A DNA stretch of 55,909 nt, taken from the NCBI GenBank assembly GCA_949745755.1, contig CATJZL010000044.1, positions 1-55,909 on the forward strand, read 5' to 3'. The notes beneath the pieces were generated by a model. That model made no database searches, was not told the origin of the DNA, and worked only from the letters and a program-made list of their open reading frames with translations. The stretch comes from an uncultured Bacilli bacterium (GTDB lineage Bacteria; Bacillota_I; Bacilli_A; RF39; UBA660). A program made the position numbers and the translations under genes. This document shows, piece after piece, positions 1 through 55,909 of the stretch (positions are counted from its first letter, which is position 1; each line of letters begins with the position of its first letter).

Positions 1-276
1 CGATTAAATGATGAAAAAAGACAATTATTAAAAGAAAATGACTTCATAGAATTTACAAATAGAGTAACTTTAGAAAAAATTATAGTTAAAATAGAGGGAT
101 TATATAAATATTCGAATTTTAAAGAATTATATAAACATTTTGATAAAATAGCAATAGGATATGACAAATATGATATAGCAAATCCTAAAGATATGGAAAA
201 GTATTATTCTAAAGAAGAACAAGATAAATATGGAGTTATTGGGATAAAAGTAAGAGTGATAGAAGATAGGAAGTGA
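1..276 (+). CDS. 5'-truncated CDS, C-terminal part of an ASCH-domain-like protein
   Basis: Frame 1 is open from the window edge to TGA at 274-276. The tail ...FKELYKHF...MEKYYSKEEQDKYGVIGIKVRVIE resembles the C-terminal beta-strands of ASCH-type proteins. Recognition by memory only. Confidence 0.4.
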   Translation, partial: RLNDEKRQLLKENDFIEFTNRVTLEKIIVKIEGLYKYSNFKELYKHFDKIAIGYDKYDIANPKDMEKYYSKEEQDKYGVIGIKVRVIEDRK

Positions 277-281
277 AACAA

Positions 282-1157
282 ATGGATAATCGACAAAATT
301 CGACAAATATAAACTGGTATCCTGGCCATATGGCAAAGACAAAAAGAGAAATCAGGGAAAAACTTAATTTGATTGATGTTGTGTATGAAGTGGTGGATGC
401 TAGAATGCCTATTTCTTCAAAAATAAAGGATATAGATGAAATAATTAAAAATAAAAAGAAAATTATGATTATGAGTAAATATGATCTCTGTGATTCGAAA
501 GAGACAGATAAATTTATAAAATATTATGAAAATTCTGGGTATATTGTTATTTCTTCTTCTATAGGAAAAGAAGGTATTAATAAAATTCTTTTCAAGACAA
601 ATGAATTGATGGAAGAGGAATTTTTGAAAATGGAAAAAAAAGGTTTAAAAAGAAGGGCTATTCGTGTACTTGTAGTGGGGGTTCCTAATGTGGGAAAATC
701 TACTTTAATTAATAAACTGGTAGGGCAAAATAAAGCAGGTGTTGGTAGTAAACCAGGTTTTACTAAGCAACTCTCTTGGATTCGAGTAGGTAAAAATATT
801 GAACTTTTAGATTCTCCAGGTGTTTTATGGCCTAAGTTTGAAAATCAAGAAGAAGCTATGAGGCTTGCTTGTCTTTCATCTATAAAAGAGGAGGTTGTTG
901 ATTCTTATCAGATGAGTTCTTTTATTTTAAGAAAGATGTATACTCTTTATAAGGAAAGGCTTGAGGAAAGGTATGGGCTTTTGTCTCTTTCTGATGATTT
1001 AATAGAGGAGATGAATTCTATTGCTTTAAAAAGAGGTGCTTTAAAAAAAGGTGGGGTTATTGATTATGAAAAAGTAAGTCGAATTATTATTAGTGATTTA
1101 CAAGAAAATCGATTAGGTTTGGTTACTTTTGATCGTATAGAAGAGATAGATTTATAA
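282..1157 (+). CDS. rbgA: ribosome biogenesis GTPase A (YlqF/RbgA), circularly permuted GTPase
   Basis: N-terminal NWYPGHMAKTKREI signature. Permuted G-motif order: SKYDL (G4) comes before GVPNVGKST (G1) and LLDSPG (G3). ATG at 282 has AGGAAG 8 nt upstream; the track's GTG at 273 has no spacing for an SD. Confidence 0.9.
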   Translation: MDNRQNSTNINWYPGHMAKTKREIREKLNLIDVVYEVVDARMPISSKIKDIDEIIKNKKKIMIMSKYDLCDSKETDKFIKYYENSGYIVISSSIGKEGINKILFKTNELMEEEFLKMEKKGLKRRAIRVLVVGVPNVGKSTLINKLVGQNKAGVGSKPGFTKQLSWIRVGKNIELLDSPGVLWPKFENQEEAMRLACLSSIKEEVVDSYQMSSFILRKMYTLYKERLEERYGLLSLSDDLIEEMNSIALKRGALKKGGVIDYEKVSRIIISDLQENRLGLVTFDRIEEIDL

Positions 1158-1213
1158 AAAAATGTTGTTGTCAAATGTCAATTTATAGATATATACTATA
1201 AGGGGTGGTAGTT

Positions 1214-1882
1214 ATGGAAAAGAAACGAGTACAAACTAAAAGAATCAATATGGATGATATTGATAATTATTTTTACGAACGTTCTTTACGAGATCAGGGA
1301 ATTCAGTTTATTGCGGGTGTTGATGAAGTTGGACGAGGACCTCTTGTTGGACCTGTTGTTGCAGCATGTGTTATTTTGCCTAATGATTTTCAATTAGATG
1401 GTTTAACAGATTCTAAAAAATTAAGTGAGAAAAAAAGAGAGTATTTTTATGAACAAATAAAAAGTCAAGCTCTTGCTATAGGTGTTGGAATTATATCTGA
1501 AAATATTATTGATGAAGTCAATATTTATGAGGCTACTAAACTTGCTATGCTGGATGCTATAAAAAATTGTCCAATTGTTCCAGAACACATTTTAATTGAT
1601 GCTATGAAACTTTCTATTCCTATTCCGACTACTTCTATTGTAAAAGGAGATTTAAAAAGTATTACTATATCTGCTGCGAGTGTGGTTGCTAAAGTTACAA
1701 GGGATAGAATGCTTTATAAACTCGATGAAAAATATCCTATGTATGATTTTAAAAATAATAAGGGATATCCTACTAAAAAACATGTTGAGGCTATTAAAAA
1801 ATATGGTATTATAAAAGAACATAGGAAAACATTTAAGCCCGTTTCAGAAATTTTACCTGTAAAAATGTTAAAAGTTTCGTGA
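1214..1882 (+). CDS. rnhB: ribonuclease HII
   Basis: [16 protein letters not shown] catalytic DEDD motif; DSKKLS; size and position after rbgA as in Bacillus. ATG 1214 is preceded by AAGGGGTGG. Confidence 0.9.
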
Positions 1883-1956
1883 ATTTGTTTGGTTCATGCT
1901 TATAATTATAATAGATACTGTGATGAATAATGTAAAATATAGAGGAGAGAATGATT

Positions 1957-3987
1957 ATGAAAAATTTAGTTATTGTGGAGAGTCCAAGTAAGAGTAAAAC
2001 AATTGGTAAATATTTAGGTGATAATTATAAAGTAGTATCTAGTGTTGGTCATATTCGAGATTTAGCAACAAGTGGAAAATATGGTTTAGGTGTGGATATT
2101 GAAAATGGTTTTACTCCTAATTACACGAATGTAAAGGGTAAAACTAAATTGATTCGAGAGTTAAAAAAAGATGTTAAAGATAGTGATATGATTTATCTTG
2201 CAAGTGATCCTGATCGTGAGGGAGAAGCGATTGCATGGCATTTAAAAGATACTTTAGGTATTGATGAAGAAAAATATAAACGTATTTTGTTTAATGAAAT
2301 TACACATGATAAGGTTTTAGAAGCTATAGAACATCCTACAGTTATTGATGAGAAAATGGTTAGAAGCCAAGAAACTAGAAGAATTTTGGACCGTATTATT
2401 GGATTTCGACTTAGTAAGTTATTACAATCTAAGATAGGAGCTAAATCTGCGGGGCGTGTACAAAGTGTTGCTTTAAAATTAATTGTTGATCGAGAACGTG
2501 AGATCGAGGCTTTTCAAAAGGAAGAGTATTGGACAATTGATGCTAAATTTATAGATCCTGAATTTGAAGCTGATTTGTTTAAATATCAAGAGAAAGATAT
2601 TGAAATAAAAAATGAGGAGGAAGCGGATTTAATTTTAAAACAATTGGGGGAGCAATTTGTTGTGGAAAGTATCACCAAAAAGAAGCAGTCTAAAAATAGT
2701 AAATATCCTTTTATTACTAGTACTTTACAACAAGAAGCTTCTACAAAGCTTGGTTTTTCTGCTAAAAAAACTATGTCTATAGCACAGAAGTTATATGAGG
2801 GTGTTGATTTGTTAAATGAAACAGTGGGTCTCATTACTTATATGAGAACAGATTCTACGCGTTTGAGCGATGATTATACGAAAAGTGCTTTTGCTTATAT
2901 TGATGCAAATTATGGTAAAGATTATATTGGTTATATTAAGCAGAGTAAAAAAACTGAAAATGTGCAAGATGCTCATGAAGCAATACGACCTACTAGTGTA
3001 AATCGAACGCCTGAGAGTGTAGAAGAGTATTTATCAAAAGATGAGTATAAACTTTATCGCTTAATTTATATGCGTACTCTTGCCTCTTTAATGAAGGCTG
3101 CTACTGTTGATAAGACTACTATTATTTTAGATAATCATGATTACAAATTTAAAGTAACAGGTCAGGTTTTAATTTTTTCAGGATATTTAAAAGTATATTC
3201 AGAATATGAATCTAGTGAAGATAAAATTTTGCCAGAAATTATTGAAGGGAATACTTATGTTTCTAAAGAAGTTGTAAAGGAACAACATTTTACAAAACCC
3301 CCTAGTCGATATAGTGAGGCTAAACTTATTAAAGAGATGGAGGATTTAGGTATTGGTAGACCTTCTACGTATGCAAAAACTATTGATACATTAAAGGAAA
3401 GAAATTATGTAGAGTTGATAGAGAAGAAATTTGCTCCTACTGAAATTGGAGTAGAAACGACTGATAAATTACAGGAATTTTTTTCAGATTTAATTAATGT
3501 TAAATATACAGCAGATATGGAAGATGATCTTGATAAAATTGCAGAGGGGGATTTAGTTTGGAATAAGGTTTTGCAAGAATTTTATGATTTATTTGAACCT
3601 AGGGTTTTGAATGCTTTTGATGCTATGGAGAAAAAGGCACCACAAGAGACAGGAGAGGTCTGTCCTGAATGTGGCAATCCCCTTGTTATTCGTAATGGTA
3701 GATATGGTGCATTTACTGCTTGTTCAAATTATCCTGAGTGTAAATATATTAAAAAGGAGGATGTAGAACAAATTGAAGTGATGCCCTGTCCTTTGTGCGA
3801 TGGTACTATTATAGAAAAAAAGACACGAAAAGGGAAAGTTTTTTATGGGTGTGATCATTATCCTAAATGTAAGTTTGCCTCTTGGGACAAACCATTAGAG
3901 GAAAATTGTACAGAGTGTGGTAATTATTTGGTTGAACATAAAGATAAAATAAAATGTAGTAAATGTGATTATAGTAAAGAAGACTAG
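1957..3987 (+). CDS. topA: DNA topoisomerase I (type IA) with C-terminal Cys4 zinc ribbons
   Basis: MKNLVIVESPSKSKTI Toprim start, DPDREGEAIAWH, ITYMRTDS active-site Tyr motif, three CxxC...CxxC ribbons at the C-terminus. Confidence 0.95.
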   Translation: MKNLVIVESPSKSKTIGKYLGDNYKVVSSVGHIRDLATSGKYGLGVDIENGFTPNYTNVKGKTKLIRELKKDVKDSDMIYLASDPDREGEAIAWHLKDTLGIDEEKYKRILFNEITHDKVLEAIEHPTVIDEKMVRSQETRRILDRIIGFRLSKLLQSKIGAKSAGRVQSVALKLIVDREREIEAFQKEEYWTIDAKFIDPEFEADLFKYQEKDIEIKNEEEADLILKQLGEQFVVESITKKKQSKNSKYPFITSTLQQEASTKLGFSAKKTMSIAQKLYEGVDLLNETVGLITYMRTDSTRLSDDYTKSAFAYIDANYGKDYIGYIKQSKKTENVQDAHEAIRPTSVNRTPESVEEYLSKDEYKLYRLIYMRTLASLMKAATVDKTTIILDNHDYKFKVTGQVLIFSGYLKVYSEYESSEDKILPEIIEGNTYVSKEVVKEQHFTKPPSRYSEAKLIKEMEDLGIGRPSTYAKTIDTLKERNYVELIEKKFAPTEIGVETTDKLQEFFSDLINVKYTADMEDDLDKIAEGDLVWNKVLQEFYDLFEPRVLNAFDAMEKKAPQETGEVCPECGNPLVIRNGRYGAFTACSNYPECKYIKKEDVEQIEVMPCPLCDGTIIEKKTRKGKVFYGCDHYPKCKFASWDKPLEENCTECGNYLVEHKDKIKCSKCDYSKED

Positions 3988-4007
3988 TTTAGAAGGTGTG
4001 TGATAGT

Positions 4008-4754
4008 ATGTTTGCAGATTTAGTTCTTTCTTTTTCAAAGGATAAAACCCTTTTTTTAATAAAGCAACAAGAATTACAGCATATTGATAGAGTAACTTCA
4101 CAATATGCTGACTTTCATAACTTTTATTTAATGGGGTCTTTTAGGGCTGAAATAGATGCATTTTATCTTCGATATCAGGATTATCGAAGAAAGATTGTAA
4201 ATCCTTCTGATCGAAGTGGGAAGCTGCGTTTACAGATGGTTAATCAAGGAAAAATTATTTCTTTAGATGTTTTTTATTCTTCTTTGATTAATTGTATGGA
4301 TAATAAAATTTTATTAAATCGAATTAAAATGTCTTTGAAAAAAGAAAAAAGTTCTAAGTTGATTTTACAGATATATAGAGAATATGATTTTTTTCTTGGT
4401 AGTGACTATAATTATCAAAATCATTTACGTTTTCTATTGAAAAAAATGCGTACTTATGATCTTTCTGAGCAAACAAAAAAGGATTATTATAAACTTATTA
4501 AAATGATTATAGATACGATTGTAATTGCAAATGATTCATATTATTATGCTCGAATTTTATATGATTTTATTCTACAAGAGAAGAAAAAGGAATCATTCTC
4601 TATAAGTCATTCTGTTTCTTCTCCGTATTCAAATTCTTCTTTTTCATCATTCGATTTAAAACCAAAACAAGAGAAAAGAATAGAGGCTTATCATGGAATG
4701 GGAGATCATTTTTTGAGAGAAGATTATGATAGGGAATATGTATATAGGAAATAG
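4008..4754 (+). CDS. hypothetical protein (no recognisable domain)
   Basis: Long ORF with GAAGGTG SD 9 nt before ATG 4008. Occupies the slot between topA and xerC. Lys/Tyr-rich with a Ser-rich tail. Confidence 0.6.
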   Translation: MFADLVLSFSKDKTLFLIKQQELQHIDRVTSQYADFHNFYLMGSFRAEIDAFYLRYQDYRRKIVNPSDRSGKLRLQMVNQGKIISLDVFYSSLINCMDNKILLNRIKMSLKKEKSSKLILQIYREYDFFLGSDYNYQNHLRFLLKKMRTYDLSEQTKKDYYKLIKMIIDTIVIANDSYYYARILYDFILQEKKKESFSISHSVSSPYSNSSFSSFDLKPKQEKRIEAYHGMGDHFLREDYDREYVYRK

Positions 4755-4759
4755 GGTAT

Positions 4760-5659
4760 ATGAAAAAAGAAGTGATAAGTAAGTTTATAGATTATTTAGA
4801 GTATCAAAAGCATTATTCTCATTATACAATTATTAATTATAGAAAAGATTTAGATTGTTATGCAGTTTATTTAGAAAAGGAAGGTCTTAATTATACAAAA
4901 ATAGAGTATTCTGGTATTCGATTTTATCTTATGTATTTGAAAGAGGAAAGAAAAGAGAAAAATTCTTCCATTTGTAGAAATTTATCCGCTCTTAGAACTT
5001 TTTATGATTATTTGATTCATGAGAGAAAGATAGAAAATAATCCTTTTTGTTATGTTACAGGTCCTAAAAAAGAAAAAAGACTTCCTAGATATTTTGAGTA
5101 TAATGAATTAGAAGAGTTGTTTGGTATACCTGATCTTTCTACTCCTTTTGGGCAAAGAGATTCTTTGATTCTTGAAATGCTTTATGCTACAGGTATTCGA
5201 GTGGGTGAGTTAGTTCGTATTCGACTTTCTGATATTAATAAAAGTGAGCGAATGATTCGTGTTTTAGGGAAAGGAAATAAAGAACGTATTGTTTATTTTG
5301 GAGAATATACAAAAGATATTTTAGATCTTTATTTGAAGGATGGTTATAAAAAATTAAATGTAGATCATTTAGATTACTTGTTTTTAGGAAATAGAAGAAC
5401 ACAACTTACTGAAAGAGGTGTTCGAGATATTTTAAATCGTATTATTAAAAAAACGACACTTACTAAGAATATTTCTCCACATATGCTTAGACATACATTT
5501 GCTACACATTTATTAAATGAGGGATGTGATATTCTTAGTGTACAAAAGCTGCTTGGTCATGAGTCTATACGTGCTACACAAATTTATACTCATGTCACGA
5601 CGGAACATTTAAAAGAAGTGTATTATAATGCTTTTCCAAGGGCAAAAATGAAGAAGTAG
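4760..5659 (+). CDS. xerC: site-specific tyrosine recombinase XerC (CodV-type)
   Basis: ATGIRVGEL (Arg I), HMLRHTFATHLL (H-x-x-R box), LGHESIRATQIYTH (catalytic Tyr). Located downstream of topA, as codV is in Bacillus. Confidence 0.85.
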   Translation: MKKEVISKFIDYLEYQKHYSHYTIINYRKDLDCYAVYLEKEGLNYTKIEYSGIRFYLMYLKEERKEKNSSICRNLSALRTFYDYLIHERKIENNPFCYVTGPKKEKRLPRYFEYNELEELFGIPDLSTPFGQRDSLILEMLYATGIRVGELVRIRLSDINKSERMIRVLGKGNKERIVYFGEYTKDILDLYLKDGYKKLNVDHLDYLFLGNRRTQLTERGVRDILNRIIKKTTLTKNISPHMLRHTFATHLLNEGCDILSVQKLLGHESIRATQIYTHVTTEHLKEVYYNAFPRAKMKK

Positions 5660-5661
5660 GT

Positions 5662-5910
5662 ATGAATATGAAGATAGAGATTCATTCAAAAGAGGAACTT
5701 TATAATAAAGTTTATAGAGTATTAACAATTCGAAAGAAAAATTTATTAAAGGAGAATTTTAATGTATCAGAAGAGATGCTTTGGTATTTTTTTAGTGAAG
5801 AAATCTTTGTTAAAATGAAAAATTTGACTTTAGCAGAGGTTGTAGATAAAATTTTAAAAATTGATTCGGAAGATATTCGTAAGTATCTTGTTCGTAATCA
5901 TTTTATGTAA
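5662..5910 (+). CDS. small protein, ComN/post-transcriptional-regulator-like
   Basis: 82 aa. The pattern VSEEMLWYFFSEE...LTLAEVVDKILKI...RKYLV resembles the ComN (YrzD) family. Memory-based, not searched. Confidence 0.45.
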   Translation: MNMKIEIHSKEELYNKVYRVLTIRKKNLLKENFNVSEEMLWYFFSEEIFVKMKNLTLAEVVDKILKIDSEDIRKYLVRNHFM

Positions 5911-5987
5911 ATTTTTGTAAATATAATTTGAAAAGAGTTTTTTCCTTTTGTATAATGAATAAAAGAAGATGGGAGTAAGTGATAAGT

Positions 5988-7895
5988 ATGGCATTAAAAT
6001 ATGATGATGATTCGATTAAGATTTTGGAGGGTCTTGATGCGGTTCGGAAGCGTCCTGGTATGTATATTGGTTCTACTGATAAAAGAGGACTTCATCATTT
6101 AATTTGGGAAATTGTTGATAATTCTATTGATGAAGCAATCAATGGATATGGAAAGTATATAAAAATAGTTATTCATCAAGATCATTCTATTAGTGTAGAG
6201 GATCAGGGACGAGGAATGCCTGTTGGAATGCATTCTTCTGGTCGTTCTACGCCTGAAGTTATACTTACTATTCTTCATGCAGGTGGTAAATTTGAAAATG
6301 ATGGTTATAAAGTATCAGGCGGACTTCATGGTGTTGGTTCTAGCGTTGTGAATGCCTTGTCTAAGTATTTGGAAGCTACCATTTGTCGTGATAAAGGGAT
6401 TTATTATATGCGATGCGAAAATGGTGGTACAGTTACTGTTCCCCTAAAAAAAATTGGAACAACGAATAAAACAGGTACTACTATACGTTTTTTACCTGAT
6501 AGTGCTATTTTTCAATCTATTCATGTTTCCTATACAACCATTTGTGAGAGAATGCAAGAATCAGCTTTTTTATTAAAAGGTCTTACTATTGAAGTTTTTG
6601 ATGAAGAAGATTTAAGAAGTGCAAAATTTTGTTATGAAAAAGGAATAGAAGAGTTTGTAGAATACCTGAATAAAGGTAAAGGTGTTCTTCATAAAGTTCT
6701 TAATCTTAATGGTGGAAAGGATAGAATTGAAGTTGATATTTCTATGCAATATACTGACACATATAGTGAGAATATTGTTTCTTTTGTTAATAATGTTAAA
6801 ACAGTGGATGGAGGAAGTCATGAGGTTGGATTTAAGACTGCTTTAACGCGTGTTTTTAATGATTATGCTAAGGGGAATGGATTTATTAAAGGCAAGGATA
6901 CTTCTTTAGATGGAAGTGATGTGCGGGAGGGACTTACAGCAGTTATTTCCATAAAAATACCTGAAGATTTATTACAATTTGAAGGACAAACTAAATCTAA
7001 ACTTGGAACACCTGAAGCTCGTAATGTAGTTGATGCGATTACAAATGAACAGTTAAAAATGTTTTTAGAGGAAAATAAAATTATTGCTACTGAAATTATT
7101 AATAAATCCCTTAAAAGTAAACTTGCAAGAGAGGCGGCTAGAAAAGCTAGAGAAGAAGCACGTAAAGGTAAATCTAAAAATAGTAAGGAAAGATCTTTAT
7201 CTGGAAAACTTGCTCCTGCTCAAAGTAAGGATAAAACGAAGAAAGAACTTTTTTTAGTAGAGGGAGATTCTGCTGGTGGTTCTGCTAAACAAGGTAGGGA
7301 TAGAAAATATCAAGCTATACTTCCTCTTCGTGGGAAAGTATTAAATACGGAGAAGACTAAAGAAGAGGATATTTTAAAAAATGAGGAAATTAACACAATG
7401 ATTTATACAATTGGTGCAGGGTATGGTCCTAATTTTTCTCTTGATGATTGTGAATATTCAAAAGTTATTATTATGAGTGATGCAGATGAAGATGGTGGTC
7501 ATATTCAGTGTTTACTCTTAACATTCTTCTATCGTTATATGAAACCTTTAATAGAAGATGGAAGACTTTTTGTAGCCTTACCGCCACTATTTAAAATAGA
7601 TTATGGAAAAAAAATAGGTATAGAATATGCTTATACCATTGAAGAAATGAAAGAAAAGGCGAGGGGTAAGAAGTGTGAGATTCAAAGATATAAGGGACTT
7701 GGAGAGATGAATGCAGATCAGTTATGTGATACAACTATGAGACCTGGCAGTCGAACTTTAATTCGTGTTAATATTGAAGATGCACAGCTTGCAGAAAAGC
7801 GAGTAAGTGTTTTGATGGGAGATGCTGTTGCACCTCGTAAAGAATGGATAGATGAGAACGTAGAGTTTACTCTTGAGGATGATTATAAGATATAG
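5988..7895 (+). CDS. parE: DNA topoisomerase IV subunit B
   Basis: GHKL ATPase motifs (EIVDNSIDEA, GGLHGVGSSVVNALS), Toprim EGDSAGGSAKQGRD, IMSDADEDGGHI. Called ParE because it is directly followed by a ParC-type subunit and is not in an oriC context. Confidence 0.8.
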   Translation: MALKYDDDSIKILEGLDAVRKRPGMYIGSTDKRGLHHLIWEIVDNSIDEAINGYGKYIKIVIHQDHSISVEDQGRGMPVGMHSSGRSTPEVILTILHAGGKFENDGYKVSGGLHGVGSSVVNALSKYLEATICRDKGIYYMRCENGGTVTVPLKKIGTTNKTGTTIRFLPDSAIFQSIHVSYTTICERMQESAFLLKGLTIEVFDEEDLRSAKFCYEKGIEEFVEYLNKGKGVLHKVLNLNGGKDRIEVDISMQYTDTYSENIVSFVNNVKTVDGGSHEVGFKTALTRVFNDYAKGNGFIKGKDTSLDGSDVREGLTAVISIKIPEDLLQFEGQTKSKLGTPEARNVVDAITNEQLKMFLEENKIIATEIINKSLKSKLAREAARKAREEARKGKSKNSKERSLSGKLAPAQSKDKTKKELFLVEGDSAGGSAKQGRDRKYQAILPLRGKVLNTEKTKEEDILKNEEINTMIYTIGAGYGPNFSLDDCEYSKVIIMSDADEDGGHIQCLLLTFFYRYMKPLIEDGRLFVALPPLFKIDYGKKIGIEYAYTIEEMKEKARGKKCEIQRYKGLGEMNADQLCDTTMRPGSRTLIRVNIEDAQLAEKRVSVLMGDAVAPRKEWIDENVEFTLEDDYKI

Positions 7896-7910
7896 GAATT
7901 AGGTGATAAA

Positions 7911-10439
7911 ATGGCTAAAAGTAAAGAAACAGCGGAAATAATGGAAAAAATATTTGATTATACACTAGAGGACATAATGGGGGAGCGTTTTGGGAGTTAT
8001 TCAAAATATATTATTCAAGAGCGTGCCATTCCTGATGCTCGTGATGGATTAAAACCCGTGCAAAGAAGAATTTTATATTCTATGTATCATGAGAGGAACA
8101 CCTATGATAAACCTTATAAAAAGAGTGCTTCGACTGTTGGAGATGTTATTGGTAAATATCATCCTCATGGTGATACTTCTATTTATGATGCGATGGTACA
8201 TATGAGTCAAAGTTGGAAAGCTCGTCTTCCTTATATTGATATGCATGGTAATAATGGTAGTATTGATGGAGATAGTCCTGCTGCTTATCGTTATACAGAA
8301 GCGCGTCTTTCTAAAGTAAGTAATGAAATGGTACGTGATATTGATAAAGATACAGTAGAGTTTGCACCTAATTTTGATGATTCTCGTACAGAACCTACTG
8401 TTATGCCTGCTAGGTTTCCTGCGCTTTTGGTGAATGGATCTACTGGAATTTCTGCTGGATATGCAACCAATATTCCTCCTCATAATTTAGGAGAGGCTAT
8501 AGATGCTGCTATTTATAGAATTGATCATCCTTGTTGTGAGCTTTCTGAACTTATGAATTTTGTAAAGGGTCCTGATTTTCCAACTGGTGCCATTATAGAA
8601 GGTAAAAATGGTTTAATTGATGCCTATACTACAGGTCGTGGTAAAATTGTTGTACGTTCTAAAGTCGAGTTTGAAGAAGAACGTGGAAAAGTAACTCTTA
8701 TTGTGACCGAAATTCCTTATGATGTAAATAAAGCTATGCTTGTAAAAAAAATTGATGATATTCGTATTGATAAAAAGGTTGAAGGTATTGTTGAAGTGCG
8801 AGATGAGTCAGCTGAGGATATCCGAATTGCTATTGAATTGAAAAAAGGAGCGAATCAAGATTTAGTTTTAAATTATTTATATAAAAATACAGATATGCAA
8901 TCGAATTATAACTTTAATATGATTGCTATTGTAAATAAATGTCCTAAGCAACTTGGTCTTAGTCAAATGATTGATGCTTTTTTGGCACATCGAAGAGAAG
9001 TAGTTGAACGTCGTACTAAGTTTGATCTTGCTATGGCACAAAAGCAATTGCATATAGTAGAGGGTCTTATAAAATGTTTGTCTATACTTGATGAAGTGAT
9101 TCGTGTGATTCGTGCTAGCAAAAACAAGGTAAATGCTAAAGAAAATTTAGTCAAAGAGTTTCAATTTACTATGGAGCAGGCTGAGGCGATTGTTACATTG
9201 CAACTTTATAGACTTACTAATACAGATGTTGTGGAACTTGAGGAAGAATTAAAGAATTTAAATAAAATTGTATTAGGGCTTACTAAGATACTTGCTAGTG
9301 AGTCTGCTCTTAAAAAGGTTATCAAACAAGAACTTGAAAAAATTAAAGAAGAGTATCCTACACCTCGACTTACTGAAATTCGTGATGAGATTCAAGAAAT
9401 TAAAATTGATACAATAGAAATGTTACCCAAAGAGGATGTAATTGTTGTTCTTACTAAAGATGGTTATATCAAAAGAACAAGCCTCCGTAGTTATCAGGCT
9501 AGTGATGTTTCTGATATTACTTTGAAAGAAAATGATTTTATTATTGGTTATTATGAGATGAATACTCTTGATATACTACTTGTATTTACTTCATTTGGAC
9601 ATTACCTACACATTCCTGTTCATATGATACCTGATTTAAAGTGGAAAGATATGGGCAAACATATTTCAAATTTAATTCTTGTGGAAGAGGGAGAAGAGAT
9701 TATTTCTTCTATTCCTGTTTATGATTTTAAGGAGCCAAAACATATTATTTTAGCTAGTAAAGGTGGAATGATTAAGCGTTGTGAGTTAGAAGGATTTAGA
9801 CTTAGTCGATATTCTAAGCCCACAAGTTGTATGAAATTAAAAGATGGAGATCAGCTTATTGATGCTATAATAGAGTCTAAGGAAAATATTTTTCTTAGTA
9901 CTAAAAATGGTTATGGACTTGCTTTTAAGGCTGAAGAAGTTCCTATAATTGGTGTTAAGGCAGCAGGAGTGAAGGGTATTACTTTAAAAGAGGATGAGGT
10001 TGTGAGTGTCAATAATTTCTCTTATGATGTAGATGAATATTTAACTGTAATTACAACATCTGCTACAATGAAGAGAATTAAACTGAATGAACTTGATTTA
10101 TCTACTAGAACCAGAAAAGGACTTTTGTTATTCAGAGAGGTCAAGAAAAAACCTTATAAATTACTTCGAACTTTTGTAGTTTCTAATAAATCTTATATTG
10201 GCTTAAAAACGGATCATATTTCTCAAATTAAGGTTACAGATGCACCTATACTTGATCGATATTCTACGGGAAAGGAATTTTTAAAGAAAGATGTAGTTCA
10301 GGCTTTTGTTTTTCAAGAATTGTATAGTCGGGAGGAAGTTATTCATATAAAAATTATTGAAGATGTTCCTAAAGTAGAACAAATAGATTTGAGTGATATT
10401 GATAATCGTTTACAAGAAATTGATGAAATAATAAAATAA
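7911..10439 (+). CDS. parC: DNA topoisomerase IV subunit A
   Basis: DGLKPVQRRILYSM, HPHGDTSIYDAMV, AAYRYTEARL (active-site Tyr). No GyrA-box (QRRGGKG-like) seen in the C-terminal domain. Confidence 0.8.
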   Translation: MAKSKETAEIMEKIFDYTLEDIMGERFGSYSKYIIQERAIPDARDGLKPVQRRILYSMYHERNTYDKPYKKSASTVGDVIGKYHPHGDTSIYDAMVHMSQSWKARLPYIDMHGNNGSIDGDSPAAYRYTEARLSKVSNEMVRDIDKDTVEFAPNFDDSRTEPTVMPARFPALLVNGSTGISAGYATNIPPHNLGEAIDAAIYRIDHPCCELSELMNFVKGPDFPTGAIIEGKNGLIDAYTTGRGKIVVRSKVEFEEERGKVTLIVTEIPYDVNKAMLVKKIDDIRIDKKVEGIVEVRDESAEDIRIAIELKKGANQDLVLNYLYKNTDMQSNYNFNMIAIVNKCPKQLGLSQMIDAFLAHRREVVERRTKFDLAMAQKQLHIVEGLIKCLSILDEVIRVIRASKNKVNAKENLVKEFQFTMEQAEAIVTLQLYRLTNTDVVELEEELKNLNKIVLGLTKILASESALKKVIKQELEKIKEEYPTPRLTEIRDEIQEIKIDTIEMLPKEDVIVVLTKDGYIKRTSLRSYQASDVSDITLKENDFIIGYYEMNTLDILLVFTSFGHYLHIPVHMIPDLKWKDMGKHISNLILVEEGEEIISSIPVYDFKEPKHIILASKGGMIKRCELEGFRLSRYSKPTSCMKLKDGDQLIDAIIESKENIFLSTKNGYGLAFKAEEVPIIGVKAAGVKGITLKEDEVVSVNNFSYDVDEYLTVITTSATMKRIKLNELDLSTRTRKGLLLFREVKKKPYKLLRTFVVSNKSYIGLKTDHISQIKVTDAPILDRYSTGKEFLKKDVVQAFVFQELYSREEVIHIKIIEDVPKVEQIDLSDIDNRLQEIDEIIK

Positions 10440-10487
10440 TTGTGTTTATTCTTTCATACTTCTGCATATATTTTTATAGGTGATACT

Positions 10488-10883
10488 ATGTCTAAAGAAA
10501 GTTTTAAAGATTTTGCAAGACTTCATCCTTCTCTTGCAACTAGTGTTAATAATAATCAAACTACTTGGCAAAAATTATATGAAATGTATGATATTTATGG
10601 AGAGAGAAGTTCTGTATGGGATACTTTTATGCCTACTTATACGGCAGCAGATTCTGTTGTACAGGCTACTCAAACTACTTCGGATTCCAATTTGAAAGAT
10701 GTAACTTTGTCTGATTTTATGAATACGATTAAAAATGTAGATTTAGAAACCGTGCAAAAAGGAATTGCAAATATTCAAAAAACAATTGGACTTCTACAGG
10801 ATATGGGGCTTGGAGGTGCTACGAAGGCAGTAAGTACACCAACATATGAGCCTAGGCCTATGTATAGATATTTTGAGGATTAG
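10488..10883 (+). CDS. YlbD-like (putative spore coat) protein
   Basis: FKDFARLHPSLATSV..TTWQKLYEMYDIYGE..VWD matches the remembered YlbD N-terminal pattern. AGGTGA SD before ATG 10488. Followed by a YlbE-like gene, as in Bacillus. Confidence 0.55.
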   Translation: MSKESFKDFARLHPSLATSVNNNQTTWQKLYEMYDIYGERSSVWDTFMPTYTAADSVVQATQTTSDSNLKDVTLSDFMNTIKNVDLETVQKGIANIQKTIGLLQDMGLGGATKAVSTPTYEPRPMYRYFED

Positions 10884-10885
10884 TT

Positions 10886-11107
10886 ATGCAAGTTGAAGCA
10901 AGGATTGCTATTCAAAATAATCCCAATTTAAAAAGATACTTGAAGGAACACTCTCTTTGGTATAAGTATTTAAATAGAAGTCCTAAATATTTGAAGCAAA
11001 TGGAGGAAGTGATGAAAAAGGAATATAAATTAACGACAGAGGATCGTATAGAGAAGATTGGAGAAAGTATTAATTTAGTTTCAAGTCTTCTTTCTGTACT
11101 AAAATAG
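10886..11107 (+). CDS. YlbE-like small protein
   Basis: 73 aa. NPNLKRYLKEHSLWYKYLNRSP pattern and adjacency to the ylbD-like gene. Confidence 0.5.
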   Translation: MQVEARIAIQNNPNLKRYLKEHSLWYKYLNRSPKYLKQMEEVMKKEYKLTTEDRIEKIGESINLVSSLLSVLK

Positions 11108-11118
11108 TTCGTAATTAT

Positions 11119-11147
11119 AATCAAGGGATACTTGATTTTTCTTTTTG
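11119..11147 (+). terminator. rho-independent terminator after the ylbE-like gene
   Basis: AATCAAG-GGATA-CTTGATT stem-loop followed by a T-run. Confidence 0.6.
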
Positions 11148-11156
11148 TAAAAAGTC

Positions 11157-11184
11157 TTGACTTTTATGTAAAATAGTGTATACT
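11157..11184 (+). promoter_or_regulatory. sigma-A-type promoter for the L,D-transpeptidase gene
   Basis: TTGACT (11157-11162), 16-nt spacer ending in TG, TATACT (11179-11184). Confidence 0.5.
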
Positions 11185-11213
11185 ATATATAATATTTTGA
11201 AAGGGGAAAAATT

Positions 11214-12140
11214 ATGAAAAGTAAAGTGAAATGTATGCTTATACTTGTGACTTTCTTTTTCTTTACTATTACTTCGGTTGATGCTTCTACTCTTAGATGT
11301 GATAAATATTTATCTAAGGGATATAGGGGAGAAGAAGTTAAAAAATTACAGGGGATACTTAATGATACTATGGGATGTAATTTATCTGTTGATGGTATAT
11401 TTGGTAGTTTGACTAAAAAGTGTGTTCAGAGTTTTCAAAGTACATACCATTTAAAAGTGGATGGAATAGTTGGAATAAATACTTGCAGTATGTTGAATTC
11501 TTTATCTACTGGTAGCCTTACTTCTACTACCAATGAAAAAAGTGCTAGTTTATCTTCAAAAAAAGTTAAGCATATATCTGTTAGTGGTTATGCAATTGTT
11601 ATTGGGGACAAGGTTAATGTTCGAAAAAGTTATACAACTGAGTCTGAAATTTTGACTACTGTTGAGTTAGGAAAAAAAGTGAAATTAATTTCTAAGGCAG
11701 GAGAATGGTATAAAATTAAAGTTGGTGATGTTAAAGGATATATTCGTGAGGATTTACTTGCTCGTGATGCGATTATAGTTGATATTAGTGATCAAAAACT
11801 TTATTTTTATAGAGAAGGTAAAACTATTTTTACTTCAAAAGTTGTTACTGGTACAAAAGGTGTTCATGATACACCAATAGGAAAATATTTACTTGATATT
11901 AGTTATAAATCTAAAGAGACGCATTTAAAAGAGTTTGATACTTATGTTGATTATTGGATGCCATTTGTTATGTCACGTGGTATTGGATTTCATGATGCAG
12001 ATAAAAGGCCTGCTAGTGATTATACTAAAGATCATTATACATATGATGGAAGCCATGGTTGTGTAAATATGCAAAAGAAAAATGCTAAAAAATTATATAA
12101 ACTATTAGATCAAGATACTATTGTTGTTGTAAGAGAATAA
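11214..12140 (+). CDS. secreted L,D-transpeptidase (PG-binding domain + SH3b + YkuD catalytic domain)
   Basis: Signal peptide MKSKVKCMLILVTFFFF..VDA. PG_binding-like LQGILN...VDGIFGSLT...VDGIVG repeats. SH3b-like VNVRKS...GEWYKIKVGDVKGYI. YkuD motif GFHD...GSHGCVNM with catalytic Cys. Confidence 0.85.
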   Translation: MKSKVKCMLILVTFFFFTITSVDASTLRCDKYLSKGYRGEEVKKLQGILNDTMGCNLSVDGIFGSLTKKCVQSFQSTYHLKVDGIVGINTCSMLNSLSTGSLTSTTNEKSASLSSKKVKHISVSGYAIVIGDKVNVRKSYTTESEILTTVELGKKVKLISKAGEWYKIKVGDVKGYIREDLLARDAIIVDISDQKLYFYREGKTIFTSKVVTGTKGVHDTPIGKYLLDISYKSKETHLKEFDTYVDYWMPFVMSRGIGFHDADKRPASDYTKDHYTYDGSHGCVNMQKKNAKKLYKLLDQDTIVVVRE

Positions 12141-12165
12141 ATTTTATTAAGATTTATTCTTTTTT
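12134..12165 (+). terminator. rho-independent terminator overlapping the ldt stop codon
   Basis: AGAATAAAT / ATTTATTCT 9-bp stem, 9-nt loop, then TTTTT. Confidence 0.55.
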
Positions 12166-12286
12166 GTATAAAAATGTCAAATAAAGAAAAAGTCCTTGTA
12201 TAATTCTTAATAATTAGTATACAATGAATTTATAAGGATAAGGGTTTGGATTGAACATTATTCTTAGTATAAAATTTATAGGAGGT

Positions 12287-12583
12287 ATAATGATGGGAAC
12301 TGTACATGTTGAAGAATCAGGACTTAATGACTTAAAAGCTGCTATGGCAGAAGCAGGTGAAAATTATAAACAAAATTTAGCAAAATTACAAAATTTAATT
12401 AATGAAATTACAAGTGGTGATATAAAAGGAGATCCTGCTACTGATTTAAAAACTAAATTTGAAGCTAAAGAAGCTACATTTAAAGCACTAGCTAATACAA
12501 TTGATCAAGCAGAAGAAGATATGGGAATGCAGACTACTAAATTTACTAGCATGATTAGTAATTTATCTTCTAGTATGCAATAG
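12287..12583 (+). CDS. small alpha-helical protein, WXG100-superfamily-like (degenerate W-x-G = I-K-G)
   Basis: About 98 aa. TAGGAGG SD. Two predicted helices around a central SGDIKGDPA turn, with Ala/Glu/Lys/Leu heptad-like composition. First gene of a two-gene unit closed by a terminator. Confidence 0.55.
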   Translation: MMMGTVHVEESGLNDLKAAMAEAGENYKQNLAKLQNLINEITSGDIKGDPATDLKTKFEAKEATFKALANTIDQAEEDMGMQTTKFTSMISNLSSSMQ

Positions 12584-12609
12584 TTTTTTTGAGGAGAGGA
12601 GTTTATTTT

Positions 12610-12882
12610 ATGAATATAACTATTAATACAGGTGCAGCAGTTGAAGATGCTACACAAATTGATAATATAGTAAGGCAAATTGAACAAGATATGGAAATCT
12701 TGGATGCAGCTATAAAAAGAAATATACCATCAAATGTTGATACAGATTGGTCTGAAAGATTAAAATCTGATTGGACTAATTATTATGGTTCAGATGTTCC
12801 TGAGACTATGAGAGCTATGAATCAAAGTGCAGAAAATTTGAGAAAAGCAGTACAAGAAGCTTTAAATTATAGTCAAGGTTAA
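12610..12882 (+). CDS. small alpha-helical protein, WXG100-like (central DWSERLKSDW..YYG)
   Basis: 90 aa. GAGGAGAGGAG SD 8 nt before ATG 12610. Helix-turn-helix layout with a Trp-containing central turn and a C-terminal AENLRKAVQEALNYSQG tail reminiscent of Esx proteins. Confidence 0.55.
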   Translation: MNITINTGAAVEDATQIDNIVRQIEQDMEILDAAIKRNIPSNVDTDWSERLKSDWTNYYGSDVPETMRAMNQSAENLRKAVQEALNYSQG

Positions 12883-12886
12883 AAGG

Positions 12887-12916
12887 TATTCCTATTTTAT
12901 GTAGGAATATTTTTTT
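12887..12916 (+). terminator. rho-independent terminator after the small-protein pair
   Basis: TATTCCTA-TTTTATG-TAGGAATA stem-loop followed by T7 (12910-12916). Confidence 0.65.
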
Positions 12917-13010
12917 GTCTAGTTTTGTAAATTTAGGGAATATATATTTACATTCTTTTTTTATGATGTTATTCTATTATTAAGATAAGAGGTAGAAGGA
13001 TGATGATAAG

Positions 13011-13571
13011 ATGGCAGAAATAACTAGTTTAGAACAATGTTTTTCGATTTCAAAAATTTCAAGATATGTAATAGCATTGGATGAAATAAATGATCGATTA
13101 AATAATGAAATTATTAAAGTAGCAGATGAAAATCTATTTGGAAAAAGTGCATTTTATTGTGGAAATAGTCATGTTACAGTGAAAGAAAAGGTACATAAGG
13201 CTAACAAAGAAATTCAATCTACTGAAAAAAAAGTAAAAGAATTAAAAAATTTGATTTATAAAAAATCATATGAGCAAAGAGTTGAGGATTTGTCTAAATA
13301 TATTGATTATCTTAATGGAGAAATTGCTAAAGGAGAAGCGAATATAAATAAATATCAAAATTTATTGGATACACAATATCCTAATATCAGGGAAGAATCT
13401 GATTTTGGAAATCAAACGCGCTTTAATGCAGCTAATATAACAGCATGGAGAGTCACGCGGATTAGTAAAGATAATCAGTATGCAGCATTGGATCATTTAT
13501 ATCAGGAATTAGAAAAGGCAAAAGCAGAACTTACAAATGCCAAAATTATGGTTATGCATAATTTTATATAA
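13011..13571 (+). CDS. 186-aa coiled-coil protein with LXG-like N-terminal motif (no C-terminal effector domain)
   Basis: LDEINDRLNN (aa 23-32) then ENLFGKSAFY (aa 40-49). The remainder is Lys/Glu-rich coiled coil. Shares its N-terminal motif, in register, with the next gene. Confidence 0.5.
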   Translation: MAEITSLEQCFSISKISRYVIALDEINDRLNNEIIKVADENLFGKSAFYCGNSHVTVKEKVHKANKEIQSTEKKVKELKNLIYKKSYEQRVEDLSKYIDYLNGEIAKGEANINKYQNLLDTQYPNIREESDFGNQTRFNAANITAWRVTRISKDNQYAALDHLYQELEKAKAELTNAKIMVMHNFI

Positions 13572-13586
13572 TTAGTGGAGGTCAAT

Positions 13587-15176
13587 ATGGGATCAAATAA
13601 TGGATATAGTTGGTATTGTGATACTAAAAAATTAGATGAATGTAGTAATATTTTAGAACCTTTAGTAGATAGATTGACCAATATTGGAGATTCTGTTTCT
13701 GAATCAAAGAGTAGATTTGGTGGAGATTTGTCTACTTTAAAGGGTAGAGAGGAAATTTTATCTTCTTTTGAGGATATTCTTTTTTCATTGTTTAATGTAA
13801 AAAAGGGGTATACCAATATTATAGAATTGATTGATACTATTTTAGAAATGAACAAAAATTATACAGTAGGTAAGAATTCTAATGTATTTAAAGTATCTAG
13901 CAGTGGGAGTGCTTTTACAGTGTTGTTAGGTACAGAAGAATATAAAAGAATAAAGGAAAAATTTGGATATGATATTGGTATAAAATCAAAGAAATCGAAG
14001 GAAAGTGTTTTTGATTCTATTGGTCAAACTATGTCTAATTCTGTGGGAGCTATAGTAGTAAGTAAGGGGGCAATTAGTTCTGTATCCAGTATAGTTTCTT
14101 CAAAATCGAATGGTAAAGAAGAGACTTCTACTAGTATGAGTAGTACTCATACTAGTAGTGTTAAGTCTCAAATTCAACAAAAGAAGCAGAATGTTGAAGA
14201 TTCAGCCAAATTAAAAGAGAAAAAGAAGAGTACTAATAAGTCTAAGTTTAACTCTATCGGAAAAGTTACAGGTGCTACAACGACCATTGTAGGTACTACA
14301 GTTTCTCCAAGTTTAGATAAGGTTGTTTCTTCTAAACCTCCAATTCATTCTAATTCTTTTAATATTAAAGATTTTCTTGATCGGCTTCATATAACTATTA
14401 CTAATAAGCCTACTACTAATAAACCTACAACTGGAAATACAAACAGTGTTCAAAAGCCTGATTCTTCTTCCCCTAATGTTCCAGTCAATCCTAGTACTCC
14501 ATCTGTTCCTAATGAATTTCCTGAAGATCTAGTTGATACTCCAATACAAGGTGGAGAAGTAGTTGATTCTAATGTCTCTTCTTCTATTAATTCTTCTGCT
14601 TCATCTAGCACTTCTTCAATTAAAACAACAGGCACTACTAATGGAACTTATCAAAATTATAAAGTGGCTGGTTCTACAGTAGGTTCTATTTCTAATGAAC
14701 AGGTTTCTGTTGATACTTCTAACTCTCCTGATCTAGTTCAAAAGGAGGAGGGGAAATTACCAGATTATAATACAGGCAAAGATTTATTTGATATTGAAGA
14801 TATAGATGATGATTTACTTTCTTCTGAAGTAGAAGAGGTGGGCAAAGCGTCTAAAGGTTTGGGACCAGTTATTCCTATAGTTGGTGGTGTTTTAGGAGCT
14901 ACGGCCTTAGGAATTGGTGCGAAAGTTTATAAAGATAATAAGAGTAATAATGAGTTGGATTTAGATGAAGACCGATTAACAAATGAAAATAAATTTTGGA
15001 CAGATGAGGAAGCTGAAGTTATACATAGTGAAAAAGAAGTTTATGAAGAGGAAAAACAAGCAGTTATTGATACGAAATATAGAGCTATTCATAATGATAT
15101 AGAAGAAAGTGATACATGGAGTATGGATGAAGAAGTGGATGTAAATTCAACAATTGATTTATTAGAGAGTAATTAG
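13587..15176 (+). CDS. 529-aa protein: LXG-like N-terminal helical domain, long Ser/Thr/Pro-rich region, one TM helix, acidic C-terminal tail
   Basis: GGAGG SD before ATG 13587. LEPLVDRLTN (aa 23-32) and SRFGGDL (aa 42-48). Low-complexity S/T/P stretch including NKPTTNKPTT. TM GLGPVIPIVGGVLGATALGIGAKVY (nt ~14857-14931). Asp/Glu-rich tail. Confidence 0.55.
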   Translation: MGSNNGYSWYCDTKKLDECSNILEPLVDRLTNIGDSVSESKSRFGGDLSTLKGREEILSSFEDILFSLFNVKKGYTNIIELIDTILEMNKNYTVGKNSNVFKVSSSGSAFTVLLGTEEYKRIKEKFGYDIGIKSKKSKESVFDSIGQTMSNSVGAIVVSKGAISSVSSIVSSKSNGKEETSTSMSSTHTSSVKSQIQQKKQNVEDSAKLKEKKKSTNKSKFNSIGKVTGATTTIVGTTVSPSLDKVVSSKPPIHSNSFNIKDFLDRLHITITNKPTTNKPTTGNTNSVQKPDSSSPNVPVNPSTPSVPNEFPEDLVDTPIQGGEVVDSNVSSSINSSASSSTSSIKTTGTTNGTYQNYKVAGSTVGSISNEQVSVDTSNSPDLVQKEEGKLPDYNTGKDLFDIEDIDDDLLSSEVEEVGKASKGLGPVIPIVGGVLGATALGIGAKVYKDNKSNNELDLDEDRLTNENKFWTDEEAEVIHSEKEVYEEEKQAVIDTKYRAIHNDIEESDTWSMDEEVDVNSTIDLLESN

Positions 15177-15186
15177 GAGGGAATAT

Positions 15187-15588
15187 ATGGATAATAATAG
15201 TAAATATTTACCTATTGGATCTATAGTTTTACTGAAAGGTGGAATAAAGAGTGTGATGGTTACTGGTTTTTGTGTAATCCCAAATGATAAGCCTCATAAA
15301 ATGTATGATTATTGTGGTTATCCCTATCCAGAGGGCTGTATTAACTCTAATGAGGTTTGCTTATTTAATCATCACCAAATTGAAAAGATTGTTTTTATTG
15401 GCTATGTTAGTGAGGAGGAGGAATCATTTAAGAAAGAACTTCTTACTGTTGCTCAAGAAATTACTGTGGATAGTGATAATAATATAATTAGTGATAATTT
15501 GTCTGAGACATTGTCTTTACTTGATGATGATGTTCCATATGATGCTTCTTTTAGTATAAATGATAATATTTTTAATGAGGATGTTTAG
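15187..15588 (+). CDS. DUF4176-family protein (T7SSb-associated chaperone family) with acidic C-terminal extension
   Basis: YLPIGSIVLLKGG..VMVTGF......YDYCGYPYPEG......FNHHQIEKIVFIGY is the characteristic DUF4176 pattern. An extra ~50 aa Ser/Asp-rich tail follows. Confidence 0.75.
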   Translation: MDNNSKYLPIGSIVLLKGGIKSVMVTGFCVIPNDKPHKMYDYCGYPYPEGCINSNEVCLFNHHQIEKIVFIGYVSEEEESFKKELLTVAQEITVDSDNNIISDNLSETLSLLDDDVPYDASFSINDNIFNEDV

Positions 15589-15781
15589 ATTTATTTCCTG
15601 TTTTATTAAATTAGAGCCTAGTATTTAGTGCTTTTTTTATTTGATAGTAAATTATTTAATATATTATGGTTACTTCTATATGTTTATTTATTAAGATAAA
15701 AAAAGTTGTATTTCATATTTTAATTTTGAAAAAATTGTTGTATAATTTATTAGTAAATAAAACAAGAAAAGGAGAAAAAAT

Positions 15782-17209
15782 ATGAGAAAAACAAAAATGC
15801 TTTGTGGGATTGGTCCTGCTACACAAGATTGGGAAGTATTTAAAAAATTAGTCATGAATGGTCTTAATGTAGCGAGAGTTAACTTTTCCCATGCTACATT
15901 GGAAGAGAGAAAGACAACAGAAGATTTAGTGGCTAGAGCTCGTAAGGAATTAGGTAAAGATGTGGCTATTTTATTTGATACAAAGGGACCAGATCTTAGA
16001 ACATGTAGTTTTGAAAATGATTTTATAGACTTTGTTGCAGGAGCTACTATTAAAATTGTTAGAGAAAGTGTTCTAGGTACTAAGGATAAGATTAGTTTTA
16101 ATTTTCCTCAAGTTATTGATAATTTAGCTATAGGTACAGAAATATTGTTAAATGATGGCTTTGTAAGACTAGAAGTTATTTCTGTGGAAGATGAGAGTGG
16201 CGAAAATGGTGGAGGAGTTACTTGTAAAATCCTTGACAGTGCTACTTTACAAAGTAGACGTGGAGTGAATATCCCAGGAGTTGATTTGAATATTCCATTT
16301 ATTTCTGAAGTAGATGAAGAAGATATTAAGTATTCTTGCGAACATGATGGTGATTTTCTTGGTATTAGTTTTGTTTCAAGTGCAGAGGATGTACGTGCTG
16401 CAAGAGAATTGCTTGTAAAATATGGACGTGGAGATATGGCTATTCTATCCAAAATAGAAACAAAGAAAGCTATTGAAAATATTGATGAAATCATTGATGA
16501 GACTGATGGTATTATTATTGCTAGAGGAGATTTAAGTGTTGAAGTTCCTTTTATTGAGGTACCTGTGCTTCAAAAGATGATTTTAAGAAAATGTCGTGAA
16601 AAAGGAAAAGTTTGTATTGTTGCTACCGAAATGCTTAAAAGTATGTGTAAAAATTCACGTCCAACTAAAGCAGAGCTTACAGATATTTCAACTGCTGTTT
16701 TTGATGGAACCGATGCAGTATGGTTAAGTGATGAAACTACAATTGGTGCTCATCCAGATCTTGCTAGTCAATATTTAGGAGAAGTGGCAGATGAAGCAGA
16801 GGCTTATTACGAAGAGTATGGTACAAAATATCTTGCTAGTCATGGTCATGATACGCCAGATTTACTTGCTAGTAGTGTTGTAAAGGCAGCAGAGGATGGA
16901 AATGTTAAGGTTATTGTTGCGGCTACCATGAGTGGATTTACAGCACAAAGAATTAGTAATTTGAAACCAGATGCTATTGTACTTGCTGCTGTTCCAGATG
17001 AAAGGGTTGCTAGAAAGCTTGCTCTTACTTGGGGGGTTTATCCAATTGTTACTGGAGAATATGGTTCAACAGATGAACTTGTTGCAGATGCTGTTAAGCG
17101 TGCTAAAGAGTTTATGTCATTAGATAAGGGAGATAAGATAGTTATAACAGGAGGTTTCCCTAATACTGGTATTAAAAAGACCAACTTTATGAAGATAGAA
17201 GAAATTTAG
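15782..17209 (+). CDS. pyk: pyruvate kinase (no C-terminal PEP-utiliser extension)
   Basis: RKTKMLCGIGPA, NVARVNFSH, FDTKGPDLR, IIIARGDLSVEVP, ATEMLKSM motifs; 475 aa. Confidence 0.95.
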   Translation: MRKTKMLCGIGPATQDWEVFKKLVMNGLNVARVNFSHATLEERKTTEDLVARARKELGKDVAILFDTKGPDLRTCSFENDFIDFVAGATIKIVRESVLGTKDKISFNFPQVIDNLAIGTEILLNDGFVRLEVISVEDESGENGGGVTCKILDSATLQSRRGVNIPGVDLNIPFISEVDEEDIKYSCEHDGDFLGISFVSSAEDVRAARELLVKYGRGDMAILSKIETKKAIENIDEIIDETDGIIIARGDLSVEVPFIEVPVLQKMILRKCREKGKVCIVATEMLKSMCKNSRPTKAELTDISTAVFDGTDAVWLSDETTIGAHPDLASQYLGEVADEAEAYYEEYGTKYLASHGHDTPDLLASSVVKAAEDGNVKVIVAATMSGFTAQRISNLKPDAIVLAAVPDERVARKLALTWGVYPIVTGEYGSTDELVADAVKRAKEFMSLDKGDKIVITGGFPNTGIKKTNFMKIEEI

Positions 17210-17216
17210 TCATATA

Positions 17217-17255
17217 AATAAGATGTAATCTTATAGGATTGCATCTTATTTTTCA
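17217..17255. terminator. bidirectional terminator between convergent pyk and tmcAL
   Basis: AATAAGATG...CATCTTATT arms with flanking A/T runs. The 3' arm overlaps the tmcAL stop codon. Confidence 0.5.
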
Positions 17256-18385
17256 TTTTGTAAGTGGTTTGTATATTCTTTTTTGATTAATTCTTTTTCA
17301 TTGTTTGGTATGGCATATATTGTTGTTGCTTTTAGTTCTAATTCCAACATTTTATTATTTCTTATAAATTTACTAATTATAGGTATTTCTACATTTTTTT
17401 TGATTTTGCGTAAATATTTTTGTCCTTTTTTATCAAATCCTAGTATTCTAATGTATGTGATTTCTCTGAAGTTTTTTGCTTCTTCTTTTGTGAAACCCAT
17501 TAAAATATGTAAAAGCATTCTTGTTATTTTATTATATGTATAACGTTTGGATTTTAATTCTTCTATTAATTCTTGGTAGCTAGAGACTTCATAAATTGTT
17601 TTTTTTAATAGATTTTCTATTCCTTCCTCTACAGTGGCTATTTGATTTAAATTTTCTTCTGTGATGATTTTATATTTTAATAAATTGAAATATTGTTCTA
17701 TAAAATGTAAATTTTCTTTTTTTAAGTGAATATTTGTAAAGTTGGGTATAGCTTTTGTTACATCTTTATTGAGCAAAAGATTTTCACGAATTGCTGTAGC
17801 ACTTGCTATTGTGGATATATTTTTATCATGATAATTGTTTAGTCTTTTTATTGCTATAGGTTTGATCTTATATTTATTTGCTAAAATTACCTTTATGTAA
17901 CTTACGCCTAACAAATCATTTGGGGCGTTTACTTTTTCTCCTGTTAGATCATATATCGCTTTGGAGATTGCTGTGGGATAATTTTCCCCATATTTTGAGT
18001 ATAGTTTTACCAGACAATCAAACTCTTTATTGTTTATTTGGCATTTTGCGATGGTAGTTAGCGTTTTAATATCTTCTGTTTCACTTCCAAATACAAATTT
18101 TTCTATTTTTAATTTTTCTAAGATCGTAATGGCTCCATAGCTAAAAAAATCAGCTGATTGTGTTGCAAATGGAAAGGGTAGTTCTACTATTAAATTTATT
18201 CCTGCTTTTTTGGCAATTTCTACTTTTTTCCATTTATCAATTATTGATACAGTCCCTCTTTGTGTGTAATGGCCATTCATTACTAACACTATTTCCTCTT
18301 CAGGGAATTTTTCCTTTATTTTTTTTAAATGATATAGATGTCCATTATGAAAAGGGTTATATTCTGCTATAATTCCTACTGCCAT
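17246..18385 (-). CDS. tmcAL: tRNA(Met) cytidine acetate ligase (YlbM/UPF0348 nucleotidyltransferase)
   Basis: MAVGIIAEYNPFHNGHLYHL HIGH-like nucleotidyltransferase start typical of YlbM/TmcAL; 379 aa. Confidence 0.85.
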   Translation of the reverse strand: MAVGIIAEYNPFHNGHLYHLKKIKEKFPEEEIVLVMNGHYTQRGTVSIIDKWKKVEIAKKAGINLIVELPFPFATQSADFFSYGAITILEKLKIEKFVFGSETEDIKTLTTIAKCQINNKEFDCLVKLYSKYGENYPTAISKAIYDLTGEKVNAPNDLLGVSYIKVILANKYKIKPIAIKRLNNYHDKNISTIASATAIRENLLLNKDVTKAIPNFTNIHLKKENLHFIEQYFNLLKYKIITEENLNQIATVEEGIENLLKKTIYEVSSYQELIEELKSKRYTYNKITRMLLHILMGFTKEEAKNFREITYIRILGFDKKGQKYLRKIKKNVEIPIISKFIRNNKMLELELKATTIYAIPNNEKELIKKEYTNHLQNEK

Positions 18386-18503
18386 AATATGCCTCCTTGT
18401 TAATTATTTTATCATAAAGAAAATCTTGTTTCTACTTCTTGAATTATTTTCTTAGTCGATATATACTATATTTATTATCATTTATAAATATAGGGAGGAT
18501 TTT

Positions 18504-20659
<2,156 letters not shown>

Positions 20660-20660
20660 T

Positions 20661-20699
20661 AAAAAATGATAAATTAGTTTAACTAATTTATCATTTTTT
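20661..20699. terminator. bidirectional terminator between tgt and the yqfQ-like gene
   Basis: Near-perfect 39-nt palindrome AAAAAATGATAAATTAGTT-T-AACTAATTTATCATTTTTT, with an A-run on one side and a T-run on the other. Confidence 0.75.
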
Positions 20700-20703
20700 T
20701 ATT

Positions 20704-21063
20704 TTATATAAAGAACATTGGTTTATTATTATCTATATTTGTATTTTCATTGTAGTTATGCATATTTTTACTATTTATGTTTTCTGTTTTTGATGTTTGT
20801 ATCTGATTCTTGTTTTCTTTATTATCACTTTTAATCGTATTTGCAATTTTAAACATTGTTTTTGCATTATTTATTATTGGTTTTACTTGATATACAATAG
20901 GTATGGTTTGATTTATAATACCAAGTGTTTTTTGTGTGTTTGATAAAATTCCTCCCCAATTTATAGCTTTTATACTGGAGAAGAGTCCTTTTGATATTGC
21001 TGGGGTAGCCATATTTGCTGCGCTATTCATATAGGGCGTGTACATAAAAGGATTATTAAACAT
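20704..21063 (-). CDS. YqfQ-like (VrrA-like) small protein
   Basis: LSNTQKTLGIINQTIPIVYQVKPIINNAKTMFKI matches the remembered YqfQ core (L.N.Q.vL...Q..P.v.Q..P...N...m.ki). Asn-rich tail. Confidence 0.5.
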   Translation of the reverse strand: MFNNPFMYTPYMNSAANMATPAISKGLFSSIKAINWGGILSNTQKTLGIINQTIPIVYQVKPIINNAKTMFKIANTIKSDNKENKNQIQTSKTENINSKNMHNYNENTNIDNNKPMFFI

Positions 21064-21174
21064 GTTATCACCTCTATTTTATTATATGAACAAATTCTTA
21101 AAAGTTTATCTTTAAAATAATAATTATTTTTGTTATAATGATAATTAGAATAAGAAGAAAGAGGGCGTGTTGAT

Positions 21175-22986
21175 GTGGGGAATGCTCAAGATTTGTATAC
21201 ATTTAAATATAGTGCAACAGATGTTACAGGTGCTCATATAAATTCATCATTTGTTGCTTTTAGTATCGATGATTTAAAAATTTTTTTAGAGACTTTAGGT
21301 TATAGTCATGTAAATATTCTTCCCTTAAAGGCGGGGAGTAAGGTTCCTGATTTAAAAAAGAAATTAAATGTAAAATTTGTATATGAAGACTTCTTAAATT
21401 TTTATCAATCATTAAAGGGTGGAAATAATTTATTTAGTTCTGTTATCTTTATGGTTAATAATTGCAATAATGATAATAAAAGTATTTATCTTCGTTTTGC
21501 CTATTTTATGCAAAAAGGGTATAATTTGTCTACTTCTATGAAATTATTAGGTGAAAATATAATTCCTAATGATATTATTGAAGCTTTTTCTAAGGCTGAT
21601 TCTTCAGGAGAGATTCTTCCCCAATTAGATGTGCTTTTAGATTTGTATCATTCTAAAAGAAAAAAGTCTTTTATGGAAACTATTTTCGGAAAAAGTAACC
21701 AATCTGCTTCTATTGATAAGGCAGCGAAAGATGCTTTATCTGGTATTGGTGGAAGAGAAAAATCTGGAAAAACTGCGACTTTGTATCCTTTTAAATATAA
21801 GGCTGTTTCTGAGATGGGTAAGAAAGTAAGTGGATCATTTGAAGCAGAAACGATAGATGATTGTAAACATTTTTTAGAGTTACAGGGTTATACTAACATT
21901 AAAATTGTTCCTAGAAGTAAACTTGATATTGATATAGAATTTAATGCAAAACTGAAAGCTGCTGATCTTTCTTTTGATTTAACACAACTTTCTACTTATA
22001 TTAAATCTGGTATTTCATTAATTGATGGAGTTACGATTCTTGCTAAGCAGGCTAAGAAGTCTGTTAGTAAAAAAATATATCAAAAGTTAGTTTATGATTT
22101 GTTAAAGGGATATAGTTTAAGTGTTGCTATGGATAAACAGGGAGAGGCGTTTCCTCAGCTTTTAATTAATATGGTTCGTTCAGCTGAAATGACGGGTGAT
22201 CTTCCCTCTATATTAGATGATATGGCCGATTACTATGAGGGAGTAGAGCAGACTAAAAAAACAATGAAAAGTGCTATGACTTATCCTATTTTAGTTTTAA
22301 CGCTTGCTATTGGTGTTTTTATTTTTATGCTTATGTATCTTGTTCCTCAGTTTATTACTTTATATGAGAGTAATGGTGCAAGTCTTCCAGGAATTACTTT
22401 GTTTGTTATTGGTTTATCAAGTTTTATTCAACATAGTATTATTTATCTTATTTTGGGAATTATTATTGTTATACTTATTTTTTATTTGTGTTATAGAAAT
22501 ATCTTTGTTTTTCGTAAAGCTATTCAAACCGCTACTATGAAAATGCCTATTTTTGGGAATATTATTATTTATAATGAAGTGTATACCTTTACTAAGACGT
22601 TTGCTTCTTTAATTAATCATGGTGTTTTTATTACAGATAGTATGGAAATTTTATCTAAAATTACAAATAACGAAGTTTATAAGGCTATTATTGCCAAGAC
22701 ACTTTCTAATTTAGCTAAGGGTGATAATATTTCGAAATCCTTTAAAAATGAATGGGCATTTCCTACTGTTGCCTATCATATGCTAGTAACAGGAGAAAAT
22801 ACTGGACAGTTAGGTCTTATGATGGAAAAGGTATCAGAACATTATCAACAGCTTCATAAGGCATTGGTTGATCAGTTAAAAGGATTAATTGAGCCGATTA
22901 TGATTTTGGTTGTTGCTGGTATTGTTGGGGTGATTTTAGTATCTATTATTACACCTATGTTTAGTATTTATGAACAGGTACAATAG
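21175..22986 (+). CDS. type II secretion/type IV pilus platform protein (GspF/PilC family) with an extra N-terminal PilC-N + GspF-like module
   Basis: GTG start 9 nt after AGAGGG. The PilC N-terminal motif occurs twice (aa 8-51 YTFKYSATDVTG...FLETLGY; aa 204-247 YPFKYKAVSEMG...FLELQGY). Three GspF-like cytoplasmic blocks. TM helices occur only in the C-terminal ~400 aa, which by itself looks like a full-length PilC. Confidence 0.8.
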   Translation: MGNAQDLYTFKYSATDVTGAHINSSFVAFSIDDLKIFLETLGYSHVNILPLKAGSKVPDLKKKLNVKFVYEDFLNFYQSLKGGNNLFSSVIFMVNNCNNDNKSIYLRFAYFMQKGYNLSTSMKLLGENIIPNDIIEAFSKADSSGEILPQLDVLLDLYHSKRKKSFMETIFGKSNQSASIDKAAKDALSGIGGREKSGKTATLYPFKYKAVSEMGKKVSGSFEAETIDDCKHFLELQGYTNIKIVPRSKLDIDIEFNAKLKAADLSFDLTQLSTYIKSGISLIDGVTILAKQAKKSVSKKIYQKLVYDLLKGYSLSVAMDKQGEAFPQLLINMVRSAEMTGDLPSILDDMADYYEGVEQTKKTMKSAMTYPILVLTLAIGVFIFMLMYLVPQFITLYESNGASLPGITLFVIGLSSFIQHSIIYLILGIIIVILIFYLCYRNIFVFRKAIQTATMKMPIFGNIIIYNEVYTFTKTFASLINHGVFITDSMEILSKITNNEVYKAIIAKTLSNLAKGDNISKSFKNEWAFPTVAYHMLVTGENTGQLGLMMEKVSEHYQQLHKALVDQLKGLIEPIMILVVAGIVGVILVSIITPMFSIYEQVQ

Positions 22987-22995
22987 GAGGAATTT

Positions 22996-23760
22996 ATGGA
23001 AAAATTGTATATACCTTTGTTCTTTTTCTTTGGATGTATCTTTGGTTCTTTTTTTGCAGTTGTTGGGGAGAGATTACCTAAGAAGGAAAATTTTACTACA
23101 TCTTCTTCTCATTGTGATTCTTGTGGTCATAAGTTAGCTTTTTTGGATATGATTCCTGTTTTTACTTATTTATTTAATTTGGGGAAGTGTCGATACTGTA
23201 AAGCACCTATTCCTGTACTTTTACCTGTTGTGGAATTATTAACAGGACTTTTATTTAGTGTCAGTTATTATAGTTTCGGTTTTAGTTATGAGCTTCTTGT
23301 TGCTTTAGGGGTTGTTGCTTTATTTATGATTGTTTTAGTAAGTGATTTACTTTATTATATCATCTCTGATGGGGTTCTTGTTTTTTTTGCCTTTTATTTT
23401 ATTATTATTCAATACTTTAAGGGTGGTTTAAATTATATGTCCAGTCGGGTGGTTACAGGTCTTTTTCTCTTTTTGATTATGTATTTTATTATGATTTTTG
23501 GTGAAAAAGTTTTTAAAAAAGAAAGTCTTGGTGGAGGAGATGTGAAACTTTTATTTGTATTTGGTTTAGTGCTAGAGCCTATTTTAGGGGTTTTATCCAT
23601 TTTTATTGCAAGTGTCATTGCCCTTATACCTAGTATTTATATATTAATTAAAAATAGGGACCATATGATTCCTTTTGGACCATTTTTACTTGTTTCCTTT
23701 GCTTTTATTTATTTTAGTAAGATTACGACTTTGGATTTTTTAAAATTTTTAGGTTTTTAG
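22996..23760 (+). CDS. prepilin peptidase (A24 family, PilD/ComC-like)
   Basis: N-terminal Cys4 motif CDSCGHKL...CRYCKAPI. Two Asp boxes (VSDLLYYIISD and GGGDVKLL). Polytopic membrane protein. Confidence 0.85.
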   Translation: MEKLYIPLFFFFGCIFGSFFAVVGERLPKKENFTTSSSHCDSCGHKLAFLDMIPVFTYLFNLGKCRYCKAPIPVLLPVVELLTGLLFSVSYYSFGFSYELLVALGVVALFMIVLVSDLLYYIISDGVLVFFAFYFIIIQYFKGGLNYMSSRVVTGLFLFLIMYFIMIFGEKVFKKESLGGGDVKLLFVFGLVLEPILGVLSIFIASVIALIPSIYILIKNRDHMIPFGPFLLVSFAFIYFSKITTLDFLKFLGF

Positions 23761-23902
23761 TGATAGATGTTTTCCTATTTTCTAAAGAAATATTCTTTAG
23801 AAAGGTTATATTTAGCCTCTTTTTGTTTTTTTTGTTAATTTTTTTTTTACTTTTTTCTATTTTTTCGGTATAATATACTTAGTTTATAAAAGAGGTGTAA
23901 AT

Positions 23903-26191
23903 ATGAAAGAAGATACAATAAAAAATAAGGGTAAAAATAAGATGATTTTTACTATGATAGTTTTAACTATTTTAGCTTTCGCTATTTGTCTTATGTTTAA
24001 ACCTTTATTTGGTAATTTGAAGTTTGGATTAGATCTTCAAGGGGGATTTGAGGTTTTATATGAAGTAGAGTCTATTGATGGTAGTCGTATGACTAGTGAA
24101 AAAATGAATAGTACTTATAAGACTCTTAGTAAAAGGATTGATAGTTTAGGTGTCAGTGAGCCTGAAATTATTTTGGAAGGAAATAATCGAATTCGTGTGA
24201 AACTAGCAGGGGTTGAAAATGAAGATGAGGCTAGAAAACAACTTTCTACTGTTGCTACTTTATCTTTTCGAGATACAAAAGATAATTTGTTAATGTCTAG
24301 TGATGTTTTAAAAAGTGGAGGTGCTAAACTTACTAGTGATTCTGCTGGTCGACCTGCTGTTTTATTAAGTGTAAAAAATAAAGATAAATTTTATGCTGTT
24401 ACTAATCGTATAAAAGATTATGAAGAGAATGCCATTGTTATTTGGCTTGATTATGAGGATGGTGTTACTAGTTATGTAAATGAGAAAAATAATTGTGGTA
24501 CAAGTGGTTCTAATTGTTTAAGTGCTGCCACTGTTTCTCAGGGATTTGCTAGTGATGTAATTATACAGGGTAATTTTACAGAAGAAGAAGCAAGCAATTT
24601 AGTTGATTTGATTAATTCTGGGAGTTTGCCATCTAAATTAAAAGAGGTTTCCAGTAAAACTGTAGCTGCTAGTTTTGGGGATGCGACTCTTAATAAAACT
24701 TTACTTGCAGGTATTATTGGAATTATTATTATTATGCTTATTCTTATTTATTCTTATCATCTTTCTGGGTTTGTTTTTTCCATTGCTATGCTTTTATATA
24801 CATTTTTAGTTTTCTTTATTTTCTGGCTAGTAGGTGGAGTCCTTACTCTTCCTGGAATTGCTGCGCTGGTTTTGGGTATTGGTATGGCAGTTGATGCTAA
24901 TATTATTACATATTCGCGTATAAAAGAAGAATTATACCAAGGAAGAAGTTTAGAGGTTGCTTTTCATAAGGGAGCTAAAGAGAGTGCTTCATCTATTCTT
25001 GATAGTAATTTAACTACCTTACTTGTTGCTGTTATTATGTTTGTTTTTGGAGAAAGTAGTGTAAAAGGATTTTCTACCATGCTTATGATTACTATTTTTG
25101 TTACTATATTTTCTATGGTATTTATTACAAGAATTATACTTAGATCTTTAATTAAAACAGGATATTTTAATGATAAAACGAATTTGTTTATTCATGTTAA
25201 GAAAGAGGATATTCCAAATTTGAAAAAGGGTGAAAAGATAAAAGTTGTACCTTTTTCTAAAATTAATTTCTTAGGTTATACTAAATTATTCGTAACACTT
25301 TCTGTTCTAATTCTTATGGTGGGAGGAATATTCTTTATTAAAGAGCGAGGCTTTAATCTTGGTGTTGATTTTAAATCAGGTAGTGATATTAGTTTAGTTA
25401 CAAGTAAAAAATTATCTAGTGATGAATTAGAAAAAGATATTAAAAGTCTATCTTTAGATAAAGAAAATATTGCTTTAAATGAGGATGGCGCAGATATTTT
25501 GGTACGTGATGTCTTTGCTAAAGAAAAAGTGGAGGAAGTAAAGGGGTATTTTATAGATAAATATGATGCTAAAGTAGATATTGGTGTTGTAAGTAATGTG
25601 GTGAAAAAAGAATTAATTAAGAATGCTATCTTATCTGTACTTCTTGCTGCTTTTGGTATTGTGATATATATATCTTTAAGATTTAAATTTAGTTATGCTT
25701 TAAGTGGTGTACTTGCCCTTTTCCATGATGTATTTGTTATCTTTGCTGTTTTTGCTATATTTAGATTTGAGGTTAGCTCTATGTTTATTGCTGCTATACT
25801 TGCTATTATAGGTTATTCTATTAATGATACAATTGTTTTGTTTGATCGGATTCGTGAGAATATTAATAAAACAGATAAGAAAAAGTTGGATAAAGAAAAG
25901 CTTTATGAGTTAGTTAATAGTAGTATACGTGAAACTTTTACTAGAACGATTTATACTTCCCTTACTACTTTAATACCTGTTATTAGTTTGATTGTACTTG
26001 GAAGTCATGAGATTATTAATTTTAATATTGCTATGTTAATTGGTCTCGTTGCAGGTACTTATTCTTCTATTTTTATTGCTACCCTTTTCTTCTTATTTGT
26101 AGAGAAAAGAGCTTTAGATAAACCAGAGAAAAAGAAAAAAGTTTATAAAGATGAGATGAATGAGAAAATGATTAAAGGGATTAATTGTTAA
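23903..26191 (+). CDS. secDF: protein translocase subunit SecDF (fused)
   Basis: 762 aa. SecD-type periplasmic domain then 6 TM (LPGIAALVLGIGMAVDANII), followed by a SecF half (GVDFKSGS..., INDTIVLFDRIRE). Confidence 0.9.
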   Translation: MKEDTIKNKGKNKMIFTMIVLTILAFAICLMFKPLFGNLKFGLDLQGGFEVLYEVESIDGSRMTSEKMNSTYKTLSKRIDSLGVSEPEIILEGNNRIRVKLAGVENEDEARKQLSTVATLSFRDTKDNLLMSSDVLKSGGAKLTSDSAGRPAVLLSVKNKDKFYAVTNRIKDYEENAIVIWLDYEDGVTSYVNEKNNCGTSGSNCLSAATVSQGFASDVIIQGNFTEEEASNLVDLINSGSLPSKLKEVSSKTVAASFGDATLNKTLLAGIIGIIIIMLILIYSYHLSGFVFSIAMLLYTFLVFFIFWLVGGVLTLPGIAALVLGIGMAVDANIITYSRIKEELYQGRSLEVAFHKGAKESASSILDSNLTTLLVAVIMFVFGESSVKGFSTMLMITIFVTIFSMVFITRIILRSLIKTGYFNDKTNLFIHVKKEDIPNLKKGEKIKVVPFSKINFLGYTKLFVTLSVLILMVGGIFFIKERGFNLGVDFKSGSDISLVTSKKLSSDELEKDIKSLSLDKENIALNEDGADILVRDVFAKEKVEEVKGYFIDKYDAKVDIGVVSNVVKKELIKNAILSVLLAAFGIVIYISLRFKFSYALSGVLALFHDVFVIFAVFAIFRFEVSSMFIAAILAIIGYSINDTIVLFDRIRENINKTDKKKLDKEKLYELVNSSIRETFTRTIYTSLTTLIPVISLIVLGSHEIINFNIAMLIGLVAGTYSSIFIATLFFLFVEKRALDKPEKKKKVYKDEMNEKMIKGINC

Positions 26192-26220
26192 GTAATTAGA
26201 ATAGTATAGGGGATGATTAT

Positions 26221-28368
26221 ATGGCTCATAATAAAGATACAATTACTTTTGAAGAAGTAATAGAGTTGGTTAAAAATTATATTCATGATACTGAATCATT
26301 GGAACACATAGAAAGGGCTTATCAATTAGCTCTTTCAAAGCATAAAGGACAATATAGAAAAAGTGGAGAAGCATACATTATTCATCCTCTTAATGTTGTG
26401 AAGATATTAACTGAAATTCATGCAGATAAAGAAACATTAGAGGCAGGGCTTTTGCATGATGTATTAGAGGATTGTGATTGTACATATGAAGAAATGGAAG
26501 AGATAGTTGGACCTGTAGTTACGAAACTTGTGGATGGAGTTACAAAGATATCTAAATTGCATTTTTCTACTGAGAATGAATATTTGGTTGAATATTATAA
26601 GAAAATTATTGTAGGGATGAGTGAAGATGTTCGTGTAATTATAGTTAAACTTGCAGATCGTTTACATAATATGCGTACATTGTGGGCTTTACCACATGAA
26701 AAACAAGTGAAAAAAGCGAATGAGTCACTTGAAATTTTGGCTCCTCTTGCTCATCATTTAGGAATTCATAAGCTTAAAAGTGAACTGGAAGATCTTGCTC
26801 TTCGTTATTTAAAGCCTGAAGTATTTTATGATATTGCTGAGCGTCTTAATAAGACAAAACTTGAGCGAGATCGATGTGTGGCACTTATGATGGATGAAGT
26901 TAAGGAAATCTTAACAGAGCATAATATTGCCTTTGAAATGAAAGGTCGAAGTAAAAGTATATATAGTATTTATAATAAATTAAATAAAGGTAAAAAGTTT
27001 AATGAAATTTATGATTTATTGGCTATGAGAATACTTGTTGATACAACACAAGAGTGTTATTTGGTTCTTGGTCTTATTCATGCAAAATATAGACCTATGC
27101 CTAGACGTTTTAAGGATTATATTGCTATGCCTAAGCCTAATATGTATCAGTCTCTTCATACAACTGTATTTGGAATAGATGGTTATTTGTTTGAGATTCA
27201 AATTCGTACACCAGAGATGGATGCTATAGCAGAAAATGGTGTGGCTTCGCATTGGTCTTACAAAGAACATAAAGATGGTGCAGCTTCTTTGCAGACTGCT
27301 ACGGAGCAAAAATTACAGTTTTTTAAATCTATTATTGATTTATCTAATGATAAACTTAGTAGTGAAGACTTTGTAAATAGTGTTCGTGATGAGGTTTTAA
27401 ATAATAATATTTATTGTTTTACACCTAAAGGAGATGTTATAGAACTTCCTCTTGGTGCTACTCCTATTGATTTTGCTTATAAAATTCATACTCAGGTTGG
27501 GGAAACTATGGTAGGTGCTCTTGTTAATAATTCTGTTGCTCCACTTGACTATGAATTAAAGGATAATGATATTGTTAAAATTCTGACAAATAAATCTTCA
27601 ACTCCCTCTAAAGAGTGGGTTAATATTGTAAAATCTACAGCTGTGAAAAATAAAATTCGAAGTTTTTTTGCTAAAAGTGAGAGAGAATTATATATTGAAA
27701 GAGGAAAAGATGCTTTAGAAAGAGCTCTTAGAAAAAGAAAATTACCAATACATAATTTTTTTAATTCAGAAAATTTAAAAAAAATTTGTGAAAAATTAAA
27801 GCTTGAAAGTTTGGATGAGATTTATTTAGAGATAGGAAATGGAAAAAATGCTCCGAATTCTGTTATTAATATAATAGAAAAGGAGGAGGAAGAACCTGTA
27901 ATGAAAAAAGTTTTACCTCCTAAAGAGAGTGATGCTGATATTATTGTATCAGGACTTGATATGGTTAAAGTTAATATTGCTAATTGTTGTAATCCAGTGT
28001 ATGGAGATGATATTATTGGTTATATTACCAAAGGTAATGGAATTAGTATACATAGATGTACTTGTCATAATTTAGATATGCTTGATAATAGAATGGTGGA
28101 AGTGAGTTGGAATTCAAACTCAAATAATACAAAATACTTATCTAATTTTTTAATTCATTCTATAACCATGGATAATTATATTGCAGATATTGTACAAAAG
28201 GCTTGTATGGTAGGAGTTTCTATTGATGGTATTAAAAATATGTATCAAACTGATGGAACATGTTATGATGTAAGTTGCTATGTGACAAGTAAGAAGCAAT
28301 TGGAAAAATTTTTTGCAGAGCTTATTAAAGAACCTTATATTAAAGAAATTGAAAGGTTGATGAGATAG
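26221..28368 (+). CDS. relA: bifunctional (p)ppGpp synthetase/hydrolase (RSH long form)
   Basis: HD hydrolase (HPLNVV...LHDVLED), synthetase (GRSKSIYSIYNKL, DLLAMRILV, YQSLHTTV), TGS (IYCFTPKGDVIELPLGATPIDFAY), C-terminal ACT-like domain. Confidence 0.9.
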   Translation: MAHNKDTITFEEVIELVKNYIHDTESLEHIERAYQLALSKHKGQYRKSGEAYIIHPLNVVKILTEIHADKETLEAGLLHDVLEDCDCTYEEMEEIVGPVVTKLVDGVTKISKLHFSTENEYLVEYYKKIIVGMSEDVRVIIVKLADRLHNMRTLWALPHEKQVKKANESLEILAPLAHHLGIHKLKSELEDLALRYLKPEVFYDIAERLNKTKLERDRCVALMMDEVKEILTEHNIAFEMKGRSKSIYSIYNKLNKGKKFNEIYDLLAMRILVDTTQECYLVLGLIHAKYRPMPRRFKDYIAMPKPNMYQSLHTTVFGIDGYLFEIQIRTPEMDAIAENGVASHWSYKEHKDGAASLQTATEQKLQFFKSIIDLSNDKLSSEDFVNSVRDEVLNNNIYCFTPKGDVIELPLGATPIDFAYKIHTQVGETMVGALVNNSVAPLDYELKDNDIVKILTNKSSTPSKEWVNIVKSTAVKNKIRSFFAKSERELYIERGKDALERALRKRKLPIHNFFNSENLKKICEKLKLESLDEIYLEIGNGKNAPNSVINIIEKEEEEPVMKKVLPPKESDADIIVSGLDMVKVNIANCCNPVYGDDIIGYITKGNGISIHRCTCHNLDMLDNRMVEVSWNSNSNNTKYLSNFLIHSITMDNYIADIVQKACMVGVSIDGIKNMYQTDGTCYDVSCYVTSKKQLEKFFAELIKEPYIKEIERLMR

Positions 28369-28803
28369 ATGCGAGTTTTAGTACAAAGAAGTGGTGGTAG
28401 TTCTGTTTCAGTAAAAGATCAGTCTGTAGGGCAAATAGATGGTGGTCTTGTTCTTTTTGTTGGCTTTTGTGAAGGAGATAATTTAGAAAAAATAGAATAT
28501 TTAGTTCATCGTATTTTAAATCTTCGTATATTTCCTGATCAAAATGGAGTGATGAATCAATCTATTTTAGAATTTGGTGGAGATGTTTTATCTATCTCAC
28601 AATTTACTTTGTATGCTGATACGAAAAAGGGTAATCGACCTAGTTATAAGGACGCTTTAAATAGTGAGGAAAGTTTAAAATTATATGAGCTATTTAACCA
28701 AGAACTTAAAAAATATATTCATACAGAAGAAGGGGTATTTGGTGCAGATATGCTTGTTTCTATTACGAATATAGGTCCTACTACAATTTTATTAGAAAGG
28801 TAA
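28369..28803 (+). CDS. dtd: D-aminoacyl-tRNA deacylase
   Basis: MRVLVQR start, SQFTLYADTKKGNRPSY, NIGPTTILL motifs. The start abuts the relA stop. Confidence 0.9.
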   Translation: MRVLVQRSGGSSVSVKDQSVGQIDGGLVLFVGFCEGDNLEKIEYLVHRILNLRIFPDQNGVMNQSILEFGGDVLSISQFTLYADTKKGNRPSYKDALNSEESLKLYELFNQELKKYIHTEEGVFGADMLVSITNIGPTTILLER

Positions 28804-28807
28804 GTTT

Positions 28808-29866
28808 ATGAAAGAAAATAAATTTAATTATAAGTTAATTAATTTAACTGCTTTAATGTTATTCTTATATATTACAATATCCAATATTGGTACTTGGTAT
28901 TCTATTTTGGTACGTCTTATAGAGGTTATTTTTCCTTTTATTATGTCTTTTACTATTGCCTATGCTTTTAGTCCTATTGTGAATTTTTTAGAAAAAAAGA
29001 GATTGCCTAAGTGGTTGTCTGTATTAATTGTTACTTTATCTCTTGTCTTGTTTTTGGTTTTGATGATTATGACTATACTTCCTCCTTTTTATGAACAACT
29101 TATTTCTTTATCAAAAAATTTAGGGGCAGTCGTTGATGTAATTGGTGATAAGTTTCATCTTGATTTGATGAGTTTTGAAGGAGATATTTTTAAATATTTG
29201 GATAAGGTTATTAAAAATTTAGGTAGTATTATTACAAATGGTGCTTTTGATGTTTTATTTAAGTCTATTGGAATTATTGGTAATGCTATTGTTGTATTTG
29301 TTTCTATGATTTATTTTTTGGCTTATATGGATAAAATTCGAAGTCATGTACGTAGCTTTTTTAAAGGTATGGGGGATAAAGCCTTTTATTATGTAAAATG
29401 TTTGGATATAGAAATTGGAAATTATATTAAGGGTCTCACAATATTTATGATTATTCAATTTTTTGAATATTCTGTTCTTTTTAAAATCGTAAATCATCCA
29501 AACTGGCTAATTCTTGGTCTTCTTGCTTGTGTAACAACTGTGATTCCTTATTTTGGTGGACTTATTACAAATGTAATTGCTTTGATACTTGCTAGTGTTA
29601 CAAGTAATTATACATTTATTGGTACACTTGTCATTTGCTTGGTTTTTCCACAACTTGATGGGTATTTAATTTCACCTAAAGTTTATGGTAAGACAAATAA
29701 TGTTAATCCCTTGATTACAATAATGGCTGTTAGCGTAGGAGGAACACTTGCAGGTATGTGGGGTATTGTTGCTTCTTTACCAATTTATTTACTTATTCGA
29801 ACAACTTATCAATTTTTTATTCGTGATTTAAAGAAGGGTGTGAAAACATTAAAGGATACAATATAA
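28808..29866 (+). CDS. AI-2E family transporter (PerM/YhhT-like permease)
   Basis: 352 aa polytopic membrane protein with the family's conserved C-terminal IPYFG.....I and pLi....v.GG...G..G blocks. Confidence 0.75.
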   Translation: MKENKFNYKLINLTALMLFLYITISNIGTWYSILVRLIEVIFPFIMSFTIAYAFSPIVNFLEKKRLPKWLSVLIVTLSLVLFLVLMIMTILPPFYEQLISLSKNLGAVVDVIGDKFHLDLMSFEGDIFKYLDKVIKNLGSIITNGAFDVLFKSIGIIGNAIVVFVSMIYFLAYMDKIRSHVRSFFKGMGDKAFYYVKCLDIEIGNYIKGLTIFMIIQFFEYSVLFKIVNHPNWLILGLLACVTTVIPYFGGLITNVIALILASVTSNYTFIGTLVICLVFPQLDGYLISPKVYGKTNNVNPLITIMAVSVGGTLAGMWGIVASLPIYLLIRTTYQFFIRDLKKGVKTLKDTI

Positions 29867-30086
29867 TTATTTTGAAATATGTATTCTTTTTTTGTATAAT
29901 TCAAAATCTCTTTGTTTTTTGGTAATCAATTTATGTTTGTGAACTACTTGGTGTATTTTTTAGAGAAATGATTAAACATGTGTATTCTATCATTATTTGT
30001 TCTTTTTTTTGCCATTTTAGTGACTTTTTTTCGAAGTAGAATTATATATTATTTGCTGGTATTATTATAAGATGTTTATAAATAAT

Positions 30087-30115
30087 TTGACAAAGTGTAT
30101 AAAATATAGTAGAAT
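30087..30115 (+). promoter_or_regulatory. near-consensus sigma-A promoter upstream of the transglycosylase pseudogene
   Basis: TTGACA (30087-30092), 17-nt spacer, TAGAAT (30110-30115). Confidence 0.6.
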
Positions 30116-30179
30116 GTAGCAGATTGATTTGATCAAGATATACAAATATATATTTTATAGAATAAGAGGGGGTTATTTT

Positions 30180-30946
30180 ATGAATGATTTTACTTCAAAT
30201 GTGTCTCAAAAAAAGAAGGAGGTATTGCAAGTCTTTAAAAGGGCTTTGCTATTATCTATATTTATAGCTACTGCTTCGAATGAAAGTAAAATAGGAGCAG
30301 AGGATATTTTTTTGAGATGAAGAAAGAAAGTTTATATAATGAGATAAATGATAATTCTTCATCTAAGGAAGAAAAGCCACATTTAAGTATGCATACTAAT
30401 GAGATGAAAGCATTGGGGAATGAATTTGTAGAATGTGAAGAGATGCAATATATTGAAGATCCAATTGAAAATGCTTTTGAAAATTCGACTACACCAAAAG
30501 AAATATATCTTTCTTTGAAACCATATATTCAAGATATGAGTAACAAGTATGAGGTACCAGTTGATTTATTAATTACTATTATTTATCAATAATCAGGTGG
30601 TCAGTGGAATACGAATGGAGTTTGTTCTTATACAGATGATTATGGATTAACCCAAATAAATGAATGTAATATTGAAATGCTTAAAAGAGAACTTGGTTTT
30701 ATTAAAGAAGATATTTTATATAATCCAAAATGTGTTATTGAGGCTCAGGCTTTCTTAATCAAAAATATTATGAACATGTATCATTATAATAGGGATACTA
30801 CAGATTATGAAAATGTTTTTGGCACTTATAATGGTTGGATTAATTGGAGAGAAAAAGAAATGGCTGTTTATTATGCTGCTAGTTGTATGAATATATTAGA
30901 GCAAGGTGTAGAACAGATACTTAATTCTGTTGAGAAAATAAAATAA
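30180..30946 (+). pseudogene. membrane-anchored VirB1/IagB-type lytic transglycosylase (GH23), disrupted by one frameshift and one nonsense codon
   Basis: Three track ORFs (30129-30320, 30317-30592, 30677-30946) belong together. SD AGAGGGGG plus ATG 30180 and a TM-like LLLSIFIATA. The frame changes at a T7 run (30307-30313). TAA at 30590-30592 is in frame with the last ORF. The read-through gives IIYQ*SGGQWNTNG.....DDYGLTQINE, matching the (Q)ESGG...DyGLMQIN transglycosylase signature with the stop in place of the catalytic Glu. Confidence 0.75.
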
Positions 30947-30978
30947 TATAGATTGGTTTGAATCTATATTTTTATTTG
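30945..30978 (+). terminator. rho-independent terminator after the pseudogene
   Basis: AATATAGATT-GGTTTG-AATCTATATT perfect 10-bp stem followed by a TTTTATTT tail. Confidence 0.7.
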
Positions 30979-31032
30979 ACTTTTTTACTGACAAATGTTA
31001 TTTGATATGTTAAAATTAGATAGGTGAGTAGA

Positions 31033-31443
31033 ATGAAAAATAGAAGTGAACTTAGAGAAGTTATTATGAAGGTTTTATATCAAATTTTTATAATGAAAGA
31101 GGCTAGGCTTTCTTATGATTTAGATAGTATTAAAAAAGATTTATTAGAAATAGAAAATGAATTTGTTAATCAGGTGACTAGTGGTGTTTTAGATCATTTT
31201 GATTTTTTGATTTCTTTTGCTAATAAATATTTAGATGGTTGGAGTATGGAACGTTTTAATTTTGTAGATCAAGCTATTATATGTATGGGATTATATGAAT
31301 TAAAGTATACAGATACTCCACCTATTGTTGCGATTAATGAGGCTGTTGAACTCTCTAAAAAATATTCTGATGAGGATATGCGAAAATTAATTAATGGACT
31401 ACTTGATAAATATTATCATCAGGAGATAGAAAATGGAAAGTAA
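31033..31443 (+). CDS. nusB: transcription antitermination factor NusB
   Basis: R.ELREVIMKVLYQ start and AINEAVELSKKY helix typical of NusB. GTG 31024 is an alternative start. Followed by xseA/xseB, as in Bacillus. Confidence 0.85.
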   Translation: MKNRSELREVIMKVLYQIFIMKEARLSYDLDSIKKDLLEIENEFVNQVTSGVLDHFDFLISFANKYLDGWSMERFNFVDQAIICMGLYELKYTDTPPIVAINEAVELSKKYSDEDMRKLINGLLDKYYHQEIENGK

Positions 31444-32686
31444 ATATATTAGTATTGGACAACTTAATCGCTATATTAAATATAAAATGGATAATGATAT
31501 AAATTTGCAAAATGTTTATTTAAAGGGAGAGATATCTAACTTTAAAGCTCATACTAGAGGACATTTTTATTTTACGTTAAAAGATGAGGAGAGTCGAATT
31601 AATGCCATTATGTTTCATACAAGTGCCAGTAAAGTTAAATTTATTCCTCAAGATGGAACGAAAGTGCTTATTTCGGGTAAAATTAATGTTTATGTAGCGA
31701 ATGGTGCTTATCAGATTTATGTTGATGAGATGCTTGAAGATGGAGTGGGAAATTTATATATTGCATTTGAACAGTTAAAGAAAAAACTAAAGGAAGAAGG
31801 ATTATTTGATTCAATACATAAGAAAAAAATACCTAAAATACCATCTAAAATTGGAGTTGTTACTGCGCCAACTGGTGCTGCAATTCGTGATATTACTTCT
31901 ACTATTCGGAGAAGATGGCCACTGGCTGAGGTGATTTTATTTCCTGCTCTTGTTCAGGGAGAATTTGCTAAAGACAGTGTAAGTATGCAAATTAAGCGTG
32001 CTGATGCTTTTGAACTTGATGTTTTGATTGTAGGCAGAGGTGGAGGCAGTATAGAAGATTTGTGGTGTTTTAATGAGGAAATTGTAGCTAGAACTATTTT
32101 TAATGCTAAAACCCCTATTATAAGTGCTGTTGGTCATGAGGTAGATTTTACTATTGCTGATTTTGTTAGCGATATGCGAGCTCCTACACCTACAGGTGCT
32201 GCAGAGATGGCTGTTCCTAGTCGAGGTGATGTGGAGTCTTATTTAAGTCAATTGTCTATACGTCTTAATAAAGTTATGCAAAATAAGATTACTATTCGTA
32301 AGCAAAAGCTAGAACAGATTATGTCTAGATCTATTTTTAAAAATCCTATTCGTATGTATGAGGTAAAAGAGCAACAGTTTTCTAATCTTTTGGATAAGCT
32401 TAAGTATAATATTGTTCATTTATATAATACTAAAAATAATCAATATGAGAAATTGATGCAAAGTATATTATTTAAAGAGCCCTTAAAATTGATTGAAAAA
32501 AGTAAAAATAGATATTTGATTACCTTAAGTAAATTAGAAACATTAAGTCCTATTCTTACTATTAAAAGGGGATATTCTGTAGCAAGGAAGAACAATAAAA
32601 TTATAAAAAGTGTATCAGAAGTGCAGAAAAATGATCTTATTGAGATTGAAGTTTGTGATGGAAAAATAAAGACGGAGGTAGTTTAA
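31433..32686 (+). CDS. xseA: exodeoxyribonuclease VII large subunit
   Basis: OB-fold N-terminus (VYLKGEISNFKAHTRGHFYFTLKD), IGVVTAPTGAAIRD, GRGGGSIEDLWCFN, ISAVGHEVDFTIADFV. Overlaps the nusB end by 11 nt. Confidence 0.9.
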   Translation: MESKYISIGQLNRYIKYKMDNDINLQNVYLKGEISNFKAHTRGHFYFTLKDEESRINAIMFHTSASKVKFIPQDGTKVLISGKINVYVANGAYQIYVDEMLEDGVGNLYIAFEQLKKKLKEEGLFDSIHKKKIPKIPSKIGVVTAPTGAAIRDITSTIRRRWPLAEVILFPALVQGEFAKDSVSMQIKRADAFELDVLIVGRGGGSIEDLWCFNEEIVARTIFNAKTPIISAVGHEVDFTIADFVSDMRAPTPTGAAEMAVPSRGDVESYLSQLSIRLNKVMQNKITIRKQKLEQIMSRSIFKNPIRMYEVKEQQFSNLLDKLKYNIVHLYNTKNNQYEKLMQSILFKEPLKLIEKSKNRYLITLSKLETLSPILTIKRGYSVARKNNKIIKSVSEVQKNDLIEIEVCDGKIKTEVV

Positions 32687-32914
32687 ATGGAAAAGAAGGA
32701 ACAAAGTTTTGAAGAGAGTTTGTTACAGCTTGAAGGAATTGTAAGAAAGCTTGAGGGTGGCGATATTCCTTTAGATGAGGCAATTGCTAGATATACTGAT
32801 GCAATGCATTTATCTAAAGTTTGTAGTGAAAAATTAAAAAATGCTGAAGAAGCAATCAATAAAATTGTAAAAGAAGATGGAAGTATAGAAGAGTTTGAAA
32901 ACATTGAAGAGTAG
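32687..32914 (+). CDS. xseB: exodeoxyribonuclease VII small subunit
   Basis: 75 aa; SFEESLLQLEGIVRKLEGGDIPLDEAI signature. Confidence 0.85.
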   Translation: MEKKEQSFEESLLQLEGIVRKLEGGDIPLDEAIARYTDAMHLSKVCSEKLKNAEEAINKIVKEDGSIEEFENIEE

Positions 32915-32929
32915 AAAAGAGGAATAAAT

Positions 32930-34153
32930 ATGTATTTTTCTAATATAAGTAAAGAAGAGTTTAAAGAGTTTTCTGATCATAGTTCTATGAAGACTTTTAT
33001 GCAAACAGAGGAAGTGGCAATGTTGCGAGAAAAAAATGGTTGGAAGAGTCATTTTGTTGGCGTAAAAAAAGATGATATTTTAGTAGCTGCTGCCATGCTT
33101 TTATCTAAAAGACGTCATTTTGGTAGATATGAATTTTACTCTCCAAGAGGATTTCTTTTAGATTATAATGATTTTTTATTACTTGATTTTTTTACTCAGG
33201 AAATGAAAAAATATGTGAAGAAGAATAAGGGTTATATGTTTCGTATTGATCCTTATATTATAAATGTTGAAAGAGATGGAAATGGAAATATTTTGGAAAA
33301 TGGAATAGATCATTCCGCTATTAAAAAACATTTGTTTCAATTAGGGTATAAGTGTATTCCAAAAGAAAAAAGGGAACAAGTTTCTTGGATGTATGTTTTA
33401 GACATTGATGGAAAAAGTGAAGATGAAGTATTTAAAAATATGAAGCAAAATACTCGTAATATTATTCGAAAAACGTTGAAGCATGGTATTGAAATTCAGG
33501 AACTGAGTAAAAGTGAATTAAAAGAGTTTTATAAAATAATGGAGGATACTGGTAAACGAAAAGGTTTTGCCATTCGAAATTTACAATATTATGAAAATAT
33601 GTATGATGCTTTTTATGATAAGGGTGAAATAAAATATTTAGTTGCTAAACTTGATTTAGATAAACAAATAAAAGTATTAAGTGAAGAGGTCGATTGTTGT
33701 TTAAAAGAAAAAGAAAAATTAGATGGTAATAAACATCATGAAGGAAAAATTAAAAGTTTAGATGAGCAAGTTCAAGGACTTTTAAAAACGATTAAGATGG
33801 CTGAAGAAATTAGAAAACGAGATGGGAATATTATAACTTTATCTGGTTCTCAATTTATGTTAGTGCAACCTGAAGTTATTTATTTATCTAGTGGTAATTA
33901 TGAGGAGTATTTGTTTTATAATTCTCAATATTTGATACAGTGGGAAATGATAAAATATGCAGTTAAAAATGGTTTTAAAAGATATAATTTTTATGGAATT
34001 ACTGGTAATTTTGATCCTAATGATAAAGATTATGGAATATATAAATTTAAAACAGGTTTTAATGGGTATTGTGAGGAACTAATAGGAGAATATGTTATGC
34101 CTGTTTCTTTTCATTATTATCTTTTAGATTTTCTTATGCGTTTTAAAAAATAA
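32930..34153 (+). CDS. FemAB-family peptidoglycan interpeptide-bridge aminoacyltransferase
   Basis: FMQTEEVAMLREKNGWKSHFVGV....YSPRGFLLDY N-terminal pattern, central coiled-coil insertion, C-terminal RYNFYGI...GIYKFKTGF motifs. Confidence 0.75.
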   Translation: MYFSNISKEEFKEFSDHSSMKTFMQTEEVAMLREKNGWKSHFVGVKKDDILVAAAMLLSKRRHFGRYEFYSPRGFLLDYNDFLLLDFFTQEMKKYVKKNKGYMFRIDPYIINVERDGNGNILENGIDHSAIKKHLFQLGYKCIPKEKREQVSWMYVLDIDGKSEDEVFKNMKQNTRNIIRKTLKHGIEIQELSKSELKEFYKIMEDTGKRKGFAIRNLQYYENMYDAFYDKGEIKYLVAKLDLDKQIKVLSEEVDCCLKEKEKLDGNKHHEGKIKSLDEQVQGLLKTIKMAEEIRKRDGNIITLSGSQFMLVQPEVIYLSSGNYEEYLFYNSQYLIQWEMIKYAVKNGFKRYNFYGITGNFDPNDKDYGIYKFKTGFNGYCEELIGEYVMPVSFHYYLLDFLMRFKK

Positions 34154-34203
34154 TTTTTTTGGAATTATTTATTTGTGCTATATTTTTATTGGGGTGTGTA
34201 TAT

Positions 34204-34740
34204 ATGTTAGATGAAATTTATAAAATAGATAAAGATTTTACAGAGGATAAGTTTAAAACTTTTGTTGATAATATTTTTATACAAATTCACTTAGCTATTA
34301 TGACTAAAGAACTTTATAAAATAGAACATTTTGTATCAGATGAGGTTTATTCCTGGCTATTAGAAAAAGTAGATAAATTACAATTAAAAAAAAGAATTCA
34401 GATGTATGATGAGTTGAATGTCAAGGAAACTAAAATTAATAGTGGAAGAATAATTGAGGGGGATATGTATATAGACGTTACTATAGTTTCTAGATATATG
34501 GATTATTTGTTGACAGAAGATGGGGAGTATATTTCTGGAAATAATTTATCAAGAGTGGAAAAAGAAAATCATTTAATATTTAAGAAAAAAATAAATGCAA
34601 AAAAGCTTCTCACAAATCGTAAATGTTCATCTTGTGGAGCTTCTTTAGATATCAATAGAAATGGAAAATGTGATTATTGTGGTACTGTATTTAACTTAGA
34701 TGAAAAAAGTTGGGTGCTTGTAGAATTTGAGGTTTGTTAA
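34204..34740 (+). CDS. Tim44-like-domain protein with C-terminal zinc ribbon (paralog 1, apparently cytosolic)
   Basis: GGGGTG SD 7 nt before ATG 34204. DFTEDKFKTFVDNIFIQIHLA... block and CSSCGASLD...CDYCG ribbon. The TTG 34159 start in the track would add a hydrophobic N-terminus but has no SD. Confidence 0.55.
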   Translation: MLDEIYKIDKDFTEDKFKTFVDNIFIQIHLAIMTKELYKIEHFVSDEVYSWLLEKVDKLQLKKRIQMYDELNVKETKINSGRIIEGDMYIDVTIVSRYMDYLLTEDGEYISGNNLSRVEKENHLIFKKKINAKKLLTNRKCSSCGASLDINRNGKCDYCGTVFNLDEKSWVLVEFEVC

Positions 34741-34741
34741 T

Positions 34742-35596
34742 ATGAAATCAAAACTTAAAAAAATTTTATTTTTACTTTTTCTTTTGTTTTCCTTTTTTTA
34801 TACATTTAATATAAAGGCTGATTCAGGTTGGGATGGAAGCTATGATTATGGTTCGAGTGGAGGATTTAGTAGTTCTTCAGATTATTGGAGTAGTAGTTCT
34901 AGTTGGTCTAATAACCATGATTATGATGGAGAAGTTGATCCCATATTTGTTTTAGTTATTTTAGTTATTATTATTGTTGTATCTATTTTGTTTCATTCTT
35001 CAAAATTTAATTTGATAACTTCTTCTTGGGATTTTGAACTGGACGACATCCATTTACCATCTGATTCTATAGAAAAAATAAAGAAAATATTACCTGATTT
35101 TACAGAGGAGAAATTTTTTAAGCAAATTTTTGTTATTTATAAAGAGATTCAAATCGCTTGGATGAATTTTGATTATGATATTTTGAGAAAATATACAACA
35201 GATGAACTTTATAATAGTTATAAGGCTCAACTAACTATTTTGCAGGCAAAAAAACAAAAAAATATTATGGAAGATTTTGAGTTTATTGCATGTAAAATTG
35301 TAGGAATGGAACATAATAAAGATAGTATTTCTTTAAAAGTACATATGATAGTTGAATGTTCGGATTATGTAATTGATAAAAATAAAAAAATCGTTCGAGG
35401 AAATAAAAATAAAATCAAATACTATTATGAGATGACATTTATAAAAGGATTAGAGAGAGAAAATAAATGTCCAAGTTGTGGTGCAGAACTTGATGCAAAT
35501 TCTAATAAATGTCCATTTTGTAGATCAATTATTGTAAGTAATAGTCATGATTTTGTATTATCTAAAAAACAGGTTTTAAAACAAAAGCAAAAATAA
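34742..35596 (+). CDS. membrane protein: signal/anchor, Ser/Gly/Trp-rich ectodomain, TM helix, Tim44-like domain, zinc ribbon (paralog 2)
   Basis: MKSKLKKILFLLFLLFSFF..KA leader, SGWDGSYDYGSSGGFSSSSDYWSSSSSWSNN, TM IFVLVILVIIIVVSILF, DFTEEKFFKQIFVIYKEIQIAW..., CPSCGAELD...CPFC. Confidence 0.6.
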   Translation: MKSKLKKILFLLFLLFSFFYTFNIKADSGWDGSYDYGSSGGFSSSSDYWSSSSSWSNNHDYDGEVDPIFVLVILVIIIVVSILFHSSKFNLITSSWDFELDDIHLPSDSIEKIKKILPDFTEEKFFKQIFVIYKEIQIAWMNFDYDILRKYTTDELYNSYKAQLTILQAKKQKNIMEDFEFIACKIVGMEHNKDSISLKVHMIVECSDYVIDKNKKIVRGNKNKIKYYYEMTFIKGLERENKCPSCGAELDANSNKCPFCRSIIVSNSHDFVLSKKQVLKQKQK

Positions 35597-35701
35597 ATCT
35601 AATTTATTATGAGTAGAATTTATTTTGTAAAAAATTGCTAAGTTAAAAAAAATAGAATGGTTCATAATAGTAATGTAGTTTGTTATTGGGAGATGATTTT
35701 T

Positions 35702-36685
35702 ATGAAAAAAATGAACAAACTACTTGTATTATGGGCTTTTCTTCTTTTTATAGTACCTATAAATATTTTTGCATATTCTGATTATATTATACCAGGGGGA
35801 GATAATGTTGGAATTGAAGTGCATTCAAATGGAGTGTTGGTTGTTGGATTTTATAAAGTAGATGATAAATTTATTGCCAGAGATAGTGGATTTTTAGTAG
35901 GAGATTCTATTATTAAAGTTAATAATAAAGAAATTTATTCTATTGATGATATGGTTAACATTATAAAAGATACGAATGGTAAAGATACAAAATTTACAAT
36001 TAATCGAGATGGAAAGGAAAAAACAATTCATTTGAAAGATAGTTTAGATCATGGTGGTGTATATAAAACAGGAATGTATGTAAAAGATAAAATAGTGGGG
36101 ATAGGTACATTAACCTATATTGATCCTAATACAAAGAAATTTGGGGCATTAGGTCATGAAATAGATGAAAAGACAACAGCTGAAAAATTTGAAATAAAAG
36201 ATGGAAAGATTTTTAAATCAAATGTTACAGGAATAGAAAGAAGTGAGAGTGGTAGTGCAGGTGAAAAAAATGCAACTTATGATGCAAATACAATTTATGG
36301 GAATATAGAGAAAAATTCTACATCAGGTATTTTTGGAGATTATACTAGTGGTTTTCCTGATACAGAGAAATTAAAAGTGGCAGCAGTTGATGAAGTACGA
36401 ACTGGGGAAGCGAAAATCAGAACTGTTATACAAGATAATAAGGTAGAAGAGTTTATTATTAACATTATTAAGTTAGATTATAATGGAGATACAAAAAATA
36501 TTTTATTTGAGGTTACAGATAAGGAACTTCTCAATAAAACAGGAGGAATTGTACAGGGAATGAGTGGTTCTCCAATTATTCAGAATAATATGATTGTGGG
36601 TGCAGTTACTCATGTCATTGTAAATGATACTTCTAAGGGATATGGTATATTTATAACGACTATGCTTAAAGAAGGTGAAAGTTAA
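35702..36685 (+). CDS. spoIVB: SpoIVB peptidase (S55), sporulation signalling protease
   Basis: Signal anchor, PDZ (GFLVGDSIIKVNNKEI), GTLTYIDPNTKKFGALGH (His), GMSGSPII (Ser) catalytic motifs. Confidence 0.9.
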   Translation: MKKMNKLLVLWAFLLFIVPINIFAYSDYIIPGGDNVGIEVHSNGVLVVGFYKVDDKFIARDSGFLVGDSIIKVNNKEIYSIDDMVNIIKDTNGKDTKFTINRDGKEKTIHLKDSLDHGGVYKTGMYVKDKIVGIGTLTYIDPNTKKFGALGHEIDEKTTAEKFEIKDGKIFKSNVTGIERSESGSAGEKNATYDANTIYGNIEKNSTSGIFGDYTSGFPDTEKLKVAAVDEVRTGEAKIRTVIQDNKVEEFIINIIKLDYNGDTKNILFEVTDKELLNKTGGIVQGMSGSPIIQNNMIVGAVTHVIVNDTSKGYGIFITTMLKEGES

Positions 36686-36686
36686 G

Positions 36687-36708
36687 GAAAGATAAATTCT
36701 TTCTTTTT
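36687..36708 (+). terminator. possible terminator after spoIVB
   Basis: GAAAGA-TAAAT-TCTTTC stem-loop followed by TTTTT. Confidence 0.4.
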
Positions 36709-36761
36709 CCTTTTGTCATATTTTTTAGGATATGGCACATACTAATACTGGTGATAAATAT

Positions 36762-37475
36762 ATGGATATAAATGAAATGTTTATGCTTATTGGAAAATGT
36801 TTTTTATCTGTTATTATTTTATTCATTGTTACTAAAATAACAGGAAAAAAGCAAGTATCTCAGCTTAGTTTATTTGATTATGTAATTGGTATTTCTATTG
36901 GAAATTTTATAGCTGAGATGGTTTTAAATGCTGAGGTTAAATTTTCAGATGGGATTCTTGCTATGTTTGTGTTTGGTCTTATTTCTTATATTGTGTCTTA
37001 TATTTCTATGAAAAGTATTATGTTAAGACGTTTTATTATAGGAGTTCCTACCGTTATTGTTGAGGATGGTAAAATTATTGAGTCTGGGCTTGTTAAAACC
37101 AATATTGATATTAATGATTTTTTAGAGCAATGTAGATTGCAAGGATATTTTAATGTAGATGATATTAGTTATGCTATTATGGAAGCAAGTGGAGATATTA
37201 GTATTTTGCCAAAAAGTAAAGCAACCCCTGTTACTCGAAGTGATATGAAAATAAGGGGACAAAAGGAGATTTTAACTGCTAATCTAATTATTGATGGTAA
37301 ATTTCTTAATCAAAACATAAAGGGGTGTAACTTGACTATTAATAAAGTAAAAGATGAACTTCGAAAAAAGGGATATCAGGATGAAAGTAATATTTTACTA
37401 GCTGTTTATTCTAATAAACAAATCTTATTTTATGAAAAAGATGTTGATACTAAAAATCATTCTTTATTAGAATGA
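36762..37475 (+). CDS. DUF421 (YetF/YdfS-like) membrane protein
   Basis: ITGKKQVSQLSLFDYVIGISIGNF N-terminal TM pattern and a C-terminal soluble domain typical of DUF421. GGTGA SD before ATG 36762. Confidence 0.7.
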   Translation: MDINEMFMLIGKCFLSVIILFIVTKITGKKQVSQLSLFDYVIGISIGNFIAEMVLNAEVKFSDGILAMFVFGLISYIVSYISMKSIMLRRFIIGVPTVIVEDGKIIESGLVKTNIDINDFLEQCRLQGYFNVDDISYAIMEASGDISILPKSKATPVTRSDMKIRGQKEILTANLIIDGKFLNQNIKGCNLTINKVKDELRKKGYQDESNILLAVYSNKQILFYEKDVDTKNHSLLE

Positions 37476-37538
37476 TTTTTTACTTGTATTTTGATAACAG
37501 CTGATTTATAATATTTGATAATTAGTAGGGGTAGGAGT

Positions 37539-38405
37539 ATGAGAATTGAAGAAATTATAACGAGTCATTCGCCTATAGTTTACTTAAATCGAAGGGCGGA
37601 TTTACGAAAAATTGAAGGGATAATAAATCAAAAGTGTGATTTCATTCATCACTATGAGTCTAATTTTTATGAGTTTGATGATTTGATTTATTACTATAAA
37701 GATGATACATCTTATTTAACACCTTCTTATTTATTTAATGATTTGCTTGGAGTAGAATTTTGCAAAGCTATAGAACTGGATACTGTAGAGTATGAAATTG
37801 CTAGAAAGAATAATTCTATAGGACTTGCTTCTAAAAATTTTAAGGATATAGATCAATTTGAATATTTTTATCTTTCTGATTTAGATTATAAAATGAAATT
37901 GGGGACAGATGGTTTTGAACATATTCATTTTTTGATAAATCAATGTACTAGTCGTGTTAATCAAGATAAATTATTAGAGCAAATATTTAAGTTACTTAGT
38001 ATTGATATAGCTATGTTTCAATATGATAGGCATGTATTAAATTTACAATTTAAGAGAAATAGAGATACAAATTTTTTGGAATTAGCGCCTATTTATGACT
38101 TTGAGCGTTGTAGAGAACAAGTAAACTTGAATTATTTTTCCTTTTTTCATATTCTTATAAATCTGAATTTTGATACAGTGCACGCTTTAGGTAGAATGTA
38201 TCCTTTATTTATGGATATTTTAGACCAGGTATATTCTATTGATATGTTACAACTTATTGAATATATATGGCAAAATTTGCAGTTTAATAGGGAGTCTTAT
38301 TTTTACTATAATATAGTTTCTTATTATGAACAGAAAAGAGTTAATCAAAGGCAATTACTAAAAAAATTTTACAAAAGAAAATACTATAAGGATAGTATTA
38401 AATAA
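37539..38405 (+). CDS. HipA_C-like (kinase-fold) protein lacking the HipA N-terminal domains
   Basis: FQYDRHVLNLQF (D-x-H-x-x-N catalytic-loop-like) followed by LELAPIYDFE (the aP.YD motif of the HipA C-terminal domain). About 288 aa. Confidence 0.4.
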   Translation: MRIEEIITSHSPIVYLNRRADLRKIEGIINQKCDFIHHYESNFYEFDDLIYYYKDDTSYLTPSYLFNDLLGVEFCKAIELDTVEYEIARKNNSIGLASKNFKDIDQFEYFYLSDLDYKMKLGTDGFEHIHFLINQCTSRVNQDKLLEQIFKLLSIDIAMFQYDRHVLNLQFKRNRDTNFLELAPIYDFERCREQVNLNYFSFFHILINLNFDTVHALGRMYPLFMDILDQVYSIDMLQLIEYIWQNLQFNRESYFYYNIVSYYEQKRVNQRQLLKKFYKRKYYKDSIK

Positions 38406-38490
38406 AGTAGATTACGAGCATTCCGAAAAAGCTTATTACCATTACTATTAATAAAATTAAAGAAATAATTCTAACAACTTTTTTATTCAT
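38398..38490 (-). CDS. unannotated 30-aa hydrophobic peptide (MNKKVVRIISLILLIVMVISFFGMLVIYFI)
   Basis: Below the ORF-track cutoff. GAGGTG SD 5 nt before the ATG (38488-38490, minus strand). Upstream on the minus strand: TTTACT-17 nt-TATAAT. Single TM helix after an N-terminal KK. Its 3' end overlaps the convergent gene by 8 nt. Confidence 0.45.
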   Translation of the reverse strand: MNKKVVRIISLILLIVMVISFFGMLVIYFI

Positions 38491-38591
38491 TCTTACACCT
38501 CACTATTATTATAAAATAAATGTAGTAAAAAGTAAAAGAAAAAATTTAATAATCAAAATTAGTTCTACATAGTATTTTGTAGGTGATAGAA

Positions 38592-39218
38592 ATGAATAAA
38601 GCAAAATATATAGCAGAATATAATAAAAATACAAAGAGAAGGTTATTTAAGGTACTGATATATATTAGTATTATTAGTTTTATTTTAGGTGTTTTTTATG
38701 TTGCTGTTATCTCTAAGTCAGAGCAAAAAATGATTAAAATGAGTTTTGATGCCTTTTTTGAAAGCATTAAAAGTAACCAATTAGACTCTCTTAATATGTT
38801 TATCAATAATTGTTTTTCTAATATATTGGTTACAATTCTTGTATGGATATTTGGAATTTCTATTATTGGTATTCCTATTAGCATTTTTTATTTAATATCA
38901 AAAAGTTTTGTTTTAGGCTTTACGATTAGTAGTTTGATTTATACATATTCTTTTAAGGGACTTGTTCCTAGTCTTCTTTATTGTATACCTTTCTTTTTTA
39001 ATTTTGCAATTATTTTTATCTTGATGTTTTATGCTATTAATTTTTCTAAAATGCTTTATCTTCATTTATTTAAAGGAAGCGATTTTAATTTGAAGAAAAA
39101 AACAATTGTTTATACCAAGGTTCTTTTGATTTCTGTTTTTCTTCTTTTTATTAGTGCATTGCTATCGAGTTACCTTTTGCCAATTTTGTTAAAGTCTTTT
39201 ACAAATTTATTTATTTAG
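38592..39218 (+). CDS. spoIIM: stage II sporulation protein M-like membrane protein
   Basis: About 208 aa, 5 predicted TM segments, with a charged N-terminus followed by the first TM and a soluble loop, as in SpoIIM. AGGTGA SD before ATG 38592. Assignment by architecture only. Confidence 0.45.
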   Translation: MNKAKYIAEYNKNTKRRLFKVLIYISIISFILGVFYVAVISKSEQKMIKMSFDAFFESIKSNQLDSLNMFINNCFSNILVTILVWIFGISIIGIPISIFYLISKSFVLGFTISSLIYTYSFKGLVPSLLYCIPFFFNFAIIFILMFYAINFSKMLYLHLFKGSDFNLKKKTIVYTKVLLISVFLLFISALLSSYLLPILLKSFTNLFI

Positions 39219-39252
39219 AGTATAATCTAAGAAGTAGAGGTGATTGTACTTT

Positions 39253-40368
39253 ATGAAGGAAACAGTTGTTGTAGGTATGAGTGGAGGAGTTGATTCCTCT
39301 GTTGCAGCTTTATTATTGCAAGAGGCTGGTTATAATGTTATAGGTCTTTTTATGCGAAATTGGGATAGTTCTATTAATAACGATATTTTGGGAAATCCTA
39401 ATATGGAAAGTATGGATATTTGTCCACAAGAGAGAGACTATAATGATGCACTTCATGTTTGTAAAAAATTGGGGATACCATTATATCGTATAGATTTTGT
39501 AAAAGAATATTGGGATTTTGTTTTTAAATATTTTTTAGATGAGTTAAAAAAAGGACGTACACCTAATCCTGATATTATGTGTAATAAATATATTAAATTT
39601 GATTTATTTGTGAAGGAAGCAAAAAAGTTGGGTGCTCAATACATTGCCACAGGACATTATGCTAAGATTGAAGATGGTTATTTAAAACGAAGTCGAGATA
39701 CTAATAAAGATCAGACTTATTTTCTTTCTCAGGTTTCTAATGAGCAGCTTCAAGATGTACTTTTTCCTTTAGGAGATCTATGCAAGTCTGAGGTTCGAAG
39801 TATTGCAGAAGAGCATAATTTAATTACTGCTAGAAAAAAAGATTCTACAGGTATTTGTTTTATTGGAGAGAGAAATTTTAAAGTGTTTTTGCAAAATTAT
39901 TTACCAAATTTGTCTGGTGATATTATAAATATAGAAACTTTAGAAAAATTGGGAACTCATATAGGTCTTATGTATTATACTATAGGACAGAGAAAAGGCC
40001 TTGATGTAGGTGGTTATAAAGAGAAGTTATTTGTAGTGGGTAAGAGTTTAAAAGAAAATATTTTATATGTTTGTGAGGGCGAAAACAATCCTTACTTATA
40101 TTCGGATAGCTGTGTTGTAGAAGAGGTTAATTTTAATTGTGAGTTGAGGCCAAAAAAGTGTACTGCCAAATTTAGATATAGGCAAGAGGATAATGATGTT
40201 GAACTTCAATATTTAGACAATGGTGATTTGCTTGTTACTTATGACGAAAAGGTTAAAAGTGTTACTCCTGGTCAGGCTTGTGTTTTTTATTTAGGAGATA
40301 TTTGTCTTGGGGGAGGAATTGTCAAAGAGGTACGATGCAATGAGAAAAAGTTATGGTATTTGTTATAA
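39253..40368 (+). CDS. mnmA: tRNA-specific 2-thiouridylase MnmA
   Basis: VVVGMSGGVDSSVAA PP-loop, NPDIMCNKYIKF, TGHYA, KDQTYFL, DSTGICFIGE motifs. Confidence 0.95.
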   Translation: MKETVVVGMSGGVDSSVAALLLQEAGYNVIGLFMRNWDSSINNDILGNPNMESMDICPQERDYNDALHVCKKLGIPLYRIDFVKEYWDFVFKYFLDELKKGRTPNPDIMCNKYIKFDLFVKEAKKLGAQYIATGHYAKIEDGYLKRSRDTNKDQTYFLSQVSNEQLQDVLFPLGDLCKSEVRSIAEEHNLITARKKDSTGICFIGERNFKVFLQNYLPNLSGDIINIETLEKLGTHIGLMYYTIGQRKGLDVGGYKEKLFVVGKSLKENILYVCEGENNPYLYSDSCVVEEVNFNCELRPKKCTAKFRYRQEDNDVELQYLDNGDLLVTYDEKVKSVTPGQACVFYLGDICLGGGIVKEVRCNEKKLWYLL

Positions 40369-40510
40369 GTACAATACCTTTTTTATTGCTTAGTTTCTAT
40401 TTTTTCTATAATTTCTCCTTATAAATTTATATGAAATAAAAATAATCTGTCAATTTACACTTGACTATTTATGTAAAACTGATAAAATTGATTATAGGAG
40501 GATAGTAAAC

Positions 40511-41281
40511 ATGGAGGAATTAAACAGATTATTAAATGAATTAGGAATCTCTAAAGTTAGGCTTTCTAAGTATTTAGGGGTATCAAGACAAATGTTATAT
40601 AATTATTTGGCTCTTGAAACATTGGATGCTTGGCCTAAAGAAAAAAAAGTTAAAGTACTTGATTTATTAGGTGCTTCTGAGGAGGCTGAATTTAAAAGTA
40701 TTGTAGTTGATAGCTCTTATATTACATCTGTAGAGGATCGTCTTAATGAGGGAGTAAAAACTACGGCTGGTAGGGGAGAAGTATATACGGATCTTAAAGG
40801 CTTTAGTCGTAAAGAGCAAGAGTTACTTTCTAATATTATAAATTTACTTAAAGAAAAATTAAGTGAGGATAAAACAAAAAATACATATAATGCATATAAT
40901 TATTTATATCATTTTATACAGTCTATGGATAATACAGAGGAGTTAAAATATATTCTTGGTTATGCATCTAAATCACTTGGATTTACAGAACCTTTGGAAT
41001 TTGTTTTTAATAAGGATAAACAATTAATTTTCGAAAGCATTTTATTTAGTGCTATGACACTTTATAATAATGGTGGTGCTTCAAGAAATAAAATAGCAGA
41101 TACACATAAGCGATTTGTTGAAGATATAAATCATAAAAAAGAAGAAAAATTAAGTAGAACTCAAGAATTGAATACGGCAAAAATACAGGCTTTAAAAGAG
41201 TTAGGTTATACTGAAATTAATGAAAGTAATGCAAAAGAAGTACTTGAAAAGATAGCAGAAATTCAATCTCGAAAAGTTTAA
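40511..41281 (+). CDS. hypothetical protein with N-terminal helix-turn-helix
   Basis: LGISKVRLSKYLGVSRQMLYNYL HTH-like N-terminus; the rest is helical and unassigned. TTGACT-16-TAAAAT promoter-like sequence upstream. Confidence 0.55.
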   Translation: MEELNRLLNELGISKVRLSKYLGVSRQMLYNYLALETLDAWPKEKKVKVLDLLGASEEAEFKSIVVDSSYITSVEDRLNEGVKTTAGRGEVYTDLKGFSRKEQELLSNIINLLKEKLSEDKTKNTYNAYNYLYHFIQSMDNTEELKYILGYASKSLGFTEPLEFVFNKDKQLIFESILFSAMTLYNNGGASRNKIADTHKRFVEDINHKKEEKLSRTQELNTAKIQALKELGYTEINESNAKEVLEKIAEIQSRKV

Positions 41282-41303
41282 TTTCTTCACTTATACAAAA
41301 TTT

Positions 41304-41333
41304 AAAAGAGGAATTATTTCTTCTTTTTTATTT
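41304..41333 (+). terminator. rho-independent terminator after the HTH gene
   Basis: AAAAGAGGAA-TTAT-TTCTTCTTTT (10 bp with one G-U) followed by TTATTT. Confidence 0.55.
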
Positions 41334-41707
41334 GCTATGATATCTTATTTATTGTCAATTATTTTGCTTTTAGGAAGTTAACATAATATCAATTATAGGA
41401 AGTTTTTGCAAAATGATTTTATATATATTTTTAATTTATGCAGATGTTTATTTAACTCTATATTAACTTTAAATATAGAACTAATCTATTTATGTTTAAT
41501 ATATTATAATTCTTTATTCTTTTTTATAGTTTTAATAGTTTGAAAATTGTATTCAAAATTTAAGCTTTAAATATATTAATTTTTATGTCTCAATTATGTT
41601 CTTTATTTAAATTATTTTAATTTCCTTATTTTAAATTATTAAAATGCATTCTAATGCATCGAGATTTATTTAACTGTATACTTTATCATTTAAATTTATT
41701 TTATTTT

Positions 41708-41737
41708 GTATAGAATAGTTGGAAATGTTTAATACTA
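41708..41737 (+). promoter_or_regulatory. possible forespore (sigma-G/F-like) promoter for the DUF1540 gene
   Basis: GTATA (41708-41712), 18-nt spacer, AATACTA (41731-41737). Resembles the G.ATA-17/18-CATACTA type consensus. Inference only. Confidence 0.25.
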
Positions 41738-41756
41738 TAGTTGAAGGGAGATTTTT

Positions 41757-41957
41757 ATGGAAAAGAATATAGATAAAGAAATAAATAGCTCTATAAAGTG
41801 TAGTGTGGAAAATTGCAAGCATAATAATACTGAAAAGGGTAGTTGTACTTTAGAAGAAATAGAAGTAGATTGTACTTGTGATAGTTGTGATTGTACAGAA
41901 ACGAAAGAGACTATTTGTAAATCCTTTGATTGTGCAGATACTTTAAAAGAAGAGTAG
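41757..41957 (+). CDS. small Cys-rich protein, DUF1540-like
   Basis: 66 aa with IKCSVENCKHN...GSCTLEEIEV, typical of DUF1540, plus a CTCDSCDC cluster. GGGAG SD. Confidence 0.55.
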   Translation: MEKNIDKEINSSIKCSVENCKHNNTEKGSCTLEEIEVDCTCDSCDCTETKETICKSFDCADTLKEE

Positions 41958-41972
41958 TTATATATAAAATGT

Positions 41973-42026
41973 AACCTATAAAGTGGACACTCCAAAAAAG
42001 AGAGACTTACTTTATAGGTTTTTATT
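41973..42026 (+). terminator. hairpin/terminator after the DUF1540 gene
   Basis: AACCTATAAAGT (41973-41984) pairs perfectly with ACTTTATAGGTT (42009-42020), followed by TTTTTATT. The loop is long (24 nt). Confidence 0.5.
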
Positions 42027-42039
42027 ATGTCTTGTGAAT

Positions 42040-42123
42040 TTGGATACCTGTTTTACTTTTGGAGATGTATGCAACAAAGTAAAAAACTATATTGAATATT
42101 ATAATAATTATAGATATCAATGA
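42040..42123 (+). mobile_element. possible relic of the 3' end of an IS3-family (IS150-like) transposase gene
   Basis: Frame ending at TGA 42121-42123 reads ...LDTCFTFGDVCNKVKNYIEYYNNYRYQ*. The ..TF..l...v..YIeYYNN.RyQ string is the conserved C-terminal segment of IS3-type OrfB proteins. No intact ORF, start codon or inverted repeats seen. Confidence 0.3.
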
Positions 42124-42190
42124 AATCTAAAAAAGATGACTCCTGTTCAATACTGAAATCATCTACTTTTGCCTCTCTCTCCTACTCTCT

Positions 42191-43360
42191 TTATTTTAAT
42201 TTATCCATTATTGAGGTTCCTATTTCAGGCGATGTTACCTCAAAATTATCTGCAATGGTTGCACCAATATCTGCTAATGTGTTTAAAATAGGAAGTCTTT
42301 TTGGTTCAAGAAAATTTCTACTATATAATATGACTGGTACATTTTCTCTGGTATGATCACTACCTTTATATGTTGGATCATTGCCATGATCTGCTGTTAA
42401 AATTAATAAGTCATCTACTTCTAATTTATTTAGTATAATGGGTATATTTACATCAAATTCTTCCAATGCTTTTGAATACCCTTCTACATCTCTTGTATGA
42501 CCATATAAGCTATCAAAATCACTTAAATTTGCCATACAAAGTCCTGTGAATTTTTTATCCATTATGCTGGTTAATTTATTGATGACTTCATTGTTGCTTG
42601 AGGCTTTTATTGTTTTATTTATACCTTCTTTATCAAAAATATCATTAATTTTTCCAATTCCAATTACATTATAATTGTTTTCGTTTAGATAATCGAGGAC
42701 TGTTTTTTTAGGTGGCTTGATTGCATAATCTTTTCTACCTGTTAGACTTAATTTGAAATTTCCTGCTTTTCCTGAAAATGGTCTTGCTATTACTCTGCCT
42801 ATCATCCATTCTTCTCTTAAGGTGATTTCTCTTATTTTTTCACAGTACTCATGCAAAGTAGAAACAGGTATAATCTCTTCATTTGCAGCAACTTGTAAAT
42901 CAGAATCTGCTGATGTGTATATTATTAATGAGCCATAATTGGTTGCTATTTCTCCTAATTCATTTATAATATCTATACTATTATTGCAACATTTATTTCC
43001 AAGTGTTCTTCTTCCTGTAGTATATTCTATACTGTTTAATATTTCTATGGGAAATCCATCATTAAATGTTTTAAAAGGAATATCTGATATTATTCCCATC
43101 ATTTCATAATGACCATTTAAACTGTCTTTTCCAGCATTATTGGGAGTAGCTATAGTATAATAGGCATCTACTTCTTTTTCTTCATTCATTTTTAAGGTAT
43201 TTGTTAAGCCTATTTTTTTTAAATTTGGTATAAAGGCATCTGTTTCTTTTATGATATGTCCTAGGGTATTTGTTCCTGTATCATTGTATTTTTCAGCATC
43301 ACTTGCCTCCCCTACTCCTAGTGAATCCAGTACTAATAAAAATATTCTTTTATATTGCAT
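42191..43360 (-). CDS. deoB: phosphopentomutase
   Basis: RIFLLVLDSLGVGE, DSLYGHTRD, TADHGNDPT metal-binding motifs; 389 aa. Confidence 0.95.
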   Translation of the reverse strand: MQYKRIFLLVLDSLGVGEASDAEKYNDTGTNTLGHIIKETDAFIPNLKKIGLTNTLKMNEEKEVDAYYTIATPNNAGKDSLNGHYEMMGIISDIPFKTFNDGFPIEILNSIEYTTGRRTLGNKCCNNSIDIINELGEIATNYGSLIIYTSADSDLQVAANEEIIPVSTLHEYCEKIREITLREEWMIGRVIARPFSGKAGNFKLSLTGRKDYAIKPPKKTVLDYLNENNYNVIGIGKINDIFDKEGINKTIKASSNNEVINKLTSIMDKKFTGLCMANLSDFDSLYGHTRDVEGYSKALEEFDVNIPIILNKLEVDDLLILTADHGNDPTYKGSDHTRENVPVILYSRNFLEPKRLPILNTLADIGATIADNFEVTSPEIGTSIMDKLK

Positions 43361-43369
43361 AAATTCCTC

Positions 43370-44278
43370 CTATTTTTTTTCTCTTGGGTGATATTTTTTG
43401 TAATCTTGTTTTACTTGTTCATCACTAATATGTGTATATATTTTAGTAGTTGATATATCAGAATGACCTAGCATCTCTTGAATACTTCTTAGATCTGCTC
43501 CTTTTTTTAGTAAATGTGTGGCAAAGGAATGTCTTAATGTATGTGGAGATACTTCCTCTGGTAAATTTTTTTCTTTTAAAATTTTTTTAAGTATTTTAAA
43601 AAATCCTTGTCTTGTTATTTTTTTTCCATGATTATTTAAAAATAAGGCCTCATCATTTATTGTTTTTCTTAATTCATGTCGTTTATTTCTATATAGATTT
43701 AAATAATACATGGAATACTCCCCTATTGGTACAATTCGTTCTTTATTTCCTTTTCCTACAATTCTTATAACACAATTATTAAAATCAATGTTATTTACTG
43801 TTATATTGACTAATTCACTTACTCTTAATCCAGTTGAGTACAGAAGTTCTAGCATTGCTTTATTTCTATAGTCATAAGCTGTATTTAATGAAATGTCTAG
43901 TAAACTTTCTACTTCCTTAATGCTCAAGGTTTGGGGGAGTGCTTTTTGCAATTTTGGCCTTGCAATAGCAAGAGATATATTTTTTTTTGTAATTTTTTCC
44001 TTTGTTAGATAAGCATGAAAATTTTTGATTACAGTTAGTTTGTGTGCGATAGTAGTTGTTTTGTCTTTTTTTATTGTATTTTCTTTTAAAAAAAGTTCTA
44101 TATCTTCTTGGGTTATATCTATGACATTAAAATTTTCTTTGTGTCTTTTTTTTAAATAGTTATAGTAAACTTTTAAATCATTTTCATATGATCTTTTTGT
44201 ATTAGGTGATAGTCCTTTTTCAAATACGCAATAATTTATAAAATCATCTTGGGCTGTTTTATAATCCATTTTCATCAC
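43370..44278 (-). CDS. xerD: site-specific tyrosine recombinase XerD (RipX-type)
   Basis: STGLRVSEL, HTLRHSFATHLL, LGHSDISTTKIYTH. Lies immediately upstream of deoB, as ripX-drm does in Bacillus. Confidence 0.85.
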   Translation of the reverse strand: MMKMDYKTAQDDFINYCVFEKGLSPNTKRSYENDLKVYYNYLKKRHKENFNVIDITQEDIELFLKENTIKKDKTTTIAHKLTVIKNFHAYLTKEKITKKNISLAIARPKLQKALPQTLSIKEVESLLDISLNTAYDYRNKAMLELLYSTGLRVSELVNITVNNIDFNNCVIRIVGKGNKERIVPIGEYSMYYLNLYRNKRHELRKTINDEALFLNNHGKKITRQGFFKILKKILKEKNLPEEVSPHTLRHSFATHLLKKGADLRSIQEMLGHSDISTTKIYTHISDEQVKQDYKKYHPREKK

Positions 44279-44431
44279 CTATTCCTATTATATATTACTT
44301 TTTTTGTTTTTACAACTTTCTTGTTTTCTGTTTGTTCTTATGTTATACTTAGCTAGACAAAACCTAATACAGGTTGTATAGGAGGATTTCTTATGAAATT
44401 AATCAAATTATGTATGAGGGAAAAATTTTAA

Positions 44432-45676
44432 ATGGAAAATAGTTTCGTGTCAAAACCACTTGCTGCTAGAATGGCTCCAAAAGGTCTAGAAGATATTGTG
44501 GGGCAAACTCATTTAATTGGTGAAGGTAAAATACTTACTAATTTAGTGCAAAATAAAAAACTCTTTTCTATGATTCTATATGGTAGTTCTGGCATTGGTA
44601 AGACCAGTATTAGTCAAGCCATTGTAAATGATTTAGGTATTCGTTATCGTTTTTTAAATGCTACAATCAATTCAAAAAAAGATATAGATATTGTTGTTGA
44701 AGAAGCTAAAATGTATGGAAGTCTTGTTTTAATTATGGATGAAATACATAGACTTAATAAGGATAAACAAGATATTTTATTGCCTCATTTAGAAAATGGC
44801 TTACTTGTTCTAATTGGTATGACTACTGCAAATCCTTATCATTCTATTAATCCTGCTATTCGCAGTCGTTGTCAATTGTTTGAACTTAAATCTTTAAAAT
44901 TAGAAGATATTACTATGGCTTTAAAGAAAGCTTCTAAAACGGAGTATTTAAAAGGTATAGAAATTGATGATTCTTGTCTTTCACTTATTGCTTCCCTTTC
45001 TTCTTGTGATTTACGTTTTGCTTATAATTTATTGGAAGTAGCTTATTATTCTACAAAAGATAAAAAGATTAATGAAGATGTTATTCGGAGTATTCATTCT
45101 AAACCTGTATTTTTTAGTGATAAAAATGGTAGTGGTCATTATGAGGTATTAAGTGGCTTGCAGAAGTCTATTCGTGGGAGTGATGTTGATGCTAGTCTTC
45201 ATTATTTAGCACGGCTTGTAAATGAGGGGGATTTAGATTCTATTTATAGAAGACTTAGTGTTATAGCATATGAAGATATTGGTCTAGCCAATCCAGCTAT
45301 AGGGCCTCGATTAGAGGCAGCTATTTGTGCCTGTGAGCGCGTTGGCCTTCCTGAGGGAAGAATACCTCTTGGTACCATTGTATGTGAAATGGCTTTATCT
45401 CCTAAAAGTAATACTGCTCATATTGCTTTTGATTTAGCACTTAAAGATATTGAGGAGGGGAATGTTGGAAGTGTTCCAGAACATATTCGACCAGACAGTT
45501 CTTTATATAAGTATCCTCATGATTATCCTGGTAGTTATGTTGTACAGCAATACTTACCTGATAAATTAAAGGCAAGAAAATATTATACTCCTAAAAATAT
45601 AGGTTATGAAAGTATTATTAAGCAAGTATATGACAAATTAGAAAAAATTAGGAATTCTTTTAGTGATCCAATTTAA
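44432..45676 (+). CDS. rarA: replication-associated recombination protein A (MgsA/RarA AAA+ ATPase)
   Basis: PLAARMAPKGLEDIVGQ, Walker A GSSGIGKTS, Walker B LIMDEIHR, C-terminal HYEVLSGLQKSIRGSD and AYEDIGLANP MgsA motifs. Confidence 0.9.
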   Translation: MENSFVSKPLAARMAPKGLEDIVGQTHLIGEGKILTNLVQNKKLFSMILYGSSGIGKTSISQAIVNDLGIRYRFLNATINSKKDIDIVVEEAKMYGSLVLIMDEIHRLNKDKQDILLPHLENGLLVLIGMTTANPYHSINPAIRSRCQLFELKSLKLEDITMALKKASKTEYLKGIEIDDSCLSLIASLSSCDLRFAYNLLEVAYYSTKDKKINEDVIRSIHSKPVFFSDKNGSGHYEVLSGLQKSIRGSDVDASLHYLARLVNEGDLDSIYRRLSVIAYEDIGLANPAIGPRLEAAICACERVGLPEGRIPLGTIVCEMALSPKSNTAHIAFDLALKDIEEGNVGSVPEHIRPDSSLYKYPHDYPGSYVVQQYLPDKLKARKYYTPKNIGYESIIKQVYDKLEKIRNSFSDPI

Positions 45677-45710
45677 AAAGGGATAAATATTTTATGCATT
45701 TATCCCTTTT
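45676..45710. terminator. bidirectional terminator between rarA and holA
   Basis: AAAAGGGATAAAT (45676-45688) pairs with ATTTATCCCTTTT (45698-45710); 9-nt loop. Confidence 0.7.
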
Positions 45711-45724
45711 TCTCTATTTAATTA

Positions 45725-46654
45725 TTATAAGTTTAAAATAAGCATTTCTAATGTTTTTTTATCTTCAATTATTCCACTCTTTATTTCTAAGTCAAGTTTT
45801 GCTAAATTTCTTATTAGACTATCAATATCTGAATTGTTAATATCTTTCAATAGTTCTATTGTTTTACTTATTCTAAAAGGATGGGTTTTTAGAATAGTTG
45901 CTATACTATCCTTTTTTTCATTTTTAGCTATTAAAGAGTTTACCTGCTTTAATAATCTTATCTGACTTTCTAATAGAGCCATAATTCCTAGATCTTCTGT
46001 ATTATTTTCATGTAACTTTCTATAGGTTAGAATTGCTTCCTTTTTGTTTTTGGATGCTATATATTTAATTAAATCAAAAGCTAGATTATTTGTATCTATA
46101 CTATCTTTGAAACAAAGACTCTTGATATCTTCTATTGTTATTTTTTTCTCTTTTTCTTTAAATAATTTTAACTTATCACATTCACTTTTTATTCTATCAA
46201 TTTTGTTGTTTGTATATTCCAATAATAGATTTATGCTCTTATTATCAATTGTAAATTCTTTTAATTCATTTTTTATTATTTCTAAAGGATTGTTTTCTAT
46301 TTTTATATATTCTACTCTTTTTTTTAGTTCTTTCGTTATTTTCTTTCGATTATCTAATTCTTTTGTTGATAGGATTAATAATTTATTGGGATCTGGATTT
46401 TCTAAGTATTTAAAAAAGTGATTCAAGGTTTTATTTTCATTTTCTAATTGTTCTATTTGTTTGACTAAAATTATTTTTTTTTCGCTTAAAAAGGAATATG
46501 TATCTAAAGATTCTAAAACATTGTCTAGTGTACTTTCATCTAATGTATATTCATCTACTATTGCATCTTGGAATTTATGTTTTAAAATTAATTCCTTTTG
46601 TTTATTTTTATAAGATAGATAATCTGTATATTCTAACAAATAATTACAATTCAT
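45725..46654 (-). CDS. holA: DNA polymerase III delta subunit
   Basis: 309 aa. FLSEKKIILVK, then NPDPNKLLILSTKELDNRKKITKELKK, the typical delta clamp-loader pattern. Divergent, so moderate confidence. Overlaps the alaS end by 11 nt. Confidence 0.65.
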   Translation of the reverse strand: MNCNYLLEYTDYLSYKNKQKELILKHKFQDAIVDEYTLDESTLDNVLESLDTYSFLSEKKIILVKQIEQLENENKTLNHFFKYLENPDPNKLLILSTKELDNRKKITKELKKRVEYIKIENNPLEIIKNELKEFTIDNKSINLLLEYTNNKIDRIKSECDKLKLFKEKEKKITIEDIKSLCFKDSIDTNNLAFDLIKYIASKNKKEAILTYRKLHENNTEDLGIMALLESQIRLLKQVNSLIAKNEKKDSIATILKTHPFRISKTIELLKDINNSDIDSLIRNLAKLDLEIKSGIIEDKKTLEMLILNL

Positions 46655-49337
46655 CTCTTATCTCTTTTTCTATATCTGTTAAAATTACATTTAATCCTTT
46701 ACAATCCTTTCCTCCTCCTTGGGCAAATGTTTTACTTCCTCCTCCATTTCCATTTGATGCAATTGATGCATTTTTAACTAAGTAAGAGGCATCTAGTGTT
46801 ATACTTCTACAAATGTAATTTACTGTTCGATCTAATTTTTGATTTGCAAAGAAGACTATATCTACTAATTTATTATTTATTAAATTGTCTGCTATTACTT
46901 TTAAAAGAGATACATCCATATTATTTGTTTTCATTACTAAATAGTTTTTATCATTTATTTCTTTGATGTTTTTTTTGTATAGATCTAGATTATTTAAAGT
47001 CTTTTTTTCCCTTATATCTAAGTATTTTTTTTCAAGGGACTTTACTTCATTTTGGATGTATAGCAACTCATTTTGGTTGAATACAATATCTTTATAACTT
47101 ATAGGTTTTGAATTATCAATATTTACATCAAAATCAAGTACTACGCCTAACTTATTGGCATCATCTAATATTTCTTTTGCTTTTATTAATAATTTTATCA
47201 TTTCGTCGTTGTATGGTTTGATTACTTCAAATAGAGTTACATCTATACGATTATCTGTTACTGCTTCTATTCTATAGGTATCGCTTCCTTTTGATTCATA
47301 GGAAAAAATGGCAAACTGTTTAATATCTTTTGTGTTTTTTGTATGTGTACCACCACACAATTCAATTGATTTACCCATTTTGACTACTCGTACAACTTCT
47401 CCATATTTCTCACTAAATAAGGCCATGGCTCCTAATTGTTTTGCTTTATCTATTGGCATAATCTCTGTTGATACTAGCAAATTATCATTAATCAGACTAT
47501 TGACTTTTTCTTCTACTTTTATGATATCCTCATCAGTCAATTTTCCTGAATAAGTAAAATCAAAACGTAGTTTTTCATTATCTACATAACTTCCTGCTTG
47601 ACGAATATTTTCATTTACAACATATCTTAGGGCGTAATGTAGGAGATGTACACTACTATGATTTTTTTCAATTTGATTTCTTCTTTCTCTATCTACAATT
47701 ACTTCACATTCTTCACCTACTTTTAAGGTTCCATCTAAAAGCTTTATTTTATGTATATTTTGACCATTTGGGCCTTTAAATACATCAATAACTCTTGCCT
47801 TAAAGTTTGTTCCTATAATCATTCCTGTGTCATTTATTTGGCCTCCTTGTGTTGCATATAAGCATGTTCTGTCTAATGCAATATAACCCCCTTCCTTATT
47901 TAATGAATTTAATAGGCTATCTTTTGAAAAAATGGCAATTACTTTTGTTTTTAAACGATAAATTCCATAAACAAACTCTGATTTATCATGAAAATCTAAT
48001 AAAATTTGTTTTTCTGTTGCCATAGATGCTTTGGTTCGATTTGCACGTCTTGCTAATTCTTTTTGCGATAACATATATTTGTCAAATTCTTCTTTATTTG
48101 TTGTGTATCCTAATTCATTTAAATATTCTAGAGTCAGTTCAAAAGGGAAACCATATGTATCATATAGTTTAAAGGCATCATTTCCTGATAAAATTCCATC
48201 ATGCACATTTTTTAACATATCTTTTAATACACGTTCACCTTCATTTAAAGTTGACAGAAATAATTTTTCTTCTTCTAATATTTTAGTTTCTACTACTGCT
48301 TGTTTTTCTCTTAAATAGGGATAAGCTTCTTCCATAATTTCTATCACTGTACTTACTAATTTGTACAGGAAGGCTTCATTTAATCCTAATTTTTTACCTG
48401 CTCTTACGCTTCTTCTTAATAGTCTTCTTAAAACGTAGCCTCTTCCTGTGTTGGAAAAATTTGCTCCATCACTTAGAGCGAAGGTAATGGTTCTGATGTG
48501 GTCTGCAATGATTTTAAAATCTTTTTGGCCCATATATGTAATGTTTGTTATCTCTTCGATATGTTTTATTGTTGGCATAAATAAATCTGTTTCAAAATTG
48601 CTATCTACATCTTGAAATATTAAACACCATCTTTCTAAACCTGCTCCTGTATCAATATTTTTATGCGGAAGTTCTTTGTATTCTTCTCTTTGTTTTCCTT
48701 CCTCTGAATTGAACTGACTAAAAACGTTGTTCCAAATTTCGATAAAACGTTCTTGTTCCTCATCCATTTTAAATAATTCTAATGCCTCTCCTTTTTTATC
48801 ATACTTTTCTCCTCGGTCATAGAAAATTTCACTATCTGGTCCACATGGACCATTTCCTATTTCCCAAAAGTTCCCATCTAATTTAATAATATGCTCAGGC
48901 ATCATCCCAACTTCTATCCATTTGTTATATGCTTCCTTATCTTTTGTATAGACTGTTACATATAGTTTTTCTTTTGGAATCGCAAAATAATTTTCTCTTG
49001 TTAAAAGGTTCCAGGCTAATTCGATAGCTTCTTCTTTAAAGTAGTCTCCAATCGAAAAATTACCCATCATTTCAAAAAATGTTTGATGTCTCTTTGTTAT
49101 TCCTACATTTTCAATATCATTGGTTCGAATACATTTTTGAATATTAGTAAGTCTTTTTGAATCTGGAATTTCACTTCCATCAAAATATTTTTTTAGAGGG
49201 GTTACCCCAGCATTTACCCAAAGTAGTGAGTCATCATTTACTGGTATAAGTGAAGCACTCTCTACTATTTTATGTCCATGTTCTGTAAAGTAATTTAACC
49301 ACATCTTTCTAATTTCTAAATGAGTCATTTTTTTCAT
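46644..49337 (-). CDS. alaS: alanine--tRNA ligase
   Basis: IRKMWLNYFTEHGH, QKCIRTNDIENVG, HQTFFEMMGNFSIGDYFK, editing-domain HSSVHLLHYAL and CGGTH, C-terminal DHHA1-like GGGG. Confidence 0.95.
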   Translation of the reverse strand: MKKMTHLEIRKMWLNYFTEHGHKIVESASLIPVNDDSLLWVNAGVTPLKKYFDGSEIPDSKRLTNIQKCIRTNDIENVGITKRHQTFFEMMGNFSIGDYFKEEAIELAWNLLTRENYFAIPKEKLYVTVYTKDKEAYNKWIEVGMMPEHIIKLDGNFWEIGNGPCGPDSEIFYDRGEKYDKKGEALELFKMDEEQERFIEIWNNVFSQFNSEEGKQREEYKELPHKNIDTGAGLERWCLIFQDVDSNFETDLFMPTIKHIEEITNITYMGQKDFKIIADHIRTITFALSDGANFSNTGRGYVLRRLLRRSVRAGKKLGLNEAFLYKLVSTVIEIMEEAYPYLREKQAVVETKILEEEKLFLSTLNEGERVLKDMLKNVHDGILSGNDAFKLYDTYGFPFELTLEYLNELGYTTNKEEFDKYMLSQKELARRANRTKASMATEKQILLDFHDKSEFVYGIYRLKTKVIAIFSKDSLLNSLNKEGGYIALDRTCLYATQGGQINDTGMIIGTNFKARVIDVFKGPNGQNIHKIKLLDGTLKVGEECEVIVDRERRNQIEKNHSSVHLLHYALRYVVNENIRQAGSYVDNEKLRFDFTYSGKLTDEDIIKVEEKVNSLINDNLLVSTEIMPIDKAKQLGAMALFSEKYGEVVRVVKMGKSIELCGGTHTKNTKDIKQFAIFSYESKGSDTYRIEAVTDNRIDVTLFEVIKPYNDEMIKLLIKAKEILDDANKLGVVLDFDVNIDNSKPISYKDIVFNQNELLYIQNEVKSLEKKYLDIREKKTLNNLDLYKKNIKEINDKNYLVMKTNNMDVSLLKVIADNLINNKLVDIVFFANQKLDRTVNYICRSITLDASYLVKNASIASNGNGGGSKTFAQGGGKDCKGLNVILTDIEKEIRDEL

Positions 49338-49339
49338 TT

Positions 49340-49891
49340 TTACACTTCCTTTTCTATTTGTTTTATTATTTCATTTAATCTTTCTTGATACTTTTCTGTT
49401 GTTCCATTATTTAGAATATAGTAATCTGCATAGGCAATTGGTCCACCTTTTGCCGAATTCTCTATTTCTGCGATATCTCTTTTTACAATATCATCATAAG
49501 AAAATGGTCTATCTATTCTCTTTTCTACTCTTTTATACCGAGTATTTTTATCTGTGATAATTGCTATTAACTTTAGGCATGGAAATTTCTCTTTTAATAT
49601 TTTATATTCATCCCATGAATAAAGTCCATCTAATACAACATTTCCATTTTTATATAATGTAGTGATCTCTTCAAGTAGAAGTTTAGCTACCACACCCATG
49701 CCATGTTTTTTTCTTAGGTTTTCTCTAAATTCTTTTTGACTATCTGGGGTAATTTCTATTCCTTCTTCTTGCATTTTTTTATAGATTATTCCTCCAAAAT
49801 AAACGGGCTTATAATCTTTTTTAGTTAAAAGGTTACAGGCCATGGATTTTCCACTTCCACTCATTCCTACGATTGCAATTATTTTGTTCAT
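49340..49891 (-). CDS. P-loop nucleotide/nucleoside kinase-like protein (dephospho-CoA-kinase/UPF0200-like fold)
   Basis: MNKIIAIVGMSGSGKS Walker A at the extreme N-terminus, VLDGLYSWDEY, LID-like RYKRVEKR. 183 aa. Its stop lies 2 nt from the alaS start. Confidence 0.55.
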   Translation of the reverse strand: MNKIIAIVGMSGSGKSMACNLLTKKDYKPVYFGGIIYKKMQEEGIEITPDSQKEFRENLRKKHGMGVVAKLLLEEITTLYKNGNVVLDGLYSWDEYKILKEKFPCLKLIAIITDKNTRYKRVEKRIDRPFSYDDIVKRDIAEIENSAKGGPIAYADYYILNNGTTEKYQERLNEIIKQIEKEV

Positions 49892-49894
49892 ATT

Positions 49895-50062
49895 TCTATC
49901 CTTTCTATCACAAATAAAAGACCTCTTTAGGAGGACAAATGAATGCCCGGTACCATCCTAAATTGGTCTTGATTTTTTTAACGACTTTGGCCGAAAAAAC
50001 TCAAAAGTAGCTTTCCTAAAATATGCTAGCTTTCACCCTCCTAGCTCTCTTTTTTGTATTTT
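49895..50062 (-). promoter_or_regulatory. T-box riboswitch leader, Ala (GCU) specifier, with terminator/antiterminator
   Basis: Minus-strand transcript: AGAGA box, stem-loop GCUAG-GAGGGUGAAAG-CUAGC, specifier loop GGAAAGCUAC (GCU = complement of 50009-50011), stem III UUUUUUCGGC-CAAA-GUCG..AAAAAA. T-box AAUUUAGGAUGGUACCGGG is the complement of 49945-49963. Terminator AAGACCAAUUUAGGAUGG / CCUCCUAAAGAGGUCUU (49953-49970 with 49918-49934), then UUUUAUUU. Confidence 0.85.
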
Positions 50063-50092
50063 AGTACTTTTCTTTCTCATTGTTTTTTTATT

Positions 50093-51253
50093 TTATTCAA
50101 AATATAACATTTTTTCTTTTATTTTACCTAACAAATCTAGTTTTTCATTTACAAAGGTGAATATTATTTTCAAAATTGCTACTAGTGGTGTTGCAAATAT
50201 CATTCCTATCATACCAAAGAAATGTCCAAAAATCAATAGGCCTAACATTATTGTTACTGGGTGCAGTTCCATACTATGTCCCATAATTAATGGTTGATAG
50301 AAATTGTTTTCTAGTGTTTGTACAACTATTATAGAGATAATTGTGAAGACTCCTGTTATTGGAGATATTGCAAATCCTACTATAATAGCTGGTACTGCTC
50401 CTATCCAAGGACCAAAATACGGAATGATATCTGTGATAGCACAGAATAAAGCGAATATGAGTGGGGCTTTTAATCCTGCTAATGTTAATCCTACAGCTTG
50501 ACTTATAAAGACTAGTAACATTACGATTAATACTCCTTGAATATAGTTTCTAAGTGAGGTATTAATTCTACTAGCAAGATCCCTTACATTGCTATGATAC
50601 TTTTTAGGTATGATATTGAACATTTTTTTTGTCATTTTATGATAATCATAGGATAAATAAAAACTAATCATTAATCCTAATATTAAAGTGGTCATACTAG
50701 ATATAAATGTTTTTGTTCCACCTATTAGCGTTTCTGGTAGTCCTACAGATAAACTGGTGCTGATATTTCCTATTGTTTTGAAAATATTCTTTTTTACATC
50801 TTCTATTGCAGCGCTTTCATTGTTTTTAAATAAATCATTAATCACTTCTTTTAATTCATCTAAAATATTGGGCATTGCTGCAATCAAATCCTTTATTTGA
50901 CTTACAAAATTTGGTATTACAAGTCCTAGTATAACTAAGACAAGGCTTAACATTATTACATAAACAATAATACATGAAAGGATTCTAGGTACTTTTTTCT
51001 TGGTTAATTTGTCAATTAAGGGTGAAAAAAGCCAAGCAACTAGGACTCCTATAAATAATGGTATTAAAATAGTGATAAATTCAAAAATGAATGGGAATAC
51101 ATGACATTTACCTAAAATATAAATAGCTAGGCATATCATGATAATAATGACTAAATTGTTTAATAAGTAACCTAATTTTTTATATTCATTAATACATCTA
51201 TTTAGATTTCGGATATTTATTTTCTCTCTATCTTTTTCTTTTTTCTCAAGCAT
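50093..51253 (-). CDS. AI-2E family transporter (second paralog)
   Basis: 386 aa polytopic membrane protein. ITDIIPYFGPWIGAVPA and QPLIMGHSMELHPVTIMLGLLIFGHFFGMIGMIFATP are the family's conserved blocks. Confidence 0.8.
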   Translation of the reverse strand: MLEKKEKDREKINIRNLNRCINEYKKLGYLLNNLVIIIMICLAIYILGKCHVFPFIFEFITILIPLFIGVLVAWLFSPLIDKLTKKKVPRILSCIIVYVIMLSLVLVILGLVIPNFVSQIKDLIAAMPNILDELKEVINDLFKNNESAAIEDVKKNIFKTIGNISTSLSVGLPETLIGGTKTFISSMTTLILGLMISFYLSYDYHKMTKKMFNIIPKKYHSNVRDLASRINTSLRNYIQGVLIVMLLVFISQAVGLTLAGLKAPLIFALFCAITDIIPYFGPWIGAVPAIIVGFAISPITGVFTIISIIVVQTLENNFYQPLIMGHSMELHPVTIMLGLLIFGHFFGMIGMIFATPLVAILKIIFTFVNEKLDLLGKIKEKMLYFE

Positions 51254-51327
51254 AAGCTCCTCCTTGATTGTTATTATATCAAAATATATCTTTAATTTGA
51301 AGATAAAAATACTTTTTATATTTTATT

Positions 51328-52542
51328 CTATTCTTTCTTTTTATATAATATATTGATATCTACATCACCTTTTATTCCATCAATTCTTCCATCTTGACAG
51401 AGTTGCCACATTACATAATCTGAATTATAATCTGTTTCTTTGGTGTAATGTGCTAACCATACATTGTAGTTATTATATTTCCAAATGGCATTTAAATAGT
51501 TTTTGCTTCCATAGAGCATAGCATTATATCCTTTCTTTTCTATTTTTTTTAGAAAGCTTTCTGCCACTTTATTTAAATCAAATAAACTTAATTCCATTTC
51601 ATTTAAATTATCAAAGCATTCCCAATCAAAGACAATGGGTAATTGTAAATTATATTGTTTGACTTCTTCTATTACCCAGTCTGCTTGTTTTTCTGCCTCT
51701 TTTTCACTATCTGCATAAGAGTAAAAATAAATTCCTACTTTCAAATCTTCTTCTAAAGCACTTTTTATATTTTTTTCGAAATAAGGATCTAAAATGTATT
51801 CTCCATCAATACCTTTTTGACTTCCTATTCTTATCATGACAAAAGAGGCCCCTGCTTTCTTTACTTTTTTAAAATCGATATTTCCTTGCCATTTTGAAAC
51901 ATCAATACCTACTTCTGCATTTTCGTTGTTATGATTTTCAACTATTTCTTGAAATTGTGTTTTTTCTATATTTCTTGCTTTCTTTTTTTCTGTATTTTCT
52001 GCTATTACATGTAGTGTAAAGTTTATTTCGCTTTTGTTTTTATTTTTATCTATTGCTGTATACTTGAGTTCATAGTCTCCTGGTGTATTTATATCAAATT
52101 CACCTTCTATTTTACAATTTGGTTTTTTATCATAGTTATCTACACACATAATGCTTTCTGCTAAATTGATCTCGCTTTTTTCTTTAACATAATGGTCCTC
52201 TGCTAACCATATTAGAGGAGGCTCTTTATCTTTTACATTTATTTTGAATGTACCTATTTTTTTTCTTTTTTTCTTATCATAATATAGGAAATGGATATTT
52301 TGTTCTCCTAATCTTTCTGTATTTATTTTTTTATCCTCTATAATTTTTCCTTTAATACTTGATATATAATCACTTATCTTTTTCTTACTATAAACCTCTA
52401 CATCTAAATCTTTTTTTAATACAAAAAGTGTATTGTCAACAATGATTCTATTATTTAGATAGTGTATTACACCACTTGCTATAATTATTGCTATTATAAT
52501 GGTACATATACTTATGATTGCAGTTATTTTCTTCTTGTCCAT
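51328..52542 (-). CDS. membrane-anchored GH25 muramidase (lysozyme) with Ig-like middle domain
   Basis: N-terminal TM (ITAIISICTIIIAIIIASGVI), middle beta-rich region (DKEPPLI...PGDYELKYTAIDKNKNKS), C-terminal GIDVSKWQGNIDFKKVKKAGASFVMIRIG...LWLAHY GH25 signature. Confidence 0.85.
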   Translation of the reverse strand: MDKKKITAIISICTIIIAIIIASGVIHYLNNRIIVDNTLFVLKKDLDVEVYSKKKISDYISSIKGKIIEDKKINTERLGEQNIHFLYYDKKKRKKIGTFKINVKDKEPPLIWLAEDHYVKEKSEINLAESIMCVDNYDKKPNCKIEGEFDINTPGDYELKYTAIDKNKNKSEINFTLHVIAENTEKKKARNIEKTQFQEIVENHNNENAEVGIDVSKWQGNIDFKKVKKAGASFVMIRIGSQKGIDGEYILDPYFEKNIKSALEEDLKVGIYFYSYADSEKEAEKQADWVIEEVKQYNLQLPIVFDWECFDNLNEMELSLFDLNKVAESFLKKIEKKGYNAMLYGSKNYLNAIWKYNNYNVWLAHYTKETDYNSDYVMWQLCQDGRIDGIKGDVDINILYKKKE

Positions 52543-52684
52543 ATAGATTGATTCCTTTCTTTGTACTTTTTATCAATATAAAGCTTTTCTAATAGTATTA
52601 TATCTTAAATTTTATGATTGAGAAACTATTCTTATATATATTTTCAATTAAATTTAAGTTTGCTATAATAATTTTGGTGATTCT

Positions 52685-53272
52685 ATGAAAACAATTTCTT
52701 CTATAGTTGAAAATGAGCTCATTATTAAAAATTCTAAATTTATTACTATTCTTGTCCCTATAAAGTCTAGTGATGATGTTTTTTTCTATTTAAATCAGTT
52801 AAAGAAAAAATATCCTAAGGCAACACATTATTGTTATGCATATAAATTTTTTGATTATAAAAAGTGTGAAGATGGTGGAGAACCTTCTTCTACTGCTGGT
52901 TTACCTATTTTAAATGTACTAGATAATGAGGGTCTAGAGAATATTTTATGTGTTGTGATTCGATATTTTGGTGGCATAAAGTTAGGTGCAGGGGGTCTTG
53001 TTCGGGCTTATTCTAAAAGTGCATCACTTTGTATTCGATTTGCAGATCTAGTAGATTTAATGGAGGGTTTTAAAGTTGAGGTGTCTTTTTCCTATAACAA
53101 GATTAAAATTGTTGATTATTTGCTAAAGGATTCTATTATTCTTAATAAGACTTTTGATGCTGTTATTTTGTATCAAGCTTTATTGGATTTACCAACGCTT
53201 ACTCTTCTTAATAAAAACGCTATTTTTTATAAAATTATAGAACCAGTTTTTATTCCAAAAAAGAGACTTTAA
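52685..53272 (+). CDS. yigZ: YigZ/IMPACT-family protein (UPF0029)
   Basis: IKNSKFITILVP, ATHYCYAYKF, DGGEPSSTAGLPIL, VVIRYFGGIKLGAGGLVRAY motifs. Confidence 0.9.
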   Translation: MKTISSIVENELIIKNSKFITILVPIKSSDDVFFYLNQLKKKYPKATHYCYAYKFFDYKKCEDGGEPSSTAGLPILNVLDNEGLENILCVVIRYFGGIKLGAGGLVRAYSKSASLCIRFADLVDLMEGFKVEVSFSYNKIKIVDYLLKDSIILNKTFDAVILYQALLDLPTLTLLNKNAIFYKIIEPVFIPKKRL

Positions 53273-53290
53273 TTCTTTTATTTTTCATAA

Positions 53291-53325
53291 AAAAAGAATT
53301 GCTCCGATACATTACAATTCTTTTT
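53291..53325. terminator. bidirectional terminator between yigZ and trxA
   Basis: AAAAAGAATTG (53291-53301) pairs with CAATTCTTTTT (53315-53325). Confidence 0.65.
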
Positions 53326-53329
53326 CATT

Positions 53330-53632
53330 TTATTTAAGCATTTCCTTTAGTTCATTTATATTTTTAAATCCAGATTCTTGTTTTATGATTTGACCATTTT
53401 TTATAAGAACTATCGTGGGAACACTCATTATTCCATATTCTCTAGCCAAATCTGGAAAATTATCAATATCTACTTTTATTATCTCTAATTCTGGCTCTTC
53501 TTTTTCATAACTTTCTAACGTTAAATTTAACATTTTACAGGGACCACACCAAGTAGCAAAAAAATCCACTAAAACTTTTTCCTTGTTTATTTCTTCTTTA
53601 AAATGGTTGGTATCTTTTAAATATTTTATCAT
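53330..53632 (-). CDS. trxA: thioredoxin
   Basis: 100 aa; VDFFATWCGPCKM active site; MSVPT cis-Pro loop. Confidence 0.95.
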   Translation of the reverse strand: MIKYLKDTNHFKEEINKEKVLVDFFATWCGPCKMLNLTLESYEKEEPELEIIKVDIDNFPDLAREYGIMSVPTIVLIKNGQIIKQESGFKNINELKEMLK

Positions 53633-53650
53633 TTTATTCTTCCTTTCTTT

Positions 53651-54385
53651 TTATTTATATTTATTTATAATATTTTCTATTCCTGTTATACTATTCAACT
53701 TATTCTGTTTTTGTAAAATTTCTAAATTCTCTGGAGTTATTAGTTTGTATTTTAACATAATATCCATAGCTTCTAAATTATATTTATTTGCATTCTTTAT
53801 TTTTTCTTCTTCATCATTTATGTTACTTACTAATTTATAAATATCATTGGTTGCATTTGTAATATTTTGAGTCAGTGGTGCAAATAGTGGCGTTTTATCT
53901 AATATAAAATTGGTTATTTTTGATTCATGGAAAGTTTTAAATCCACTTAATGGTACAGAGAGTATTAGTAATATGACAAAGGATACGACTACTCCACTAA
54001 TAAAACCAACAATTCCTCCTAAAAAGGAAGAGACTGGTTTCATAATAATGAGTGCATTTAATAATTTATCTACAATATTTGTAATCGTTAAAATAATTCT
54101 AAATATAAGATTTAATATGGAAAATATAATGGCAAAAGCTAGTATTTGATAAAGTAAAATGTTTAAAGCTGTCAAATTTATTTTTCCTAATCCTAATGGA
54201 AAGAATGGTAAAAATTTATAGAAGGCATTAGCAAGTGTTCCCATTAATGAAAAAGATATTACAACCATAAGTATTGTTCCAAGTACATTCATTCCTTCTT
54301 TTATAATCCCTCTATTGCATCCTGTTACTATACATAGAAGAATAAATATAATAATTAAAATGTTGACTATATTCAAAATAATCAT
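53651..54385 (-). CDS. CvpA-family membrane protein with C-terminal soluble extension
   Basis: N-terminal IVNILIIIFILLCIVTGCNRGIIKE pattern and 4 TM helices typical of CvpA. The extra ~70 aa tail is hydrophilic. Confidence 0.6.
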   Translation of the reverse strand: MIILNIVNILIIIFILLCIVTGCNRGIIKEGMNVLGTILMVVISFSLMGTLANAFYKFLPFFPLGLGKINLTALNILLYQILAFAIIFSILNLIFRIILTITNIVDKLLNALIIMKPVSSFLGGIVGFISGVVVSFVILLILSVPLSGFKTFHESKITNFILDKTPLFAPLTQNITNATNDIYKLVSNINDEEEKIKNANKYNLEAMDIMLKYKLITPENLEILQKQNKLNSITGIENIINKYK

Positions 54386-54454
54386 CTCCTATTCTTTAAA
54401 TTATTATAGCACAAAATTTTGAAATACGTTATACTATTTTTGAGGTGTTTACAT

Positions 54455-55354
54455 ATGAATGTTGTTTTTAAGGTAGATGAAGAAACGAAGAATAAAATGA
54501 TTGCGTATTATGCAGATAAAAAGAAAGATAAAGTTATCCCTTATACTATTTTTCAGGCTGTTGATAATGATACAGTTGTTACTTTATATACTTCTGGTAA
54601 GGTTATGTTTCAGGGAGTTAGTGCTGATGTGGATGCTACGATGTGGAAAGAAATGGTTGGTATTTCTGATACTCCTAAGATCGATTATAGTAAATATCAT
54701 ACTTGTAGTAGTGTTGGTAGTGATGAAGTTGGAACAGGTGACTACTTTGGTCCTATTGTGGTTACAGCTAGCTATGTAAAATTAGAAGATGTTGAGTTTT
54801 TAGATAGTCTTGGTGTAGGCGATTCAAAAAAAATTAATGATAAAACTATTTTGAAAATAGCACCAGAGATTGCTAAGAGAATAAAATATAGAAGTCTTAT
54901 TTTACATAATTTGGAATACAATGAAAAGTATTCAAAGGATGTAAATATGAATAAAATAAAGGCAATTATGCATAATAAAATGTTATACAAATTAATTCAA
55001 GAAGAAAAACCAAATTATGATTATATTATAGTGGATGAATTTGCTCGAGAAAAGAGGTATTATGAATATATTAAAGATGATGTTAATAAACAGACTGGTA
55101 TAACTTTTATGACTAAGGCAGAAGATAAAAATCTAGCGGTTGCTTGTTCTTCTATTATTAGTCGCTATTTGTTTTTAAAAGAATTTGATAAACTTAGTGA
55201 TCATCTTGGTCTTCCTCTTTTAAAGGGAGCAGGTCCTGATGTGGATAAAGTTGGACAGGAAGTTGTAGAAAAGTATGGGGAAGAAAAATTAAAAGAGGTA
55301 GCTAAATTAAATTTTGCCAATACCTCTCGTATACTTCGAACAATGATTTTTTAA
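54455..55354 (+). CDS. rnhC: ribonuclease HIII
   Basis: N-terminal TBP-like domain (VTLYTSGKVMFQG), GSDEVGTGDYFGPIVVTA, DSKKI, IVDEF catalytic motifs. GAGGTG SD before ATG 54455. Confidence 0.9.
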   Translation: MNVVFKVDEETKNKMIAYYADKKKDKVIPYTIFQAVDNDTVVTLYTSGKVMFQGVSADVDATMWKEMVGISDTPKIDYSKYHTCSSVGSDEVGTGDYFGPIVVTASYVKLEDVEFLDSLGVGDSKKINDKTILKIAPEIAKRIKYRSLILHNLEYNEKYSKDVNMNKIKAIMHNKMLYKLIQEEKPNYDYIIVDEFAREKRYYEYIKDDVNKQTGITFMTKAEDKNLAVACSSIISRYLFLKEFDKLSDHLGLPLLKGAGPDVDKVGQEVVEKYGEEKLKEVAKLNFANTSRILRTMIF

Positions 55355-55904
55355 TTGTTTTTCCTTTTTTTGTTTGTTCCTTTATACTTTGTGTAATAGA
55401 TTCTCTCATATTCTCGTAGTTTTTTTGTGCAAGTTCCTGTCTTTCTTCTATTGTATGTAATTTTTTTCTATTTATGGAGCAACCATCTAATTTTTTACTT
55501 TTAATCATTTTAGAGAAATTTTGCAATGCTGTTTTGTCTTTCTTGAAATCTATTGATTCATATTTAACCTTTAAGCTTGTATTTATAAAACTGTAATCTA
55601 TAAATGCTGTTTTTTCTGATGCTAATCTATATGCATTTATTGTGCAATTCCAAAAATTTAAATTGTCCAAATTGGTATCAATTATACTTTCGGCTGTCAA
55701 CTTATCTATAGCTGGTATTTTTATATATGTATTAATTAAATTACAGTGTTCTATCTTTTTAAATAAAATTATACTTGTTTTAGAAAGGTTCATGCCAGAG
55801 AAATTACAATTTTGTATGTGTGGATACTTAGTGATGTTGCATTCCCATGAAATGGAAAAATCAATACTTGCATTTGTATTTTGATAGTTCACTTCTGTTG
55901 GCAT
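55302..55904 (-). CDS. hypothetical protein with loosely pentapeptide-repeat-like N-terminal half; possibly 5'-truncated by the window edge
   Basis: ORF open to the window end (no upstream in-frame stop visible). NCNFSGMNLSKTSI...HCNLINTYI...NFWNCTINAY repeats. Lys-rich C-terminal tail overlaps the rnhC 3' end by 53 nt. Confidence 0.4.
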   Translation of the reverse strand: MPTEVNYQNTNASIDFSISWECNITKYPHIQNCNFSGMNLSKTSIILFKKIEHCNLINTYIKIPAIDKLTAESIIDTNLDNLNFWNCTINAYRLASEKTAFIDYSFINTSLKVKYESIDFKKDKTALQNFSKMIKSKKLDGCSINRKKLHTIEERQELAQKNYENMRESITQSIKEQTKKGKTIKKSLFEVYERYWQNLI

Positions 55905-55909
55905 ATTGA

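Follow-up and report, generated by a model that had tools for sequence, protein, structure and literature searches.

A lineage-conserved gene cassette of uncultured gut Bacilli, with a DUF4176 gene and WXG100-like genes, as a probable type VIIb secretion cargo module

DUF4176 proteins are toxin-specific chaperones of type VIIb secretion systems (T7SSb). Those of the small class, 70–130 amino acids (aa) long, are needed for the stability of the membrane-depolarizing toxin TelD and have been proposed to bind hydrophobic helices (PMC12478183). TelD of S. intermedius and TspA of S. aureus, both accompanied by small DUF4176 and DUF443 immunity proteins, are membrane-active T7SSb substrates. TspA is encoded at a distance from the ess locus (PMC7456083) and is conserved throughout its species; it is a peripheral, colicin-like toxin found on the outer side of the membrane, and its DUF443 immunity genes form arrays. 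In Streptococcus gallolyticus, the TelE operon encodes two small helical proteins (LapE1 and LapE2), a DUF4176 protein (LcpE), and TelE, in which a 195-residue LXG domain is combined with a C-terminal glycine zipper, the toxic element of the protein (bioRxiv 10.64898/2026.03.12.711312); further products of the operon are a six-TM protein and, as proteins of immunity type, two members of DUF5085. In LXG–Lap–Ltc pre-secretion complexes, such as TelA–LapA3–LapA4–LtcA (PDB 8GMH, 9MNO), small helical partners accompany a helical targeting domain and the DUF4176 protein sits on a hydrophobic or disordered downstream segment.

We analyzed a cassette of five genes, A to E, in a 55.9-kb stretch of DNA (the window) from an uncultured Bacilli bacterium. 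The open reading frames bear out the arrangement given in a preliminary description of this DNA: the five genes are co-oriented on the + strand, between an L,D-transpeptidase gene (YkuD, PG_binding_1, and SH3_3 domains; 11214–12140) on the 5′ side and pyk (15782–17209) on the 3′ side. They are real genes, and metagenome gene callers predict the same five in other assemblies of this species. The order A-B-C-D-E was also found in 11 other contig contexts, all from metagenomes or metagenome-assembled genomes of uncultured gut "Bacilli", giving 12 contexts in which the order A-B-C-D-(E) was counted. Housekeeping and sporulation genes surround the cassette, which often lies 3′ of spoIIP and a gene encoding 106–107 aa, or 5′ of lepA. 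Its position in the core genome is fixed, there are no paralogue arrays, and its GC content is that of its surroundings. Like the TelE operon, the cassette combines two small helical proteins, a DUF4176 protein, and a candidate cargo of about 520 aa; TelE and the product of gene D share a helical N-terminal part and, close to the C-terminus, a glycine-zipper helix. In contrast to the TelE operon, the cassette encodes an additional helical protein, C, its DUF4176 gene is placed downstream of the cargo gene, its cargo ends in a conserved acidic tail of 82 residues, and neither a six-TM protein nor DUF5085 proteins are encoded.

Gene E (15187..15588, +) provides the clearest link to a described family. 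Its 133-aa product matches the complete Pfam profile PF13780 (positions 1–74 of 74) with 87.5 bits for a cutoff of 25 (E = 6e-25), the domain extending over residues 7–81 (15205–15429). Residues 5–93 match PDB 9DCS (E = 4.4e-9), the small DUF4176 protein required for TelD stability (PMC12478183). The assignment to DUF4176 made in the preliminary description was therefore correct. With its 133 aa, E falls at the long end of the small class (PMC12478183), and it is 56–72% identical across the cassettes compared. By family, E is a putative small chaperone of the Ltc/Lcp type. It may bind and stabilize a cognate exported substrate; its place next to D in all contexts that include the downstream gene hints at this circumstantially.

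Gene A (12290..12583, +) is preceded, 3–4 nt upstream, by an AGGAGG ribosome-binding site and encodes a protein of 97 aa. WXG100 proteins (EsxA/EsxB, PF06013) are likewise about 100 aa long and encoded by paired genes. In place of the W-x-G that marks the hairpin turn of this family, however, A carries I-K-G, and the orthologues in an ungapped alignment have W-K-S or W-T-D at this place; the motif is indeed degenerate, as had been noted. Alone, A has no match in Pfam, NCBIfam, or the PDB, nor any match to WXG100 at E up to 1, and so does not reach the gathering score of PF06013. Its relationship emerges from the proteins encoded at the same position in other cassettes. A shares 63% identity with the L017 protein and visibly resembles the one from L027. 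The position-A proteins of L013 and L014 pass the Pfam WXG100 model (29.8 and 40.7 bits; cutoff 27.3), and those of L001/L010, L019, L021, L023, and L024 carry precomputed WXG100 annotations. Aligned by hhalign, the pair of A proteins of the window form ("type 2") and the "type 1" orthologues that pass Pfam gave a probability of 93.7% over 93 columns, that is, full length. A profile of 11 positional A orthologues matched EsxB/EsxA structures at E = 8e-6, whereas the type-2 profile alone matched no EsxA in the PDB. Judged by profile–profile comparison with its positional orthologues, the one approach that revealed it, A is predicted to be a divergent, EsxA-like WXG100 protein that has lost the tryptophan.

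Gene B (12610..12882, +) encodes the second small helical protein (90 aa), 47% identical to its counterpart in L017. The window protein alone does not match PF06013; its orthologues have weak WXG100 matches below the cutoff (E = 0.011–0.035), and the family profile matches EsxA 3ZBH at E = 2e-3 amid coiled-coil noise. By hhalign, B and type-1 B are similar with 47% probability, at the N-terminus only. B is thus a borderline case, likely a WXG100-like partner of A as far as these similarities can tell. Neither A nor B alone has a significant Lap match in Pfam or NCBIfam. Of the earlier proposal that the pair is of WXG100 or Lap type, the WXG100 part holds for A through its orthologues, and the direct matches that it would imply are absent.

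Directly 3′ of B, RNAfold predicts a hairpin with a 15-bp stem followed by T7 (12881..12917, +), which is probably a terminator or attenuator dividing an A-B unit from a C-D-E unit. A simple terminator scan did not pick it up because the stem is AT-rich. The B–C spacer holds strong hairpins in all 11 loci examined and matches no Rfam family. A-B and C-D-E differ in history and appear to be separate units. The earlier description of the five genes as a single module calls for refinement in this respect.

Gene C (13011..13571, +) encodes a helical protein of 186 aa. Orthologues were found in L010–L014 (hmmsearch, 84 bits), and homology with the position-C proteins of other clades is undetectable. 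In an AF2 model (pLDDT 81), a helix (residues 13–33) is followed by a beta-hairpin (47–56) and two further helices (57–122 and 137–182). Foldseek returned generic coiled-coil matches only; a chain of the TelA-LXG/LapA3/LapA4 complex (8GMH) ranks 39th with E = 1, which is not significant. A semiconserved [FY]-G-x-K segment ahead of the beta-hairpin is the sole LXG feature, and one marginal YwqH-like match (E = 0.089) is far below its cutoff. No Lap model matches the window protein. The N-terminal domain of D may have C as its specific partner.

Gene D (13587..15176, +; alternative GTG start at 13575) encodes the cargo candidate, a protein of 529 aa. A phmmer search with its C-terminal 139 aa retrieved 61 representative clusters, the match lying at or near the C-terminal end of proteins mostly of about 370–900 aa, plus a few shorter fragments. 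These sequence matches define an unannotated family, some 60 clusters in size, with D as its founding member. We found no relative in the PDB: profile searches returned coiled-coil noise only, with no sequence match to any LXG toxin entry. The sole part of D modeled with confidence (pLDDT above 90) is an N-terminal helix-turn-helix hairpin of WXG100 size (residues 9–96; 13611..13874, +). Its best Foldseek matches are FadA and the EsxEF WXG100 pair of M. abscessus, with target-normalized TM-scores of 0.79–0.84 and rmsd of 1.4–1.8 Å but E values of only 0.3–0.7; as for C, these helical-hairpin fold matches are not statistically significant. The hairpin is followed by a low-complexity spacer rich in Ser, Thr, Lys, and Asn (residues 131–415; 13977..14831, +), predicted to be disordered (pLDDT below 50), which does not align between orthologues and may span the cell wall. 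A glycine-zipper transmembrane helix (residues 425–447; 14859..14927, +), predicted from hydropathy, contains G434-x3-A438-x-A440-x-G442-x-G444. Among 56 family members, G444 and K446 are invariant and P430, G434, A438, A440, and G442 nearly so. The protein ends in the strongly acidic tail (residues 448–529; 14928..15173, +), with the motifs KxYKDxK, NxNKFWTDE, VIHSE, DTW, and DLLxxN. Helix and tail, the last 140 residues, are the most conserved part of D (38–59% identity, compared with 27–44% for the N-terminal domain).

Several observations bear on the topology of D. By hydropathy, most members of the family have one C-terminal hydrophobic helix, and none has an N-terminal signal-like hydrophobic segment. 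In 37 of the 56 members, Lys and Arg are more common on the C-terminal side of the helix than on its N-terminal side, in four they are less common there, and the median net charge of the tail is −20. The orthologue P0088 contains a CW_7 peptidoglycan-binding repeat (residues 163–199, 51.6 bits) on the N-terminal side of its membrane helix (420–438); CW_7 was found in 3 of the 56 members only. Charge distribution and CW_7 suggest that the N-terminal part of D lies outside the cell, and the acidic tail would then be cytoplasmic. These topology indicators lend support to the idea, put forward in the preliminary description, of a membrane-anchored surface protein. As D has no signal peptide and its N-terminal part is apparently outside, non-Sec export seems to be needed.

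C and D had also been described as LXG-like, which led to the label of an LXG effector module. This label fails. The LXG model (PF04740) matches none of the window proteins, none of the 56 D-family members, and none of the C proteins from eight other loci, and profile searches of the PDB for C and D gave nothing beyond coiled-coil noise. In addition, the confident N-terminal domain of D covers about 90 residues, compared with about 200 for an LXG domain, and its LKG (residues 51–53), although located at the predicted turn, is not kept in the closest orthologue. In a further difference from the LXG–Lap–Ltc complexes, the Pfam and NCBIfam matches of the window proteins, listed up to E = 1, include none to DUF3130/TIGR04197, DUF3958, DUF5344, or DUF5082. 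No similarity of C or D to a characterized T7SS substrate or Lap family could be detected. Nor is D supported as a polymorphic LXG toxin: its C-terminus is its most conserved part, and in agreement with the preliminary description the window cassette shows neither a recognizable toxin domain nor an adjacent immunity-like gene. No immunity-like or membrane-protein gene is consistently adjacent to the cassette in any of the 12 contexts. Together with the fixed core-genome position, these features argue against a polymorphic toxin.

As reported earlier for the window, no EssC-like or other multi-P-loop ORF is encoded in its 55.9 kb, and none was found in about 8 kb past its 3′ end (about 64 kb altogether). 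Within flanks of up to about 10 kb on each side, 11 of the 12 contexts show no T7SS gene near the cassette. In the remaining context, the relative L023/L025, the contig of the cassette also encodes EssC (TIGR03928, 975 bits; cutoff 778), 10 kb farther downstream, followed by a second DUF4176 gene and a gene for a 2198-aa protein. No WXG100 protein was detected among the proteins scanned around this essC, nor did the EssB, EsaA, and EssA models match any L025 protein in the scan, which covered about 20 kb around essC. In the two essC loci of the group, a small protein that by eye reads as YukD/EsaB-like is encoded beside essC (in L025 after the gene, with 89 aa; in L029 before it, with 93 aa), together with helical proteins and a giant protein. 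Because of the EssC encoded 10 kb from the cassette in L023/L025, we favor the first of the two options offered in the preliminary description, a remote substrate island of a T7SS encoded elsewhere; "orphan" most likely means "remote", and TspA sets a precedent for a substrate encoded far from the ess locus. The connection with a T7SS, which had been proposed on the gene combination, is supported by the DUF4176 chaperone, by the helical-hairpin N-terminus of D, and by orthologous cassettes in which position A encodes a genuine WXG100 protein.

We consider it probable that the cassette, conserved in this lineage, is the cargo module of a T7SSb with its EssC encoded elsewhere in the genome, and that D, its cargo, is a conserved envelope or surface protein and not a polymorphic toxin. 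A and B would form an EsxA/EsxB-like WXG100 pair, here in a divergent form without the tryptophan. The N-terminal hairpin of D, probably bundled with the co-varying C, would provide the elongated targeting structure needed by T7SS substrates. E, as a small DUF4176 dimer, would maintain the hydrophobic zipper region of D in soluble form in the cytoplasm before its export, so that small helical partners, targeting domain, and DUF4176 protein may follow the same logic as in LXG–Lap–Ltc complexes. After export through EssC, the N-terminal 420 residues or so of D would occupy the wall and the space beyond the membrane, the helix would span the membrane, and the acidic tail would remain inside. A T7SS would have to leave its substrate anchored with the N-terminus out and the C-terminus in by a mechanism as yet undescribed, which counts against this reading. 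So do the absence of EssC from the window and the 8 kb past it and of T7SS genes near the cassette in 11 of the 12 contexts, the lack of similarity of C and D to characterized substrates, the fold matches without statistical significance, the presence of CW_7 in only 3 of the 56 members, and the missing direct WXG100 signal of the window A and B, which could have lost a T7SS function. The C-terminal glycine zipper of D, an element of the same kind as the toxic one of TelE, likewise counts against a nontoxic role.

This zipper is central to the main competing explanation, which we regard as possible but rather unlikely: D would be a membrane-permeabilizing antibacterial toxin like TelE or TspA, exported by the T7SS, bound to the target wall through CW_7 in some orthologues, its zipper inserting into the membrane of a competitor, with immunity encoded elsewhere or conferred by its own acidic tail. 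The 529-aa length of D, the zipper at 425–447, and the same kinds of neighbors fit this proposal, as does the association of small DUF4176 proteins with the membrane-depolarizing toxins TelD, which is stabilized by the protein (9DCS) that E matches, and TspA. However, neither DUF443, nor DUF5085, nor a consistently placed membrane protein flanks the cassette in the 12 contexts, a conserved C-terminus with a variable N-terminus is the reverse of what polymorphic toxins show, and the absence of paralogue arrays, of an LXG domain, and of PDB sequence matches to LXG toxins points the same way. TspA resembles D as envisaged here in its remote location, species-wide conservation, and position at the outer side of the membrane, but D has one predicted membrane helix and no detectable homology to TspA or TelD.

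A role for D, with C, not as cargo but as a structural or accessory part of a streamlined T7SSb, for instance a wall-spanning stand-in for EsaA, EssA, or EssB encoded beside the esxA of the system, appears improbable. The cassette does start with an apparently unique EsxA-like gene, no other being evident in the sequence covered around the L023/L025 essC, the essC loci show only the small YukD/EsaB-like protein next to essC in addition to the helical and giant proteins, and the cassette is conserved and syntenic in the manner of core genes. On the other hand, DUF4176 chaperones serve specific exported clients (PMC12478183), which points to a substrate role for D, and the divergence of C as a whole and of D in its N-terminal domain is too rapid for core machinery. 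TspA, which on similar grounds had been examined as a candidate core component, proved not to belong to the core, and EssB or EsaA may lie beyond the 20 kb covered. About as improbable, in our opinion, is that the cassette works in a lineage devoid of EssC, its parts being reused as a cytoplasmic helical complex and a tail-anchored membrane protein inserted in another way. The lack of EssC in about 64 kb around the cassette of this species and of nearby T7SS genes in 11 of 12 contexts would agree with this, as would the window A, which has lost the W of the motif and has no direct WXG100 match. Against it stand the EssC on the same contig in L023/L025, the good conservation of C, D, and E, and both CW_7 and the positive-inside pattern, which favor export of a long N-terminal region lacking a signal peptide.

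Finally, a more novel scheme, which we hold to be a long shot, would make the cassette of this species independent of any EssC-type machine: the A/B pair, the helical adaptor, and the DUF4176 protein would deliver D to the envelope by an undescribed route, possibly tied to the sporulation and cell-wall genes nearby. On a milder reading, a T7SSb would serve not for toxin delivery but for the routine biogenesis of a conserved, anchored surface protein; if true, this use of a T7SSb would also be new.

Five co-oriented genes on the plus strand form a cassette at 12287–15588, with an L,D-transpeptidase gene (ldt, encoding YkuD, PG_binding_1, and SH3_3 domains) on one side and pyk on the other. These are genes A (12290–12583, 97 aa), B (12610–12882, 90 aa), C (13011–13571, 186 aa), D (13587–15176, 529 aa, with an alternative GTG start at 13575), and E (15187–15588, 133 aa). 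Other, independent metagenome assemblies of this species show identical gene calls and context; the species belongs to a MAG lineage of uncultured gut "Bacilli bacterium" genomes. The GC content of the cassette is that of its surroundings; the finding is real. Among the window ORFs that were scanned, the larger ones have housekeeping functions (topA, parE, SecDF, RelA, AlaS, and a T2SSF pilus protein); immediately upstream of ylbD/ylbE is parC. A 54-aa hydrophobic ORF on the minus strand (15691–15855), antisense to the E–pyk spacer and the start of pyk, is probably spurious. No conserved immunity-like counterpart of it was found in the other cassette contexts.

E is a DUF4176 protein (87.5 bits) and matches the small solved DUF4176 protein 9DCS (E = 4e-9), as predicted in the preliminary description; this is the only family call that the window alone supports. 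Proteins of this family are toxin-specific T7SSb chaperones binding disordered or hydrophobic segments, and the membrane-depolarising toxin TelD depends on a small member for its stability (PMC12478183). E also matches phrog_14657, a PHROG of unknown function (E = 1e-17), and, weakly, the PDB chain "Tube tail (CD1367)" (E = 0.005), indicating that DUF4176-like domains occur in phage or phage-tail-like contexts as well. For A–D, searches of Pfam, NCBIfam, PADLOC, and PHROGs gave no significant match but coiled-coil noise, and none to WXG100, LXG, DUF3130/TIGR04197, or DUF3958.

D is strongly conserved over its C-terminal 140 residues, and this region was used to look for relatives. When species-representative genomes were scanned, five further loci came up, L010–L014 (L numbers designate the other contigs or loci inspected). 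Word-indexed searches retrieved two clusters for D and four for C; defining the family required a full HMMER scan with the D C-terminus over 1.84 billion representative proteins. The D family so obtained comprises 61 clusters, mostly of ~370–900 aa, with the match at or near the C-terminal end. After inspection of the neighborhoods of six more members, 12 contexts were available, and all 12 share one order: two small proteins, a helical protein of 130–195 aa, a D-family protein, and a DUF4176 protein (the L017 contig stops ~130 bp inside the fifth gene).

Across these contexts, the cassette is flanked by housekeeping or sporulation genes. Several loci show the order rpsT-gpr-(VTT)-spoIIP followed by a gene of 106–107 aa and the cassette. 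Immediately downstream, L010, L011, L013, and L014 have lepA and a radical-SAM gene, which in L024 are separated from the cassette by a single gene; pheT is just upstream in L010, L012, and L013. As gpr-spoIIP-yqxA-lepA-hemN is the gene order of Bacillus subtilis, the cassette position looks like an old site fixed in the core genome. Given these conserved contexts, the cassette did not enter the ldt–pyk interval as a recent insertion, a point that the preliminary description had proposed to check; together with the uniform GC content and the absence of adjacent mobility genes in the window, they led us to reject a recent mobile island. An IS-type transposase pair directly upstream of the L011 cassette (965–1755) is the sole mobility gene seen beside any cassette.

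The window genome has been rearranged. ldt adjoins it in two of the 12 contexts, the window (11214–12140) and L010 (4557–5480), in both cases immediately upstream; the two proteins are 52% identical and the outer flanks differ. As no such gene for a secreted L,D-transpeptidase occupies this position in the other ten, ldt was rejected as a member of the module; a functional connection between it and a wall-associated cargo can be imagined but lacks support. Several relatives have the cassette just upstream of lepA. A few kilobases past the 3′ end of the window, L032 (1593–6278) carries hrcA-grpE-dnaK-dnaJ without lepA-hemW alongside, a layout consistent with a rearrangement moving cassette and ldt together in the window species. 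Type IV pilus-type genes recur near cassettes, probably by coincidental synteny: genes for a T2SSF protein and a prepilin peptidase ~6 kb downstream in the window (21175–23760), one for a 547-aa prepilin-like protein directly after the DUF4176 gene in L019 (11983–13626), and a pilin-like gene ~2.5 kb downstream in L012 (13385–13882).

The relationship of A and B to WXG100 proteins was traced through relatives. Position A passes the Pfam WXG100 model in L014 and L013 (40.7 and 29.8 bits; cutoff 27.3), and it carries a precomputed WXG100 annotation in L001/L010, L019, L021, L023, and L024. We refer to these Pfam-positive A–B pairs as type 1, and to the divergent pairs of the window, L017, and L027 as type 2. 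In pairwise tests window A shows no recognizable similarity to the Pfam-positive position-A proteins, and both A and B compare weakly with type-1 orthologs in pairwise and shuffle tests. The link emerged only once L017 supplied a second type-2 sequence, 63% identical to window A; position A of L027 is visibly similar. With hhalign, the type-2 A pair aligned to the Pfam-positive type-1 set at 93.7% probability over 93 of 97 columns. The alignment of 11 sequences is essentially ungapped, places the I-K-G of the window opposite W-K-S or W-T-D, and gives a profile matching solved EsxB/EsxA at E ~1e-5. The type-2 A profile alone did not match solved EsxA/EsxB, and PDB sequence searches with A, B, and the C, D-family, and type-2 A profiles found no T7SS relatives. 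A is thus not a formal member of the WXG100 family; the best reading is a WXG100-derived protein whose tryptophan has been lost. The link is weaker for B: orthologs reach E = 0.01–0.04 against WXG100 and the family profile E = 2e-3 against EsxA 3ZBH; type-2 and type-1 B proteins aligned at 47% probability, at the N-terminus only.

The type-2 pair reveals a mosaic. Window A and B (12290–12882) are closest to those of L017 (8894–9491; 63% and 47% identity), and L027 has the same pair (8875–9462); in these two lineages the D proteins are 800–897 aa long and C is unrelated. Window C, D, and E (13011–15588) are closest to L010–L014, whose WXG100 pair is different and Pfam-positive. The histories of A–B and C–D–E therefore differ, which points to exchange of the A–B pair as a unit. 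A hairpin directly after B (12881–12917; 15-bp stem followed by T7), together with promoter-like hexamers and a ribosome-binding site upstream of C, fits these separate histories. Strong hairpins fill the B–C spacer in all 11 loci compared (window, L010–L014, L017, L019, L021, L023, and L024). Each spacer has one or two AT-rich hairpins (RNAfold −17 to −32 kcal/mol over 75 nt), some with overlapping alternative arms, and a clear U-tract is present in the window hairpin only. They match no Rfam family and may function in attenuation, processing, or stability, or as operators.

The AlphaFold2 model of C (pLDDT 81) consists of a helix (13–33), a β-hairpin (47–56), and two long helices (57–122 and 137–182). 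Foldseek found generic coiled coils and no significant match; a chain of 8GMH, the TelA-LXG/LapA3/LapA4 complex, ranked 39th (E = 1). Position-C proteins of different clades have no detectable homology to each other, and the N-terminal domain of D evolves fast like C. From this parallel divergence we infer that C may be the specific partner of the D N-terminus.

With AlphaFold2, D was modeled confidently only over residues 9–96, a helix-turn-helix hairpin (56-sequence alignment). Foldseek gave no significant match: the best, FadA and the Mycobacterium abscessus EsxEF WXG100 pair, have target-normalized TM-scores of 0.79–0.84 but E values of only 0.3–0.7. The D-family profile retrieved coiled-coil noise from the PDB. 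The preliminary description had seen an LXG-like N-terminal motif in two of the proteins; in D this is an LKG, which lies at the hairpin turn. The LXG label was wrong: LKG is not conserved in the closest ortholog, and neither window C and D nor any of 56 D-family members matches LXG. The hairpin is followed by a disordered Ser/Thr/Lys/Asn-rich spacer, a glycine-zipper membrane helix (425–447; P430, G434, A438, A440, and G442 nearly invariant, G444 and K446 invariant), and an acidic tail of 82 residues with family-wide motifs. No family member has an N-terminal signal-like hydrophobic segment. Lys+Arg residues are more numerous after the helix than before it in 37 members and fewer in four, and the tail carries a median net charge of −20. 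CW_7 occurs in three of the 56 members; in P0088, a D ortholog, a full peptidoglycan-binding repeat (163–199, 51.6 bits) lies N-terminal of the helix. Taken together, signal absence, charge distribution, and CW_7 placement lead us to favor an N-out/C-in topology. Export of some 420 residues would then have to proceed with no Sec signal, and it is chiefly on this ground that we argue for a dedicated export route.

We found no multi-P-loop ATPase among the window ORFs, and no essC in the window or in the ~8 kb past its 3′ end, the stretch with hrcA-grpE-dnaK-dnaJ. Conversely, the L023/L025 contig, whose cassette encodes the D ortholog P0141, encodes 10 kb downstream a 1521-aa EssC (TIGR03928, 975 bits; cutoff 778). 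This compact locus (L025 12196–22109) continues with proteins of 89, 243, 189, 109, and 73 aa, including helical ones, a second, large DUF4176 protein (165 aa), and a protein of 2198 aa. Ahead of EssC are encoded a ClpB-like AAA ATPase and a 564-aa protein without annotation. The 89-aa protein matches no model and by eye reads as YukD-like. L029 has a similar compact essC locus, of 25% GC. A metagenome scan with the L025 EssC gave three loci, including one compact essC locus, and none of them can be tied to the window species. By the L023/L025 EssC, this clade does have a T7SSb. The cassette had been described as an orphan: essC is indeed missing from the window, and its status most likely reflects remote encoding. 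Support for the T7SS link itself comes for the most part from relatives, by their WXG100 orthologs and this EssC, and not from the window on its own. Models of EssB, EsaA, and EssA matched none of the proteins scanned around the L025 essC. Neither did WXG100, so that the cassette A is plausibly the EsxA of that system.

We think it probable that the cassette is a T7SSb cargo module delivering a conserved, C-terminally anchored envelope protein, with E as chaperone and A/B and C as helical partners. E would hold D in the cytoplasm as its chaperone, A/B and C would act as co-substrates or targeting partners, and the T7SSb would export D to its anchored position. TspA, a species-conserved substrate at the outer membrane face, is a precedent for cargo encoded away from the ess locus (PMC7456083).

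The closest architectural analog is the toxin TelE, of 514 aa with a glycine zipper at 458–480, encoded alongside LapE1, LapE2, and LcpE, a DUF4176 protein (bioRxiv 10.64898/2026.03.12.711312). On this likeness D might itself be a TelE-like toxin, but TelE possesses a genuine LXG domain, and three neutralizing proteins are encoded downstream of it (bioRxiv 10.64898/2026.03.12.711312). Compared with the TelE, DUF4176/TelD, and TspA systems, the cassette has no LXG domain or adjacent immunity gene, includes the extra clade-specific helical protein C, concentrates conservation in the C-terminus, and keeps a fixed core-genome position; we regard a toxin as rather unlikely. Such a position, with an A that may serve as EsxA, might also suit a component of the machinery, which we hold to be improbable, the order of the cassette including a chaperone-family protein beside a presumed cargo. 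Use independent of any T7SS would accord with the lack of essC in the window; given EssC on the contig of a relative, we rate it similarly improbable.

In Bacillota, known T7SSb cargo consists mostly of polymorphic LXG toxins accompanied by immunity genes. The present cassette is conserved vertically, as part of the core genome, in gut Bacilli that are common but uncultured, and in it established components for targeting and chaperoning accompany a cargo resembling a membrane-anchored, wall-associated protein. A T7SS island that seems to be an "orphan" calls for comparison with relatives before it is named machinery-less. If the cargo-module reading is true, T7SSb function would reach into envelope-protein biogenesis, ~60 protein clusters now lacking annotation would be given a role, and the cassette would offer a natural test case for the binding targets of small DUF4176 chaperones.
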